A stretch of DNA of 64,000 nucleotides from Nitrospirota bacterium (GCA_963701855.1 CAVPBK010000006.1:480001-544000); one strand, 5' to 3'; positions 1 through 64,000 are shown, counted from the stretch's first letter. Numbers and translations are program-made. Notes: a model not told the origin generated them from the letters alone.

Positions 1-79
1 CGTTCCACCTCCCTTCCGCCACAGCATTAGGCCAGTCTTTTGTAAGCTGCCGCCTCGGCGCCTGGTGCTGATCCAGCGG

Positions 80-206
80 GCAGGATGCTGAAAAATCCCG
101 CCAGCTTCGTTCTCAGCTTATCAAAATCCTCAACGTACCCCTGAGGGTACGCCTCCGGTTTCGACTCGCTTGCGGCCTTGCTGGACGGCCTTTTTGAGCA
201 TCCTGC
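80..206 (+). mobile_element. Family A MITE-like element, ~127 bp core form
   Basis: Terminal inverted repeats GCAGGATGCTGAAAAA and TTTTTGAGCATCCTGC; central CGTACCC...GGGTACG palindrome; homologous to 8 other copies in the window. Confidence 0.85.
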
Positions 207-236
207 AAGATCTGCTGCCTGAGAGCTATTCCGGAC

Positions 237-1445
237 TCAACGGAACGACATGGCTTCGAGGAGCAGATCCTTGAAGGAGGATTTAACCACACTCTTCGCG
301 CGGACATAAAACGTTTGGTAGGTCTCACGCCCACGGAGTACATCGTAGTAGAGCATAACAATGTGTTGATAGCGGGGCAGAAGGCGGTGGCAGAGATACG
401 GATACGAATAGACGAGACTCGCCATTCGGGCCGCCACCCGAAACTCCTCGTAGATCTCCCGCTTGACGGCCTCTTCGTAATCGGCCAGCGACCGTTGCCG
501 ATCATTGAACTGGTTCAGAATCGATTCTGCAGCCAACTGTCCAGACCTCACCGCGTAATAGATGCCTTCGCCGAATAGGGGATCGACAAGGTGCGCAGCG
601 TCTCCCGTCAACAAGGCGCGTCCGCTCACCAATTTGATTGACTCCCGATTGTCCTTGGACACGCTGGGCTCACTGAAGAGCGGAAGTGGATGGCCGACCG
701 GCTGCGGTACCTTCCAGAGAGCCAATCCTTTCTCCCCCTGTACGAATTGATCAAAAATCTTCTTCGGGCTCGCGAGACCTCCGCGAAGATCCCCCACGCC
801 GATCGAGAGCCGTTCCTGCTTTGGGAAAATCCAGGCATACCCTGCGGGTGTTGCGCCGATATCGATGAGCGCACGGCCGGTGCCGGGATAATGGGGTGCA
901 GGCCCGATCGGGATTTCACTCTCCAGGGTCGCCATCCGACGGCTCCGGCGGCTCGGAAACAACTGCTGCGCTACCAGGCTGTTCGCCCCATCCGCCCCGA
1001 TCAGAGCCTTGGCCAGATACCGGCCCCGATCCGTCGTCACTTCAATGCCATCGGGAAGCTGCCGGCAGGACGTCACCGGCTCGTCTTCGTGCACCTCGGC
1101 GCCCACTCGCCTTGCTTTCTCTACGAGGAAATGGTCGAACCGGTCTCGCATGACCATGTAGGCGATCGGACTGGAAGAATCAAGGAAGAAGGGATCCGCA
1201 CCGCGGTAGGAAAACTGTATGCCGTAGATCGTATGCTCGACGACCGACTTGTAATCGTCTTCCAAAATACGGTCGATGCGGGCAGACAGCCCTCCACCGC
1301 AGACTTTGTACCGTGGATGTGTAGCCTTATCGAGTCCGAGCACAGACAGGCCGGCTCGACTCAACCGATAAGCAGCGGTGGCACCAGCCGGTCCCATGCC
1401 GACAACCAAGGCATCATAAGCTTTGACATCGGGTAAAGTGGGCAT
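237..1445 (-). CDS. Geranylgeranyl reductase family FAD-dependent oxidoreductase
   Basis: GxGPAG Rossmann motif, PRYKVCGGG, YAWIFPK, GDAA...DPLFGEGIYYA. Confidence 0.9.
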   Translation of the reverse strand: MPTLPDVKAYDALVVGMGPAGATAAYRLSRAGLSVLGLDKATHPRYKVCGGGLSARIDRILEDDYKSVVEHTIYGIQFSYRGADPFFLDSSSPIAYMVMRDRFDHFLVEKARRVGAEVHEDEPVTSCRQLPDGIEVTTDRGRYLAKALIGADGANSLVAQQLFPSRRSRRMATLESEIPIGPAPHYPGTGRALIDIGATPAGYAWIFPKQERLSIGVGDLRGGLASPKKIFDQFVQGEKGLALWKVPQPVGHPLPLFSEPSVSKDNRESIKLVSGRALLTGDAAHLVDPLFGEGIYYAVRSGQLAAESILNQFNDRQRSLADYEEAVKREIYEEFRVAARMASLVYSYPYLCHRLLPRYQHIVMLYYDVLRGRETYQTFYVRAKSVVKSSFKDLLLEAMSFR

Positions 1446-1470
1446 GGCATTGTCTTCGCTTGTGAGTTCT

Positions 1471-1557
1471 GAAGTGCTGAGTGCTGAGACTTGGATTAGG
1501 ATTGCCGGTGCACGGGTTCTGAAAATGGGGGCTCTCTGACTCAGAACTCAGCACTTC
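1471..1557. repeat. Family D inverted 7-bp tandem array (GTGCTGA / TCAGCAC)
   Basis: GAAGTGCTGAGTGCTGAGA at 1471-1489 pairs with ACTCAGAACTCAGCACTTC at 1539-1557. Confidence 0.8.
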
Positions 1558-1582
1558 TTACTTTGGCAGTCTGACCTTCTGG

Positions 1583-2329
1583 TCACTGCCCGAGGTACCA
1601 GCCAATCCCGTACCGCTCCAGAAAACTAGTGATCATTGTGAGGCTATTGGCGTATATCATGACGCCCACGACGATGAGCATCACTCCGCTCACAGTGGAG
1701 ACGCCCCACAAATACACACGCGCCTGCTTGAAATAGGCAAGGAACCGATCGACCCCCAAGGCCGTGAGAAACAACGGCACCCCCAGTCCCAACGAATAGC
1801 TCGACAGCAACAGCACCCCGTTCAGCATCGACTCGGTCGTGCTGGCATACAATAAGATGGTCCCGAGCACCGGCCCGACGCAGGGTGTCCACCCGGCGGC
1901 AAATGCCACGCCGATCAAGAACGATCCCACATACCCGACCGGCCGATTTCTGAATTGGAAACGATGCTCCATTTTCAGAAAACTGATATTCACAATCCCC
2001 AATAAATAGAGGCCGAAGATGACGATCACGATCCCGCCGATTCGTCGAACGTAATCTTGATAGGTCACCAGAGCCTGGCCGATGAAGCTGGCCGATGCGC
2101 CAAATGAGATAAAGACCGCTGAAAATCCACCGATAAACAACAGGGCATTGACGACAATGGTTTTTTTAAACTTCGACCGCACCGTCGAGTCGGTGAGTTG
2201 TTCGATGGACAGTCCTGTGATGTATGAAATGTAGGAGGGAACCAGCGGGAGCACGCAGGGCGAGACGAACGACAGCAACCCAGCCGAAAAGGCCGCCACC
2301 AAAGAAATATTTGTGATCGATTGCGACAA
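1583..2329 (-). CDS. ccdA: Cytochrome c biogenesis protein CcdA (DsbD transmembrane domain)
   Basis: SFVSPCVLPL and GWTPCVGP motifs with multiple TM helices; probable TTG start at 2329, because the longer ORF-track start lies inside a MITE. Confidence 0.9.
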   Translation of the reverse strand: MSQSITNISLVAAFSAGLLSFVSPCVLPLVPSYISYITGLSIEQLTDSTVRSKFKKTIVVNALLFIGGFSAVFISFGASASFIGQALVTYQDYVRRIGGIVIVIFGLYLLGIVNISFLKMEHRFQFRNRPVGYVGSFLIGVAFAAGWTPCVGPVLGTILLYASTTESMLNGVLLLSSYSLGLGVPLFLTALGVDRFLAYFKQARVYLWGVSTVSGVMLIVVGVMIYANSLTMITSFLERYGIGWYLGQ

Positions 2330-2343
2330 TGCCGGACAGACTC

Positions 2344-2557
2344 CTAGCAGGCTTCGGAAAAACTCTGTTGGTACGATAGAACTTCCCCGATCCGCATGTC
2401 TGGGACAACAGACGAATACCACGCAGGATGCTCAAACTGGTTTGTTTTGTTTATCTGGTTCATTTGGTCTGTCCGGTTTAACCAAACAAACGAGACAAAC
2501 CAAATAAACCAAATAACGGTCTTCTTCTATTGGCGGGCTTTTTCAGCATTCTGCTAG
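2344..2557 (-). mobile_element. Family A MITE, long form with interior replaced by a 9-bp inverted array
   Basis: CTAG on both flanks (2344-2347, 2554-2557); TIRs intact; ~75 bp extension homologous to that of the copy at 61909-62114. Confidence 0.85.
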
Positions 2558-3111
2558 GATTTCATCAACATCTGCACAAGCTGATGCGCTTCAGCCGCTC
2601 CCCAGTCACGCGCACCGAAAATTTGATGGCGGACAATCCCTTGCCGATCGACCATGAAGGTCATCGGGAGGCTCCGAGCGCCATAGGTCAATCCCACACG
2701 ATAATCGGCATCGTGGAGGATGGGAAAGGTCAACCGGTTTTCTTTTTGGAACGGCCTGGTCACCGATACCCCTTCCGCATCGGTAGACACGGCGAGAATC
2801 TCAAAGTCCTTCCGCGAAAACGTCTGATAGAGCTGCTCCATTGCCGGCATCTCGACTCGACAGGGACCACACCAGGTAGCCCAAAAATTCACCATCACCA
2901 CTTTGCCGCGCATGTCCGAAAGCGCTACAAGACGTCCCTGCAAGTCCTGGAGCTGGAAGTTCGGCGCCGGCTCACCTAGCTTAACACTATGGCGACCGGC
3001 GACCGGCAAAATATCCGGTGGCGCCGCACCACCTATCCCGACTATGGCGGTCACAAGACAGAGCACCATTCCAGTAACCCCAAGCCTTATTGTCATTTTT
3101 TCACTCTGCAA
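2554..3111 (-). CDS. TlpA/ResA family thiol-disulfide oxidoreductase
   Basis: N-terminal hydrophobic anchor, NFWATWCGPC, cis-Pro loop SLPMTF; adjacent to ccdA. Confidence 0.9.
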   Translation of the reverse strand: MQSEKMTIRLGVTGMVLCLVTAIVGIGGAAPPDILPVAGRHSVKLGEPAPNFQLQDLQGRLVALSDMRGKVVMVNFWATWCGPCRVEMPAMEQLYQTFSRKDFEILAVSTDAEGVSVTRPFQKENRLTFPILHDADYRVGLTYGARSLPMTFMVDRQGIVRHQIFGARDWGAAEAHQLVQMLMKS

Positions 3112-3133
3112 TTCAACTCCTGAAGGTCCACCG

Positions 3134-3282
3134 CCTTGGGTCCGATAGTAACTCCATCAGCCACCCAAGGCATAATTGACCCACATCGCCCTGAGAAAGA
3201 TACTGAAGGCCAGTAAGGGAAATCCGACCATTATCGCGTTGTAGCTTAACTCATCAATGGAGGCGAGATCCGCAGAGTCAGG
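3134..3282 (-). pseudogene. Relic fragment of cytochrome c synthase CcsA/ResC (WWD-domain region)
   Basis: Minus-strand translation DLASIDELSYNAIMVGFPLLAFSIFLRAMWVNYALGG*WS resembles the CcsA pattern LDxLSYxxxxxGFPLLxxxxxxGAxWAxxAWGxYWxWDPK; in-frame TGA at 3157-3159. Confidence 0.7.
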
Positions 3283-3447
3283 TTATCTTACAAGTGGCTG
3301 AAAATGGGTGTCAAGCAAGCCGGGGCGTCAACATCCCAGACGATCCCCTACTTTCGGCGGAATGGACAACAGAGGACTCATTCGGATACTATCGCGCTGA
3401 TCCAGCCTATTGTCTGATTATTGATCACCTGAACCCAAGAGGGGCTA

Positions 3448-4596
3448 ATGCGACAAAACTACCTGTTCACATCAGAGTCCGTCACGGAAGGACATCCGGA
3501 CAAGATCGCCGACCAGATCTCCGACGGAATCCTCGACGCGATCATTGCGAAAGACAAATATGCCCGAGTGGCCTGCGAAACGATTCTGACCACCGGAATT
3601 GCTTTCGTGGCCGGGGAAATTTCCACCAAGGCTTACGTCGAGATTCCCGATATCATTCGCGAAGTCATCAAGGATGTCGGCTATTGCGACGCCGCGTGGG
3701 GATTCGATTACCATACCTGTTCCGTGCTCACCGCCATTCACCAGCAATCGGGAGATATCTCCATGGGCGTGGATTCCGGCGGCGCCGGCGATCAGGGACT
3801 GATGTTCGGCTACGCCACCAACGAAACGACTGAACTCATGCCGATGCCGATCGTCCTCGCCCATCGGCTCACCAAGCGGCTGGCTGAAGTCAGGAAAAAG
3901 AACATCCTCCCCTGGGTCCGTCCCGATGGAAAATCCCAAGTGACCGTGGAATATCGGAACGGAAAACCGGTGCGGATCGACACCATCGTCGTCTCGACCC
4001 AACACAGTCCCGACGTGACGAACAAGCAGATCGAACGCGACATCATGGAGAAGGTCATCAAGCCCATGATGCCGAAAGGACTCTACGACCCGACGAGCGT
4101 GAAACACCACATCAATCCCACCGGCCGCTTCGTGGTCGGCGGTCCGATGGGGGACACCGGGCTCACGGGCCGCAAGATCATCGTCGACACTTATGGCGGC
4201 CACGGCAGCCATGGAGGCGGCGCATTTTCAGGCAAGGATCCCACGAAGGTGGACCGGTCGGCCTCGTACATGGCCCGCTACATCGCAAAGAACATCGTCG
4301 CCGCCGGCTTGGCCCAGAAGTGCGAAGTCCAGCTCGCCTACGCGATCGGCGTGGCCGATCCCGTCTCGGTACTGGTCGACACGAAAGGTACAGAAAAGGT
4401 GGCGGTCGAGAAGCTGGATAAGCTCGTACGGACACACTTCCCCTTGACCCCGCGTGGGATCATCGACTACCTCAAGCTCCGCCGACCGATCTTCAGAAAG
4501 ACCGCTTCCTATGGGCACTTCGGCAGGAACGAACCGGGGTTCACCTGGGAAAAGACGGACAAGGCCAAAATCTTGCGCAGAGACGCAGGGCTGTAG
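3448..4596 (+). CDS. metK: S-adenosylmethionine synthetase
   Basis: [34 protein letters not shown] motifs. Confidence 0.99.
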
Positions 4597-4631
4597 TTTA
4601 GACCAGATCGATCACAAGGGGGACGGATTGA

Positions 4632-5945
<1,314 letters not shown>

Positions 5946-5949
5946 CGGC

Positions 5950-6145
5950 GGGCCTGAGGCTCGCTGTCGCTCCCAGGCTCCCGGAATGACCCTTCCGGCC
6001 TCAGGCGAAGCGAACCTTCTGGAATTCCTTCAGCTGCGGTCGCTTCGGCGACCGCAGTCCTTCAGTCAGTTCCAGCTTTCACATCGCCCGAGGCTCGGTG
6101 GGTCCCCATTCCTCCGCCAAGGTCGCGCCAGAGAGCCTCAGGCCC
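5950..6145 (+). repeat. Family C ~196-nt structured element, copy 1
   Basis: Perfect 13-bp closing IR GGGCCTGAGGCTC / GAGCCTCAGGCCC; core CCTTCTGGAATTCCTTCA-[hairpin]-CTTCAGTCAGTTCCAGCTTT shared with copies at ~10.8 and ~35.3 kb. Confidence 0.8.
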
Positions 6146-6222
6146 TCCTGGGGAGAACGTAAAAATGCGCGCAAGTGGACCACTCCGCACCACTTCTGCC
6201 AGCAATGGAGAAGGGAGTAAGG

Positions 6223-6255
6223 AAAAGGCCACCGGAAACGGTGGCCTTTTTGTTT
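6223..6255 (+). terminator. Rho-independent terminator
   Basis: AAAAGGCCACCG-GAAA-CGGTGGCCTTTTTGTTT. Confidence 0.85.
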
Positions 6256-6301
6256 GCGGTCGAGCCAGCAGTGGCTGACACCGCCCCTCACTGAGGAGGA
6301 T

Positions 6302-6395
6302 AGAGCGAGACAGATGCTCCCTACTGCTCGCAGACCGCGCACGATCAGAATGTGCTCGGTCGATGCGCGCAGTAGGGCGCGCCTGCACCCACTCC
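6302..6395 (+). repeat. Family B ~100-nt hairpin element, copy 1
   Basis: Core TGCTCGCAGACCGCGCACGATCAGAATGTGCTCGGTCGATGCGCGCA, also present at 19.5, 45.7 and 49.0 kb. Confidence 0.8.
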
Positions 6396-6474
6396 GCTGT
6401 GACAGAAGTTGAGGGATTAGAAAGGCGACCTTTCTGTTTTCTTGAAGCCTTGTCAGCTAACCTTTCACGCAAAG

Positions 6475-6640
6475 CCCGCTGATTAAGAGTGATAAACGGC
6501 CATTTTTCACAAAGCTCGCTATTGCAACGGTTTCCCCAATTTAGTTAGCAATATCGAAGTCCTATAGCATTCTATTCAGTCTATACATTCCCGTTCGTTC
6601 CTTTCCTTTCCCGCCTTGTCTGGTCACAAAAGTGGTCACA
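6475..6640 (-). mobile_element. att-like scar: tRNA-Lys(CUU) anticodon/3' fragment plus arm-type direct repeats
   Basis: Minus strand ACTCTTAATCAGCGGG (6490-6475); imperfect IR at ~6506-6556; TGGTCACA twice with a 12-bp period at 6621-6640. Confidence 0.55.
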
Positions 6641-6836
6641 TCTGTTTCACGGCTTCATGACAATGAGCGAAAGCAACAAGGTGATAATAGAAATATCTGC
6701 TTCATCGAAGGTCTTTCATCACCAATCCGGACTCACTCGGACTTCCATCCTGAAACCAGATCCCACCCGTGCACCCCTGCTTCGGCAAGACTATCGTGAG
6801 TCGTGTCTCGTGTGGGTTAGGACCTGAAAGACGTCA

Positions 6837-8492
6837 TCACGTTCGAGCTACGGCATTCGGCAGCTCTACCATCTTTTGGTACAGCAGTCCGCCAACATAC
6901 AGGGAGGCACCAAGCACCAGCAGACAGCCAATGCGGACGAGCGAATCGGCACCGGAAAGATCAAAGAGCCAGACTTTGATTCCAAAGGCCCCGAATACAA
7001 AGAGCGCGGACTGTCCAAGGCTTTTATTGGACAGCCGGATGGCGACCAGAAGAGTGGCCATCGCCAAGAGCGCCCAGATCAGCGAGATGGCGAGTCGACC
7101 ATGGAACAGCTGTCCCGCTCCAGCCATGGTATTGGCGTGCCCCATGTAGAGGAGCCAGGGGGAATAGAGGGCTAAGTCCCGCTGACTTTGGAGAAGCCCA
7201 TACCCCACATACAAGGCGATCGCGTACAGCGGGATCAAGAACTTATACCCCGGGACCTCCTGTACTTCCCACTCCAATAACAAACGACCATCATTGATCA
7301 GAAAGATCATGATGGCTGCGGCAAACACCGGCCACCAGTTGATGGCATGCTCAGAATGCAGACTGGCATAGCCAGCCATAAGCACGATTAGTCCCAGACC
7401 GACCCAGAGTCGTAATCGGTCAGGCAGTAATTCGAGATACCCTGCATGCAGCATCACGACCGCCGCATAGGCAGCAATGATGAGCCGACCCGCTGACGCG
7501 GAGACGGAGTACGCTCGCGCCAGTGCGTAAGCGCTGAGGAGAACTACCAAACTGCTACAGGCAATCCATGGGGCCCAGGTGGGCAGATGCTCTCGCAAGA
7601 TGGTGTATTGCAGGAAATAAAAAATCAGCAGGACTGGGAGGTGGGATTTGACCGAGCGCATCTCGAGCGGAGCCTGATGGACCACCGAGAAGATAGCTGT
7701 GGCCCCGGTGAACAGGAGGAACTGCAGGAGCTGGAAGGTCACTGCGGCGTGCCACTGCGTGGGATTCCCGTCTCTCCACGCGTAGTCAAAGACGATCAGG
7801 GCGAGATAGGCCGCAAGCAGATACACCTGCCGTCGCTCAACCTTAATGGCATACCAACAGTACAGCACGCTCCAGGCGGAGAAGTAGATCGCGAGATCCA
7901 GAGGATTTTGATGAAAGGTTGTTAGCAGGACCGGGGCGGAATAGGACCCAATGACCGCGACGAGCGGATAAAACTCGCCTTCGAATACACGTCCCAAGAC
8001 CAATGCGACTCCACAAATGAGCACAACTCCTATAGTCGCTTGCAGTGGTGTAATTAGGCTGTAGTAAAGATGTCCACCATAATCCGCCAGAAAGAGAATG
8101 ACCAAGCCAGCCCCAGGGAGAAAACTTGCGTACCTCGGATGCTTCGCCTTTACGGTGAAGCCGATGAAAATCAGCACGAGACCAAAGAGAGCGGCCAGCA
8201 CCACCTGACGAACGGGAGTCAGCCACCCGACGGTGATGGCCAGGCGAATCAGATACGATGCCGCCAGGATGAGGGCCGCCATACTGCCCCACCCCAAGAT
8301 GGCGGTGGCGGTTGGTGTGGGCGGTATGGCCGGTGTAGACGATGAGGCAGGACGAGCGGTGTGTCGTGGGGGGGCTGGGATGGAGGGCGGCGCAGCGTAT
8401 GACGGAGGCGCAGCACTCCGGAGCTTCAGGGCCTCTTCAATGGCCTGGAGCCGAACGTCAATCGCATGGAACCGTCCCTCGAATTCGTCCAT
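6837..8492 (-). CDS. Polytopic membrane protein, DUF2339-like
   Basis: N-terminal coiled coil and Pro-rich linker, GWLTPVRQ motif, many TM helices, C-terminal K..LFDL......RI...LVLG pattern. Confidence 0.75.
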   Translation of the reverse strand: MDEFEGRFHAIDVRLQAIEEALKLRSAAPPSYAAPPSIPAPPRHTARPASSSTPAIPPTPTATAILGWGSMAALILAASYLIRLAITVGWLTPVRQVVLAALFGLVLIFIGFTVKAKHPRYASFLPGAGLVILFLADYGGHLYYSLITPLQATIGVVLICGVALVLGRVFEGEFYPLVAVIGSYSAPVLLTTFHQNPLDLAIYFSAWSVLYCWYAIKVERRQVYLLAAYLALIVFDYAWRDGNPTQWHAAVTFQLLQFLLFTGATAIFSVVHQAPLEMRSVKSHLPVLLIFYFLQYTILREHLPTWAPWIACSSLVVLLSAYALARAYSVSASAGRLIIAAYAAVVMLHAGYLELLPDRLRLWVGLGLIVLMAGYASLHSEHAINWWPVFAAAIMIFLINDGRLLLEWEVQEVPGYKFLIPLYAIALYVGYGLLQSQRDLALYSPWLLYMGHANTMAGAGQLFHGRLAISLIWALLAMATLLVAIRLSNKSLGQSALFVFGAFGIKVWLFDLSGADSLVRIGCLLVLGASLYVGGLLYQKMVELPNAVART

Positions 8493-8845
8493 TATCGAGA
8501 TCTCAGATGGCGGACGTGATCTTGGCCATCCCGCGTACGCGTGAACCAGAGCAAGTGTGCGATCGATACGCCAAGCCTGAGCATCTACCGAGAAGTATAG
8601 ACGGTACTGTCACATCGTCAAGGATTCCATAACAACACAACGAATGGCGAAGATCGTCCAGGTGGGAGCACCTGATCGGGACTCAAAGCATCAGGCAAGA
8701 GCTTGTGCTAATAATTCCTAACCCCCTGCTCCTACGACTAAACCTATCCTCCAATCAGCTGATTTAAGGACAGCGGAGAGTTGGTCTTGCTAGGCTGAGA
8801 TAACGAAAGTTTGGAGGCTGTAATTCTCGCAGGTATTGTGGACAA

Positions 8846-9003
8846 CCGACCAGCGGTTTAGGAAACCGTGTACGTCAGCCCACTCAGGCTCACTGGAACT
8901 CATTCAGGCCAACTGGGGCCAAGGTTTTCTGGGATACGAACTTTGGCTGGAGTAGGCCTGAGTGAGTTGGAGTGAGGTGGGCTTGAGCACAAAACGAGCA
9001 CAA
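8846..9003 (-). mobile_element. att-like scar: tRNA-Arg(CCU) anticodon stem-loop fragment plus arm-type direct repeats
   Basis: Minus strand ACGGTTTCCTAAACCGCTGGTCGG (8869-8846); long imperfect IR at 8877-8983; GAGCACAA twice with an 11-bp period at 8985-9003. Confidence 0.6.
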
Positions 9004-9120
9004 TTGGCTCCTGAACTGTATGCGCTACGCAACCTAATGGTATGGTTTTCGAGGGAAAACGTGGTCTAGTTCCATGCTTTCCAAGGAGGTAAGGGGCTCT
9101 CGCCTAAACTGAGTCGCTCC

Positions 9121-9540
9121 TCATACCATTGCTTGTAACCTTGAGCCCATCCCTAGCTCCCGTTCTATTTCTGGGGGGAAACACGGAACGAGAATGCCAA
9201 GCCAACGAGCCAATGCAGTTTTTCTCAATCTCCATATCCGTACACAATGGCATGTTCGTTCTGAATAAAATGAATTCTTATTAATAGCTTCAGTATGAGG
9301 AGAAATACGGATCAACATTTAGAACCTCATTCCCATAATATATCCTCTTTGTCGTCTCCAATTTCGTGAAACCTAAATGCCAACATGGATCGAGCAACTG
9401 TATCTTGCTCATCCTCAAGAGTTCTCAGCCGTTCACAAAGCTTGATGGCCTCTAAATGGTTTCCTTCTTTTGCTATCTTAAATGAGAGGTACACCTCACT
9501 AACCGTCGCTTTGCCGCATTGAGATATTTCATGTGTACTA
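9121..9540 (-). pseudogene. AT-rich decayed coding remnant (helical or TPR-like fragments)
   Basis: Short protein-like frames (YLSFKIAKEGNHLEAIKLCERLRTLEDEQD...) broken by stops. Confidence 0.3.
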
Positions 9541-9858
9541 TCAAGCCTGGTTGTTTGGATTCAACGATACATCGACTCCAATCCAAGGCTCCAACCGGCA
9601 AACTCTCGCCTTCTACATTGCTATCCTGAAAATAGGAGAATGGCAAAATATTTCAGGGAAAAGACTAGTTGTCTGGAGGCGTGTCAAAAACGCTGTGAGT
9701 AACTAGCCGGTATCACTTGGATTCAGTTGAGGATTAATGGTAGTGGTCAAAGAGGCCAAAACAACTAATTTTGAACCTACATGAAATCGTGGTTGCTGAA
9801 CATTGTAGAGAGGATGTTGTGGAACGCTACGGGCGCAGGTAACTCAGTGTTCTCGCAG

Positions 9859-10310
9859 TTAATCCACTTGAATTTGATCGAAGGGTCGCAACTCATATGT
9901 TAAATTGTTCTCCTTACCACTGAGACGGAATCGATACCCACCTATTTGATAAACCTGTCCCACACGAAGACTCTCGGCTGCCAACTCTTCTTTCCACCCA
10001 GGAAGTGGAACTCCATAGGTGACTTCTTTGAGTGTCGCCTCTTTGCTCATGGGCTTAATCGACCACACAGTTCGATAAGGCTTTTCCGAACCCTTTGGAG
10101 ACACCTCAAGAACGTCAAACACGCTTACCCATACCCCCGACGTGAGCACCCAGGGGAGGCACTAACGCAAAATGTCGGGTTTCCTTTTGTGTCAAGGCTC
10201 TTGATTGACAGATGCCATTCGTATTCACACCCGCTGAGTGCCCACATGACAACGAGGAGCGGTACACCCCATTGGAAATATTTCCATTTGAATCCCATAG
10301 GAAATGTCAT
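9859..10310 (-). pseudogene. Putative lipoprotein split by a one-base frameshift
   Basis: Lipobox WALSGC in 10125-10310 joins 9859-10149 if the G5 run near 10134-10138 were G6. Confidence 0.65.
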
Positions 10311-10709
10311 ACTTCAACGAGCCTATCGGTCGCTGGAGACTCCGATGTGTACTCCCCCACTTAATTTAACCGGCCTTCTAATTTAGCCATGGAAGCAGCA
10401 AAGATTCCTAACACATTTCTTTTCAAGCCTACCATAAGGCCTGGAACACGCTGGATAGATTTGTCTTATTCCGCTTATGACTTGGGAGGAATGGCTGTGA
10501 AACTTGGCGGCATTCGATTAAGAGAGATGAAAATGGCTAAAAATTCACTTTCATTTGATTGGCCCGATGAAAAAAGGCAACGGCGAAGAAGAAAACAGTG
10601 TCAGGAACAGTTTGCTAATGCAGAGGTAGCTACCGGTCCAGGTGCTCGATCTCGCACATCATCGCGCATGTGCGCAGGGAGACAAGAAAACAGGGACATC
10701 CAAATTTTT

Positions 10710-10917
10710 CTGCTGCCACGGGTTCTGAGGGTTGGCAGGAGGGAAGACCGCCGGAGGCGCGGAGCCCCGCCGAAGCTCGACCTGGAGGTAAGCGGAAACT
10801 GACTGAGTCTGTGAAGGAATTTCAGAAGGTGTTCTGCCTCTCCGATCCTGTGGGGTCGCACCGGGAGATATGAAAGCCAGGCAGGCGGATGTATGGAAAG
10901 ATGGAGAGGCAGTGCAG
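10710..10917 (-). repeat. Family C element, degenerate copy 2 (inner hairpin absent)
   Basis: Minus strand CCTTCTGAAATTCCTTCAcagacTCAGTCAGTTTCCGCTT at 10829-10790, with upstream CTCCCGGTGCGACCCC; outer limits approximate. Confidence 0.65.
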
Positions 10918-10937
10918 GTTCAGCATTGCTGGGTGCA

Positions 10938-11681
10938 TTACCGTTTCGTCCGCACCTTGGCTACAAGTTCTTTGAGGCTCGTCAATTCAAGCGCGCCTTG
11001 ATACATTTCACCGCCTACAACAAACCCCGGCGTTCCCGAAATACCAAGAAGCTTGGCCAGCGCATGATTACGATCGATCGCAACTTGCCATTCCGGCGCA
11101 CGCAGATCCGCCTCGAGCTTCTTGACGTCCAATCCGACTCGCTGGGCAATTGCGAAGACTTCTTCCGTGGTCAGCTCATTGTCCGATGCCAGCATCGCCT
11201 CATGGAACGCTTGGTGTTTACCTTGTTTCCGAGCGGCTAACGCAGCGCGAGCCCCAAAGACCGAGGTTTCCCCCAAAATGGGATAATCTTTGTACACCAC
11301 CCGCACGCCTGGCTCGTCTTTTTGCAATTGCGTCACGGCACTTGCGACCCGCTTGCAGTAGCCACAGCGATAGTCAAAAAACTCGATCACGGTCACATCT
11401 CCATTCAGATTGCCGCTGACGGGAGAAGCCGGATCTCGGAGCAACTCCTCTTGGTGTGTCGCAATCGCCTGCCTGACCCGCACTGCTTCATCCTCTTGGC
11501 GCTTGACCTCATATGCTTGCAAGGATTGCATAATGACCTCGGGATGCGAACGAATATACTGCTCAATGGCCTGGTCTAGTGCAGGCTGTGCGGGAGCCAA
11601 TGACGGTTCGGCCCTTGCAGAAAGTATCGGGCCAACAGCAAGGACGGTCGCACTGAATACGAGGACAGCACGAAGTTTCAT
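10938..11681 (-). CDS. DsbA family (Com1-like) periplasmic thiol-disulfide oxidoreductase
   Basis: Signal peptide, HPEVI helical extension, EFFDYRCGYC, GTP cis-Pro loop; GGAG RBS before the ATG at 11681. Confidence 0.9.
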   Translation of the reverse strand: MKLRAVLVFSATVLAVGPILSARAEPSLAPAQPALDQAIEQYIRSHPEVIMQSLQAYEVKRQEDEAVRVRQAIATHQEELLRDPASPVSGNLNGDVTVIEFFDYRCGYCKRVASAVTQLQKDEPGVRVVYKDYPILGETSVFGARAALAARKQGKHQAFHEAMLASDNELTTEEVFAIAQRVGLDVKKLEADLRAPEWQVAIDRNHALAKLLGISGTPGFVVGGEMYQGALELTSLKELVAKVRTKR

Positions 11682-12184
11682 GGTATCTCCATTAATAGGC
11701 TCGTTCAAAAACGGCAAGAACACCCCAATCGATTCGTACCAATCATACCGCAAGGCTTCACCCGATAGACAGCGAAGGCTCACCAGGTTTACGCCTCTAC
11801 GTATCCTCCATCAAACAATCATTATTTTCCAGAAAATATCGCCGTGGAAACAAATAAGGACATTCTAATTTCCCTGACGTCTCAGCGGGCTGTCGGAGGC
11901 GAAGGTCACCGAAGGCATGGGAACTAGACGAGACTCAATCAGACCAAGAATTGAAGAAATACGGTATGGTGCTATGGTGGGGAGTCTGGCGAGACGAGCG
12001 GCTCCAGACGGTTGATCAGCTCAGGGATGTCATGGCTCACAATCTTCTACCCCCAGCTCGTGCAGCCTACTTGTGTAGTTTTGTATGTGCCTCTCTCAAT
12101 AGGATGATGTCTGACACCTTCCCTTCACCCCTCACGTGCAGGCTTCTTTTACTTGAGGGACGGTTTGGGCGTATCCTGCCAGTC

Positions 12185-12751
12185 ATGAAACGGTGGTATC
12201 TGTATCTGATCGCTGTGCCCCTTGGGTTAGCAATATTGCTTTACCTTGTCGGATTGAACTTTTCAGTTAATTTCACCGACATGTGGAGTAAGGGGCCTCA
12301 ATCAAAGAACATGCAACGCGATGTCGGAAAGACTCCGGAGGAGAATGCAGTCCCGAAAGAGGCGCTGAGGCTACGGCGCAAGCATCAGCTGAGACCGCTG
12401 ACTGAACGGGAAGAGGGAATAAAAATAGAAGAATTGCCGGATGGAATATACGGTTTCTCAATGTGCAGCGTCGTCGCGTTACGCGCGACGCGTGGCAACA
12501 CATTCTCGTTAGAGATTCAGAAGCATGATGGGATCATTTTCTATGTTGGGTATGCCTCTGACGAGGACATAGAGAAATATCTGACTCGTCAAAAAAACTT
12601 TCATATCCTCACGTCTCCTTACCCAAGGAAAGGAGCGTCATCCCTATTCGAAATCCCCATCGAGTTTATCTCGAAATGCGAGGAGCGTACTGAGGGAGAT
12701 GGGTATCTTTTTAATCTGTTTATTACCACTATCCCCGAGTTGCAGATATAA
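12185..12751 (+). CDS. Hypothetical membrane-anchored protein
   Basis: ORF with an N-terminal TM helix starting MKRWYLYL; no recognised family. Confidence 0.65.
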   Translation: MKRWYLYLIAVPLGLAILLYLVGLNFSVNFTDMWSKGPQSKNMQRDVGKTPEENAVPKEALRLRRKHQLRPLTEREEGIKIEELPDGIYGFSMCSVVALRATRGNTFSLEIQKHDGIIFYVGYASDEDIEKYLTRQKNFHILTSPYPRKGASSLFEIPIEFISKCEERTEGDGYLFNLFITTIPELQI

Positions 12752-12858
12752 GTAGGTGTGGTCCAGGGCAGCCGCCGCAGGCGGTGATTGGTTGTATGTT
12801 AGCTCACCCCTTAATGACGATGGTCAACCTACTCATTCGTTAGGAGTCGAGGCTCTTC

Positions 12859-13149
12859 ATGGGCGGCTTTCTCGCGCTGGTGCTGGCAATCGGAATCGTC
12901 CTCGGTGCGCACAAGTTATGTGATCTGATTGGAGCGCCACTATGGTTCGCAAAGTTTTTGTTCATCAGCGCGTCTCTCGCCACCACCTACTTTTTCGCGG
13001 AAGAGGTCGTTCCCAACAAGCCTTGGGGTATTTGGCTCGCGATGCTCGGTGCAGCAACTGGAATAATCCCTGTAGGGTTCATTGTGTTTAAACACATCGA
13101 AGACGACGACAGGAAAACACGGGACTTTTCTCGACACCATTCAGATTAG
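12859..13149 (+). CDS. Small hypothetical membrane protein (3 TM)
   Basis: Hydrophobic ORF with RBS-like GGAG/GAGG; flanked by GTTAGGA and GTCTAAC. Confidence 0.6.
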   Translation: MGGFLALVLAIGIVLGAHKLCDLIGAPLWFAKFLFISASLATTYFFAEEVVPNKPWGIWLAMLGAATGIIPVGFIVFKHIEDDDRKTRDFSRHHSD

Positions 13150-13323
13150 ACCGCACAACAAGAAATGGGTCTAACATGAGTGACGATCCCACTCTTGTCA
13201 TCCACGACCCGCGTTGTTCCGAGCCATCTGCTCTTGGAGTTCCAATCCATGACTCGTTTTTGATTCACTCAAGGTGTGGTAAGGTAGAACCCACCGGTGG
13301 GGTTGTGAGTATCTGAGACTTCT

Positions 13324-14526
13324 ATGAGATCAACGAACTTCGCTCCTCTCGACCTTTCCGATTACGAGATCTCGCCTGAGCAGGGTTTTCTCCCGAAGGA
13401 CCCACTTGAAAGCATTCCAGACTTTCCGGCTCTCACCCATCTTGGGCATGAGTTGCCGAAACTGCTGAGTGCTCGGACGGTCCGGCGGTTCATCGATGAG
13501 CAACGCCAGCTGCTTCCATCCATCCCCACAACGTGGAGCACGGAAGACTGTCGGGCTGCGATGCGAATACTTTCGTTCGCCGGGCATGCCTATGTATGGG
13601 AAGTGCCGGACCAGCCGGTTGCGACATTGCCGCCACAATTGGCGAAACCCTGGCATGAAGTGGCCCAGCGACTTGACCGACCGCCAGTGCTCTCCTACGC
13701 GTCCTATGCCCTCGATAACTGGCGGCGGCTCGACAAGACCAAGCCGATTCAGCTCGACAACATTGTGCTGCTCCAAAATTTTCTCGGTGGTTTGGATGAA
13801 GAATGGTTTGTCGTGGTCCACATCCAGATCGAGAGGGAAGCGGGGCCAGGGCTGGCCGGGCTCCTGCGCGCAATGAGCGGCGCGGCCGAAGATAAGGAGG
13901 GCGAGGTCTTGCTTGGACTCAAATCCTTGGCGTCAGCCCAAACGGCGATGCGCGCCACGTTGCTCAGGATGAAAGAGCGCTGCGATCCTTATGTATACTA
14001 CAACCGCGTGCGCCCCTACATTCACGGCTGGAAGAACAGCCCTTCCTTACCCAACGGGCTCATCTATGAGGGTGTGAAGTCCTATGCCGGGCAGCCGCAG
14101 CAGTTTCGAGGCGAGACCGGCGCGCAAAGCTCCATCGTGCCCTGTCTCGACGCCGGACTCGGAATCGCCCATGCTCCTGACCCCTTGACTCTGTATTTAC
14201 AAGAGATGCGCGACTACATGCCCCCGCGCCACCGCGCATTTCTAGAGACCCTAGAGAAGGCTACTGACGATCTTGGTCGTCCGTTTCTCGCCGGCTATGT
14301 TCGCGATCGGAAACTCCGCACCCCCGATCTCTGGACTGCCTATGGCACCTGCGTCGATCTCCTTGCACAGTTTCGTGAGGTCCACATCGGCTACGCCGAC
14401 AGTTACATCCACCGCCAGCATCAATCCCATGCCAGCAATCCCACGGCCGTGGGAACGGGCGGCACACCCTTCATGCAGTACCTCCAAAAGCACCTGGATG
14501 AAACGAAGCAGGCGATCATCGGGTAA
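13324..14526 (+). CDS. Indoleamine 2,3-dioxygenase family heme protein
   Basis: GFLP, PPVLSYASY..DNW, RPYIHGW, GETGAQSS, MRDYMP..HR, proximal-His region HIGYADSYI, GTGGT. Confidence 0.9.
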   Translation: MRSTNFAPLDLSDYEISPEQGFLPKDPLESIPDFPALTHLGHELPKLLSARTVRRFIDEQRQLLPSIPTTWSTEDCRAAMRILSFAGHAYVWEVPDQPVATLPPQLAKPWHEVAQRLDRPPVLSYASYALDNWRRLDKTKPIQLDNIVLLQNFLGGLDEEWFVVVHIQIEREAGPGLAGLLRAMSGAAEDKEGEVLLGLKSLASAQTAMRATLLRMKERCDPYVYYNRVRPYIHGWKNSPSLPNGLIYEGVKSYAGQPQQFRGETGAQSSIVPCLDAGLGIAHAPDPLTLYLQEMRDYMPPRHRAFLETLEKATDDLGRPFLAGYVRDRKLRTPDLWTAYGTCVDLLAQFREVHIGYADSYIHRQHQSHASNPTAVGTGGTPFMQYLQKHLDETKQAIIG

Positions 14527-14797
14527 CCCGGCATTACCTGGTCGGTCGTTGACTTACTTTCTCTCCCAGCCTACCGTTTTCTCCATCTCCAATTGGGGAC
14601 AGGGACTGGAGCAGACAGCGAATTGAAGAAACAAGTGCATTCTGAATTTTCTGCTGTCGCAGGCTGTGGGTGTTGGGTAGATCAGGAGCAGGGGTGACAG
14701 GCCCGCTCCGATGTTCTGCAAAACACGTCGTTTTTCTTTCCGGATAGGAAAACCCATGCTAGGGTGAGGGCACAGTTCTGATTAATGGAGGGCTATC

Positions 14798-15169
14798 ATG
14801 CTCGAAACTATCGTCGTTGCCGCTGCATTGTTCGTCTGCCCTGGCGGGGTCTATACCGATACACCCCGTGCCGGTTGTCACCCGCTTCAAGAGTCTAATA
14901 AGGAAGGCTTTAGCACGATTCAGGAGGCGCCGGAGTTCAATTCAAAGTCGCCAGCTCCCGTAACAAGCGATGCCGAAAGACCAACGAGAGAGACGCAGTC
15001 TCGCCTTCCCGCAGCATCAGCCAAGGAATGTGCGATGTACGAGGAATGGGTCACATTGTCCACCAAATCGAGCAGTATCGGAGCCCGGGATCTCTCGCCG
15101 GGAGAATATGAGCGGTGGACAAACCTCAAGCAGGTCTTCGGGAACAGTCCACCTCCTAACTGTCGCTAA
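14798..15169 (+). CDS. Hypothetical exported protein
   Basis: GGAGG RBS, short hydrophobic N-terminus, four Cys. Confidence 0.7.
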   Translation: MLETIVVAAALFVCPGGVYTDTPRAGCHPLQESNKEGFSTIQEAPEFNSKSPAPVTSDAERPTRETQSRLPAASAKECAMYEEWVTLSTKSSSIGARDLSPGEYERWTNLKQVFGNSPPPNCR

Positions 15170-15304
15170 CAATCCACTGTTTTCCCCAATGCTCAGCCAT
15201 CGCTCGGCCACATCTAGCTGGGCCCCTCTTCATTCATCCCCCTCGTGAAAACGTTTCTAGCTCACTTCCGTCCGGCCTGGATCCCAGCCGTGAAAGAGTG
15301 GTCG

Positions 15305-15333
15305 TTGACTACGTTTCCCCAGTAGCGTAGCGT
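15305..15333 (+). promoter_or_regulatory. Putative sigma70 promoter for the small ORF at 15366
   Basis: TTGACT-N17-TAGCGT. Confidence 0.45.
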
Positions 15334-15365
15334 ATCATTTCACTCAACTCAAAAGGAGGCCAACA

Positions 15366-15491
15366 ATGGCGATCATGTGCTCCCTGGCGGTCTGTAAGGC
15401 ACAGGCAGGGCTGTGCGGTCATGAGAAGGCGATGCTGAGCGTCGTTCTGCTCGCGGCCATCGGCTTTGGCACCTATTTCCTGATCGGCTGA
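15366..15491 (+). CDS. 41-aa small membrane protein with a Cys3His motif (not in the ORF track)
   Basis: AAGGAGG RBS 6 nt before the ATG; MAIMCSLAVCKAQAGLCGHEKAMLSVVLLAAIGFGTYFLIG. Confidence 0.7.
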   Translation: MAIMCSLAVCKAQAGLCGHEKAMLSVVLLAAIGFGTYFLIG

Positions 15492-15604
15492 CCAGAGGAG
15501 ATAAAACGAATCCCGTCCACCATGCTCACCTGAGCGTGAGCTGTGCAATAGGATTGGCAGCAAAATAAATCTTGGGGATTGCGGTCTAACAGAAGGCTAA
15601 TCTT

Positions 15605-15732
15605 GCAGGATGCTCAAAATGACCGTCCAGCAAGGCCGCAGGCGAATTGAAACCGGAGGCGTACCCTTCAGGGGTACGTTGAGGATTTCGATGAGTCGAG
15701 AACGAAGCTGGCGGGCTTTTTCAGCATCCTGC
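15605..15732 (-). mobile_element. Family A MITE core copy
   Basis: TIRs GCAGGATGCTCAAAA / TTTTTCAGCATCCTGC; 1 nt from the stop codon of the radical SAM gene. Confidence 0.85.
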
Positions 15733-15733
15733 T

Positions 15734-17368
15734 CTAGCGGCTGTGGACCATCGGCAACTCGCGCAACCCTTCTGCTTCCTGTTGAATGCGTAACCGTTCC
15801 AGCCGCGACTCTTCCATCACGCTGTGGAGCATTTCATCCGTCATCTGGGTCATCTGCGCCGCCGCGTCTTTCATCTCGCCATGCTCGACGGCGCGGGACA
15901 GCACTTCAGCCTTCGTAGCGCCTTTCTTTTGTCCCAGAAACGGCTTGATGATAATGTAGGCCACATCCCGCGCCGGCATGAAACGGAGAAACCGCCGTAG
16001 CAGCCGGAACGTCTGGATGGGATAGTGCAGAAGCTTGTACACGAACAGGCGCTTGAGCCCTTGACGGCGAACCTCATTGATCACTTCTCCAGGCAAGCAG
16101 GTCGGATCGATCGTGGAGCATTTGAAATACTTGTACCAATCGGTGGTTTCGTTGACCAATCCACGCTTTACATATTCTTGCCAAAGCGGAGTTCCCCGAT
16201 ACACACAGAGCCGATTAAAACCGAACGTATCGAGCGGCAGCTTGGAAGCCAAGTCGAACGTCGCGTTCATATCTTCGACCGTTTCATCTGGGTTGCCCAC
16301 AGTGAAGAATCCGTGCACGATCTCGATGCCGGCCTTCTTGGCGTTCGTGACAGCAGTGGCCACTTCTTCCAACGTCTGTTCCTTCTTAAGGCGATCGAGA
16401 ATCTTCTGACTCCCGCTTTCAATCCCGAACATCACCGTCCGGCAATGGGCCTTGGCCATGGCAGGAAACAAGTGCTGGGCAACCGAGTCCACCCGCCCTT
16501 CGATACCCCATTGGATCGAGAGTTTCGCGTCCATCACACCTTGGCAAATCGCCTCGATCCGCTTGGGTTGCAGCAGAAAATGGTCGTCAACAAAATAAAC
16601 GGACCCGTAGCCGCATTCTTCGAGATACTTGAGTTCCTTCACCACATGCTGAGCGCTCCGCGCGCGCCACTTACCTTCGTTGAAGATCGGAATATCGCAG
16701 AACACACAGGGCCACGGACAGCCGCGTGAAGTTTGCATCGTCGTGAACCGCTCCATCGAAAGCACCGCAGGCACATCGAGCGGCATTGATTCTATAAAGT
16801 CGAGCGGAAGGCCTTCACGGTCGGGGAACGGCCACTGATCGAGATGGCGTTCCATCGGCCGACCGGAGTTCTGCACGACCCGGCCGTCCTTGGCCCAGGT
16901 CAGCCCCGCGACATCGGCTGGGTCATCGATCCGTTCGAGCAGGTCGAGGAGCAACTGTTCGCCGTCTCCCTTACAGATGAAATTTACTTCAGGGCACTGC
17001 AGTTTGACCAATGCGGCATTCAAACTCGCAAACACTCCTCCAAAGGCCAATTTGACCTTCGAATTGGCGGCGCGAATCTGGCGGGCCAGGATCTTCGCAT
17101 AGGGATAGCTGGTGGTACTGAGAAAACTGAGGCCGACCAGAACCGGTTGTTGCCGATTGATTTCTTCGAGGATGACCTCGTTAGGCGTGTCGGGGTTTGC
17201 CTGATCGAACATCACACACTCGTGGCCCGCCTGCTTGAGCACCGACGAGAGCGACATGATGCCGATGGGCGGGAAGCCCATCACTCGAATGCGGCCGTTC
17301 TTTGCGCGTGTTTTAGCCGGAAGGGCGTAGAACTGTGGGTCGCGAACGTGGATCAGAAATATGCGCAC
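15734..17368 (-). CDS. B12-binding domain radical SAM protein
   Basis: PPIGIMSLSSVL B12-binding-type N-terminus; TSRGCPWPCVFC; GIESGSQKIL. Confidence 0.9.
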   Translation of the reverse strand: MRIFLIHVRDPQFYALPAKTRAKNGRIRVMGFPPIGIMSLSSVLKQAGHECVMFDQANPDTPNEVILEEINRQQPVLVGLSFLSTTSYPYAKILARQIRAANSKVKLAFGGVFASLNAALVKLQCPEVNFICKGDGEQLLLDLLERIDDPADVAGLTWAKDGRVVQNSGRPMERHLDQWPFPDREGLPLDFIESMPLDVPAVLSMERFTTMQTSRGCPWPCVFCDIPIFNEGKWRARSAQHVVKELKYLEECGYGSVYFVDDHFLLQPKRIEAICQGVMDAKLSIQWGIEGRVDSVAQHLFPAMAKAHCRTVMFGIESGSQKILDRLKKEQTLEEVATAVTNAKKAGIEIVHGFFTVGNPDETVEDMNATFDLASKLPLDTFGFNRLCVYRGTPLWQEYVKRGLVNETTDWYKYFKCSTIDPTCLPGEVINEVRRQGLKRLFVYKLLHYPIQTFRLLRRFLRFMPARDVAYIIIKPFLGQKKGATKAEVLSRAVEHGEMKDAAAQMTQMTDEMLHSVMEESRLERLRIQQEAEGLRELPMVHSR

Positions 17369-17870
17369 ATCGATCTCCAGGTGCGAAATGAATCACACGC
17401 TGCACCCATTACGATCCCGCTACGGTATTTCCCGGCTAAGCCAATAGCGGACCCTGTTTTACAAGTCCTAGTTCGGGATTCTTCGAGGAAATAAAAATGG
17501 TGAAACGATCGCCGGTTCCGAAAAAAGCGCGCTCTCTGGTTTCTAACCTGCAGTACGGCTGCGGGAGAGATTTCAGGGAAGGGAAGAATCCAGATATCGT
17601 TGATAACGTAACACGATTAGACGTGAAGAGATAGGAAATACCATCGCGATTCCATCCCACTTCAGCCATGGGATCTTCCCACATGAACCATACTAAAATG
17701 ATAGGCCTAACGAACATCCACAGTGCGAGGAGGCCAAGAATATCGATGGGCCTTTGCAAAATAGCCAAAAAATGCCAGAAAAGAGCATGGAAAACTGGTC
17801 AATATTGCTCACATTTGAGAAATTGATGCGGCGGGAGGCAGGAGAAGATTAGAAGGCTGAAGTCCGAGGG

Positions 17871-18527
17871 CTAATCAAGCAGGGCGATATTGAGGAGAGA
17901 GCTGCGAACGCGCAATCCGCCATTGTAATCGATGAAGCCAAGTTTCCTGAACTTATTCAGAAAAAAACTGACTCGTGATCGCGTGGTGCCAATCATATCG
18001 GCCAGAGTTTCCTGGCTGATCTTCGGAATAATGAGTTCTTCCACTTTGCTTTCTTTCCCAAAATGGGCGAGCAACAACAGAATTCGAGCCAGCCGTTTTT
18101 CGCTGGAGTTAAAGAGTTGATCCACCAGGTCTGCTTCAATTCTTATGTTACGAGACAGGAGATGGGATATGAACAGTTCGGCGAATGTGGGCTCTTCGCG
18201 AAGTATGCGGACCATCGCAGCTTTGTCGATGCGCATGATCGTAGACTCGTCCAAGGCAGTTGCAGAGGCAGTGCGCACTAGTTGCCCGGTGAGACAAGAT
18301 TCGCCGAAAAATTCCCCTTGCCCTAGAATCGCAATGACGGCTTCTTTGCCTTTAGAAGAGAGCACGGTCAGTTTGACCTTGCCGTCCAGGAGATAGAATA
18401 CGGCATCTGCCGTTTCTCCTTGCGAAAACAACGCCTGCCTCTTTCGGCACTTCAGAATATTTTTTCCGCCATCGACCTTTGTCAGGAAGGTCTTGGGGTC
18501 AAACAGCGTGGCGCGTTTGCGTCCCAT
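17871..18527 (-). CDS. Crp/Fnr family transcriptional regulator
   Basis: cNMP-binding fold (GEFFGE...R.ASA) and C-terminal HTH SQETLADMIGTTRSRVS; GAGG RBS. Confidence 0.92.
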   Translation of the reverse strand: MGRKRATLFDPKTFLTKVDGGKNILKCRKRQALFSQGETADAVFYLLDGKVKLTVLSSKGKEAVIAILGQGEFFGESCLTGQLVRTASATALDESTIMRIDKAAMVRILREEPTFAELFISHLLSRNIRIEADLVDQLFNSSEKRLARILLLLAHFGKESKVEELIIPKISQETLADMIGTTRSRVSFFLNKFRKLGFIDYNGGLRVRSSLLNIALLD

Positions 18528-18555
18528 GCGAACTTCCTCTCTAGTTGATGACCTG

Positions 18556-19428
18556 TCAGCGGCCCAGGGCCAGTTTGACGGTGGCGCCGAGTTCGGCGGG
18601 ATTTCGGCAGACCCGCACACCAGCCGCTTCGAGCGCTTTCATCTTCTCCGTCGCGGTGCCCTTTCCACCTGAAATGATCGCACCGGCATGGCCCATGCGG
18701 CGCCCTGGCGGAGCCGTGATTCCGGCAATGAAGCTGATGACCGGCTTTTTGACGTTCTTTTTGATGAACTCAGCGGCTTTTTCTTCCGCATCGCCACCGA
18801 TCTCGCCGATCATCACGATCGCCTGAGTCTCAGGATCTTTCTCGAACAACGCCAGTACATCGACGAAGCCTGTGCCATTGACCGGATCGCCCCCGATGCC
18901 GACACATGTCGTTTCACCTAACCCAAGCGTCGTGAGTTGATGCACGGCTTCGTAAGTCAGGGTTCCACTGCGTGACACGACGCCCACCACACCCTTCTTA
19001 TGAATGAAGCCAGGCATAATGCCGATCTTCGCTTCATCGACCGTAATCACGCCGGGACAGTTAGGTCCGATCAATCGGACATCCTTGCCATGGAGTGCAC
19101 GCTTGACCTTGACCATGTCATTGACCGGAATGCCTTCGGTAATACAGATCACGAGCTTGATCCCGGCATCGGCAGCTTCCAGGATTGCATCAGCACAAAA
19201 CGGCGGGGGCACAAAGATCAGCGAGGTGTCGCACTGAGTCTTCTTCACAGCATCGCGCACCGTATTAAAAACCGGAATACCCTCAACTTCCTGCCCCGCC
19301 TTGCCTGGCGTCACACCCGCAACAACCTGCGTCCCATAGGCCTTGCACTGCGCAGCATGGAACGAGCCTTCCTTGCCTGTAATCCCCTGCACCACCACCC
19401 GCGTATTCTTATTAACGAGAATGCTCAC
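18556..19428 (-). CDS. sucD: Succinyl-CoA ligase alpha subunit
   Basis: [20 protein letters not shown], phospho-His motif RMGHAGA. Confidence 0.99.
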
Positions 19429-19480
19429 AATGCCCTCTTCTTTCTTCCTCTCGCTCCCTCATGGCTAGAAAGCTTCCCCA

Positions 19481-19580
19481 GGAGAGCGACAGGGTTGAGG
19501 CCCTGACTGCGGCCGTCGAGCGAGCACAGTTTCACCGTGCGCGCTCCGGGAGCAAAAGGGACTTAACCCTGTCGCTCCCC
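19481..19580 (-). repeat. Family B hairpin element, copy 2
   Basis: 24-bp closing IR GGAGAGCGACAGGGTTGAGGCCCT / AGGGACTTAACCCTGTCGCTCCCC around the conserved core; 5 nt after the sucC stop. Confidence 0.85.
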
Positions 19581-19585
19581 ACTCT

Positions 19586-20764
19586 TCATGCCGCTTTTCC
19601 AGTCAACTTCACAATTTTTTGTGCCGCCTCCCACAAATCGTTCGCCACTTCCAACTTCAGTCCAGACTCGGCCAACAGCTTACGGCCTTCATCCGCATTG
19701 GTCCCCTGCAGTCTGACGACCAACGGCACGTTGATCTTCACTTCTTTAGCCGCTTCAATCACACCGTGGGCAATCCGCTCGCAACGAACGATGCCACCGA
19801 AGATATTGATGAAGATGCCCTTGACGTTCGGATCTTTGAGCAGAATCCGGAAGCCGGCCGCCACGGTTTCTTTCGTCGCGCCGCCACCCACATCCAGAAA
19901 ATTCGCCGGCTCACTGCCAGCCAGCTTGATGACATCCATCGTCGCCATGGCAAGGCCCGCGCCGTTCACCATGCAGCCAATATTGCCGTCGAGCTTGATA
20001 TAGTTCAGGTTATTTTCTCCCGCTTCGATCTCGAGCGGATCTTCTTCGTTGAGGTCACGCATCTGCTGCACATCGGCATGCCGGAACAGCGCGCTATCGT
20101 CGAACGAGACCTTGCCGTCCAATGCGATGAGTTTCTTGTCGCTGGTGATGACCAGCGGATTGATCTCGACCATGGCCGCGTTCTTGTCCATAAACAGGCG
20201 ATAGAGGTTCCCGAGCATCTGAATAAAGGGATTCACGACGGCCGGTTCCATGGCAGGAAGCCCAAGCGCAAAGGCGACATTTCGCCCGTTGTACGATTGA
20301 AACCCGACAGCCGGGTCGATCGCCTCCCGGATGATCTTCTCCGGCTTATGGGCGGCGACTTCTTCGATCTCCATCCCGCCTTCGGTACTCGCGATAAACA
20401 CAGGCCACCCGCTGTCCCGATCCACGAGGAGGCTTACATACAATTCCTTGGCAATTGCGGCCCCCTCTTCGATCAACAACCGTCGCACTTCCCGCCCCTT
20501 TGGACCCGTTTGGTGGGTAATAAGGGTCTTACCGATCAGTTCCTTGACCAGGCCGGGAATGGCCGCCTTGTCCTTTGTAATCTTGACGCCACCGGCCTTG
20601 CCTCGGCCTCCTGCGTGGATCTGCGCCTTGACGACAAACACCGGGGTATTGAGCTCTGTGGCCCATGTTGCTCCCGCCTCTGGCGAGGTGATCTCTCTCC
20701 CGCGCGGGACCGGAACTCCGAATTGTCCGAACAACTGCTTCGCCTGAAACTCATGAACGTTCAT
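19586..20764 (-). CDS. sucC: Succinyl-CoA ligase beta subunit
   Basis: MNVHEFQAK, KAQIHAGGRGKAGGV, NGAGLAMAT, ANFLDVGGGA. Confidence 0.99.
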   Translation of the reverse strand: MNVHEFQAKQLFGQFGVPVPRGREITSPEAGATWATELNTPVFVVKAQIHAGGRGKAGGVKITKDKAAIPGLVKELIGKTLITHQTGPKGREVRRLLIEEGAAIAKELYVSLLVDRDSGWPVFIASTEGGMEIEEVAAHKPEKIIREAIDPAVGFQSYNGRNVAFALGLPAMEPAVVNPFIQMLGNLYRLFMDKNAAMVEINPLVITSDKKLIALDGKVSFDDSALFRHADVQQMRDLNEEDPLEIEAGENNLNYIKLDGNIGCMVNGAGLAMATMDVIKLAGSEPANFLDVGGGATKETVAAGFRILLKDPNVKGIFINIFGGIVRCERIAHGVIEAAKEVKINVPLVVRLQGTNADEGRKLLAESGLKLEVANDLWEAAQKIVKLTGKAA

Positions 20765-20776
20765 CTCAATCCTTTC

Positions 20777-20843
20777 AGGTCAAGGCTCAGGCCAAGTGAA
20801 ACATCTTCCTAGCCTCCCTCAACCTCGGCCTTAACCTCAGCCT
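20777..20843. repeat. Short-unit (6-bp) inverted tandem array
   Basis: AGGTCA/AGGCTC/AGGCCA units facing AACCTC/GGCCTT/AACCTC/AGCCT units. Confidence 0.55.
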
Positions 20844-22422
20844 ATTCTTTTCTTGTGTACGCCGGCAGGATCATGGGTGATACGATTCCGTTTGAACTGC
20901 CGTGCTTCTTGGCCTCGGCGCGGAAACCCTTCAGATGTCCGACCGTCAACGTCCCTTGCGGCATGCCGGCGGCACGAGCCGCAGCCGTCTGCCCGGAACG
21001 TTTTCCAAAGACCATCAGGTCGAGAAGTGAGTTGCCCATCAATCGGTTCCGTCCGTGCAATCCGCCGGACGCCTCGCCCGCAACGAAGAGATTGTGCACA
21101 TTGGTTTCTGAATTGGTATCGATCTTCACGCCGCCGTTCTGATAGTGCAGCGTCGGGTAGATCAACACGGGGTCTTTGCTGATATCAATGCCGAATCGTT
21201 CGAACTGCATCATCATCGCGGGGAAATGCTTCTCCACGGTGCCGGGACCATGTTCGGCATCGAGCAGCGGGGTATCGAGCCAGACGCCGATGCGCCCGGA
21301 CATCGTGCGGATGCCGCGCCCCTCTTCACATTCCCGGATAATTGAAGAGGACACGACGTCGCGGGTGTCCAATTCGTTCACGAACCGCTCGCCCTTCGCA
21401 TTGACCAAATGTCCGCCTTCGGATCGAATACCCTCCGTCACCAGCGCCCCGATGAGTTGTTCGGGGTAGACCGCGCCGGAAGGGTGATACTGGAACGTAT
21501 CGATGTGCATGAGTTTGGCGCCCATGCGATAGGCCAAACATAGCCCGTCGCCGGTTGCACCGTAGTGATTGCTGGTCGGGAATCCCTGAATGTGGAGCCG
21601 GCCGATCCCGCCGGTCGCCAGGATGACGGACTTGGCTGCGACAACGACATGGCGTTGGTTGTCGAGATCTCTGAAGATCGCGCCGGTGCAGTTCCCCTTC
21701 TCATCACTTGTCAGCTCGACCGCCGCGCAAAATTCAAGTAGCTGTATTTTCTGATTCAGCACCTCGTCTTTGAGCACCCGCATAATTTCAAGGCCGGTAT
21801 AGTCCGAACAGGTCAGGAGTCGCGGTTTCGAACTGCCGCCGCCTTTCTTCACATGGAGGTTGCCATCCCCGTCGCGATCGAACAGCACGCCCAAGCTCAA
21901 TAGCCACTTCGCAATCGAGGGGCCTTCCTCGACCATCACCTTGAGCAGCTGATGGTCGTTCTGCATGTGGCCACCCTTCAGCGTATCCACGAAATGCGTG
22001 ACGGGCGAGTCCTCGGGCGATACCGAAATCTGCATGCCCCCTTGAGCCATCACGCTGTTGGAATCGCCGAGACGGAGCTTCGTCGCGAGGATGACCTTGG
22101 CGCCGGCTGTATGCGCATGGAGCGCCGCCGCGCAGCCGGCACCGCCGCCGCCCACTACCAGGACATCGGTCGTGTAATCGGCCGTCAGATCGAACTCGTC
22201 GGCAATGGAGCTATCGCCCTCCAACAATGATGCCAACTCGACAACCGTCTTATCTCCGCCATTGGGGCCAAAACGGATAGGACGGTAGGCCCGCTCACGA
22301 TAATCCGGATGATATTTGTGGATTAGCTGGTCGCGATCCGCCGGAGAAAACTTGGGAAGAATCTGCTTGCGTCGCGCATCTCGCGTTCCGTGAACGATCT
22401 GTTGTAGGGCGTGGATGTCCAT
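20842..22422 (-). CDS. frdA: Fumarate reductase / succinate dehydrogenase family flavoprotein (soluble type)
   Basis: GGGGAG FAD motif, QYHP, TEGIRSEGG, HYQNGG, LHGRNRLMGNSL; located in the rTCA cluster. Confidence 0.85.
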   Translation of the reverse strand: MDIHALQQIVHGTRDARRKQILPKFSPADRDQLIHKYHPDYRERAYRPIRFGPNGGDKTVVELASLLEGDSSIADEFDLTADYTTDVLVVGGGGAGCAAALHAHTAGAKVILATKLRLGDSNSVMAQGGMQISVSPEDSPVTHFVDTLKGGHMQNDHQLLKVMVEEGPSIAKWLLSLGVLFDRDGDGNLHVKKGGGSSKPRLLTCSDYTGLEIMRVLKDEVLNQKIQLLEFCAAVELTSDEKGNCTGAIFRDLDNQRHVVVAAKSVILATGGIGRLHIQGFPTSNHYGATGDGLCLAYRMGAKLMHIDTFQYHPSGAVYPEQLIGALVTEGIRSEGGHLVNAKGERFVNELDTRDVVSSSIIRECEEGRGIRTMSGRIGVWLDTPLLDAEHGPGTVEKHFPAMMMQFERFGIDISKDPVLIYPTLHYQNGGVKIDTNSETNVHNLFVAGEASGGLHGRNRLMGNSLLDLMVFGKRSGQTAAARAAGMPQGTLTVGHLKGFRAEAKKHGSSNGIVSPMILPAYTRKE

Positions 22423-22431
22423 GACTTAAAT

Positions 22432-22517
22432 CCGTCAATCGTCATTCGTCAAAGGCAATCGTGGGAGCATGCGATGAATTTCCCACCAATGACGGTTAAC
22501 CATTAGACCAATGACGC
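22432..22517. repeat. Family D-type 7-bp inverted array (CGTCAAT / AATGACG)
   Basis: CGTCAAT-CGTCATT-CGTCAAA facing AATGACG...AATGACG. Confidence 0.6.
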
Positions 22518-22518
22518 C

Positions 22519-23229
22519 TCACTTGACGGTTGCGCAGTGATCGGCCAGTTCTTTGTCTGTCATCTTGAGGATCTTGGACCACTCATCATTGAAACGGCCG
22601 TCCTGAATCTCTTGAATGCGCACTTCCAGCCCTAGGGGTTTCTCGGTGAAATGAGCGCCCTGCGCCCGGCTCACATAGAGAGCCACGAGATTGGGGGCGA
22701 TGTCGGCAATACAGACCGGCGTGCACATCCCGCACATGACACAATCCATAAACATCTCGGACACGCTCTTGAAATCTCCGAACACGGCCTTCCAGACTCC
22801 CTCACGCACGTCGATCTGCTGCGGACAGGCTTCAGTGCAGGCGTTGCAATTTCGGCAGAGCGGCGTCTCAGGATAAAGATTGAAGAGATCCTGCTTCGGA
22901 TCTTTGAGCGTCTGCATGTCGTAGGTGGCCTTCCGGGCTGGGAACGGCGGCATCATCGTGATCGACATGCCATCTTGCACCGCCATTTGGCAGGCCAGAC
23001 AGGTCCTCACTTTTGGATCGTCCTTAGTCCGATAGTACGCAGCGCAGGCGCCGCAAAACCCGCCAAGACAGCCGGCTCCACGCACAACTTCCTGCCCCGA
23101 GTACCACAGGGCCTTAATGACTGTGATCCCTTCCGGCACTTCGTACTTCTTGCCGGCGATCTCGACAGTGACCATCTTGTGCCGGATGACTTCCGGCTGA
23201 TCGATGATATTGCTATCTTCTTGCGCCAT
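22519..23229 (-). CDS. frdB: Fumarate reductase-associated iron-sulfur subunit (2Fe-2S plus two 4Fe-4S)
   Basis: GCLGGFCGAC...CLAC, CRNCNACTEAC, CVMCGMCTPVC; immediately upstream of frdA. Confidence 0.8.
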   Translation of the reverse strand: MAQEDSNIIDQPEVIRHKMVTVEIAGKKYEVPEGITVIKALWYSGQEVVRGAGCLGGFCGACAAYYRTKDDPKVRTCLACQMAVQDGMSITMMPPFPARKATYDMQTLKDPKQDLFNLYPETPLCRNCNACTEACPQQIDVREGVWKAVFGDFKSVSEMFMDCVMCGMCTPVCIADIAPNLVALYVSRAQGAHFTEKPLGLEVRIQEIQDGRFNDEWSKILKMTDKELADHCATVK

Positions 23230-23239
23230 TGTCTCCTTC

Positions 23240-23297
23240 GTGAGGCGTAACGGGTTCACGAGCCCATCCCCTCACGCCTCACGCCCTATCTCTAACG
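23240..23297. repeat. Family D-type 7-bp inverted array (CGTGAGG / CCTCACG)
   Basis: CGTGAGGCGTAACG facing CCTCACGCCTCACG. Confidence 0.6.
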
Positions 23298-23301
23298 GTC
23301 T

Positions 23302-25557
<2,256 letters not shown>

Positions 25558-27804
25558 TTAGTTCAACGCATTCAACGCTGAACCGGCCTTGAACCACGCG
25601 ATCTGTTGCTCGGTGATGCTATGGTTCGCCTGAATGGTGAGTGCCGTACCATCCGGCTTATGGATGGTCACTTGCACCGGTTTGCCAGGAGCCAGACTGT
25701 TTAGCCCTGTCACGCTGATGCGATCCTGCTGTTCGATCTTCTCGTAATCCTTCGGGTCAGCAAAGGTCAACGCCAAGATCCCCTGCTTCTTCAAATTGGT
25801 CTCGTGAATGCGGGCAAAGCTCTTCGTGATCACGACGCGAACATTGAGGAACCTCGGCGACATCGCGGCATGTTCCCGACTGCTGCCTTCCCCGTAATTC
25901 TCGTCGCCGACCACGATCGAGCCGATGCCTTTCGCTTTGTACCGGCGCGCGATCTGAGCCATCGTGAGCCCTGCTTCGCCCGTCAAGACATCCGTACCCT
26001 TGCCAGGTTCAGAGAAAAATGCATTGTTTGCCCCCAGGAACATGTTATCGCTGATCTTGTCCAAATGGCCACGGAACTTGAGCCAGGGACCGGCGGGAGA
26101 AATGTGATCGGTTGTCGTCTTGCCCTTGGTCTTGATCAACAGCGGAAGCTTTTCGAAGTCCTTGCCGTCCCAACGCGGGAAGGGTTGCAATAGTTGTAGT
26201 CGCTCGCTGGTCGGCGGAACTTCGACGGTCAAGCCCTCGCCACTGGCTGCCGGCTCCACAAACCCTTCTTCACCCTTGGCGAAACCCTTGGCTGGAAGCT
26301 CTTCACCCACCGGCGGCAGAAACTTGAATTCTTTCCCATCTGCCCCCTTGAGTGTCTGATTCACGGGATCGAAGCCCAGGTCGCCGGTAATGGCGTATGC
26401 TGTCACCACTTCCGGACTGGCGAGGAACGACAAGGTTTCGTTGATACCGTCATTGCGGCCGGGGAAATTGCGGTTAAAAGAGCTGACGATCGAATCCGCT
26501 TTCCCTTTCACGCCATCGGCCCGCTTCCACTGCCCGATGCAGGGGCCGCAGGAATTCGACAGCACCGTGCCTCCTAACTGTTCAAACGTGTCCAAGAACC
26601 CGTCGCGCTTCATCGTATGATAAATGCGCTCGGAACCAGGCGACACGAGAAACGAGGCTTTCGCTTTGAGCCCGGCCTTCAACCCTTGCTGAGCAATGTG
26701 GGCCGAACGGCTGATGTCTTCATAGGATGAATTGGTGCAGCTTCCAATGAGCGCCGCCTTGAGTTGGACTGGATAGCCTTTCTCTTTGGCTTCCGCCGCC
26801 ATCTTAGAGATCGGCCTGGCGAGATCCGGTGTATGGGGCCCAACGACATGGGGCTCGAGCGTCGATAAATCGACTTCGACAATCTGGTCGTAATATTTCT
26901 CTGGCGACTGAGAGACCTCCGGGTCAGCCACCAGCAATGACTTATTAGCAATGGCCAGGTTGGCCAGATCGGCCCGATCCGTGATGTTCAGATAGGCAAC
27001 CATCTTCTGATCGAAGGGAAACACCGACGTTGTGGCGCCCAACTCCGCCCCCATGTTACAGATCGTCCCCTTACCGGTCGCGCTGATGGTTTCGGCGCCA
27101 GGGCCAAAGTATTCGACGATTTTATTCGTCCCGCCCTTCACCGTGAGCAAGCCGCAGAGATAGAGAATCACGTCCTTCGGCGAGGCCCAACCGCTCAACT
27201 TGCCGGTCAGGCGGATGCCGATGAGTTTCGGATGGAGGACTTCCCACGGAAGGCCAGCCATCACTTCGCCCGCATCTGCGCCGCCGACGCCGATCGCTAA
27301 TCCGCCAAGCCCTCCGCCATTTGGCGTGTGCGAATCGGTGCCGATGATCAAGCTGCCGGGAAATGCATAGTTCTCCAGCACAACCTGGTGAATGATCCCG
27401 GCACCCGGCTTCCAGAAGCCAATGCCGTACTTCTTTGCCGCAGAGGCGAGAAAATTATAGACTTCCGCGTTCTCGTCCACTGCGCGGAGCAGATCCTTCT
27501 CAGAGCCCATCTCGGCACGGATCAAATGGTCGCAATGGATGGTGCTCGGCACGGCCACTGTGGCCTTGTTAGCCTGCATGAACTGCAACATGGCCATTTG
27601 GGCCGTCGCATCCTGCATCGCCACGCGATCGGGCCGCAGCGCCAACATCGCCTTCCCGCGCTCCCACGTCTGGGTGTCAAAATTGTCTGCGTGTGAAACC
27701 AGCACCTTCTCCGATAACGTCAGGCCGCGGCCGAATTGCTTCCTGGCCTTGGCGAACACGTCCGGCATCTTCGCATAGAGGTTTTTGGCAAGATTTATCG
27801 ACAT
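25558..27804 (-). CDS. acnA: Aconitate hydratase (AcnA/mitochondrial-like type)
   Basis: DRVAMQDATAQM, HCDH, GSCTNSS, CGPCIGQW, TTDHISPAG, GSSREHAA. Confidence 0.95.
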   Translation of the reverse strand: MSINLAKNLYAKMPDVFAKARKQFGRGLTLSEKVLVSHADNFDTQTWERGKAMLALRPDRVAMQDATAQMAMLQFMQANKATVAVPSTIHCDHLIRAEMGSEKDLLRAVDENAEVYNFLASAAKKYGIGFWKPGAGIIHQVVLENYAFPGSLIIGTDSHTPNGGGLGGLAIGVGGADAGEVMAGLPWEVLHPKLIGIRLTGKLSGWASPKDVILYLCGLLTVKGGTNKIVEYFGPGAETISATGKGTICNMGAELGATTSVFPFDQKMVAYLNITDRADLANLAIANKSLLVADPEVSQSPEKYYDQIVEVDLSTLEPHVVGPHTPDLARPISKMAAEAKEKGYPVQLKAALIGSCTNSSYEDISRSAHIAQQGLKAGLKAKASFLVSPGSERIYHTMKRDGFLDTFEQLGGTVLSNSCGPCIGQWKRADGVKGKADSIVSSFNRNFPGRNDGINETLSFLASPEVVTAYAITGDLGFDPVNQTLKGADGKEFKFLPPVGEELPAKGFAKGEEGFVEPAASGEGLTVEVPPTSERLQLLQPFPRWDGKDFEKLPLLIKTKGKTTTDHISPAGPWLKFRGHLDKISDNMFLGANNAFFSEPGKGTDVLTGEAGLTMAQIARRYKAKGIGSIVVGDENYGEGSSREHAAMSPRFLNVRVVITKSFARIHETNLKKQGILALTFADPKDYEKIEQQDRISVTGLNSLAPGKPVQVTIHKPDGTALTIQANHSITEQQIAWFKAGSALNALN

Positions 27805-27862
27805 GGTGACCTCAATTCAAAATTTACAATTGTTGTTACTTCAACGTCGGGACTTCCCGCAC

Positions 27863-29683
27863 TTATTTCAGCGGCGGCACTTCGCGCCGCTTGGGCGCCG
27901 CATAATTCACCAGATAATCGAATAGCCGGATCAAGCGGCTATCCTGACGCTTCTGATCCACCCAATGCCCGATCAACCCGATCGTGCGTGAAAGAATGAA
28001 GAAGCCGTTCAAGCTATCGACCGGGAATCCAATATCGACGAGCACTGCCGCCATCGTTCCATCAACGTTCAAAATCAGATTGTCTTTCTTCACCGCAGTC
28101 ACCTGCTCCACCTGTAAGGCGAAATCGAGGCAGGGCATCTTGATGTTCAGGCTCTTGACGTATCCGACCAGCTCTTTCACCCGCTTGTCAGGATTGCGCA
28201 AGCTCTTCACACGATGGCCGATTCCCGGCACCGGGCCGACGTTTTTCTTCATATACGCGAGGAAGTCGTCCACGGACATTTTGTTATCGACGGCATACTT
28301 GAACCAGCGGCCAGCATCCGTCACCGCCCCACCGAACCGAGGACCGATCATGATCATGCCAGCCGCCACCGACTGGGACAGACCGATGCCGGCGCAAGCC
28401 GCGAGAATCGTGGCGTAGGCGCCGCTCACGCAGGGACCGTGGTCGGCTGAGAGCATCATAATGCGCTTGATGATTTCAGCTTCCTGCTTGGAGATCAGTC
28501 GTTTATCCCATAGAAGGCCGATGACGTGAGGAATTTCATAGCCCTTGTTGATGAGTTCGGAGGCGGGATAGCCATCGTAGCAGGGCTCTTCGCCACGGTC
28601 GTCGCTGATCGTGGTGCGGATCAATGGAGCCACCATGACTTCGTCGGCTTTCATCGCCTCCTCGATGCTTTTCGGCAGCTTCGGCAGCATAGCCGGCTCC
28701 ACCGGCTCCTTGATCTGGCCTGATCTCAACAACTCCTGATAGGTTTCCTTGATGGCGGGACCCAAGGCGCCGAACGTCGCGGGCACGATTGCGCCGGACT
28801 TCTTCAGAGCATCGGACTTGGAACGGGCCGACCCTTCACCCTTCAACCCTTCCTTGGCGCCGGCGTGGCCAAACTTCATGCCTTTCGGCAAACTTTCCTG
28901 ACAGAAGCCGGAGACGACGGCCATCAACTTCACGCGCCGCTTTTTTGCCCCATACCACTCAGCTGCCCGCTCTTCGAGATCGCCGCCCATTTCACCGACG
29001 ATGACGACTGCCTTCGTTTGCGGATCGTTCTCGAACATTTCTAGATAGCTGACATAGTCGGTTCCTGGATAAGCATCGCCGCCGATCCCGATGGCCGTCG
29101 TGACACCGTCCGCGAACTGCGAGCAGATCCAGATAATTTCGTTGGAGAGACCGCCCGACTTGGTGATGACCCCGAACGAACCTTCGCGGTAAAGCTTCGA
29201 CAGAACCAAGTTGTCGAATGCGCCACCGATGACACCCAACCGGCAGGAGCCGGCTGAGACAATCCCGATCGACGAAGGACCGTTGAAAACCTTGCCGAGC
29301 TTGGTCGCATGACGGCCCAGAATCTTGGCATCTTTTTCCGGCACACCCTCGGTGATCATGGAGACCACTTTGATGTGCGGATCGTCCAAGGCTTCCATCC
29401 CGCCCTTCATGGCCCGATCCGCGCCGATATAGACGAGACTGGTGTTGATCTGGGGATGATTCTTCGTCGCTTCCGCAACGCTCTTATAGATGGGAACGGC
29501 CACTAAGCCGCTGCCATAGGGAATTTCGTGTGTTTTGCCGGCGTCAGGCGGATAGACGAAAGCCAGGACGTTCAACGAACGTTTAATCAGGTAGCAGAAC
29601 TCGGCCATCCGGCGCGCGGCGTTCACGCCCGCGACACCACCCTGAATGACCACATAGGTATCTTTGTTTGCCAGGATACTCAT
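27863..29683 (-). CDS. aclA: ATP citrate lyase alpha subunit
   Basis: SCS-alpha-like N-terminus with FGHAGA fused to a citryl-CoA lyase domain (ADHGPCVSG, PGIGHR, LNVDG). Confidence 0.97.
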   Translation of the reverse strand: MSILANKDTYVVIQGGVAGVNAARRMAEFCYLIKRSLNVLAFVYPPDAGKTHEIPYGSGLVAVPIYKSVAEATKNHPQINTSLVYIGADRAMKGGMEALDDPHIKVVSMITEGVPEKDAKILGRHATKLGKVFNGPSSIGIVSAGSCRLGVIGGAFDNLVLSKLYREGSFGVITKSGGLSNEIIWICSQFADGVTTAIGIGGDAYPGTDYVSYLEMFENDPQTKAVVIVGEMGGDLEERAAEWYGAKKRRVKLMAVVSGFCQESLPKGMKFGHAGAKEGLKGEGSARSKSDALKKSGAIVPATFGALGPAIKETYQELLRSGQIKEPVEPAMLPKLPKSIEEAMKADEVMVAPLIRTTISDDRGEEPCYDGYPASELINKGYEIPHVIGLLWDKRLISKQEAEIIKRIMMLSADHGPCVSGAYATILAACAGIGLSQSVAAGMIMIGPRFGGAVTDAGRWFKYAVDNKMSVDDFLAYMKKNVGPVPGIGHRVKSLRNPDKRVKELVGYVKSLNIKMPCLDFALQVEQVTAVKKDNLILNVDGTMAAVLVDIGFPVDSLNGFFILSRTIGLIGHWVDQKRQDSRLIRLFDYLVNYAAPKRREVPPLK

Positions 29684-29781
29684 CGGGATCTCCCCTTCTC
29701 TTCAATGCTGCGTCTGAGCGATGGATCCTGAACTGAGATGCAGTTTCCGTCTGCTCAACACTCAGGTCTCAGCACTCGGTT

Positions 29782-30978
29782 CTATTTCAGAAGCGCCTTA
29801 TCGACGATATCGGTCAGCGGCGTGTTACGGTCGAAAACATTGATGTCGAACCCTTCGTCCTTGAGCGCGCGCATCGCATCGAGCCCTTCCTTTTCACGCG
29901 GGCCGCCACGGCGCACCCAGATCTTGACGTCCTTGAGCTTGCCTTCGGACTTCGCCTTGCGGAACCCATTGATGATGCCGCCAAACGTCTTCTTCACATC
30001 GGTGAAATTGGCAATAGCGCCGCCGACGATGATGTTCTTGATCCCGGGCAACGAACAGACCTTGTCGGTCAGGACTTCAACCGCCCAGTCGGGCGGATCG
30101 CCGGAGTATTCGGCGTAATTAGCCAACTTGCCGCCGCGGGCGACGACCGCATCGGAATAATAGACACTGGCGCCGCCGCCTGCCGGGAGCATGGCCGTAT
30201 CCCCGCCTGGGATCTCAATAAATTTGACCGAGCCTTTGATCTTAGAGTCAACCGCCATCACTTCCACTTCGTGTTTGGAATAGGCCCGACCAAATTCTGC
30301 GGCAAAGGCAAAATTCCAATCGGGATGCCGAAACTTGGCATCGCCATCGAGCAACGTCACAGCATCCAATGCGATGAGTTCACTCTCGTGCTCGCGTAGG
30401 ACCACGGGGTTCACTTCCAAATACTGCGCGTCTTCGCTGTCGAAACAGGTAAACATCTTGCCCGCGAATTCGGCCATCTTCTTCACAAGCGAACCGGTAA
30501 AACCCGCATCCTTGGCCAGCCTCTCGAGCGTGTCCTCCGAGGGCTGCTGCCCGACCTCCACTGTCAGGCGCTTCACGCGATCCCAATTCGATTCGACTTC
30601 AATGCCTCCGCAGTTGGCGACCAGAATGTCCGTCCCTTCTCGGGTGGATTTCACTGCGCAATAATATTCTTCCTTATGCGGAATCATTTCGGACACGATC
30701 ACTTGTGAGACAGTGATGCTACCCACTTGGCGGCCAATCATTTCCTTGGCCGCCGCTTCCGCCCCTTTCAGATCCAGCCCGACCTTCACCAACCCGAGCT
30801 TGAATCGAGAGCCGAGCGCTTCATGAGCCTTGACCACCAACTTGGATTTCTTGAGCCATTCATTGGCTTGGCCGAGCTTCGTCAATTCGTCAACCGAGGT
30901 GACGACGACATAGTGGGGGACCGTGATGCCCCACTTCTTCATCAGCCCCATCCCGGGACCTTCAAGCACCTTCGCCAT
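29782..30978 (-). CDS. aclB: ATP citrate lyase beta subunit
   Basis: ATP-grasp N-terminus, AGGGASVYYSD, ANYAEYSGDP, GGAIANFTDV, RRGGP. Confidence 0.97.
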   Translation of the reverse strand: MAKVLEGPGMGLMKKWGITVPHYVVVTSVDELTKLGQANEWLKKSKLVVKAHEALGSRFKLGLVKVGLDLKGAEAAAKEMIGRQVGSITVSQVIVSEMIPHKEEYYCAVKSTREGTDILVANCGGIEVESNWDRVKRLTVEVGQQPSEDTLERLAKDAGFTGSLVKKMAEFAGKMFTCFDSEDAQYLEVNPVVLREHESELIALDAVTLLDGDAKFRHPDWNFAFAAEFGRAYSKHEVEVMAVDSKIKGSVKFIEIPGGDTAMLPAGGGASVYYSDAVVARGGKLANYAEYSGDPPDWAVEVLTDKVCSLPGIKNIIVGGAIANFTDVKKTFGGIINGFRKAKSEGKLKDVKIWVRRGGPREKEGLDAMRALKDEGFDINVFDRNTPLTDIVDKALLK

Positions 30979-31024
30979 ATCATCACTCCATCAGAATGGT
31001 GAGAAACAATTATAAAGGAGGAGG

Positions 31025-31053
31025 ATTCTAACGAAATCGGCTGGGGGACTCAA
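31025..31053 (-). promoter_or_regulatory. Putative sigma70 promoter of the acl-acn-icd-frd-suc operon
   Basis: Minus strand TTGAGT-N17-TAGAAT, ~47 nt upstream of aclB. Confidence 0.65.
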
Positions 31054-31190
31054 TACGCCAGAGGGACTAAACGAAGAAGGTTCAAAAGACCTAGTGGAGA
31101 AGACGCCGGACTGACTACGGCCTAAGTGATTGAAACTGTTTGGTAATCAGCATTTTTATCACGGATCACCTCTCATATATGCGACAAAAA

Positions 31191-32030
31191 TTATCTTGAA
31201 GCTCGGTTCGATTGACAGCCTGGACAATAAAATGAACTACGTTCACTTTGGAGACGGCGAATGATCCGTCCGCAGTGGTTGGGACAAGGCTGACCTTCTT
31301 TGCCGTACACGAGATGACGCTGCTTGTAGTGACCTTCCATGCCGTCAGGGGCAAAGAAATCTTTGACACTCGATCCGCCGCAGGAAATCGCCTCACGCAG
31401 TACTGCTTGCATAATGTCATAGAGTTTGAGCATCGTCGCCACGCGCAGTCGACTCACTTCACGGTTCGGATGGAGCCTGGCGCGAAAGAGAATTTCGTTC
31501 GCGTAGATATTCCCAATCCCTGCGATCACTTGCTGATGCATCAAGAGCGGCTTTAACCGTCCACGCCTGGCTTGCATGAGACGGACGAACTCATCCCCCG
31601 GCACCGTGAGGGGATCGACCCCAAAACGTCGAGCACGATAGCGGTCGAGTCCTGCCTGATCGAGCAAGGAAAGCCGTCCGAACCGCCGAGGATTCCAATA
31701 GCGCAACTCTGATTCACGGCTCCCCATGAACGACATGCGGGCATGCACATGCTGCGGGTGTTTCGTCTGTGTCGCGCGAAAGAGAAGGAGGCCGGTCATG
31801 CCCAGCTCCGCGACGACATACCTGAGTTCTCCCTTATTTTTAAACTCCATTGCGACGCTCTTGCCGTATCGCTCTACCCCTTCCAGCGCCGCACCGTGGT
31901 ACCACGAGAGCGTGGACAACCCTTCCCGAATAATATCCGCTCGCCCCACCCAGCACTCATTGAGCTGTGCGCCGAGGAGATGAGTCCGTAGTTGCTGAGC
32001 AACGACTTCAGCTTCCGGCAATTCCGGCAT
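31191..32030 (-). CDS. mutM: Formamidopyrimidine-DNA glycosylase
   Basis: MPELPE N-terminus, RYGK, LGMTG, GIGNIYANE (H2TH), C-terminal zinc finger. Confidence 0.93.
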   Translation of the reverse strand: MPELPEAEVVAQQLRTHLLGAQLNECWVGRADIIREGLSTLSWYHGAALEGVERYGKSVAMEFKNKGELRYVVAELGMTGLLLFRATQTKHPQHVHARMSFMGSRESELRYWNPRRFGRLSLLDQAGLDRYRARRFGVDPLTVPGDEFVRLMQARRGRLKPLLMHQQVIAGIGNIYANEILFRARLHPNREVSRLRVATMLKLYDIMQAVLREAISCGGSSVKDFFAPDGMEGHYKQRHLVYGKEGQPCPNHCGRIIRRLQSERSSFYCPGCQSNRASR

Positions 32031-32153
32031 CGAGAAAGGCCCTCAGTAAAGTGCTCGTATCTGTGCTCTACGATTTTTGATTAGGCCATGGGCGGCACAG
32101 GAAAGGCAATGTGTGAAGAGCTGCTACGAGGAAAAACACTTTCGATACTGTGG

Positions 32154-32609
32154 TTAGGTGCCGGAAACTGGCCGTGAAGCGCGCTTCTTCTTACCCTTCG
32201 CGCGAGCTTCACGTAGAAGACTGACTTTGATGATAGCTTTTTCGAGGTTAGGAAGGGGCATGGCACCGGGACGGCGCCTCATGACCAGTTTCAGGACCTC
32301 ATCATACGTCATCCCTTGGACACAACAGAGATAGGCCATCACAACCGACACAGATCGGCCCATGCCGGCGCGGCAACAGACCATGACCCGATTGTCTGAA
32401 ATATGCTGTTCAACCCAGCTCACGGCTTGGTCCAGCAAGAGCGGCTCAGCTTCGGCATACTCCGTAAACGGAATCCTGCTAGAGATCAACCAATTGGGGG
32501 ACTCCAAGGCATACTCAGCAGCAACAAGGAGCAGTGCGCCAATCTTGACCGGCGGTTCCTTCGCGTCGTTGATATTCCCGACCAATAGATTCTCGGTGAT
32601 CATATGCAT
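32154..32609 (-). CDS. Dual-specificity phosphatase family protein
   Basis: CX5R P-loop VCCRAGMGRS, AYL, RRP...PN. Confidence 0.88.
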   Translation of the reverse strand: MHMITENLLVGNINDAKEPPVKIGALLLVAAEYALESPNWLISSRIPFTEYAEAEPLLLDQAVSWVEQHISDNRVMVCCRAGMGRSVSVVMAYLCCVQGMTYDEVLKLVMRRRPGAMPLPNLEKAIIKVSLLREARAKGKKKRASRPVSGT

Positions 32610-32724
32610 GATGCAGTTAGTATAAGAGCGCCGCTCGCCAGGTCAAGGAAAAATATGACCCCGTTGCAGTCGTTTCGATGCGAACGCTATACTAGTCCAT
32701 ACTTCTGTACAAGGAGCGTCCCAG

Positions 32725-33084
32725 ATGCCGAACCCGACCATGAAAGAAGTGGAAACCAGGCTTGGAACTGTCCAGTGCGCCATTTGTAAGGGATCAAGCT
32801 TTGGAATAGATGAACGCTCTATGCAGGCAGATGGTGAATGGCGAGGCATCTGTAGAAAATGCTACTACACCTTCCCAATATACACAGATATGGAGTTCTA
32901 CCTGCGCACGCAGCCGGATATCCCCTATCGGCTCAAAGAGATGTCCTGTCCGACCTGCAATCAACGAGGCGTAAGCCTCAATTTTCGTATCACCATGTCT
33001 GTCCGAGAATCGATCTATTTCCTGACCTGCACCGCATGCCAGAAAACATACCCGGAGCGTTCCTCCCTGGAAGCGTTTGAATAA
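32725..33084 (+). CDS. Hypothetical double zinc-ribbon protein
   Basis: Four CxxC pairs (CAIC, CRKC, CPTC, CTAC); AAGGAG RBS. Confidence 0.8.
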   Translation: MPNPTMKEVETRLGTVQCAICKGSSFGIDERSMQADGEWRGICRKCYYTFPIYTDMEFYLRTQPDIPYRLKEMSCPTCNQRGVSLNFRITMSVRESIYFLTCTACQKTYPERSSLEAFE

Positions 33085-33122
33085 CTCCCCTTTTCACCCC
33101 CTGCGTGGTGTATACTCTCTGT

Positions 33123-33317
33123 ATGAGTGAGACACCAAAAAGTCCGGTCAAGGCCCCCGAAGCTCCCGCTCCAGAGCCCGCGGCCAAGCCAAGAAAAGAA
33201 ATCCCGCTCATCGCCATTCAAGACGATGGTGACATGATCGCCGAGGAAATGGCCGAGATGTTCGACGAAGACCGGGTGAGTCATCAGCACGGAAGCGCAG
33301 AACCAGAAGCGGATTAA
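33123..33317 (+). CDS. Small acidic hypothetical protein
   Basis: MSETPKSP... ORF; its TAA stop coincides with the end of a family A MITE. Confidence 0.55.
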   Translation: MSETPKSPVKAPEAPAPEPAAKPRKEIPLIAIQDDGDMIAEEMAEMFDEDRVSHQHGSAEPEAD

Positions 33318-33441
33318 CGGCTGTTGAAAAAGCCCTCCAGCATCGTTCTCGCATCCCTCAACCCTCAACGTAACCCACAGGGTACGCCTCGCGGGTCGAA
33401 CTCCTTGCGGCCTTGTTGGCTAGCCTTTTTGAGCAACCTGC
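33315..33441 (+). mobile_element. Family A MITE core copy (diverged)
   Basis: TAACGGCTGTTGAAAAA ... TTTTTGAGCAACCTGC; central CAACGTAACC...GGTACGCCT. Confidence 0.8.
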
Positions 33442-33497
33442 AGAACGAGAAAAGGCTCCGGACACATTTCTCTTATCTGACTCCTTCCTCTTAAGCT

Positions 33498-33935
33498 CTA
33501 TGTCGGAAGCTTATAGATCATGTCATATATGACATGGAGGTTGTCTTTTGTGAATTCATCAAGGGACTTACCTTTTATCATTGGGCTCGTATCTTCGAAG
33601 CCAGTTTGCTTCCTTAACCATGCATTGATCTTCAACGCGGGTACCTTTATGTTTCCTTGATTCATCTGGTCGAAGAAATCCTTGGCTCCGTCTTTGAGGC
33701 ATTTGATGTCATCAACCACGCCATTAAGTAACTTCATCCCTATGGGATCTTTTGGCTCGATATTCATATCGCGTAATTCAGCAGCGAACGCCTGCAGAAT
33801 GACAAGCTCCTTGGTCTTTTTGTATTCATCGGCGCTGAAGTAACTGGGATTGTGGCGCAACTTAGAAATCGTCAACAAGCTGAATGCATATAACAGTAGT
33901 GGCGATCGGACCAAGGATGACATGACATTGGCCAA
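33498..33935 (-). CDS. AT-rich hypothetical protein, possibly a 5'-truncated fragment
   Basis: 145-aa ORF with no clear RBS or start codon; foreign composition. Confidence 0.5.
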   Translation of the reverse strand: MANVMSSLVRSPLLLYAFSLLTISKLRHNPSYFSADEYKKTKELVILQAFAAELRDMNIEPKDPIGMKLLNGVVDDIKCLKDGAKDFFDQMNQGNIKVPALKINAWLRKQTGFEDTSPMIKGKSLDEFTKDNLHVIYDMIYKLPT

Positions 33936-34087
33936 GGACCCACGATTAGTTTGAGTGTTGTGCTTCTTGAAAAAGCTCTTTGTAAGTTTTTCCGTAGAAC
34001 ATATTGAGGATTCGAACGTTTTCTGTCACATACGATTTAAGCCCTCTCCCTCCACGCCTAGTGGCTGAGCGCTTTCTGTCCCCACCC

Positions 34088-34326
34088 TCAACCCAATATT
34101 TTGTCCAAAAATATGGCCCTAAGTGAATGCAGGCTAAAACCTCCCCAAGCTCCGAACCCCACGAACAGAAGCACGGCCGAGATTATCAACGCCAACGTCC
34201 AACCACGGTTTTCATCTAAACCATGCTCGACGATAAATCCAATTGGATAATGGCGATAAGTAAGCCAATGCCGATGAGCGTGGCTCTTTGATACTTGTTC
34301 ATAAGATCAATTTGTCGTTTGCACAT
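34088..34326 (-). pseudogene. Frameshifted small membrane protein beginning right after the attC-like R' site
   Basis: MNKYQRATLIGIGLLIAIIQL continues in the adjacent frame as GFIVEHGLDENRGWTLALIISAVLLFVGFGAWGG. Confidence 0.5.
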
Positions 34327-34328
34327 AC

Positions 34329-34392
34329 CACCAACGAATAAGCTCAGGGGTTCGCGGTTTCATAGCGCCTCCCCTGGAGCGATTGATTAACC
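34329..34392 (-). mobile_element. Degenerate integron attC-like recombination site (64 bp)
   Basis: Minus strand GGTTAAT-CAATC-GCTCCAGGGG...CCCCTGAGC-TTATTC-GTTGGTG: R''-5 nt-L'' with an extrahelical base, then L'-6 nt-R'. Confidence 0.65.
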
Positions 34393-34412
34393 CACCTAAG
34401 AGGCCCGCCCCC

Positions 34413-35061
34413 TTATTTTCCCTCGTCCCAGGCAGCGTCGTTCAGTGGTACGCGCAAAATGTGCCCTGTCGTGCTAAACAACACAATCTCGCGCTGATAT
34501 TTCATAAGCCTGCACAGCTCGAAGAGCGGCCGGATGTAGTCACTTTTAATGCCAGCACCGATAAGGACTGCCTTGATTGGAGGCTGAACGTACTTGAGCC
34601 CAGAGTCCGAGGAAGAATCAAGCGATACTCTTTCTCATAAGACCACTGCTGTGCCTTGTACCGAAGCTGATCACCAACAGAAGCACACTCTAGTGGGGCA
34701 AGGTCGGCTAGATACTTAACGGGAACAATCTTATCCTCGTACCCAGCAAGGTCTAACTCTAGGCAGATTCCCGAATGTCCATTACCGTAATGGGACCACA
34801 TCAGCAATGACTCGGGAGACTCGGAGAAACAGCAGAGTCTATACCGGTCGAGTTCCTGATCGACTGCTGACCAGAAACGGCAAGCGCGCTCGAACGACTG
34901 CCCCGCAGTCAGTGAAGACGGCGGATTCAGGAGTGATATCCCCGGGACCCTTCGAGCGGGTCGTTAAGTTCATGGAGACTGAGGCAGTACAAGCGCCTTG
35001 TGAGCAATAGGTCGACTATATGCACAAAAGGATCTAGTGTCTTGAACTTGTAGAGGAGCAT
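34413..35061 (-). pseudogene. DUF2971-like protein with 2-3 frameshifts
   Basis: LYKFK...LNDPLEG / CCFSESPESLLMWSHYGNGHSGICLE...KAQQWSYEKEYR / IKAVLIG, spread over different frames. Confidence 0.75.
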
Positions 35062-35186
35062 GGCAGATATTTTCTGACTGCAACAAATCCTATGCGTTTC
35101 TTCATCACAGAGCAAGAAGGTTATGACGCTCTAGTCCGAGAAACGGGATCGGTCTATAAGCGATCGGTCCCCGTTTCCACACTCTC

Positions 35187-35384
35187 AAGGAAGCGTGCGG
35201 CATTGAGCGACTTGCGCTGGAGCGGCGGGGTCCCCACCCGGCGTCTGAAGAAGGAAAGCTGGAACTGACTGAAGCACTGCGATCGAATGATCGCAGCTGA
35301 AGGAATTCCAGAAGGCTTCCACTTCAGAGCGCCGAGGAAGGGGTGCCGCGGGAGGCGCCCAAGCGAGAAGCTGCATGCTTCCTT
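35187..35384 (-). repeat. Family C ~198-nt structured element, copy 3
   Basis: 15-bp closing IR AAGGAAGCGTGCGGC / GCTGCATGCTTCCTT; core at 35255-35315 almost identical to 6015-6079. Confidence 0.8.
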
Positions 35385-35402
35385 CGTCCTAATTTCGAAG
35401 GC

Positions 35403-36626
35403 TTAAACGGAGCGAACGATTTTGACTGCCGCATCGCTCTCAATTCTTCCCACTGGCGAAACCTTCCCCTCTCGTTCCTTGCGCACAATCCTCTCGATCT
35501 GCACGATTGCGCCCCGATGCCAGCTATCGACAGCAGCATTCTGAGGAGAGGCCTTCCGATCCAGCCGACCGACTTCAGGACGTCCTGTTTCATTGCACAG
35601 CCAGGCTCGCTTTTCTCCCTTCAATTCTCGTAGTTCGCTCACGACACGGAAGGTCTGCGGGCTCCGCGTCACAATGGTCCGTCCATCTGTGCGCAACAGC
35701 AGATAGGAAAACTTCAATGCGTCTTTGATGAACCCCACCTCCCGGTCGAGTGCAGCAATCGCGGGAGGCGTCTGCCAGGGTCGCTCTTCATGACACCAAT
35801 CGTCTGGATGGTCTAAGGCGGGACAGGCCCCCTCGTGCAAGCAGGGACTATAAACCGTACAGAGTCTCTGCTTAAGCAGGTGATTGCGCATCTGATGCAG
35901 CGCTCTGGCCGTCTGCCGCAACGCCGGCTCGACGATCATGATGGTGCCGTGCGGTGCGAGAAACGGCAAGAGCTGTGCGACAACCGTCGCACGCTCAGTT
36001 GGGGGATCGACCGATACGGGAAACAATTCATTGAGGCAGTTCGCGATAATAATCAGGTCGTATGGTCCGCCTCGTACAATCTGCTTACCAAGATCACCCT
36101 TGAGCGGATGTTCCAGATTGCCCTCGATACAGCGGAGACCTGCGTTGGGTATTCCAACCTCGTTGCAGTAGGCCTCCCACAACCTCTTCGCGTCCTGCAA
36201 AGATGCCTGAGACGCATCTGCAGCCAGGACCGATACAGATTTCGCCCGCTCAGGGCCGCGATGCCACAGCCAATCCAGCAAGGCTAATGATCCAGTCCCT
36301 GGGCCACAGCCGAGATCGAGCACAGCCATCGGTCGGTCTGGTATTTCAGTGCTGTCGTCGTTCGGTAGCTCATCCAGCAGAACTTGGATTTTCGAGAGGT
36401 TCACAGGGAGAAAATACGAGTGATAGGCGGCTGCCTGTGCCGGATCATCCAGGTAACGGAATGGCAATGATGGGCGTGCGGTCGTGAACAAACGCGATAG
36501 ATTCACGACCGCTTGCGCTATCGCGTGACCGCTGAGATCCCTGACTGGCGATACCCTTGCCAGAACCTTTAGAACTTCCGATGACAGGCCAGCAGGCTTC
36601 TTCTCGTTGAAGGGTTGCATGGCCAT
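35403..36626 (-). CDS. Rsm22/METTL17-family SAM-dependent methyltransferase-like protein
   Basis: AY..YF.P.N, LDLGCGPG, IVEPA, SPCLHEGACP...WCH, KFSYL. Confidence 0.85.
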   Translation of the reverse strand: MAMQPFNEKKPAGLSSEVLKVLARVSPVRDLSGHAIAQAVVNLSRLFTTARPSLPFRYLDDPAQAAAYHSYFLPVNLSKIQVLLDELPNDDSTEIPDRPMAVLDLGCGPGTGSLALLDWLWHRGPERAKSVSVLAADASQASLQDAKRLWEAYCNEVGIPNAGLRCIEGNLEHPLKGDLGKQIVRGGPYDLIIIANCLNELFPVSVDPPTERATVVAQLLPFLAPHGTIMIVEPALRQTARALHQMRNHLLKQRLCTVYSPCLHEGACPALDHPDDWCHEERPWQTPPAIAALDREVGFIKDALKFSYLLLRTDGRTIVTRSPQTFRVVSELRELKGEKRAWLCNETGRPEVGRLDRKASPQNAAVDSWHRGAIVQIERIVRKEREGKVSPVGRIESDAAVKIVRSV

Positions 36627-36658
36627 AGTGTAAGCTGCTGTCGATTAGGAGGACAACC

Positions 36659-36907
36659 ATGACAGACGAAATTTTGTTGGCCTACAAAGACGTGGAACGT
36701 TCGATGGAACGTTTCACCCTGCTCCTACAAAGCCACGTGGACACAATGGGTGCCGACCCATCCCACAACGCCGATCAAGTTTTCCGCTTGTCCCAAGGCA
36801 CCAAAGCGATGAGGGATAGCGCGATGATCTATCTCTCTTATGCCAAGTACGTCTCCTATGGCATGCCGGAGAGTGAAGACATGGTGCAAGACGAACTGCA
36901 GGGATAG
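36659..36907 (+). CDS. Small hypothetical protein
   Basis: AGGAGG RBS; 82-aa helical ORF followed by a terminator. Confidence 0.8.
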   Translation: MTDEILLAYKDVERSMERFTLLLQSHVDTMGADPSHNADQVFRLSQGTKAMRDSAMIYLSYAKYVSYGMPESEDMVQDELQG

Positions 36908-36913
36908 AAGGTA

Positions 36914-36977
36914 TTGGTCTGTCTGGTTCATCTGGTCTATCTCATTGCACGAGATAGACCAGACAAACCAAACAGAC
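36914..36977. repeat. Family E 9-bp inverted tandem array
   Basis: (T)TGGTCTGTC/TGGTTCATC/TGGTCTATC facing GATAGACCA/GACAAACCA/AACAGAC; same unit as the array inside the MITE at 2438-2515. Confidence 0.75.
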
Positions 36978-36980
36978 TCT

Positions 36981-37027
36981 AAAACAAAAGAGCCCGATCC
37001 TTTAAAGGATCGGGCTCTTGTGTTTTA
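36981..37027. terminator. Bidirectional rho-independent terminator
   Basis: AAAACAAAAGAGCCCGATCCTT-TA-AAGGATCGGGCTCTTGTGTTTT between convergent genes. Confidence 0.9.
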
Positions 37028-37042
37028 GACTCGAACGGCCTC

Positions 37043-38398
37043 TCAGATGCTACGCATGAAATGGGCCACGTCATCCTGATTGACCGCACCACCCATAACC
37101 GAAGACTGGGCGACATTACTCGACTTCTTCCCGGTCAGACCGGACTCAACTTCGTCCACGATCAACTCCACCGGCATCGATTGACCACCATACACACGCG
37201 GCCCACCGATGATCTTGGCTTTGGAGTACCCGTAAATCGCGGTAGCCACCTCTTTCGCCAGCCATCCGACATAGTTGAACTCCGGAACGACAATGAGCTT
37301 TGTTTTCCCAAGAAGTTGCCGTAATTCCATCGTCGGAAACGGACGGAGCGACCGAACCTTGATCAAACCGATCTTGATGCCCTTTTCGGCGCAAATACGG
37401 ACCGCTTCCCTCGACTGAGCCGCTGCACTACCTGAGGCAACAATCACCGCCTCGGCATCATCTACATTCTCAGCCGTGAGCAACCCGCCCATATACTGAT
37501 TAATGTATTTGCGTGACCGTTCGACTGCCGCCCACACTTCCTGTTGCCAGACCGCATGAATATTGTAGGCCATGAAGTTCGACTTCTGAACCGGGGCGTC
37601 ACGTGATAAACGAGCGGGAGGATTCTCCGCATCGAGTACCGGCACCGCGCCACGCCAGGCTTCACGAGGAGGAAGCTTCATGCTGCGGTCCTGCATCCGG
37701 ACATACCCACGGGCGTGGGTCACGAAGAACCCGTCGCAGCAGACGCCGACTGGGAGCGTCACATCGTTCTTCTCGCTGATCGAAAACCCCGCCATGATGA
37801 AGTCGTACATGTCCTGCTGATTCTCGGCATGGAAGACAATCATGCCGCAGTTCAATAGATACGCCACTTCGATATTGTCAGGCTGAATGGCCAACGGGGC
37901 ATTGACGACGCGGCAGGTGAACATGGCGACAATGGGCAGCCGATGCCCCGGCCAGGACGCGATGCCTTCCAGACCCCTCAGCGTACCGGGGCCTGCGGTC
38001 GCCGTAAAGCAGCGGACACCGGATCGAGATCCGCCCGCCATCGCCGCCATGACGCCGACTTCTTCTTCACCACGATAATACTCTTTCACGTACCCTTCGC
38101 CGTAGAGCACGCCGATGAGCTGCATCGTTTCGCTCTGCGGGGTAATGGGATAGGCAATGGCCAGGTCCACGTTGGAGCGCCGAACAGCCTCTTTCGCCGC
38201 CTCGCTGCCCGTTATAAACTCTTTCGTTCGCGGGGCTTCGAGGAACAAGTATTCCGGCGTGACCACCTTCTGCCGTTTCGCTTCGGCATGGGGGTCTTTC
38301 CTTGCGCCCGTCGTCTCGGCCGGTTTAGGGGCCGCGACGCTCGTGATGGGATCGCCTTGGGGATTTGTCTTCTGTTCTGCTTCGAGTGCTTCGCTCAT
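37043..38398 (-). CDS. forA: 2-oxoglutarate:ferredoxin oxidoreductase (five-subunit type) alpha subunit
   Basis: AYPITPQSE, TATAGPG, transketolase-C-like C-terminus; For rather than Por is inferred from linkage to the acl cluster. Confidence 0.85.
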   Translation of the reverse strand: MSEALEAEQKTNPQGDPITSVAAPKPAETTGARKDPHAEAKRQKVVTPEYLFLEAPRTKEFITGSEAAKEAVRRSNVDLAIAYPITPQSETMQLIGVLYGEGYVKEYYRGEEEVGVMAAMAGGSRSGVRCFTATAGPGTLRGLEGIASWPGHRLPIVAMFTCRVVNAPLAIQPDNIEVAYLLNCGMIVFHAENQQDMYDFIMAGFSISEKNDVTLPVGVCCDGFFVTHARGYVRMQDRSMKLPPREAWRGAVPVLDAENPPARLSRDAPVQKSNFMAYNIHAVWQQEVWAAVERSRKYINQYMGGLLTAENVDDAEAVIVASGSAAAQSREAVRICAEKGIKIGLIKVRSLRPFPTMELRQLLGKTKLIVVPEFNYVGWLAKEVATAIYGYSKAKIIGGPRVYGGQSMPVELIVDEVESGLTGKKSSNVAQSSVMGGAVNQDDVAHFMRSI

Positions 38399-38441
38399 TA
38401 TGACACCTCTTAGCTATATCGCCCGTGCGGTTCGACCCTAC

Positions 38442-39203
38442 TCAGCCTTCACGCTTCATCTGCTCGGCCGAATGGCCGAAGGCAGCTGCGCCGGCAACGC
38501 CAGCAACAGGCGCAAAGGTGAGGGGATTGGTGTGAGTTTTCCCACCGTGAACTCTCGCTTGTGTGCCGGTGAATCGCACGTTCTCACCGTTCTCCGGCAG
38601 CTTAATGCCCATTTCTTCACGCACCCGCTTGAAGACTTGCGCGGTCTTCCGCAACTTGATCGTGTCCGAATCGCGAATCGTCAGCATCGCATCTTCGTGC
38701 CCCTGCTCCGCACAGATTGCCATCGTCAGGCAATTCGTCCCGGCACGAATCATTTTCAAGGTCAAGTTGGCATAATGACAATGCACGCCGATGAAGATAC
38801 AGGCCTCGATCTTGTTGCCCCAAATCGTCAGGTTCGGATGGTTCGGATTGATGACCTCTTCCGGATCGATCTTCGGATACTTCGGGCGGTAGTCCGGCAT
38901 GGGGATGATCATGACGTTAGGAATCTGGGCGGCAATTTCCAGCACGGCCTTGGCCTTTTCAACAGCATGATCGTTCCAGGCCCAGAGTACCAACGGTCCT
39001 GGGAAGATCGTGGCGTTGGGGCTGGTCAACATTTTACGGGCCATTTCTTCGATGACCTTATCCTCATTCTCCTCCAGCAACCCATAGTACAGTCCTTGTC
39101 CTGGGTCAGGCAGCGCAACCCCCAACTGAGCCGCGGAGGGCGGATGGAATCCGGCGGGACCAGGAACAATAATGCGTTCTCTTGTATCGGTCGTCGTTGG
39201 CAC
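38442..39203 (-). CDS. forD: Five-subunit oxoacid:ferredoxin oxidoreductase delta subunit
   Basis: Position in the operon; PDYRPKYPKIDPEEVINPNHPN motif; GGGAGG RBS and GTG start. Confidence 0.8.
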   Translation of the reverse strand: MPTTTDTRERIIVPGPAGFHPPSAAQLGVALPDPGQGLYYGLLEENEDKVIEEMARKMLTSPNATIFPGPLVLWAWNDHAVEKAKAVLEIAAQIPNVMIIPMPDYRPKYPKIDPEEVINPNHPNLTIWGNKIEACIFIGVHCHYANLTLKMIRAGTNCLTMAICAEQGHEDAMLTIRDSDTIKLRKTAQVFKRVREEMGIKLPENGENVRFTGTQARVHGGKTHTNPLTFAPVAGVAGAAAFGHSAEQMKREG

Positions 39204-39215
39204 TCCCGTACCTCC

Positions 39216-39548
39216 CTAATTACCTATCACAGTCATTGGATTGGACAGGACTGCAACGGTGGTTTTCTCTTCATACCGAATGTTATCGGTGACTGCAGCC
39301 AGCGGTAATTGATCGATCATAATCATCTTAATGGCATTATTTTTTGCCATCGTGTCGCACACCCACACACAGAGTGCACAACCCTTGCACCGATCCACCG
39401 CTATGTAGGCAGTGCCGTACTTGAAGCCCTTATCCGTCCCCATGGTTTCGCTATACTGAATGGTATTCGCTTCAGGACAGTATTGCGTACAGAGCTTACA
39501 GCTCTTCGAGGCACATATCTCAACATCGATATTGGCTACCAGATACAT
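39216..39548 (-). CDS. forE: Ferredoxin-like epsilon subunit
   Basis: CASKSCKLCTQYCP and CKGCALCVWVC. Confidence 0.8.
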   Translation of the reverse strand: MYLVANIDVEICASKSCKLCTQYCPEANTIQYSETMGTDKGFKYGTAYIAVDRCKGCALCVWVCDTMAKNNAIKMIMIDQLPLAAVTDNIRYEEKTTVAVLSNPMTVIGN

Positions 39549-39573
39549 GGTACTCCTTCGTGCTAGACCCTGG

Positions 39574-40287
39574 TTAGGCGTTTACGGTCGCACGGATTTC
39601 AGACCGCTTGACCGATGCTGCAGCCCAACCGTGATCGACGGCGTAATTCCAGCCGGCCTGAATTACCGCCACATTTTTATCGATCAACTCCTGCTTCTTT
39701 TTGAATTTCCGCTCGACGACACTGTCCAACGCCGCGGTTCCGCCGGAGACGACAAACCCCTTGCCAAGGAACCGATCCTTGACAGACAGCTCCAGCGCTT
39801 CGACCGAAGTCAGCCCCGTGATAGCTCCAATGCAGCCCATCAACGCCATATTCGTCGCGAGGTCCATCCCCGCAACTTCGAGGGAAAGTTTGGTGGCGGG
39901 GAAATAATAGAGCTTCGCACGACGCTCTTCCAATTCGCGCTGCTGATCCCTGTGAAGGCTCATCGGGCCATCGTTGTTGATCAACGCAACCCCATCCTCC
40001 TTCAACCCGAAGTAGAACGGCATCGTATAGGACTTGCCGTGGGTAATGACCTGGGGATGGAAGATAATGATGATGTGCGGGAAGGTAATTTCCCCGATTT
40101 CATAGATCGGTTCATCCGACACACGGACGTAGCTCTCGACCGGCGCCATCCGTTTTTCCGACCCATAAAATGGGACTATCGTGCTTTCACCGCCGGCATG
40201 GATCACTGCGGTGCTCAGAATGTGTGACCCCGTCACAACACCCTGCCCGCCAACCCCGGCCATTCGAATGTTAAAGCGCTTTGCCAT
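39574..40287 (-). CDS. forC: Oxoacid:ferredoxin oxidoreductase gamma subunit
   Basis: IRMAGVGGQGVV, FYGSEKRMAP, ATNMALMG. Confidence 0.85.
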   Translation of the reverse strand: MAKRFNIRMAGVGGQGVVTGSHILSTAVIHAGGESTIVPFYGSEKRMAPVESYVRVSDEPIYEIGEITFPHIIIIFHPQVITHGKSYTMPFYFGLKEDGVALINNDGPMSLHRDQQRELEERRAKLYYFPATKLSLEVAGMDLATNMALMGCIGAITGLTSVEALELSVKDRFLGKGFVVSGGTAALDSVVERKFKKKQELIDKNVAVIQAGWNYAVDHGWAAASVKRSEIRATVNA

Positions 40288-40310
40288 GTCCGAGCCTCCT
40301 TCCGAATCGT

Positions 40311-41213
40311 TTACGCCTTGTTTGGAATTGCCGCGGCAGGAGCAGCCGCCTTCGGAAGATAGTCTTTGTAGCCATACCGTTCGGTCAGATACTGCTTGGC
40401 CTCATCGCTTACATATTCCGTAAACTGATACCGATCGTTTTCAACGGTCTTCGCATCTTCCATCACCTTGTCGGTCGGAATCGCATATTCGATGTTACAG
40501 GAGGTATAGGCTTGAATGTATGAGGATCCCACTTCACGGGCAATCAGCACAGCCTTCTTGATGACGCTCTCGACACGGCGTGGATTGTTCGGAACCACCG
40601 ACGCCACGTAGGCACACCCAGCCACTTTCGCCATCTGCAACATGTCCATCTTCTCGAACTTCTTCCCCAATGGGGCCATCTTTAAGACAGCGCCACGGTT
40701 GGTCATCCCGCTCTCCTGCCCACCCGTGTTGCCGTACACTTCATTGTCCAGCATGATCGTGGTGAACCGTTCCTTTCGGAACCAGGAGTGGAGCACTTGC
40801 TGGAAGCCGATATCCGCTGTTCCACCGTCTCCCGCCATAACCACCACATCCTTCGGTTTGTCACCGAACCGCAGCCGCAGCCCGCGAGACAGCCCGCTCG
40901 CGACACCGTTCTGATCGCCATAGTTTCCGTAGACAAATGGGATCGCGGCCTGCGAAATCGCTAATCGCCCACAACCTGCCGTTCCAACAGTGATCGTATC
41001 TTCCGGGTTGGGGAAAGCAATGATCGCCAACCGGATGAACAGAGTCATCGCGCAACCGGCGCACATAGGATGCTCTTCAAGAATTTCCTTGAAGCTTCCC
41101 ATTTGGGAAACGGAAATTTTCTTTCCAAACGGGCCATGCTCAACCATGTCTCGATATTCTTTGGGCATGTACTTCTCAAATCCACCGGAAAACTTTACAT
41201 AATCAAGACTCAT
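40311..41213 (-). CDS. forB: Oxoacid:ferredoxin oxidoreductase beta (TPP-binding) subunit
   Basis: CAGC, GTAGC, GDG...DNEVYGNTGGQ. Confidence 0.85.
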   Translation of the reverse strand: MSLDYVKFSGGFEKYMPKEYRDMVEHGPFGKKISVSQMGSFKEILEEHPMCAGCAMTLFIRLAIIAFPNPEDTITVGTAGCGRLAISQAAIPFVYGNYGDQNGVASGLSRGLRLRFGDKPKDVVVMAGDGGTADIGFQQVLHSWFRKERFTTIMLDNEVYGNTGGQESGMTNRGAVLKMAPLGKKFEKMDMLQMAKVAGCAYVASVVPNNPRRVESVIKKAVLIAREVGSSYIQAYTSCNIEYAIPTDKVMEDAKTVENDRYQFTEYVSDEAKQYLTERYGYKDYLPKAAAPAAAIPNKA

Positions 41214-41336
41214 CGGAACACCTCCCTCTATCGTGGCAACGGCAATTCATTGCCTATCGGAAAGATACTATTATATGCAACAAGCCCGCAGGAATTCAGG
41301 GCTAACGAACGGGACTAATCTGCTCACAGGTTGTAC

Positions 41337-41366
41337 ATGGTAGCAAAGCCTAAAAAAGACTGTCAA
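41337..41366 (-). promoter_or_regulatory. Putative sigma70 promoter of the for operon
   Basis: Minus strand TTGACA-N18-TACCAT with extended -10 TG. Confidence 0.6.
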
Positions 41367-41617
41367 TGAGAAACATCCATATATATCCTCAAACCGTACG
41401 CTACGCGTAGAATACTATAACTTCCTGATAATCAACGCAACTTCTCAGAAGGCCCACGATGCCAGAAAGAAGCCCTAGCACACCACACGCCTGTAGGCCA
41501 TTCGCCCTAACAACTTGCGGCTCACCATGTTTCCGCACCTCCGAACATGCAACTTACTTCATGACATTTGGAAAGAGAGATTGCCGATTCCAGAAAACCT
41601 GTCTAGACTAGACCCCT

Positions 41618-41866
41618 ATGTCAACACGCGTAATCATCCCTGGGGAAGACGAAGGCGCTCAGCACACCGGCGGAGTTCATAAGCGTCCCCCGATTCCCGA
41701 CAATTCGCTCAAAGCCGAGTGCCCGAAATTCATGAGCCACGGCCCTTGCGGAGGTGTGCGAAAAGGAGGCTTGTGCGAAGTGTACCCCGAAATGCCTTGT
41801 CCCTGGGTGACCCTCTACATTCAATTAGAAAAAATCGGTCAAGTAGAATGGATGAAACAAGTCTGA
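41618..41866 (+). CDS. Stand-alone MTHFR C-terminal / MetV-like Cys-rich domain protein
   Basis: CPKFMSHGPCGG...CEV...PCPW motif. Confidence 0.8.
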   Translation: MSTRVIIPGEDEGAQHTGGVHKRPPIPDNSLKAECPKFMSHGPCGGVRKGGLCEVYPEMPCPWVTLYIQLEKIGQVEWMKQV

Positions 41867-41870
41867 GAAA

Positions 41871-41902
41871 ACGTGAGGCGTGAAACGTGAAACGTGAAAC
41901 GA
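41871..41902 (+). repeat. 7-bp tandem array (CGTGAAA) overlapping the queF start
   Basis: ACGTGAGGCGTGAAACGTGAAACGTGAAACGA. Confidence 0.75.
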
Positions 41903-42303
41903 CAGGGAGAAAATCGAAAACCACAAAACTCGGCTACAACGAGCGGCATGCAAAGAGCGGTATTACCACTCCATTGCCCGACATTGAAACATTCCCGAAC
42001 CAATATAAGGGCTACGAAATCACCATCGAAATTCCAGAATATACCGCCATCTGCCCAAAAACTAATTTACCGGACTTCGGGACCATCACCTTACACTACA
42101 TGCCAGACAAAGAATGCCTGGAGCTGAAGTCATTGAAGATGTATCTCCATGCATACAGAAATCTTGGCATCTTTTATGAGAACGCGGTCAACCGCATTCT
42201 GCACGATGTCGTGAAAACCTGCCGGCCTGTGTGGGCCAAGGTGACCGGCACTTTCGCCGCCCGTGGGGGGCTGCGAAGTATCATTGAGGCGAAGTACCCG
42301 TGA
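41887..42303 (+). CDS. queF: NADPH-dependent 7-cyano-7-deazaguanine reductase (unimodular type)
   Basis: EYTAICPKTNLPDFG, ELKSLKMYL, RGG. Confidence 0.95.
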   Translation: MKRETTGRKSKTTKLGYNERHAKSGITTPLPDIETFPNQYKGYEITIEIPEYTAICPKTNLPDFGTITLHYMPDKECLELKSLKMYLHAYRNLGIFYENAVNRILHDVVKTCRPVWAKVTGTFAARGGLRSIIEAKYP

Positions 42304-42348
42304 GTCTCATCCGCCATTCCTGCTCCCAGGCTTGAGAGACTCCTGCTC

Positions 42349-43170
42349 ATGGCTACCTACGCAATCGGCGATGTGCAGGGATGCGATGACGCCCTGCAAC
42401 GCCTCGTCGAACAAATTCAATTTGACCCCGCATCCGACCGCCTCTGGTTCGTCGGCGATCTAGTGAACCGTGGTCCAGACTCGCTCAAGGTCCTCCGCTA
42501 TATCAAAAGTCTCGGGGCTTCAGCCGTCGTCGTTCTGGGCAACCACGACCTGTTCTTACTGGCTGTTGCCGAAAGCATCGCAACACCGCGCCCAGAAGAC
42601 ACTCTGCAAGCAATTCTTGCTGCACCAGATCGTGACGAGTTACTCGCATGGGTACGTCGGCAACCCCTCCTCTACCGTGAACACCCCTTCGCCCTTGTCC
42701 ATGCCGGCATACTGCCACAATGGTCGCTCGACGATGCTGAGGAACTGGCACATGAAGTCGAAACCGGATTACGGAGTCCCTACTACAAAGATGTACTCCG
42801 CGCGCTCTATCCCAGTAAACACCTGCAATGGTCTTCGAGCCTGACCGGCCTAACTCGACTGGCTACAATCATCAAAGTTCTTACGAGGCTCAGGGCTTGT
42901 TCGGCTGATGGCCTGATGGAGTCGTCGTACTCCGGGCCACCGAATCGTATTCCTGCCGGATTTCTTCCTTGGTTCCGAATCGAAAACTTCGGTCGGCGGG
43001 ACACGACCGTTATCTGCGGGCACTGGGCCTCGTTGGGACTCTACTGCGAAGATAATGTATTGGCCATCGACAGTGGTTGTGTGTGGGGTCGGCAGCTCAC
43101 AGCCATGCGATTGGAGGACCGAAAGGTATTTCAAGTATCCTGTCATACCGTTGGGTCTTGCGGTGACTGA
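42349..43170 (+). CDS. apaH: Symmetrical bis(5'-nucleosyl)-tetraphosphatase
   Basis: YAIGDVQGC, GDLVNRGPDS, LGNHD, VHAG, GHWA, DSGCVWG. Confidence 0.95.
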   Translation: MATYAIGDVQGCDDALQRLVEQIQFDPASDRLWFVGDLVNRGPDSLKVLRYIKSLGASAVVVLGNHDLFLLAVAESIATPRPEDTLQAILAAPDRDELLAWVRRQPLLYREHPFALVHAGILPQWSLDDAEELAHEVETGLRSPYYKDVLRALYPSKHLQWSSSLTGLTRLATIIKVLTRLRACSADGLMESSYSGPPNRIPAGFLPWFRIENFGRRDTTVICGHWASLGLYCEDNVLAIDSGCVWGRQLTAMRLEDRKVFQVSCHTVGSCGD

Positions 43171-43678
43171 GCCGGAACCGCCTGACCCCAACTGGCCCCG
43201 CTACTCCCTGCACCCATTCCCATCCTATCGTTTCGTGCCCAGCCAGACACCACATCCACGACGAAGCCCTCTTGGTCATTCTTACGGTCAACCAGAGCCG
43301 AACCCAATGCCATTCCCTACGGCCCAATGGCAGACTTCAGAGGAATATCTGTATGGGATAGACCTCTACAACTACGCCTACTGGTGGGAGTGCCACGAAA
43401 TCTTTGAAGGACTTTGGCATGCAGTTGGCCACGACACTGAACAAGGGAACTTCTTCCAAGCCCTCATCCAGTTCGCCGCCTCCAATCTCAAACGATTCAC
43501 AGGGAACCACCGGGCAGCGGGGAATCTGGTAACCAGCGGCATAGTTCGATTGCAAAAGATACCGGCGTTCTATATGGGGATCGACGTGGCCAGACTCACA
43601 GAAGGCTTTCGGCAGCATGTGGTTGGTTCGGACTTTCGTGCACCACTCATTCGCCTGTATGAGCGGGAACTGGTGTAG
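43163..43678 (+). CDS. DUF309 domain protein
   Basis: GIDLYN...WWECHEIFEGLW...FFQALIQ; GTG start overlapping the end of apaH. Confidence 0.85.
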   Translation: MTEPEPPDPNWPRYSLHPFPSYRFVPSQTPHPRRSPLGHSYGQPEPNPMPFPTAQWQTSEEYLYGIDLYNYAYWWECHEIFEGLWHAVGHDTEQGNFFQALIQFAASNLKRFTGNHRAAGNLVTSGIVRLQKIPAFYMGIDVARLTEGFRQHVVGSDFRAPLIRLYERELV

Positions 43679-43690
43679 GCCTTCACTGCT

Positions 43691-43951
43691 GCCAGGCTAC
43701 TCAAAAGTGTCAGCCATCTCACCCTCTCATCCCGCGTGCGCCGAGATGCTCGCCTTGCCCATTGCAAGGCCGCAGGCGAGTGAGAACCGGAGGCGTACCC
43801 TCTGGGGCGCACGGTGCGACGAATAAGGAGCACCAAGTCTGTGCGCGCCGACGAGTTGGTGAAGAGGCCGGGTTCCCATTGAGGATTCTTTCGACCCAAG
43901 AACGAAGTTGGGGGCCTTTTTGAGCAGCCTGTTATTTTCAGTAGCCTGTTA
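43691..43951 (-). mobile_element. Family A MITE copy with two internal insertions and a duplicated end
   Basis: Minus strand TAACAGGCTACTGAAAA-TAACAGGCTGCTCAAAAAG...GGGTACGCCTCCGG...GCGGCCTTGC...TTTTGAGTAGCCTGGC. Confidence 0.75.
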
Positions 43952-44737
43952 GTGGTAGGACTCGGAATCGCTCGGAAACTTGCCCTGCTCGACTTCCTCT
44001 TTATAGCGGCGAAGCGCTTGCAACGCATCCGCCTTGAGGTGGGCGTACGGTTTCACAAACTTCGGCACGAACTCATCGAAAAGACCAAGGAGATCATAGA
44101 GCACAAGAACTTGGCCGTCGCAGTGGGGACCGGCCCCGATTCCAATGGTCGGAATAGTCAATTGTTCCGTGATGGTCTTGGCCAACTCGGTTGGGATTAC
44201 CTCAAGCACGATGGCGAAGGCGCCGGCTGCTTCGAGGGCCTTGGCATCATTCAGCAAAACCTGCGCTTGATCCGATTCCTTTCCCTGCACTTTGTAGCCG
44301 CCGTACCGGTGAACGGATTGGGGCGTCATACCGAGATGCCCCATCACCGGGATGCCTATCCTAGTCATCGCAGCCACACGATCGGCCACCACCGCGCCGC
44401 CTTCCAGCTTGATGGCTTGAGCCCCGGCCTGTAGAAACCGGCCGGCATTACGCAGAGCATCTTCGCTGCCGGCTTGATAGGACATGAACGGCATATCACC
44501 GATGACGAGCGCTCGTTGAGCCACCCCGGCCACAAGCTTCGTGTGATAGAGCATGTCGTCCATCGTGACCGACAAGGTATTCGCTTTGCCTTGTACGACC
44601 ACACCAAGCGAATCGCCGACTAAGATGGTCTCGATACCGGCCTGTTCGACTATGCGTGTAAACAACGCATCATACGCCGTAACGACGATGAGCTTCTTCT
44701 TGTCGAGCTTGTGCCGCTGAAATTCGGGGATCGTCAT
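43949..44737 (-). CDS. panB: 3-methyl-2-oxobutanoate hydroxymethyltransferase
   Basis: TAYDA, ILVGDSLG, DMPFMSY, KLEGG, GHLGMTPQ, IGIGAG. Confidence 0.98.
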   Translation of the reverse strand: MTIPEFQRHKLDKKKLIVVTAYDALFTRIVEQAGIETILVGDSLGVVVQGKANTLSVTMDDMLYHTKLVAGVAQRALVIGDMPFMSYQAGSEDALRNAGRFLQAGAQAIKLEGGAVVADRVAAMTRIGIPVMGHLGMTPQSVHRYGGYKVQGKESDQAQVLLNDAKALEAAGAFAIVLEVIPTELAKTITEQLTIPTIGIGAGPHCDGQVLVLYDLLGLFDEFVPKFVKPYAHLKADALQALRRYKEEVEQGKFPSDSESYH

Positions 44738-45627
44738 CAACCTACATCCGCTTTGGCGATAATGTCCGCCAGCCGGTGCGTGGCCTTGATGGCCATAATA
44801 TGGACTCCGTCGCAATACGGCCGCACCGCCTTGATCGTCCGCACCGCAATATCCACCCCCACGTCCTCCGCGCGATCGGGACCGGCCGCCCTGAGTTCGT
44901 CGATCATTTCCTGCGGAACCGACACGCCAGGAATATTGGCATTCATGAACTCCGCCATTTTGGCGTTCCGGAGGACGAGAATGCCCGCCAGCACCTTGGC
45001 TTTGAACGGGCGAACTGCTTTCATGAAGGACGCGAACTGTTCCGGATGGTAAATTGCCTGCGTCTGAAAAAACTGGGCGCCTGCTTTCACCTTGACTTCA
45101 ACCTTGGCGAGCATGGGCCCCAGTGGGTCGGCTTCCGGAGTCACTGCAGCCCCAATGGTAAACTGCGTTGCACCGTCCAACTTGTTCCCGGCAAGATCCC
45201 TCCCGTTATTGAGTCCTTGCACCAACTGCATCACTTGGACCGAGTCCAAATCATAAACCGGCTTGGCCTCTTTATGATCTCCGACAGTCGGATAGTCCCC
45301 GGTGAGACACAGGATATTGCGGATGCCGAGCATGGAAGCGCCCATAAGGTCCGACTGCATCGCAATACGATTCCGATCGCGGCAGGTCATCTGCATGACC
45401 GGATCATGACCGAGTTCGTAGAGAAGTCGGCAGACAGGGAGGGATCCAGCCCGCACCACGGCAGCCGTGTTGTCCGTCACGTTGACCCCGTGCACGCGCC
45501 CCACCAACTGCTTGGCATTCTCTAACACGCCAGAGATGTTGGTCCCTTTGGGAGGGTTGTACTCAATTGTGACAGCAAACTGTCCCTGATCAAGCACGTC
45601 CTTCAACCGCCGAGGTTCTCGATTCAT
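44737..45627 (-). CDS. metF: Methylenetetrahydrofolate reductase
   Basis: EYNPPKG, NVTDN, TCRDRNRIAMQS, LTGD, FQTQ, GVHIM. Confidence 0.92.
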   Translation of the reverse strand: MNREPRRLKDVLDQGQFAVTIEYNPPKGTNISGVLENAKQLVGRVHGVNVTDNTAAVVRAGSLPVCRLLYELGHDPVMQMTCRDRNRIAMQSDLMGASMLGIRNILCLTGDYPTVGDHKEAKPVYDLDSVQVMQLVQGLNNGRDLAGNKLDGATQFTIGAAVTPEADPLGPMLAKVEVKVKAGAQFFQTQAIYHPEQFASFMKAVRPFKAKVLAGILVLRNAKMAEFMNANIPGVSVPQEMIDELRAAGPDRAEDVGVDIAVRTIKAVRPYCDGVHIMAIKATHRLADIIAKADVG

Positions 45628-45659
45628 GGTTTCAATTTTACTCCTCCACTCCACTCACA

Positions 45660-45759
45660 GCTGTGGGGAGAATGGGGCGCTCCCCCCTGCGCGCATCGGA
45701 CGAGCACAGTTTTATCGTGCGCGTTCTGCGAGCAAGGGAACGCCCTTTCTTCCTACAGC
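45660..45759 (-). repeat. Family B hairpin element, copy 3
   Basis: Closing IR GCTGTGGGGAGAATGGGGCGCTCCC / GGGAACGCCCTTTCTTCCTACAGC includes the folD stop codon; conserved core. Confidence 0.85.
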
Positions 45760-46613
45760 ATCCCCGCCTTGCGCTTCGCAGACTCCACCGTATTGTCCAG
45801 CAGCATCGCAATTGTCATCGGCCCGACACCTCCCGGCACAGGACTGATCCAGCCCGCTTTCTGACTGACCGGCTCAAAATCGACATCGCCACACAATTTA
45901 CCCTCTGGAGTTTTGTTCGTTCCCACATCAATGACGACTGCCCCTTCTCTCACCATGTCCACCGTGACAAACTTGGCTTTCCCAATCGCAACCAGCAACA
46001 ACTCAGCTTCGCGACAGACCGCTGGCAAATCCTTGGTCTTGGAGTGGCAAATCGTCACCGTGGCGTTGCGCTGGAGCAACATAAGCGCCAATGGCTTGCC
46101 GACGATGTTGCTCCGTCCCAGTACAACAGCACGCTTCCCTTCGATACTCACTCCGGTGGACTCAATCATCTTGATGACGCCCTTCGGCGTGCAGGCTTCA
46201 AACACCGGATGGCCCTCGACAAGCCGACCGAAATTGTATGGATGAAACCCGTCTGCATCCTTGTCGGGTGACACCGCTTCAAGCACGACTTTGCTGTCGA
46301 TATGCTTCGGGAGCGGCAACTGAACCAATATCCCGTGGATCTTGGGATCGGCGTTCTCCTTTTCAATCAAGGCCAACAACTCTGCTTGCGTCGTACTCGC
46401 CGGCAATTTGTGATCATCGATATAGATGCCCGCCGCATCACAGGCTTTCTGCTTGCTCTTCACATAGAGATGCGAGGCGGGATCATCGCCCACCAAAATC
46501 GTCGCCAGGCCGGGCTTCACCCCGGTCTTAGCCAAGACCTCCGCTGATTCAGCTGCCAAACGCTCACGTACTTGCAAAGCCAAGGCTTTGCCGTCGATCA
46601 ATTGTGCCGCCAC
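45753..46613 (-). CDS. folD: Bifunctional methylenetetrahydrofolate dehydrogenase/cyclohydrolase
   Basis: IDGK, YVKSK, GILVQLPLP, KDADG, GRSNIVGKP, PVPGGVGPMT; GGAGG RBS and GTG start at 46613. Confidence 0.98.
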   Translation of the reverse strand: MAAQLIDGKALALQVRERLAAESAEVLAKTGVKPGLATILVGDDPASHLYVKSKQKACDAAGIYIDDHKLPASTTQAELLALIEKENADPKIHGILVQLPLPKHIDSKVVLEAVSPDKDADGFHPYNFGRLVEGHPVFEACTPKGVIKMIESTGVSIEGKRAVVLGRSNIVGKPLALMLLQRNATVTICHSKTKDLPAVCREAELLLVAIGKAKFVTVDMVREGAVVIDVGTNKTPEGKLCGDVDFEPVSQKAGWISPVPGGVGPMTIAMLLDNTVESAKRKAGML

Positions 46614-46652
46614 GGATTCCTCCTCCGTTGAAAGACTGCCAAAAACCACGGC

Positions 46653-46682
46653 ACCATAGCAGGGCATTTTTGAGCAAGTCAA
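46653..46682 (-). promoter_or_regulatory. Putative sigma70 promoter for folD-metF-panB
   Basis: Minus strand TTGACT-N18-TATGGT with extended -10 TG. Confidence 0.55.
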
Positions 46683-46811
46683 CGACCCGCCTAAGCCGTA
46701 GGGCGTCAGGCATGAAACGCGAGTGGTGACGCGAGGAATGAAAGAATTGTGCGATCGATCACTGGCATACTTACCACACACGCCTTACACCCGTCGCCTT
46801 ACGTCCATTTC

Positions 46812-46841
46812 TTGACAGGCTCTTCGCCTGGCAGCTACGAT
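46812..46841 (+). promoter_or_regulatory. Putative sigma70 promoter for the divergent beta-propeller gene
   Basis: TTGACA-N18-TACGAT. Confidence 0.55.
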
Positions 46842-46896
46842 GCTTCAGTACCCACAATTAACAGCCGTCTATCTTGTGAGTAGAACCCCCTCCGTG

Positions 46897-47910
46897 ATGT
46901 CCCTTCTGATACGTGTCATGCGCCATCCAGCGGCCTGGCTTATCGGGATCATGCCCCTTGTGTTCGCCGGCCCGCTCAACGCCCAAATCACCGTGACTGA
47001 GCTACAGTCTCCTTATAGTTTCATCAATGATCCTCTTGAGAAAAACTATTTCATCTCGAGCGTAAACGGCGAGGCGGAGACTGCAGACAACAACGGATTC
47101 ATCACCAAGCTCAATTCCAATGGGAAACTTCTCAATCTGAAGTTTATCCAAGGGGGGAAGGACGACGTCACCCTCCATGCCCCCAAAGGCATGGCCTTGG
47201 TTGAACACGTGCTCTATGTGGCGGATCTCGACACGCTGCGGGGCTTTGACACGACCACCGGTAAGCCGGTCATGGCTCTCACCATCCGATCGCCCGCTAC
47301 CTCACGGTCTGAGTCGCTACCGACCTCGTTGAGCGACGTAACTTTCGATGGCAAAGGACACCTCTATTGTTCCGACCAGAAAGCGAACACGATCTACCGA
47401 GTCGATCTGGCTACCCAGACGGTTTCCGTGCTCGTCACAGACCGCTCCCTCGCAGGCCCCTCTGGCCTTGCCGTCCATCCGAAATCTGGCCAGATCATCG
47501 CGGTCAGTTGGGAGAAGGGCAAGATTTCCGAAGTCTCTCCGGAGGGCGTGGTGACGGAACTCTTTTCCAACAGCTTCTTTTCCAACCGCTTTCAGAATCT
47601 CCGCGGAGTAGATTTCGACCGTTGGGGCAACATGTATGTGTCCGACTTCACAACGGGAAAAGTCTGGCGCATGAGCTGGGATAAGCGATTTCAAGTCATC
47701 GCCGAATTTTTGCCCTCGCCGGGAGATCTCAGCATCGACCGTGCGAATAACCTCATCCTTGTGCCCTATGAACTAGCGCATGCGGCAGAGATGAACGGGC
47801 TCGAAACCCCCAGCAGTGCGAAATCGAAACAAGAAAAACGGACGTTGGCAGACTATGGCTTCATCCCGCCTCCGCCGAAGCCGGCGGCGGAAGGACCGGT
47901 GAAAAAATGA
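46897..47910 (+). CDS. Exported SMP-30/gluconolactonase-like beta-propeller protein
   Basis: Signal peptide; repeated blades LHAPKGM, LYVAD, DGKGHLYCSD, GPSGL, DRWGNMYVSD; start codon uncertain. Confidence 0.75.
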   Translation: MSLLIRVMRHPAAWLIGIMPLVFAGPLNAQITVTELQSPYSFINDPLEKNYFISSVNGEAETADNNGFITKLNSNGKLLNLKFIQGGKDDVTLHAPKGMALVEHVLYVADLDTLRGFDTTTGKPVMALTIRSPATSRSESLPTSLSDVTFDGKGHLYCSDQKANTIYRVDLATQTVSVLVTDRSLAGPSGLAVHPKSGQIIAVSWEKGKISEVSPEGVVTELFSNSFFSNRFQNLRGVDFDRWGNMYVSDFTTGKVWRMSWDKRFQVIAEFLPSPGDLSIDRANNLILVPYELAHAAEMNGLETPSSAKSKQEKRTLADYGFIPPPPKPAAEGPVKK

Positions 47911-48605
47911 GCCACTGCGCCTATTGTACGCAACGAAAAGGCAAGCGGCCTTGTCCCGCCTTGGCAGGGCTGATCTGCAGCCAATGTTGCGGCGAACACC
48001 GAATCGTGAGAGTGTCATGCCCGGCTGACTGCGTCTATCTCGAATCCGGAAGCGATTATCAGCAGAAACGGCTGGCGGTGCAATTCATGCCGATGCGCCG
48101 AGATTTCTATGGTGAACTGGCCGAGCTCGGCGACAAGAAGGCCGTGGCTCTATTCAATCTCGTTGAAGTGGTCATCTTCGGTTATTTTCAAGGACGCCGC
48201 GACGGGCAAGATGCGGAAGTCGTAGCGGCGTTACAGGCCTTGCGGCGAACACTCAGCCCCCTCCACGTGCCTGCCGCCCCGATGCCGGTCTTCGCGGAAC
48301 ATTTGAAGAAGGAGTACGACACGTTCAAGAAACAGAACCCGCAGGAAATAGCCGATACGTCTTCCGCACCGGAAATACTGGACCGTGCGATCGCCTTTGT
48401 CTCACGATTTTCCGGTACGGACTTCCAGTCACAACGGTTCCTCGGTGGTCTCATCGGCTATGTGCGAGCCTACCATCCGGAAATTGCGGAGTACCTGACC
48501 AAGCAACGTGAACCAGGGCACATTATCTTGCCAGGGCAGCAGTTCATGCCTCCCCCGGCGCCTAAGCCCCATATCCATGACCCAGGGTGCCAGCACCATC
48601 ACTGA
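47907..48605 (+). CDS. Hypothetical protein with a Cys-rich N-terminus and His-rich C-terminus
   Basis: CAYC...CP...CSQCC...CPADC; ends HIHDPGCQHHH; ATGA overlap with the upstream gene. Confidence 0.8.
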   Translation: MSHCAYCTQRKGKRPCPALAGLICSQCCGEHRIVRVSCPADCVYLESGSDYQQKRLAVQFMPMRRDFYGELAELGDKKAVALFNLVEVVIFGYFQGRRDGQDAEVVAALQALRRTLSPLHVPAAPMPVFAEHLKKEYDTFKKQNPQEIADTSSAPEILDRAIAFVSRFSGTDFQSQRFLGGLIGYVRAYHPEIAEYLTKQREPGHIILPGQQFMPPPAPKPHIHDPGCQHHH

Positions 48606-48641
48606 CTGGTAGCCACCACCGAGGACCGTAGATCGGACACC

Positions 48642-48965
48642 ATGAGTGCGGATAAAGAGCGAAAGATCAGAAAAGCACGCCGGGTGGAATTACGTTGTAC
48701 TCTGGGATTTTCTTCCGGCGAAGTCGAAGGCGATGCCACGATCACAAATATCTCGACGTCCGGCTGTCGAGCCGAGTCCGATGTCAATATGGCCGAAGGG
48801 CTCGATATTCAGGTCATTATTCAACTTCCCAGCCAATCGCCACCAGTGAAAATCGAACGAGCCTCAGTGCGTTGGGTCTCCGGCAACGCGTTCGGCCTTA
48901 ACTTCATCCTCTTTTTCCCATCTGAACGAGCCCGCCTCCGCACATTCATCGAACATATAAAATAA
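48642..48965 (+). CDS. PilZ domain protein
   Basis: RxxxR (RKARR) and NxSxxG (NISTSG) motifs; VRW...FGLNF. Confidence 0.88.
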   Translation: MSADKERKIRKARRVELRCTLGFSSGEVEGDATITNISTSGCRAESDVNMAEGLDIQVIIQLPSQSPPVKIERASVRWVSGNAFGLNFILFFPSERARLRTFIEHIK

Positions 48966-48995
48966 CCTTCTCTGTTTACCCTCCGTACTCCATAG

Positions 48996-49091
48996 GCACT
49001 GCGGTCTCACGGACTCCCACTGCGCACATCGAGTGAGCACATTCTTATTGTGCGCGCCCTGGGAGCATGGGGGTTCGCAAGACCGCAGTGC
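48996..49091 (-). repeat. Family B hairpin element, copy 4
   Basis: Closing IR GCACTGCGGTCTCACGGACTCCCA / TGGGGGTTCGCAAGACCGCAGTGC abutting the cyclophilin stop codon. Confidence 0.85.
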
Positions 49092-49741
49092 TATTCAACA
49101 ATCGTCACCGTTATCTCAATCCGATCGTTCGGTAAGTCGCGGTCGTTTTTCGGCAAGCCCACGATCCTATCGGCAATGCCGAGGCCTTGTGTCACCTCAC
49201 CGAACGCCGTGTACTTTCTATCGAGGAAGTAGGACGGCTCGACAACGATGAAAAACTGAGACCCCGCGGTGTCAGGTTCGCTCGCTCGCGCCATCGACAC
49301 AATGCCACGATTGTGAGGAATGTCGCTAAACTCCGCCTTGAGCAAGACAGGATTGCCTTTCTCATCCTTGGGTCCACCCTGCCCATAGGTGTCCTTGCGC
49401 AGCGAGCTCTTGGTATTAGGATCACCACCCTGGATCATAAAACCTGGGATAACCCGGTGGAAGATCGTTCCATCGTAAAAGCCGGACTTGGCCAGCTTGA
49501 TAAAATTTTCAACATGCTTCGGGGCTACATCCGGATAGAACTTGATATGGATGTTTCCAAACTTGGTTTTGATAATAGCTCTTGGGCCAGGGGATGAAGG
49601 AGAAGCAAGAGGAGCAACCGGTTTTATGTCGGTCTTCCCTCCACATCCAGTGAGAAGGCCGATCGCCAACAGCATTCCGCACAGCATCAGGTTTCTCATA
49701 GCAGCAGCGCCACGTATCATTGCCCACCAGCCTTGCATCAT
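49091..49741 (-). CDS. Cyclophilin-type peptidylprolyl isomerase (lipoprotein)
   Basis: FHRVIPGFMIQGGD, SMAR, GSQFFI; lipobox LLTGC; the true start may be a downstream Met. Confidence 0.93.
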   Translation of the reverse strand: MMQGWWAMIRGAAAMRNLMLCGMLLAIGLLTGCGGKTDIKPVAPLASPSSPGPRAIIKTKFGNIHIKFYPDVAPKHVENFIKLAKSGFYDGTIFHRVIPGFMIQGGDPNTKSSLRKDTYGQGGPKDEKGNPVLLKAEFSDIPHNRGIVSMARASEPDTAGSQFFIVVEPSYFLDRKYTAFGEVTQGLGIADRIVGLPKNDRDLPNDRIEITVTIVE

Positions 49742-50350
49742 TTACTCGACCACCACGACCGTTATCTCCGCCCGTTCATTCGGAAGATCGCGGCTGTTTT
49801 TCGGCAAGCTGACAATCTTGTCCGCCACCTCCATCCCCTTCACCACCTCGCCAAAGACCGTATACTGCCCATCAAGAAAATTCGAATCCTTGACGACGAT
49901 GAAGAACTGCGAACCGGCACTGTTGGGATCGCTCGTGCGTGCCATCGAGAGAATCCCTCTTCGGTGAGGAATGTCGTTGAACTCCGCTTTGAGCCGCTGG
50001 CTCGGCCCCCCCTGGCCATAGGTCTCCGGCTTATTCAGATCTTTGGTGTTGGGGTCGCCGCCCTGAATCATGAATCCTTGAATCACCCGATGGAAGATTG
50101 TGCCATTATAGAAGCCGGACTTTGCCAACGCGATGAAGTTTTCAACATGCTTGGGAGCCTTCTCAGGAAAAAAGACGACATCCATATCGCCAAACTTCGT
50201 TTTGATCGTGGCCTTGGGACCTTTCGCCCCTTCTACTTTCCCTGCCGGAGCCTTGTCGGCTGCGAAGAGAGTTCCCATACCCAGCAACAGACTCCCAGCA
50301 AGCACGAGCATCACCGCCGCCATCCTCACTATCATTCGTCTCTGCATCAT
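49742..50350 (-). CDS. Cyclophilin-type peptidylprolyl isomerase (signal peptide)
   Basis: FHRVIQGFMIQGGD, SMARTSDPNSAGSQFFI, LDGQYTVFG. Confidence 0.95.
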   Translation of the reverse strand: MMQRRMIVRMAAVMLVLAGSLLLGMGTLFAADKAPAGKVEGAKGPKATIKTKFGDMDVVFFPEKAPKHVENFIALAKSGFYNGTIFHRVIQGFMIQGGDPNTKDLNKPETYGQGGPSQRLKAEFNDIPHRRGILSMARTSDPNSAGSQFFIVVKDSNFLDGQYTVFGEVVKGMEVADKIVSLPKNSRDLPNERAEITVVVVE

Positions 50351-50412
50351 CAGCCTCCCTGAAATAATGACAACTGGTCCCGTTATAAAGTACTCCTACC
50401 GTGCCGACCGGA

Positions 50413-51120
50413 TTAGATCCCTACCTGTCGAAGGGCCTGTTTCGCCGCCTGTTGTTCCGCTTCCTTTTTGCTTCGCCCGGACCCCGCACCCACGACCTCG
50501 CCTTGAATGGACAGTTCTACCTCGAATAACTTCTGGTGGTCGGGCCCTGTTTCTCGAACAGTCGTATAGCGGGGCAATGTGTCATGCCGCTTTTGACACC
50601 ACTCCTGAAACTGAGTCTTGTAGTCGCCCGCTCCGGGCTGCTCTTGTTGCGCGGCAATATGCGTGAGTTCCTCTGAGAAAATGTGGCGCGTTACCGCGCG
50701 GCTTGCCTCGAATCCTCCGTCAAGATGAACCGCCGCAAGCACCGCCTCCAGCGCATCGGCCAACAATGAGTCTTTCTCCCGCCCCTTTGAACGGTCCTCC
50801 CCGCGCCCAAGCTTGAGGTGCTCCCCCAATCCGAGCCGGCGAGCCACCTGCGCCAACGATGCCTCACTTACCAACTGTGCTTTTAGCTTCGAAAGGGTCC
50901 CCTCTGAAGACTGCGGTAACGCGGAGGCCAAATACTCACTCATCACAAGCGACAACACGGCATCGCCAAGAAATTCGAGCCGCTCGTTATGTTGAGGCGA
51001 AGCCGCTTTCTGCTCGTTCACGAGAGAGGAGTGAGTCAAGGCTTCCTCGATCAAGACAAGGGCCTTGAATCGATAGCCCAACGAGGATTGAAGCGAGTCG
51101 GCGGAAGAAGCCGAAGTCAT
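50413..51120 (-). CDS. rnc: Ribonuclease III
   Basis: ALTHSS, NERLEFLGDAVL, ADALEA, dsRBD with SKKEAEQQAA. Confidence 0.98.
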   Translation of the reverse strand: MTSASSADSLQSSLGYRFKALVLIEEALTHSSLVNEQKAASPQHNERLEFLGDAVLSLVMSEYLASALPQSSEGTLSKLKAQLVSEASLAQVARRLGLGEHLKLGRGEDRSKGREKDSLLADALEAVLAAVHLDGGFEASRAVTRHIFSEELTHIAAQQEQPGAGDYKTQFQEWCQKRHDTLPRYTTVRETGPDHQKLFEVELSIQGEVVGAGSGRSKKEAEQQAAKQALRQVGI

Positions 51121-51150
51121 AGCGGCAAACGTATCCCTCGCACAGGCCTG

Positions 51151-51347
51151 TTAGCAGAATGCTGAAAAAGTCCGCCAGCTTCGTTCTCGCTTCGCTCAGA
51201 GGCTCAACGTACCGAAGCGTACGCCTCGCCTCTTCGATTGCTGCAGCCTTGCTGGATGGCCTTTTTGAGCATCCTTTTGACGTCAACACCATTATGTAAC
51301 ATTCTAACGGTGTTGTGTATAAACTGAGTTTTTCAACAGCCTGTTAG
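51151..51347 (+). mobile_element. Family A MITE, long form
   Basis: TTAG on both flanks (51151-54, 51344-47); TIRs CAGAATGCTGAAAAAG / GTTTTTCAACAGCCTG; right flank supplies the fabF stop. Confidence 0.88.
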
Positions 51348-52597
51348 GCGTCTGGTTTCTTGAAAAGCAGGCAGGCATTGACCCCGCCGAATCCAAAAGA
51401 ATTCGACAATGCCACTGTCACTGCGGCCGGCCTAGCCTTGTGCGGAATATAGTCCAGATCGCAGGCAGGATCGGGATGATCCAAGTTGATCGTCGGGGGA
51501 AGTATCCCATGGTGAAGCGCGAGCACACTAAACACCGCTTCTATCCCACCAGCTGCCCCGAGTAAGTGGCCGGTCATCGACTTGGTTGAACTCACCGGGA
51601 TGCGGAAGGCCTGCTCACCGAACACCTGTTTGATGGCCTTGGTCTCAATAGCATCCGCCATCGTCGACGTGCCATGCGCGTTAATGTACCCGACTTGGCC
51701 CTTGCTGATGCCGGCATCTCTCAACGCCAGCTCCATGCACCGAACTGCGCCCTCTCCTTCTTCAGACGGAGCTGTAATATGGTAGGCGTCACTGTTCATG
51801 CCGTAGCCGATCAATTCAGCATAGATCCGAACGCCACGACGGCGCGCATGTTCCAGTTCCTCCAAGACCACGACTCCCGCGCCTTCGCCAAGCACAAACC
51901 CGTCACGGTCCTTATCGAACGGCCGGCTCGCTTTCGTCGGGTCATCGTTGCGAAACGACAAGGCTTTCGACGCCGCAAAGCCCGCAACTCCCAGCGGCGT
52001 AATGGCGGCTTCCGCCCCACCCGCAATCATGACATCGGCATCACCCGCCTGAATCAGCCGGTACGCGTCGCCGATGCAATGGTTGCCCGTCGCACAGGCC
52101 GTCACCGCACAGGAGTTCGGCCCCTTGGCACCCAGTCTGATCGCCACCTGTCCTGAGGCCAGGTTGATGATGGTCATCGGAATGAAAAATGGCGAGACGC
52201 GCCCGGGGCCTTTTTCCTGCAGAATCTTGTGGTAGTGCTCGATCGACCCAAGCCCCCCGATGCCCGACCCGATATACACACCGACTTTCGTGGCCTCTTC
52301 CGGCGCCACGGTAAACCCTGCATCATCCATCGCCAGCTTGGCAGCCCCCACAGCATAGTGGATGAACGTATCCATCTTTTTGATTTCTTTTTTTTCGATG
52401 AACTGGGCCGGGTCGAAGTCTTTCACTTCACCGGCGATTTGGGCATCGTACGCCGCAGGATCGAATTTCGTGATTCGACCGATGCCAGACTCACCGGAAC
52501 AGATGGCCTTCCAGGACTTTTCAACACCCGTCCCTAGAGGCGTGATCAGCCCCAGACCGGTCACCACAATCCGCCTGGTCGAACGAGGACTCATCAC
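51344..52597 (-). CDS. fabF: 3-oxoacyl-ACP synthase II
   Basis: TACATG, NAHGTST, KSMTGHLLGAAG, SNSFGFGG. Confidence 0.98.
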   Translation of the reverse strand: MMSPRSTRRIVVTGLGLITPLGTGVEKSWKAICSGESGIGRITKFDPAAYDAQIAGEVKDFDPAQFIEKKEIKKMDTFIHYAVGAAKLAMDDAGFTVAPEEATKVGVYIGSGIGGLGSIEHYHKILQEKGPGRVSPFFIPMTIINLASGQVAIRLGAKGPNSCAVTACATGNHCIGDAYRLIQAGDADVMIAGGAEAAITPLGVAGFAASKALSFRNDDPTKASRPFDKDRDGFVLGEGAGVVVLEELEHARRRGVRIYAELIGYGMNSDAYHITAPSEEGEGAVRCMELALRDAGISKGQVGYINAHGTSTMADAIETKAIKQVFGEQAFRIPVSSTKSMTGHLLGAAGGIEAVFSVLALHHGILPPTINLDHPDPACDLDYIPHKARPAAVTVALSNSFGFGGVNACLLFKKPDA

Positions 52598-52609
52598 GAC
52601 CTACGACCG

Positions 52610-52843
52610 CTAGGCCTTTTCCTTAATGTAGTCCAGCGCTTTCCCGACCGTCAGAATCTTCTCTGCGTCTTCGTCGGGGATCTCGATGCCGAACTCTTCT
52701 TCGAGGGCCATCACCAACTCAACCGTATCGAGCGAGTCGGCGCCAAGATCTTCCACAAAGCTGGCCTCTGGCGTGACCTCATCCTCTTCAACATCGAGCT
52801 GCTCACCGATAATCTTTTTTACCCGTTCATCCACAGTACCCAT
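52610..52843 (-). CDS. acpP: Acyl carrier protein
   Basis: [20 protein letters not shown]; alternative start at 52867. Confidence 0.98.
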
Positions 52844-52933
52844 TGATTTTCCCGCCTCCTTCCCCATCCTAGACCCTCCTTGTTGCTGCGAGCCTGACGC
52901 CGCAGCATCATACAATGTTCTGTCCGCTCAATC

Positions 52934-53677
52934 TCAGGGCATCAACATCCCCCCGTTCACGTGCAACACGTGCCCAGTGATGTAGGCTGCCTCGTCCGAT
53001 ACTAGAAACCGCACTGCCGACGCAATATCGGCCGGTGTGCCCAGCCTTCCCAATGGAATTTGCTTCTGAAGCGTCTCTTTCACCTCCGTCGGCAACCCCT
53101 GCGTCATGGCAGTATCGATGAATCCTGGCGCGACCGCGTTCACCGTCACTGAGCGGCTCGCATATTCCCGTGCCACCGTCTTTGTCAACCCGATCACCGC
53201 CGCCTTAGACGCCGCATAATTGGCCTGACCCACATTCCCCATCACCCCGACGATCGACGCAATGTTGACGATACGACCATAGCGCTGTTTGGTCATCGGG
53301 AGCAAGACCGCCTTCGTACAGTTGAAGGTTCCGTTCAAATTGACTTGCAACACCAGATTCCAGTCTTCTTCCTTCATCCGCAACAACAGCCCGTCTCGTG
53401 TAATCCCGGCATTGTTCACCAGAATATCAACCTTCCCCCACTCCTTGAGTACCTGGTCGACCATTGTTTTGGTATCGGCAGCATCAGCCACATTCACTTT
53501 GACGTTCAGCGCCTTGCGGCCCAACTGCTCCACCGCCGCAACCGTATCCTTCGACCGGCTCGGATCAAGATCGGCGACCACAATATCGGCCCCAGCTTGC
53601 GCCAATGACTCGGCAATGGCCCGGCCGATCCCTTGCGCCGCCCCTGTGACAATCGCAACCTTACCATGGAGTGACAT
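52934..53677 (-). CDS. fabG: 3-oxoacyl-ACP reductase
   Basis: TGAAQGIG, NNAGITRD, YAASK, APGFIDT. Confidence 0.98.
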   Translation of the reverse strand: MSLHGKVAIVTGAAQGIGRAIAESLAQAGADIVVADLDPSRSKDTVAAVEQLGRKALNVKVNVADAADTKTMVDQVLKEWGKVDILVNNAGITRDGLLLRMKEEDWNLVLQVNLNGTFNCTKAVLLPMTKQRYGRIVNIASIVGVMGNVGQANYAASKAAVIGLTKTVAREYASRSVTVNAVAPGFIDTAMTQGLPTEVKETLQKQIPLGRLGTPADIASAVRFLVSDEAAYITGHVLHVNGGMLMP

Positions 53678-53698
53678 CCGCTCGCTCCTCACATCCCT

Positions 53699-54658
53699 TC
53701 ACGCACTGAACGCAGCACGGGTCGCATCGAGCGACTTAGGATCATTGACATTCATAGTCGCCGCATCCGGCAGAATCCGCTTGATCAAGCCGCTTAGCAC
53801 TACTCCGGGCCCAACCTCGACGAATGTCGTCACACCCATCGCAGCCATGGCTTTCACCGAATCTTCCCAGAGTACCGATGAAGGAAGTTGTCGTACCAGC
53901 GATGCTTGAATGTCGCTCGCCTTCGTGATGGCTTTTGCTTCGGCATTATTAATCAGCGGCATTTTGAGATCGGACCAGGTAATCGCAGCCAAATCTCCGG
54001 CAAGTCGATCGGCAGCTTTTTGCATCAGCGGCGTATGCACCGGCACACTCACGGGAAGTGGAATCGCCCTCTTACATCCCTTGGCCTTCGCCAGTTCAAT
54101 GGCCCGTTCCACTGCAGCTTTTTCCCCGGCAATGACAATCTGACCGGGTGAGTTGAAATTTGCCGCAGCCACGATCCCCACAGATGAGGCATCCCGGCAC
54201 ACCTCTTTCACGACATCGACCGTGAGGCCGAGTAACGCAGCGACAAGGCCTGTCCCAGGCGGGACGGCTTCGGTCATATAGCGACCTCGCTTCTGCACGA
54301 CCGCCACCGCCTCACGATAAGTCATTCCCTCAGCGGCAACAAGAGCCGAGTACTCACCCAGGCTATGACCGGCCACTGCGATCGGCACAACGCCAAACGG
54401 TTTGAACGCATAGAGTGCGGCAAGGCTGCTCACCAACAATGCCGGCTGAGTATATTCCGTGAGATTCAATTGCTCCGCCGGCCCATCAAAACATAGCGCA
54501 GCGATGTCATACCCCAACACCGACGAGGCCTCTTCGTAGAGCCCCCTGATACCTGGATAGGCTTCAGCCAACGCTCTCCCCATCCCGACCGACTGAGACC
54601 CCTGGCCAGGGAAGACCAATCCAATTCCAGATGACCTTGTTGGTTGGAGCGTCGTCAT
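53699..54658 (-). CDS. fabD: Malonyl CoA-ACP transacylase
   Basis: FPGQGSQ, TQPA, GHSLGEY, EVGPG. Confidence 0.97.
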   Translation of the reverse strand: MTTLQPTRSSGIGLVFPGQGSQSVGMGRALAEAYPGIRGLYEEASSVLGYDIAALCFDGPAEQLNLTEYTQPALLVSSLAALYAFKPFGVVPIAVAGHSLGEYSALVAAEGMTYREAVAVVQKRGRYMTEAVPPGTGLVAALLGLTVDVVKEVCRDASSVGIVAAANFNSPGQIVIAGEKAAVERAIELAKAKGCKRAIPLPVSVPVHTPLMQKAADRLAGDLAAITWSDLKMPLINNAEAKAITKASDIQASLVRQLPSSVLWEDSVKAMAAMGVTTFVEVGPGVVLSGLIKRILPDAATMNVNDPKSLDATRAAFSA

Positions 54659-54854
54659 ACTACTGGAGCGATTGCGCGAGGCTGCTGGCTATACTCATCA
54701 TCGTAATATAAGCTGGAACGAACGTGCCGCACCGTCTCAGCGGGGTTAGATATCGTCGAATTTCCCTTGAATGTCAACGGGAAAAGTTTGTTTGACGCTG
54801 TCAGCCCTCAGCTATCAGCCAATCCTTTGAGCTGAATGCTGATTACTTCTCCTG

Positions 54855-55829
54855 CTACCACCTGATAAGTGCCGATGCCCATGTGAGTCCCGCACCAAAC
54901 GCACCTAGCATGACAAGACTTCCTTCTTTAATTCGCCCCTGCTGAATAGCTTCATCCAAGGCAATAGGAATCGAGGCCGCTGATGTGTTGCCATACCGAT
55001 CGAGATTCAGCATCACTTTCTCCAGCGGAAGCCCGAGACGCTCGGCCACGGCCTTGAGAATACGCATATTCGCTTGGTGCGGCACATACAGGTCGAGATC
55101 CTCAACACGGAGATGATTCGCAGCCAAGGTCTCCCGCGCGACCTCTTCCAAGCTGCGAACCGCCACCTTAAAGGTCTCGTTCCCCTTCATCTTGATGTAC
55201 TGCATCCGTTCCACCACGACCTTTTCAGAGGGCGGCAGACGCGATCCTCCTCCTGGCACCGCAATCAAATCACAGAGTGCGCCATCGGAACGAAGATGCG
55301 TAGACAGGATGCCGCGGTGGTTCTCACTGGCACTGATCAACGCCGCTCCAGCCCCATCGCCGAACAAAATACAGGTGTTGCGATCGGTCCAGTCGGTAAT
55401 CGCCGACATCACTTCCGACCCGATAATCAATACATGGCGCATGCCGGTTTTCACATAGGCATCCGCCACCGATAACGCGTAGACGAACCCGCAACAGGCA
55501 GCCGACAGATCACAGGCCGCTGCACGCGTCGCCCCCAGCTGATGTTGAATCAGACAGGCGGTGGCAGGAATCGGGTAATCCCCGGTGCAGGTAGCCAACA
55601 GAATCAGGTCAAGATCGGCCGCACTCACCCCCGCAGCCGCCAGAGCCCGTTCTGCCGCCTTGACTGCCAGATCGGAGCAGGCTTCACCGGGACCGGCCAC
55701 ATGCCGCTCACGGATACCGGTCCGTTCAACAATCCATTCGTCCGAGGTCGCCACCATCTGTTCGAGGTCGGCATTGGTCAGCACCTTGGCCGGCACGTAC
55801 GATCCGGTCCCTGCAATGCGGGCCTTCAT
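54855..55829 (-). CDS. fabH: 3-oxoacyl-ACP synthase III
   Basis: AACCGF, FGDGAGA, PHQAN, GNTSAAS. Confidence 0.98.
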   Translation of the reverse strand: MKARIAGTGSYVPAKVLTNADLEQMVATSDEWIVERTGIRERHVAGPGEACSDLAVKAAERALAAAGVSAADLDLILLATCTGDYPIPATACLIQHQLGATRAAACDLSAACCGFVYALSVADAYVKTGMRHVLIIGSEVMSAITDWTDRNTCILFGDGAGAALISASENHRGILSTHLRSDGALCDLIAVPGGGSRLPPSEKVVVERMQYIKMKGNETFKVAVRSLEEVARETLAANHLRVEDLDLYVPHQANMRILKAVAERLGLPLEKVMLNLDRYGNTSAASIPIALDEAIQQGRIKEGSLVMLGAFGAGLTWASALIRW

Positions 55830-56851
55830 GCCGGCAAATCCTCGATGGGCTTGGACTGCGAGACACTTTCTTCAATGTCGCGTCGAATCAGCTCATCGAC
55901 TCGACTCTCTGCCAACCCCTTCGCCCGGCGAATGGCATTCTTGATCGCCTTGGCAGACGAACGGCCATGGCAAATCATCGTAATGCCGTTGACACCCAGA
56001 AGCGGCGCTCCGCCGAATTCCGCGTAATCGATTCGCTTCTTTAAGTTCAGCAGCGGCTTGGCAATGAGCGGGTAGGCCAAACGGCCGAAGAAGGATCCGG
56101 AGATTTCCTTCACCAGCAATTTCTTGATCGTATCTGCGACTCCCTCGGAAATCTTCAGCGCGACGTTCCCGATGAAACCATCGCACACCACGACATCAGC
56201 GCTCCCACTATACACATCACGACCTTCGATATTACCGATGAAGTTAATCGGGCTGGCTTTGAGAAGCTTGAACGCCTCCTTCGTAACCTCATTCCCTTTG
56301 CCGTCTTCTTCCCCGATACTCAGCAGCCCAACACGTGGGTTGGGCTTCCCAAAAAGATATTTGCCATACTCATTCCCCATGATGGCAAATTGGGCCAGAT
56401 GCTGAGCCGTACAGTCCACGTTCGCCCCCACATCCAACATAATCGCCGTACCGGTCAGCGTGGGCAAGCTTGTTGCGATTGCCGGACGCTCGACACCCTT
56501 CGTCAGCCCGAGCACAAAAAACGATGCCACCATGCTGGCGCCGGTATTCCCGGGACTGACTACAGCGCTCGCCTCACCGCTCTTGACCAATTCAGTGGCA
56601 ACCCAGATTGAAGAATCCCGCTTCTTCCGGGCGACGGTAGCCGGCGACTCGTGCATCTCGACGACCTGCGAAGCGTGCCGAATAGACAGGCGGGGGTCCG
56701 TGCAGCCGAGACGGCGACATTCCGCCGTGAGCGTAGCTTCGTCACCAACCAGAAGCACTTCAACATCACATTCCTGGGCGGCCTGGAGAGCCCCCTCAAT
56801 GGCTGGGGCCGGCCCATGGTCACCGCCCATGACATCAAGCGCAATCTTCAT
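55826..56851 (-). CDS. plsX: Phosphate acyltransferase
   Basis: IALDVMGGD, GNTGA, LDVGAN, DGFIGNVALK, HGRS. Confidence 0.98.
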   Translation of the reverse strand: MKIALDVMGGDHGPAPAIEGALQAAQECDVEVLLVGDEATLTAECRRLGCTDPRLSIRHASQVVEMHESPATVARKKRDSSIWVATELVKSGEASAVVSPGNTGASMVASFFVLGLTKGVERPAIATSLPTLTGTAIMLDVGANVDCTAQHLAQFAIMGNEYGKYLFGKPNPRVGLLSIGEEDGKGNEVTKEAFKLLKASPINFIGNIEGRDVYSGSADVVVCDGFIGNVALKISEGVADTIKKLLVKEISGSFFGRLAYPLIAKPLLNLKKRIDYAEFGGAPLLGVNGITMICHGRSSAKAIKNAIRRAKGLAESRVDELIRRDIEESVSQSKPIEDLPA

Positions 56852-57048
56852 AGAGGTTGAGTATTCACCGACTGATGACGTGTCACGCGGTCACGAAAGA
56901 AGAGCAGCCGTCACCACGCTACATGCGGTAGGATTTTAGTTCAGTGAACTGATCGACGCAACAGGCAAACCGATCTCATCACGTCGTGATCCATGAAACC
57001 ACCGAGCCCAACAAGCACGGCGCAACGGCCCCATCACGAGCCAGCCGA

Positions 57049-57177
57049 GCAGGCTGTTCAAAAAGGCCGTCCGGCAAGGCCGCAACGAACGAAGAGGCGA
57101 CGCGTACTCCGTCCCGTACGTGGAGTCTCTGAGCAACGTGAGAACGCCGCTGGCGGACTTTTTCAACAGCCTGCTAG
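57049..57177 (-). mobile_element. Family A MITE core copy
   Basis: GCAGGCTGTTCAAAAAGG ... TTTTTCAACAGCCTGCTAG; the CTAG contains the rpmF stop. Confidence 0.85.
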
Positions 57178-57359
57178 GATTCTTCGACCTGGATAACCGC
57201 CTTGCCCTTGTATGTTCCGCAATTCAAACAGGTGTAATGCGGCAGCTTGATCTCGTGGCACTGCGGACAGACGGACATGCCTGGCGGGGTGATGCGCAAT
57301 TTTTGTGTGCGCCGCTTGTCGCGTCGTTCCCGTGAATGTTTATGTTTCGGATTTGGCAT
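57174..57359 (-). CDS. rpmF: 50S ribosomal protein L32 (zinc-ribbon form)
   Basis: MPNPKHKHS...CPQC...PH..CLNCG.YKG. Confidence 0.97.
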   Translation of the reverse strand: MPNPKHKHSRERRDKRRTQKLRITPPGMSVCPQCHEIKLPHYTCLNCGTYKGKAVIQVEES

Positions 57360-57396
57360 GGCAACTCCTTCTTACTTTCGATAACAGGCGGTCACG

Positions 57397-57987
57397 CTAC
57401 GATGCTGACGATCCGCCGGTCTTGCGTTTCATGCTCTGGACCACCCGAAATGTCGGAATCGGTGGTTCCACGGCACACTGACAAGATCCCTCATTCAAAT
57501 TGTTCCCACATCGCGCACAGAGCCCCAAGCAATCGTCACTACAGAGCGGCTGCATCGGCGCAGATAGGATCACATGTTCACGCAGCATAGGAGCCAGTTC
57601 CAACTGATTACCCTGATAGTGATATTGATCGTCGGGCTCCTCTTCTGGTTCGGCCTCCACCACCTCCGCACGCGTCTTGCGATGGTCGACTCGCTTCGGA
57701 TGACGCGGCGCTGGCTTAGGCTCAGGAATAAAGGCCGCCCGTACGGAAAAAGCCAGCGGATCCTCAAACTCCGTCAAGCACCGCACACATTCACGGACAA
57801 TCGTGCCTTCCAGCACACCGGTCACGGCAACCAGCCCTTCAATCTTAGTCAGGTCCAGACTCACCGCCAACGGACCTAGGACCACAACGTCATCCTCGGT
57901 AAGGTCGAGTTCCTCAGCCGTCACTTCGCCAACCAGCGAGAGCCCATCAATAGTGATGTCGGCCAGCAGCGGTCTGAGCAGTTCCAT
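57397..57987 (-). CDS. DUF177/YceD family protein
   Basis: ECVRCL and PMQPLCSDDCLGLC..CG.NLN; upstream of rpmF; start may be 58005-58017. Confidence 0.9.
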   Translation of the reverse strand: MELLRPLLADITIDGLSLVGEVTAEELDLTEDDVVVLGPLAVSLDLTKIEGLVAVTGVLEGTIVRECVRCLTEFEDPLAFSVRAAFIPEPKPAPRHPKRVDHRKTRAEVVEAEPEEEPDDQYHYQGNQLELAPMLREHVILSAPMQPLCSDDCLGLCARCGNNLNEGSCQCAVEPPIPTFRVVQSMKRKTGGSSAS

Positions 57988-58026
57988 CGTGGCACCTACC
58001 TGCATTCCCATCCCCAACGTGACCAG

Positions 58027-58290
58027 TTATCGCTCTTCCGCAAAGCTGATGAGTGCGATGTGCCGAGCTCGCTTGACGGCGGCCGTCAATTCACGCTGAT
58101 GCCTCATGCAATTGCCGGAGATGCGCCGCGGGACAATCCGACCCCGCTCAGTTAAAAAGTTTCTCAACAGCCCAACATCTTTGAAATCGATCGACCCTTT
58201 GTCGATACAAAACCTGCAAGGCCGTCTGCGTTGAAAAAACCGTCCTCCACCGCCGCCGTCTCGATCTCCACCTTGTTGTTCACGCTCCAT
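58027..58290 (-). CDS. rpsR: 30S ribosomal protein S18
   Basis: [24 protein letters not shown]....AVKRAR. Confidence 0.98.
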
Positions 58291-58308
58291 AAACCGTCTC
58301 CCTATTTG

Positions 58309-58716
58309 TTAGACGTGCTCGTCGGATTCATACCCGGCATCATCGTGCACAGGAGCCTCAGTCCCGACACCCCCGCCACCGCCATCCTGGCGTTTCGGCA
58401 TGAACGTCACCGTTTGGGCCACCACCTCGTGCTTGCTGCGCTTCTGGCCGTCTTCCGTTTCCCATCGGCGCTGCTGCAACCGCCCATCGACGATGATTCC
58501 GTTCCCCTTGCTGAGATACTGTCCGCAATGTTCCGCCTGCTTGCCGAAGACGACAATGTCGACAAAGCAGACTTCTTCTTTCAATTCATCGCCCTGCTTG
58601 TATCGCCGACTGACCGCGAGGCCCAAACTGGCCACCGGGGTCCCGTTCGGCGTATACCGCAGCTCAGGATTCCGTGTGAGGTTCCCGAGGAGAACGACTT
58701 TATTAAATCCGGCCAC
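58309..58716 (-). CDS. ssb: Single-stranded DNA-binding protein
   Basis: NKVVLLGNLTRNPELRYT, YLSKG, GRLQQRRWE; acidic tail lacks the usual DDIPF. Confidence 0.96.
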   Translation of the reverse strand: MAGFNKVVLLGNLTRNPELRYTPNGTPVASLGLAVSRRYKQGDELKEEVCFVDIVVFGKQAEHCGQYLSKGNGIIVDGRLQQRRWETEDGQKRSKHEVVAQTVTFMPKRQDGGGGGVGTEAPVHDDAGYESDEHV

Positions 58717-59050
58717 CGGCAAATTCCTCCGATGACGCCTCGAGCGGCCGTGGCGGCACTAGTTCTTTTTTGAGGTGGACGGTCAAAAACTTGATGATCG
58801 TATCTTCCAGCCGATAGGAGCGCTCTAATTCACCCACCGTGATGTTGGGCGCTCTGAAGTAGAAGTAGGCGTACGTGCCCTTCCGCTCCCGCTTCACCTC
58901 GTAGGCAAGTTTCTTCTTGCCCCAATTTTCTGACTTGATGAACTGCGCGCCGGTCTTCTCCGCCACCGCCTTCATCTTCTCAATCAAGGCAGTGGTCTCC
59001 TGGTCGGAGACGGACGCACGAATAATGAACAGAGACTCGTAGAGCTCCAT
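58703..59050 (-). CDS. rpsF: 30S ribosomal protein S6
   Basis: YESLFII, WGKKKLAYEV, G.Y. Confidence 0.97.
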   Translation of the reverse strand: MELYESLFIIRASVSDQETTALIEKMKAVAEKTGAQFIKSENWGKKKLAYEVKRERKGTYAYFYFRAPNITVGELERSYRLEDTIIKFLTVHLKKELVPPRPLEASSEEFAGGRI

Positions 59051-59058
59051 GCAGCAAT

Positions 59059-59100
59059 CCTCCTGGACAAAGGCCCCGAGACTAGCCCGGAGCAAGGTGT
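59059..59100 (-). promoter_or_regulatory. Candidate rpsF leader (S6:S18-binding-type RNA structure sequestering the RBS)
   Basis: Minus strand ACCTT-GCTCCGGG-CTAGT-CTCGGGGC-CTTTGTCC-AGGAGG; canonical CCG motif not exact. Confidence 0.45.
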
Positions 59101-59180
59101 AGGCGCCTCTATATGAGGCTCAAAGAACGGTGGACGGTATCACAGCGAAACTCTGGCTGTCAACGAATCGGCTCGCTAAT

Positions 59181-59319
59181 CGCAGAGGAGCGTGTGCCTG
59201 GGCTCGTCGCTCCTCACCTCTCGGAGTGGAGCGCGGAGACTGAGGCGTACCCTTGTGGTACGTCGCAAGGAGACGGGAGACTGAGAACGCAGTGAGCCGC
59301 CTCTTTCAGCAGCCTGTTA
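59181..59319 (-). mobile_element. Family A MITE, degenerate copy
   Basis: TTTCAGCAGCCTGTTA end supplies the ychF stop; internal GAGGCGTACC...GGTACGT and GAGAACG; the far end is unclear. Confidence 0.65.
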
Positions 59320-60408
59320 CACGTTGAAGCGGAAGTAGACGATATCCGCTTCTTTAATCACGTAGTCTTTACCTTCGAGGCGAAACAACCCCTTCTCCTT
59401 CACCTTCGCCTCTGACCCGCAGGCCATCAGATCATCGTAGTGATAGACCTCTGCACGGATAAATCCGCGCTCCATGTCGGAGTGAATCTTTCCTGCTGCT
59501 TGCGGCGCCTTCGTGTTTTTCGGAATCGGCCAGGCTCGGGATTCGATTTCTCCAGCCGTAAAGAAAGTCACGATGTTCAGCAATGTGTAGGCTTCGCGGG
59601 TCAGCCGTACAAGACCTGATTCCGTGAGCCCCATCTCTTTCAAAAAGTCGGTTCGTTCGGATTCAGGTAACGTGGAGAGTTCCGCTTCGAGTTGGCCGCA
59701 GATCGTGACGACGCGCGCGCCGCGTTTGTCGGCAAACTCGCAAACGGCCTTCACCATCGCTTCATCGGCGCTGGCCTGTTCCGATACATTGGCCACGAAG
59801 AGCACCGGTTTCGCTGCCAGCAATTGACATTCATCGAGCACCACGCGCTCTTCGGGACTGTAGGTCAGGTTGCCCAACCATTCGCCCTTATCGAGCAATC
59901 CAATCAGTTTGTCGATAAAGGCCATTTCAAACACAGCTTTTTTATCGCCGGCTCGAACCTTCTTTTCTGTCTTCTGTTTCCGCCGATCGAGCGTGTCGAG
60001 GTCAGCCAACAGCAACTCGGTTTCAATGATGCCGATGTCTCGGAGAGGGTTCACCGCTCCGCTGACGTGCACGATATCCGTTCCTTGAAAGCAGCGAACG
60101 ACATGGAGCAGCGCATCGACTTCTCGGATGTGCCCAAGAAACTGATTGCCGAGGCCTTCACCCTTGCTCGCCCCTTCTACCAGTCCGGCAATATCGCGCA
60201 CCTCTAGCGTGCTATAAGTCGTCTTCTTCGACTTGAAGAGGTCGGTGAGGACTCCGAGTCGCGGATCCGGCACCAGGACAATGCCGGTATTGGGATCGAC
60301 AGTCGCAAAGGGATAATTAGCCGCCAACGCGCCACTGCCTGTGAGCGCATTGAAGACGGTAGTCTTCCCCACGTTCGGGAGTCCGATCATGCCGCAACAT
60401 AAACCCAT
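59317..60408 (-). CDS. ychF: Redox-regulated ATPase YchF
   Basis: GLPNVGKTT, ANYPFAT, DIAGLV.GAS.GEGLGNQFL, TGS domain. Confidence 0.98.
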   Translation of the reverse strand: MGLCCGMIGLPNVGKTTVFNALTGSGALAANYPFATVDPNTGIVLVPDPRLGVLTDLFKSKKTTYSTLEVRDIAGLVEGASKGEGLGNQFLGHIREVDALLHVVRCFQGTDIVHVSGAVNPLRDIGIIETELLLADLDTLDRRKQKTEKKVRAGDKKAVFEMAFIDKLIGLLDKGEWLGNLTYSPEERVVLDECQLLAAKPVLFVANVSEQASADEAMVKAVCEFADKRGARVVTICGQLEAELSTLPESERTDFLKEMGLTESGLVRLTREAYTLLNIVTFFTAGEIESRAWPIPKNTKAPQAAGKIHSDMERGFIRAEVYHYDDLMACGSEAKVKEKGLFRLEGKDYVIKEADIVYFRFNV

Positions 60409-60418
60409 TGATTACCTC

Positions 60419-60488
60419 AGTGCTGAGTCCAAAGTGCTGAGTGCTGAGAATAGGCTCGGAGGCTCTTTCGTCTCAGCACTCAGCACTT
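60419..60488. repeat. Family D inverted 7-bp tandem array
   Basis: Perfect 18-bp IR AAGTGCTGAGTGCTGAGA (60432-49) / TCTCAGCACTCAGCACTT (60471-88). Confidence 0.85.
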
Positions 60489-61071
60489 ATTCCTCTTCCG
60501 GCGTCTCCCGCTCCCGCACATTGAACTCGTTCATTGCCACTATTACTCCTCGATGAATCACACATTCCAACGCATCGACGGCACGATCGAGACAGGGATT
60601 CAACACCTCGATCTCTTCTCTCGTGAACGCCTGCAACACATAGTCGGCCGAATCCTGACGCGGTGCTGGCCGACCGATTCCGATCTTGACTCGCACAAAT
60701 TGGGGTGTCCCGATCGCGTCGATGACCGATTTGATCCCGTTATGTCCCCCATGCCCACCGGCTTGCTTGATCCTGAGACGCCCCAGCTCGAGATCGAGAT
60801 CGTCATGGATGAGAATCAGGTCGTCGGCGGTCAGCGAATACTCACGCAGGAGGCCTTTGAGCGGAGGACCGGTGATGTTCATCCAATCGAGGGTGCCGGC
60901 GAGTTCGAGGAGTTCCGACCCGAGTCGCCCCGATCCACGATGAGTCATGCCGCGCTTGGCGAGACGGATGGACCACCGAGCCGCGGCCCGCTCGATGGCC
61001 CACATGCCGACGTTGTGGCGGGTTTGGGCATAGGCCGCGCCAGGATTGCCCAGCCCTACGATGAGGCGCAA
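60487..61071 (-). CDS. pth: Peptidyl-tRNA hydrolase
   Basis: LIVGLGNPG..Y..TRHNVG, HDDLD, GGHNG, IGIGRP. Confidence 0.97.
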   Translation of the reverse strand: MRLIVGLGNPGAAYAQTRHNVGMWAIERAAARWSIRLAKRGMTHRGSGRLGSELLELAGTLDWMNITGPPLKGLLREYSLTADDLILIHDDLDLELGRLRIKQAGGHGGHNGIKSVIDAIGTPQFVRVKIGIGRPAPRQDSADYVLQAFTREEIEVLNPCLDRAVDALECVIHRGVIVAMNEFNVRERETPEEE

Positions 61072-61073
61072 CG

Positions 61074-61858
61074 TTACTTCTTCTTTTCGGCTTCTTTCTT
61101 CTCAGTTTTTGGCGCAGCAGCGCCTTTCTTCTCGCCGCCTTTCGCATCAGGAGCAGCCGCTGCAGCACCGGCTTTCGCCGGTTCACCACCCTCAACGCCT
61201 TCACCTGCCACTTTGCCCTTCGCGGCCACCTCAGGCTCTTTCGCGCCCTCTGGTGCGGCTGCACCACTTGCGAGGAGCGATTCAAGCTTGGCTTCCGTCA
61301 TTGGCGCAGCCACACTCACAACCATCTGCTCAGGGTCGTCCAGATAGCGGACCCCTTCGCGTGCGGCCAAGTCTTTCAAATGGAGACCTTGTGCAATGGC
61401 AAGCCCAGAAGCATCAACTTCGATAAAGTCTGGCAACGCAGCCGGCAGACACTCGATATGCAACTCACGCATATTATGGTGGAGGATGCCGCCTTCTTTG
61501 ACGCCGACAGGTATACCACCGGTCAAATGCAGGGGCACCTTCACGCGAATCGGCTTGTCCATCGAGATTTCAAACAAATCCGCATGCAGCACATGCCCTT
61601 CGACCGGATCGACCTGGAAATCTCGCAAAACGCAGTGCGGCTCGGTTTCGACTTTGCCCCGGTCAGCGTAAGAGACACGAGCGCGGCTCCCCCCGCTTGT
61701 GCTTTCAAAATCTTGACCAGGCTATCGGGTTCAATCGTCAAGAGCAGGCACTCACCCTGGCCATACAAAACACCAGGAATCTTCCCCTCTCGCCGAAGCT
61801 GACGCGCCGCACCCTTTCCTGTTTTGTCCCTTACTGTGACTGCTAGATCGAACTTCAT
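61074..61858 (-). CDS. rplY: 50S ribosomal protein L25/Ctc, split by a one-base frameshift near 61627-61630
   Basis: N-part GKGAARQLRREGKIPGVLYG (61858 frame) and C-part RDFQVDPV...LHADL...GVKEGG (61628 frame). Confidence 0.92.
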
Positions 61859-61908
61859 GATAAGCCTCCGTCCCCTTCTTACTGGTCTTTCAATACCTCG
61901 GTCTCAAG

Positions 61909-62114
61909 TTAGCAGGATGCTGAAAAAGTCCGCCAGCGGCGTTCTCGCGTCGCTTAGGGGCTCAACATACCGAAGCGTACGCCTCGCCTCTTCACTCGCT
62001 GCGGCCTTGCTGGACGGCCTTTTTGAGCATCCTGCGAGCGGTTCTCCTATTGTCCTAGTCGTGCGAACCAGCGAATTCCCACCGTGCCACAATGATTTTT
62101 CCGCAACCTGCTAG
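61909..62114 (+). mobile_element. Family A MITE, long form
   Basis: TTAG-CAGGATGCTGAAAAAG core, then an extension ending TTTTTCCGCAACCTG-CTAG; the CTAG supplies the prs stop. Confidence 0.88.
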
Positions 62115-63052
62115 GCAAATAATGAACTCACCGACTCATCTTCATGGATTCGCCTAATCGCCTCACCTAATAGTGGCGCGACCGATAATTGATGTAACTT
62201 CGGACAAACCTGCTCTTTGCCCCGTAATGGAATCGAATTGGTCACGATCACTTGCTTCAGGCAGGATTGCTGGATCCGTTCCAATGCCGGCCCGGTGAGC
62301 ACCGCGTGGGTACAGGCAGTCCACACTTCCCGGGCCCCGCGATCCATACAGGCCTGCGCCCCCTTCACGATGGTGCCGGCCGTGTCGATCATGTCGTCCA
62401 GTAACAGTGCGCTTTTGCCTGCGACGTCGCCGATGATGTTCATAATCTGCGTCTGATTCGGTCCTTCACGGCGCTTGTCGATAATCGCCAGGCTCGCTTC
62501 GAGCCGTTTTGCAAAAGCACGAGCTCGCTCGACCCCACCGGCGTCCGGCGAGACGACCACCAGGTCACTTACCTTCTTCTTTGTAATGTAATCCAACAAT
62601 ACCGGCAATGCATAGAGGTGGTCCACCGGAAGATTGAAGAACCCCTGAATCTGTCCCGCATGGAGGTCCATCGTCAGTACCCGATCGGTACCGGCGGTGC
62701 TGATGAGATCGGCCACGAGTTTCGCTGAGATCGGCACACGAGGCTGATCCTTACGATCCTGGCGAGCATAGCCAAAATACGGGATGACCGCGGTAATGCG
62801 ATTTGCGGAGGATCGTTTGAGCGCATCAATTATAATCAACAACTCCATCAGAGAGTCGTTAACCGGCTGGCAACTCGACTGCACGACGAACACGTCGCCG
62901 CCACGAACGTTTTCCTCGATCTTGACGCGAACTTCGCCGTCACTGAACGACCCAACGGTGGCCTCGCCGAGCTTGGTCCCAAGGTAGGCGCAAATCTCAT
63001 GGGCCAGGGCCGGATTCGCGTTGCCAGAGAATATCTGTAACTCTCCGCTCAT
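62111..63052 (-). CDS. prs: Ribose-phosphate pyrophosphokinase
   Basis: [42 protein letters not shown]. Confidence 0.99.
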
Positions 63053-63200
63053 CGATTCCTCAGAGGGTCTCTTGATGCAAACCGCGTCACGTTCTGATTT
63101 CGTAAAGGGTTCGTCTCGACGGCGGGCGTCGGTGGGCGAAGTCACAACCCGCCTACCGCTATTCGCTACGCGCTGTTGAGGAAGCCAGTTAAGGGGTGAG

Positions 63201-63230
63201 ACTGTAACGGAACTTACGGGGAGTTGTCAA
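63201..63230 (-). promoter_or_regulatory. Putative sigma70 promoter upstream of prs
   Basis: Minus strand TTGACA-N18-TACAGT. Confidence 0.6.
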
Positions 63231-63242
63231 CCGAGCCACGGC

Positions 63243-64000
63243 TTATCGGGAACGTTCATACCGCCAGCCAAGTGGGCCAGAACAGGTGGGCACGACAATA
63301 ACATTCATCAAATTCTCACTCACAAACTGGGCCTGGGCCAAACGCGCGCGCGCCTCGTCTGCGAACACCCCAAACACCGTTGCCCCACTTCCGGAGAGCA
63401 GCGCAATCTCCGCTCCGTAAGCCTGCAAGTTTTTTTTAATCTCCCGAAGCTTGCCATGCGTGGCGAAGACCGGCACTTCGAAATCATTCTCTGCCGCATC
63501 AATCAATTGAACCCAGCTCACTCCAGATTGCCGGTCGAGTTCTTGCTGAACCAACGACAGCGGTATAACAGCAGTCCTGGTCGCAGCCAATTCTTGATAG
63601 GCCCATTTGGTATTGACCCCAAACCCCGGGTTGACGAGCACGATCCAGCGCGCCCCTTCAACGACGACCGGACGAACCGTTTCCCCACGACCCGCCACAA
63701 ACGCTGAGGGGGCAAAGAGAAAAAATGGCACATCACTACCTAACGATTGCCCAGCATCAGCCATCTGCGCCGGGGACCACTCCAGCCGTAACAAATAGTT
63801 CAACCCTATGATGGTAGCTGCGGCATCGCTGCTTCCGCCACCGAGACCGGCTCCCATCGGAATGCGCTTACGCAGGTCAATGTCGAGACCGATCGATTGC
63901 TGGGCTCGCGCCAATACCTCGATGGCGGCACGATAGACGAGGTTACTCTGGTCTGCAGCCAGCTGCGTCGCATCACATCTCAGCTGAATACCCTGTCGCT
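63243..64000 (-). CDS. ispE: 4-diphosphocytidyl-2-C-methyl-D-erythritol kinase (5' end outside the window)
   Basis: KRIPMGAGLGGGSSDAA, LGSDVPFF, GRGE, NDFE, LSGSG. Confidence 0.96.
   Translation of the reverse strand, partial: RQGIQLRCDATQLAADQSNLVYRAAIEVLARAQQSIGLDIDLRKRIPMGAGLGGGSSDAAATIIGLNYLLRLEWSPAQMADAGQSLGSDVPFFLFAPSAFVAGRGETVRPVVVEGARWIVLVNPGFGVNTKWAYQELAATRTAVIPLSLVQQELDRQSGVSWVQLIDAAENDFEVPVFATHGKLREIKKNLQAYGAEIALLSGSGATVFGVFADEARARLAQAQFVSENLMNVIVVPTCSGPLGWRYERSR

Follow-up and report, generated by a model that had tools for sequence, protein, structure and literature searches.

ERIC-type repeats, among the closest described systems to the sequence presented here, are about 127-150 nt long. 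REPs measure 20-40 nt, have a conserved head, are present at tens to hundreds of copies and depend on a Y1 RAYT gene. The attC sites of integrons, of 57-141 nt, carry conserved boxes (RYYYAAC ... GTTRRRY) at their base and a variable apex, and the IS110 family of mobile elements is known for the sequence-guided targeting of both REP and attC. The bacteria of the Nitrospira family are the main nitrite oxidisers and include the complete nitrifiers; to our knowledge, their non-coding DNA is almost unexplored.

Here we describe Family C, a previously undescribed and widespread structured repeat of Nitrospira-family bacteria. The analysis started from a stretch of 64,000 nt (hereafter, the window) belonging to a genome of 4.30 Mb in 15 contigs (the source genome, G000). 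Copy 1 (5950..6145, plus strand) is an imperfect hairpin of 196 nt that begins 4 nt past the stop codon of ahcY (4689..5945, plus strand), which encodes S-adenosylhomocysteine hydrolase (Pfam AdoHcyase, E 2.7e-67). Copy 2 (~10710-10917, minus strand), a partly decayed member of a short-apex subfamily, begins ~20 nt past the stop codon of a gene for a DsbA-like thioredoxin-fold protein (10938..11783, minus strand; Pfam DSBA, E 2.3e-25). Copy 3 (35187..35384, minus strand), a hairpin of 198 nt and of the commonest subfamily, begins ~18 nt past the stop codon of an Rsm22-like methyltransferase gene (35403..36626, minus strand; Pfam Rsm22, E 8.1e-15). All three lie where a first-pass annotation of the window had placed them, each in the sense of the gene 5' to it. 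They align along their whole length, and a covariance model built here, R1, matches them with 113 bits (copy 1), 57 bits (copy 2, 10748-10871) and 169 bits (copy 3, the best match). The genome-wide search with such a model, as that annotation had proposed, brings to light more copies than the window shows: R1 has seven matches in the source genome, three of them in the window and the others at C13:79602-79745 (+), C13:82381-82523 (-), C4:108328-108474 (-) and, weakly, C6:880490-880610 (+), while nhmmer finds five copies with a full core.

When the centre of copy 3 was used as a BLAST query, Family C was found in 115 of 201 genomes and in 32 of the 39 genera of the bacterial family, a tally that takes in the unpublished genomes G006, G053 and G076. 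In five well-assembled genomes R1 counts 9, 11, 7, 8 and 22 copies, i.e., a range of 7-22 per genome, and it matches 8 of 18 additional genomes from this family. In a single further family of the phylum, 3 of 11 genomes have R1 matches, these being weak hairpins of ~115 nt with a GGAAGCCUUC/GCUUUCC helix, and the 121 genomes from the 20 remaining families of the phylum give none. Family C has no match in 72,556 plasmids or 50,697 phages, and the contigs of IMG/VR have no match to a 20-nt word of the core. The statement that the element belongs to no known family holds against Rfam, since neither the window nor six related loci have a match at the gathering score; when E values of up to 10 were admitted for the 3.1-kb locus of copy 3, the two matches obtained were at chance level and both off the element. 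No description of Family C was found in the full-text literature on Nitrospira, and the accessible part of one paper (PMC12542641) is unrelated to it. Family C is a candidate addition to RNA and repeat libraries, and accounts for recurrent unannotated gaps of 200 nt behind genes.

As a whole, Family C is an imperfect hairpin of ~200 nt with a conserved apex of ~70 nt and basal stems that vary yet stay complementary. In copy 1 the conserved core (6013..6080, plus strand), defined by nhmmer core matches, invariant columns and the pair table, is made up of a CTGGAATT/AGTTCCAG helix, an internal loop whose two sides each carry CTTCAG, and a covarying apical stem-loop. At their ends, copies 1 and 3 have 13-15 bp stems of unrelated sequence that are complementary inside each copy, just as had been read from these two copies of 196 and 198 nt; when 23 copies and their flanks are aligned, the outermost 12-15 nt on each side differ among copies and pair only within a copy. 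The inner hairpin covaries (GCGGTC/GACCGC versus GCGATC/GATCGC) and is missing in copy 2, also as first described.

The folds predicted for copy 1 (-121.2 kcal/mol, z -10.0) and copy 3 (-94.0 kcal/mol, z -4.2) are equalled by none of 200 shuffles each, and that of copy 2 is no better than its shuffles (z -0.3; 74 of 200 as good). RNAalifold assigns 59 pairs, including 32 that show compensatory double changes, to the five full copies of the source genome, and 35 pairs, 21 of them compensatory, to 29 copies from 25 genomes. In an alignment of 83 copies, which was fitted to R1 and is hence biased towards the model, 93.8% of the cells are standard pairs versus 82.5% in column shuffles (a value reached by 0 of 500), double changes occur in 27 of the 35 pairs, and sliding the partners by 1-3 columns brings pairing down to 35-54%. 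The structure of Family C is under selection and its covariation is real, so that its designation as a structured element was well founded.

Several subfamilies can be recognized. The first and commonest, that of copy 3, has a small extra hairpin 20-30 nt past the main one, which in copy 3 occupies 35135..35186 (minus strand) and forms part of the repeat unit; in the alignment, a similar small hairpin accompanies several members of this subfamily located elsewhere. The second, with other arms, comprises copy 1 and the copies c4 and c5 of the source genome. The third lacks the apical stem, gives matches of 120-126 nt and has copy 2 as a weak member; this short-apex form is also present in G084, G024, G077 and G151, and since copies of 120-126 nt recur in other genera, the missing apical stem of copy 2 is a subfamily trait and not plain decay. 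The fourth is marked by a side hairpin of 38 nt following GGAA in the left arm. A small antisense ORF across the core, which seemed conserved in copies 1 and 2, turned out to be broken in other copies by loop-length differences of 1, 4 or 5 nt; it was the only antisense frame that looked conserved, and Family C is therefore regarded as non-coding. At 6020-6035 of the core, and at the same position in other copies, the motif TGGAAT-N5-CAGC has, by eye, the GG-N10-GC spacing of a sigma-54 promoter, but short-apex copies no longer have its GG.

When Family C is set beside ERIC, REP, MITE and attC, likenesses to each of them appear. With ERIC and the Correia/NEMIS elements it shares a long, imperfectly palindromic sequence that is conserved at its centre, the low to moderate copy number, the intergenic location by gene ends, the family-wide spread with sites that are partly species-specific, and the fact that orientation matters; ERIC lies in transcribed intergenic DNA, and Family C would be transcribed likewise. 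It differs from ERIC in its length of ~200 nt, its unconserved terminal stems, its tight spacing to stop codons and its modular subfamilies, with or without an apical stem and with or without a side hairpin, and as for the TA target duplication of ERIC type, a single pair of Family C loci, at nuoN, is compatible with it. REP and BIME resemble it as extragenic hairpins that come after genes, often inside operons, as candidate stabilisers of the upstream mRNA and as targets of IS110, whereas the unit of Family C is of ~200 nt, has 7-22 copies per genome and is conserved at its apex, not at its ends.

An identity with the REP/REPIN-RAYT system was discarded on account of this unit length and low copy number and because the Y1 (RAYT) genes do not track Family C. 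The Y1 transposase PF01797 occurs in 116 of 201 genomes with a genus pattern unlike that of Family C (14/30 vs 29/30 genomes in genus g1, 25/30 vs 6/30 in g10, 5/5 vs 0/5 in g14), and G151, which has nine copies of Family C, has no PF01797.

The likeness to attC lies in a hairpin that follows a gene in its sense, in promoterless small accessory genes nearby, including toxin-antitoxin pairs, in stems that keep structure over sequence, and in two Family C copies placed directly 5' of an integron integrase gene. The architecture of Family C is nevertheless the reverse of that of attC, with the apex conserved and the base variable, and its arrays have only 2-3 copies; identity with attC was rejected, as the ends of the copies lack RYYYAAC/GTTRRRY boxes and the source genome has no match to the integron integrase model TIGR02249 at E <= 1e-40. 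MITEs, in turn, are similarly short, non-coding and hairpin-forming, with insertion polymorphism between strains. The hairpin itself is not a MITE, given that its terminal inverted repeats are not conserved between copies in the 23-copy alignment, and neither a parent transposase, nor conserved terminal repeats, nor a demonstrated target duplication was found for it. The testable defining features of MITE, REPIN and attC are thus lacking, which puts Family C outside every named family; by analogy, our best reading of its kind is that it would be a lineage-specific, non-coding, non-autonomous palindromic repeat, as REP/BIME, ERIC and MITE are.

The orientation noted in the window extends to a wider sample of genomes. 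Among 49 copies from the fetched loci of six genomes, several of them orthologous between G000 and G151 and so partly non-independent, 36 are in the sense of the nearest 5' gene (binomial p 0.0014) and 13 are otherwise. R1 starts within ~120 nt of the stop codon of the 5' gene in 28 of the 49, and as the model begins ~28 nt inside the hairpin, the base of the latter typically lies 0-20 nt from that codon. The gene calls used for this came from a home-made codon-usage caller that misses some AT-rich genes; the downstream genes of the 49 copies have no strand bias. Copies of opposite orientation stand only 3-5 kb apart in the source genome, which indicates that orientation tracks the neighbouring gene and not the direction of replication. 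The 5' genes are chiefly housekeeping ones, such as ahcY, purQ (three genomes), purC, sucC (two genera), gltD (two genera), nuoN and recG, and a sigma-54 response regulator (two genera) is also among them.

Regarding the acting strand, in 71 of 74 copies the antisense strand is predicted to fold better than the sense strand (mean -106 vs -97 kcal/mol). The structure based on the sense strand has 292 G.U versus 67 A.C cells, an excess that was tried as a strand test and rejected, for it reappears (168 G.U versus 34 A.C) when the antisense alignment is folded separately; the wobble test is thus circular and does not decide the strand. An intrinsic terminator was ruled out as well, since the GC-rich hairpin has no T-run directly after it, neither in general nor at copies 1-3, where a terminator scan lists no terminator-like site. 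A separate GC hairpin with a T-run, read by eye and unlisted by the scan, is found at ~6227-6256, ~80 nt past copy 1. Public RNA runs contain small shares of the ahcY region, at most 0.14 of its words, all as contigs.

To the following reading we give about an even chance: Family C would be a co-transcribed 3'-UTR hairpin, maintained by selection, which heads insertion hotspots and is a target of mobile elements. Copies would arrive as small discrete insertions at a stop codon or a few bases past it, and would survive chiefly in the sense orientation. Such survival suggests, from orientation alone, that co-transcription with the gene, whose 3' UTR they would open, is most likely; a hairpin at this 3' end may, by the same token, stabilise the core transcript or insulate it from the downstream DNA. 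The basal stems would drift with their complementarity kept, the apex being conserved family-wide. The hairpin would also be a frequent first occupant of hotspots for small islets (toxin-antitoxin, defence, one integron) and, as a conserved multi-copy sequence, could be exploited by mobile elements.

Discrete insertion is best illustrated by nuoN. In G151 an insert of ~290 nt, consisting of the hairpin and ~85 nt more, lies within the nuoN stop codon with no cargo, and the corresponding site of G000 is empty; this is the single clean filled/empty pair, the one compatible with a TA duplication, since other DNA takes up the remaining sites. The copy that follows purQ itself provides the stop codon. 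Behind the M16 peptidase gene of genus g8, some relatives have the hairpin in common and the rest lose homology immediately at the stop codon; no extra clean empty site was found in this genus, its members being either filled or divergent from that codon on. The hairpin is also located between housekeeping genes, as in sucC-sucD and purC-purS. At the ahcY site, the copies of G000 and G151 are orthologues of one subfamily, that of G119 has different arms, and in G167 and G083 the place is taken by another, short repeat, from which frequent turnover at the same spot can be deduced.

Occupancy of this sort is also what would be expected of a mobile palindrome that is purely selfish and does nothing for the host, the hairpin serving its own mobilisation in trans and its position and orientation reflecting an insertion preference together with purifying selection against harmful insertions. 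This is a possible explanation, although a rather improbable one. Presence and absence do differ between close relatives, different subfamilies occupy one site in G000 and G119, near-identical copies coexist inside one genome (96-99% in G024, 95.5% in G077, up to 97% in G064), and both strands fold about equally, as those of a DNA palindrome would. But no transposase partner was found, copy number is low and the ends are unconserved between copies, unlike ends bound by a transposase; furthermore, many old copies, orthologous across genera, keep their pairing by compensatory change, and the orientation bias follows transcription.

The short repeat of the ahcY site is a hairpin of ~55-66 nt, of CTGCTCGCAGACCGCGCAC...GTGCTCGGTCGATGCGCGCAG type, and far more abundant, with dozens of matches per related genome. 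It fills the 3' site of ahcY in G167 and G083, and its tail persists past copy 1, at 6325-6380.

The first-pass annotation had also stated that the copies are followed by accessory DNA, and this is sustained by the genome sample. Pfam families of toxin-antitoxin, defence or mobile functions (E <= 1e-6) occur within two genes on the 3' side of 17 of the 49 copies, and within two genes on the 5' side of 4 of the 49, one more being ambiguous. Behind random gene ends of the source genome, taken from a set of 20 regions from which two overlapping copies 1-2 had been dropped beforehand, the same families occur within two genes in 3 of 50 cases; the 3' enrichment has a Fisher p of 0.0004 versus the random ends and of 0.0025 versus the 5' side. 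A check that needs no annotation agrees with this: GC content drops from the 5' to the 3' kilobase in 52 of 68 copies (mean -3.8 points), while in a control of 695 genes 54% show such a drop, with a mean of -0.46 points (p 0.0002). In metagenome-assembled genomes Family C thus flags accessory DNA, i.e., defence and toxin-antitoxin islets and one integron, behind housekeeping genes.

In the window, copy 3 is followed by a variable, AT-richer segment (33318..35134, no strand assigned), GC being 0.505 on the 3' side of the copy versus 0.568 on its 5' side. Its limits were drawn by BLAST of the window's interval 33000-37500 against the loci of relatives. Orthologues of copy 3 (90-99%) are present in G151, G119, G195, G167 and G027, and G151, G119 and G167 have 1.1-1.2 kb of unrelated DNA in place of the segment; homology past the copy stops at 35135 in G119 and 35131 in G167, where the repeat unit ends. 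The ORFs of the segment have no Pfam matches. At its far edge, directly past a conserved 70-aa ORF, another inverted-repeat element (GCTGTTGAAAAAGCC ... GGCTAGCCTTTTTGAGCAACC) occupies 33320-33440, and fragments of it match loci of G033 and G101. Copies 1 and 2 point inwards and enclose a segment (6146..10709, no strand assigned) with a DUF2339 membrane protein and small ORFs, whose content differs between close relatives, G151 having there ~1.9 kb with a Phd antitoxin gene. The DsbA-like gene adjoins ahcY only in G119 among the five close relatives searched.

Breaks of this kind could suggest that the hairpin is itself a recombination site or landing pad, folded as single-stranded DNA or as a cruciform and bound by a putative site-specific recombinase or transposase; cassettes would be inserted or swapped at its 3' base and inward pairs would bound a segment, following the logic of attC or plasmid dif. 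We consider this unlikely. The restriction of the accessory families to the 3' side, the AT-richer 3' flank and the sharp loss of homology at the 3' end of the unit are in its favour, the latter both at copy 3 and after purQ, where four genomes have the hairpin in common and differ in their DNA from the first bases past it. The purQ-purL islet has an equally sharp edge at its other end, where the purL coding sequence begins, which points to sharp edges as a product of selection on the flanking functional DNA, and they would be equally expected if islets were swapped by homologous recombination in conserved flanks. Among the matches listed, orthologous loci included, close pairs counted by eye are convergent in 9 cases, tandem in 7 and divergent in 0, a bias that would suit the bounding of segments by inward copies. 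A cassette ORF right after the hairpin (at least 60 aa, within 120 nt, same strand) was sought and rejected as a rule, being present in 30 of 70 cases versus 45 of 70 in the mirror control.

The purQ loci bear on whether the hairpin is the cause of variability. In 7 of 30 such loci the hairpin stands after purQ, and all seven have a purQ-purL spacer of at least 1268 nt; among the 23 loci with no hairpin, 11 are expanded (at least 488 nt) and 12 compact (119 nt at most; Fisher p 0.024). These proportions of expanded spacers (7/7 vs 11/23) suggest that the hairpin is part of the inserted material, and that the hotspot also fills without it. Hotspots that vary with no hairpin, together with a hairpin inserted bare as in nuoN, speak against the landing pad. 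Of the gene-capture or recombination hotspot proposed at first, the structure and the link to accessory DNA stand, and the hairpin as cause is unsupported; the link between Family C and foreign DNA is real but probably indirect. If Family C were an insulator or a recombination site, it would offer a new handle on the gene flux that streamlined chemolithotrophs tolerate in operons such as purQ-purL and sucC-sucD.

A landing pad would also call for a recombinase, and proximity to a particular one had been suggested as a check; none tracks Family C. The Y1 transposases are anti-correlated with it by genus, and TIGR02249 exceeds its cut-off in 20 of 201 genomes. An association is seen at the gltD locus, where the integron integrase is the next gene after the hairpin in two genomes. 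G101 has gltD followed by a toxin-antitoxin pair, then the hairpin and an intact integrase (464 bits for a cut-off of 265; G101:C10:192882-193826, i.e., L133 883-1827), with no second, bracketing hairpin within 20 kb past the integron (best E 0.21). In G061, gltD is followed by the hairpin, a broken integrase (G061:C1:1021699-1022229, in L063) and six small co-oriented ORFs with attC-like sites between them, and then by a partial inverted hairpin orthologous to c4 of the source genome, whose own gltD locus has c5 and c4 without an integrase. A hairpin lies within 1 kb in 2 of the 5 integrase loci examined, both of them this same gltD locus, in which the integrase is co-oriented with the cassettes. 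A relaxed attC scan, crude in that its stricter version missed the positive control, finds sites in the arrays of G061 (L063) and G101 (L133) and 0 in the window and in two other loci of the source genome, L001 and L002. The gltD cassettes thus use ordinary, short, canonical attC-like sites, and Family C is not the recombination site of the integron. The accessible part of one study reports 2 CALIN elements only for the Nitrospira phylum (PMC9024848); set against integrase in 20 of 201 genomes, this suggests that complete integrons may be under-reported there.

A stronger version, in which Family C copies would be the cis-acting boundary modules of a gene-exchange system, with a putative recombinase swapping promoterless cassettes at their 3' base, the gltD integron platform included, and with inward pairs defining the exchanged segment, appears very doubtful.

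That mobile elements exploit the hairpin, as the reading of a selected 3'-UTR element proposes, is illustrated by two genomes. In G064 (locus L076, 2577-4087), an IS110-family element of 1.5 kb (DEDD_Tnp_IS110, E 1.5e-32) splits a Family C hairpin in its core, between GGAAT and GCCTTCTGG; such a precise insertion suggests sequence-guided targeting of the core, a point that would also suit a landing pad. At this very insertion point the G061 copies have their 38-nt side hairpin, which resembles the end of the IS110 element. In G024, the hairpin travels as an internal passenger of a 583-nt MITE, present in four copies that are 96-99% identical (L046 3952-4534, L047 3934-4514, L048 and L050). This MITE has terminal inverted repeats of ~30 bp starting with GGCTCTTC and 8-bp target duplications, and holds two further hairpins and an ORF of 60-62 aa; its ends look ISL3-like.

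Two further observations concern the DNA behind purQ. On contig C4 of the source genome (locus L002, 7282-7346, ~6190-6254), the purQ-purL islet is split into two halves by a degenerate 65-nt duplicate of the beginning of the purL coding sequence, so that direct repeats of the purL 5' end enclose a four-gene toxin-antitoxin block; this block resembles an element integrated into the start of purL and replacing that start. In G084 (locus L105, 609-1460), three Family C copies of two subfamilies follow purQ directly in tandem, ~350 nt apart, with similar spacers that carry a GATTCGCGACGCA motif, also found past the copies of G064.
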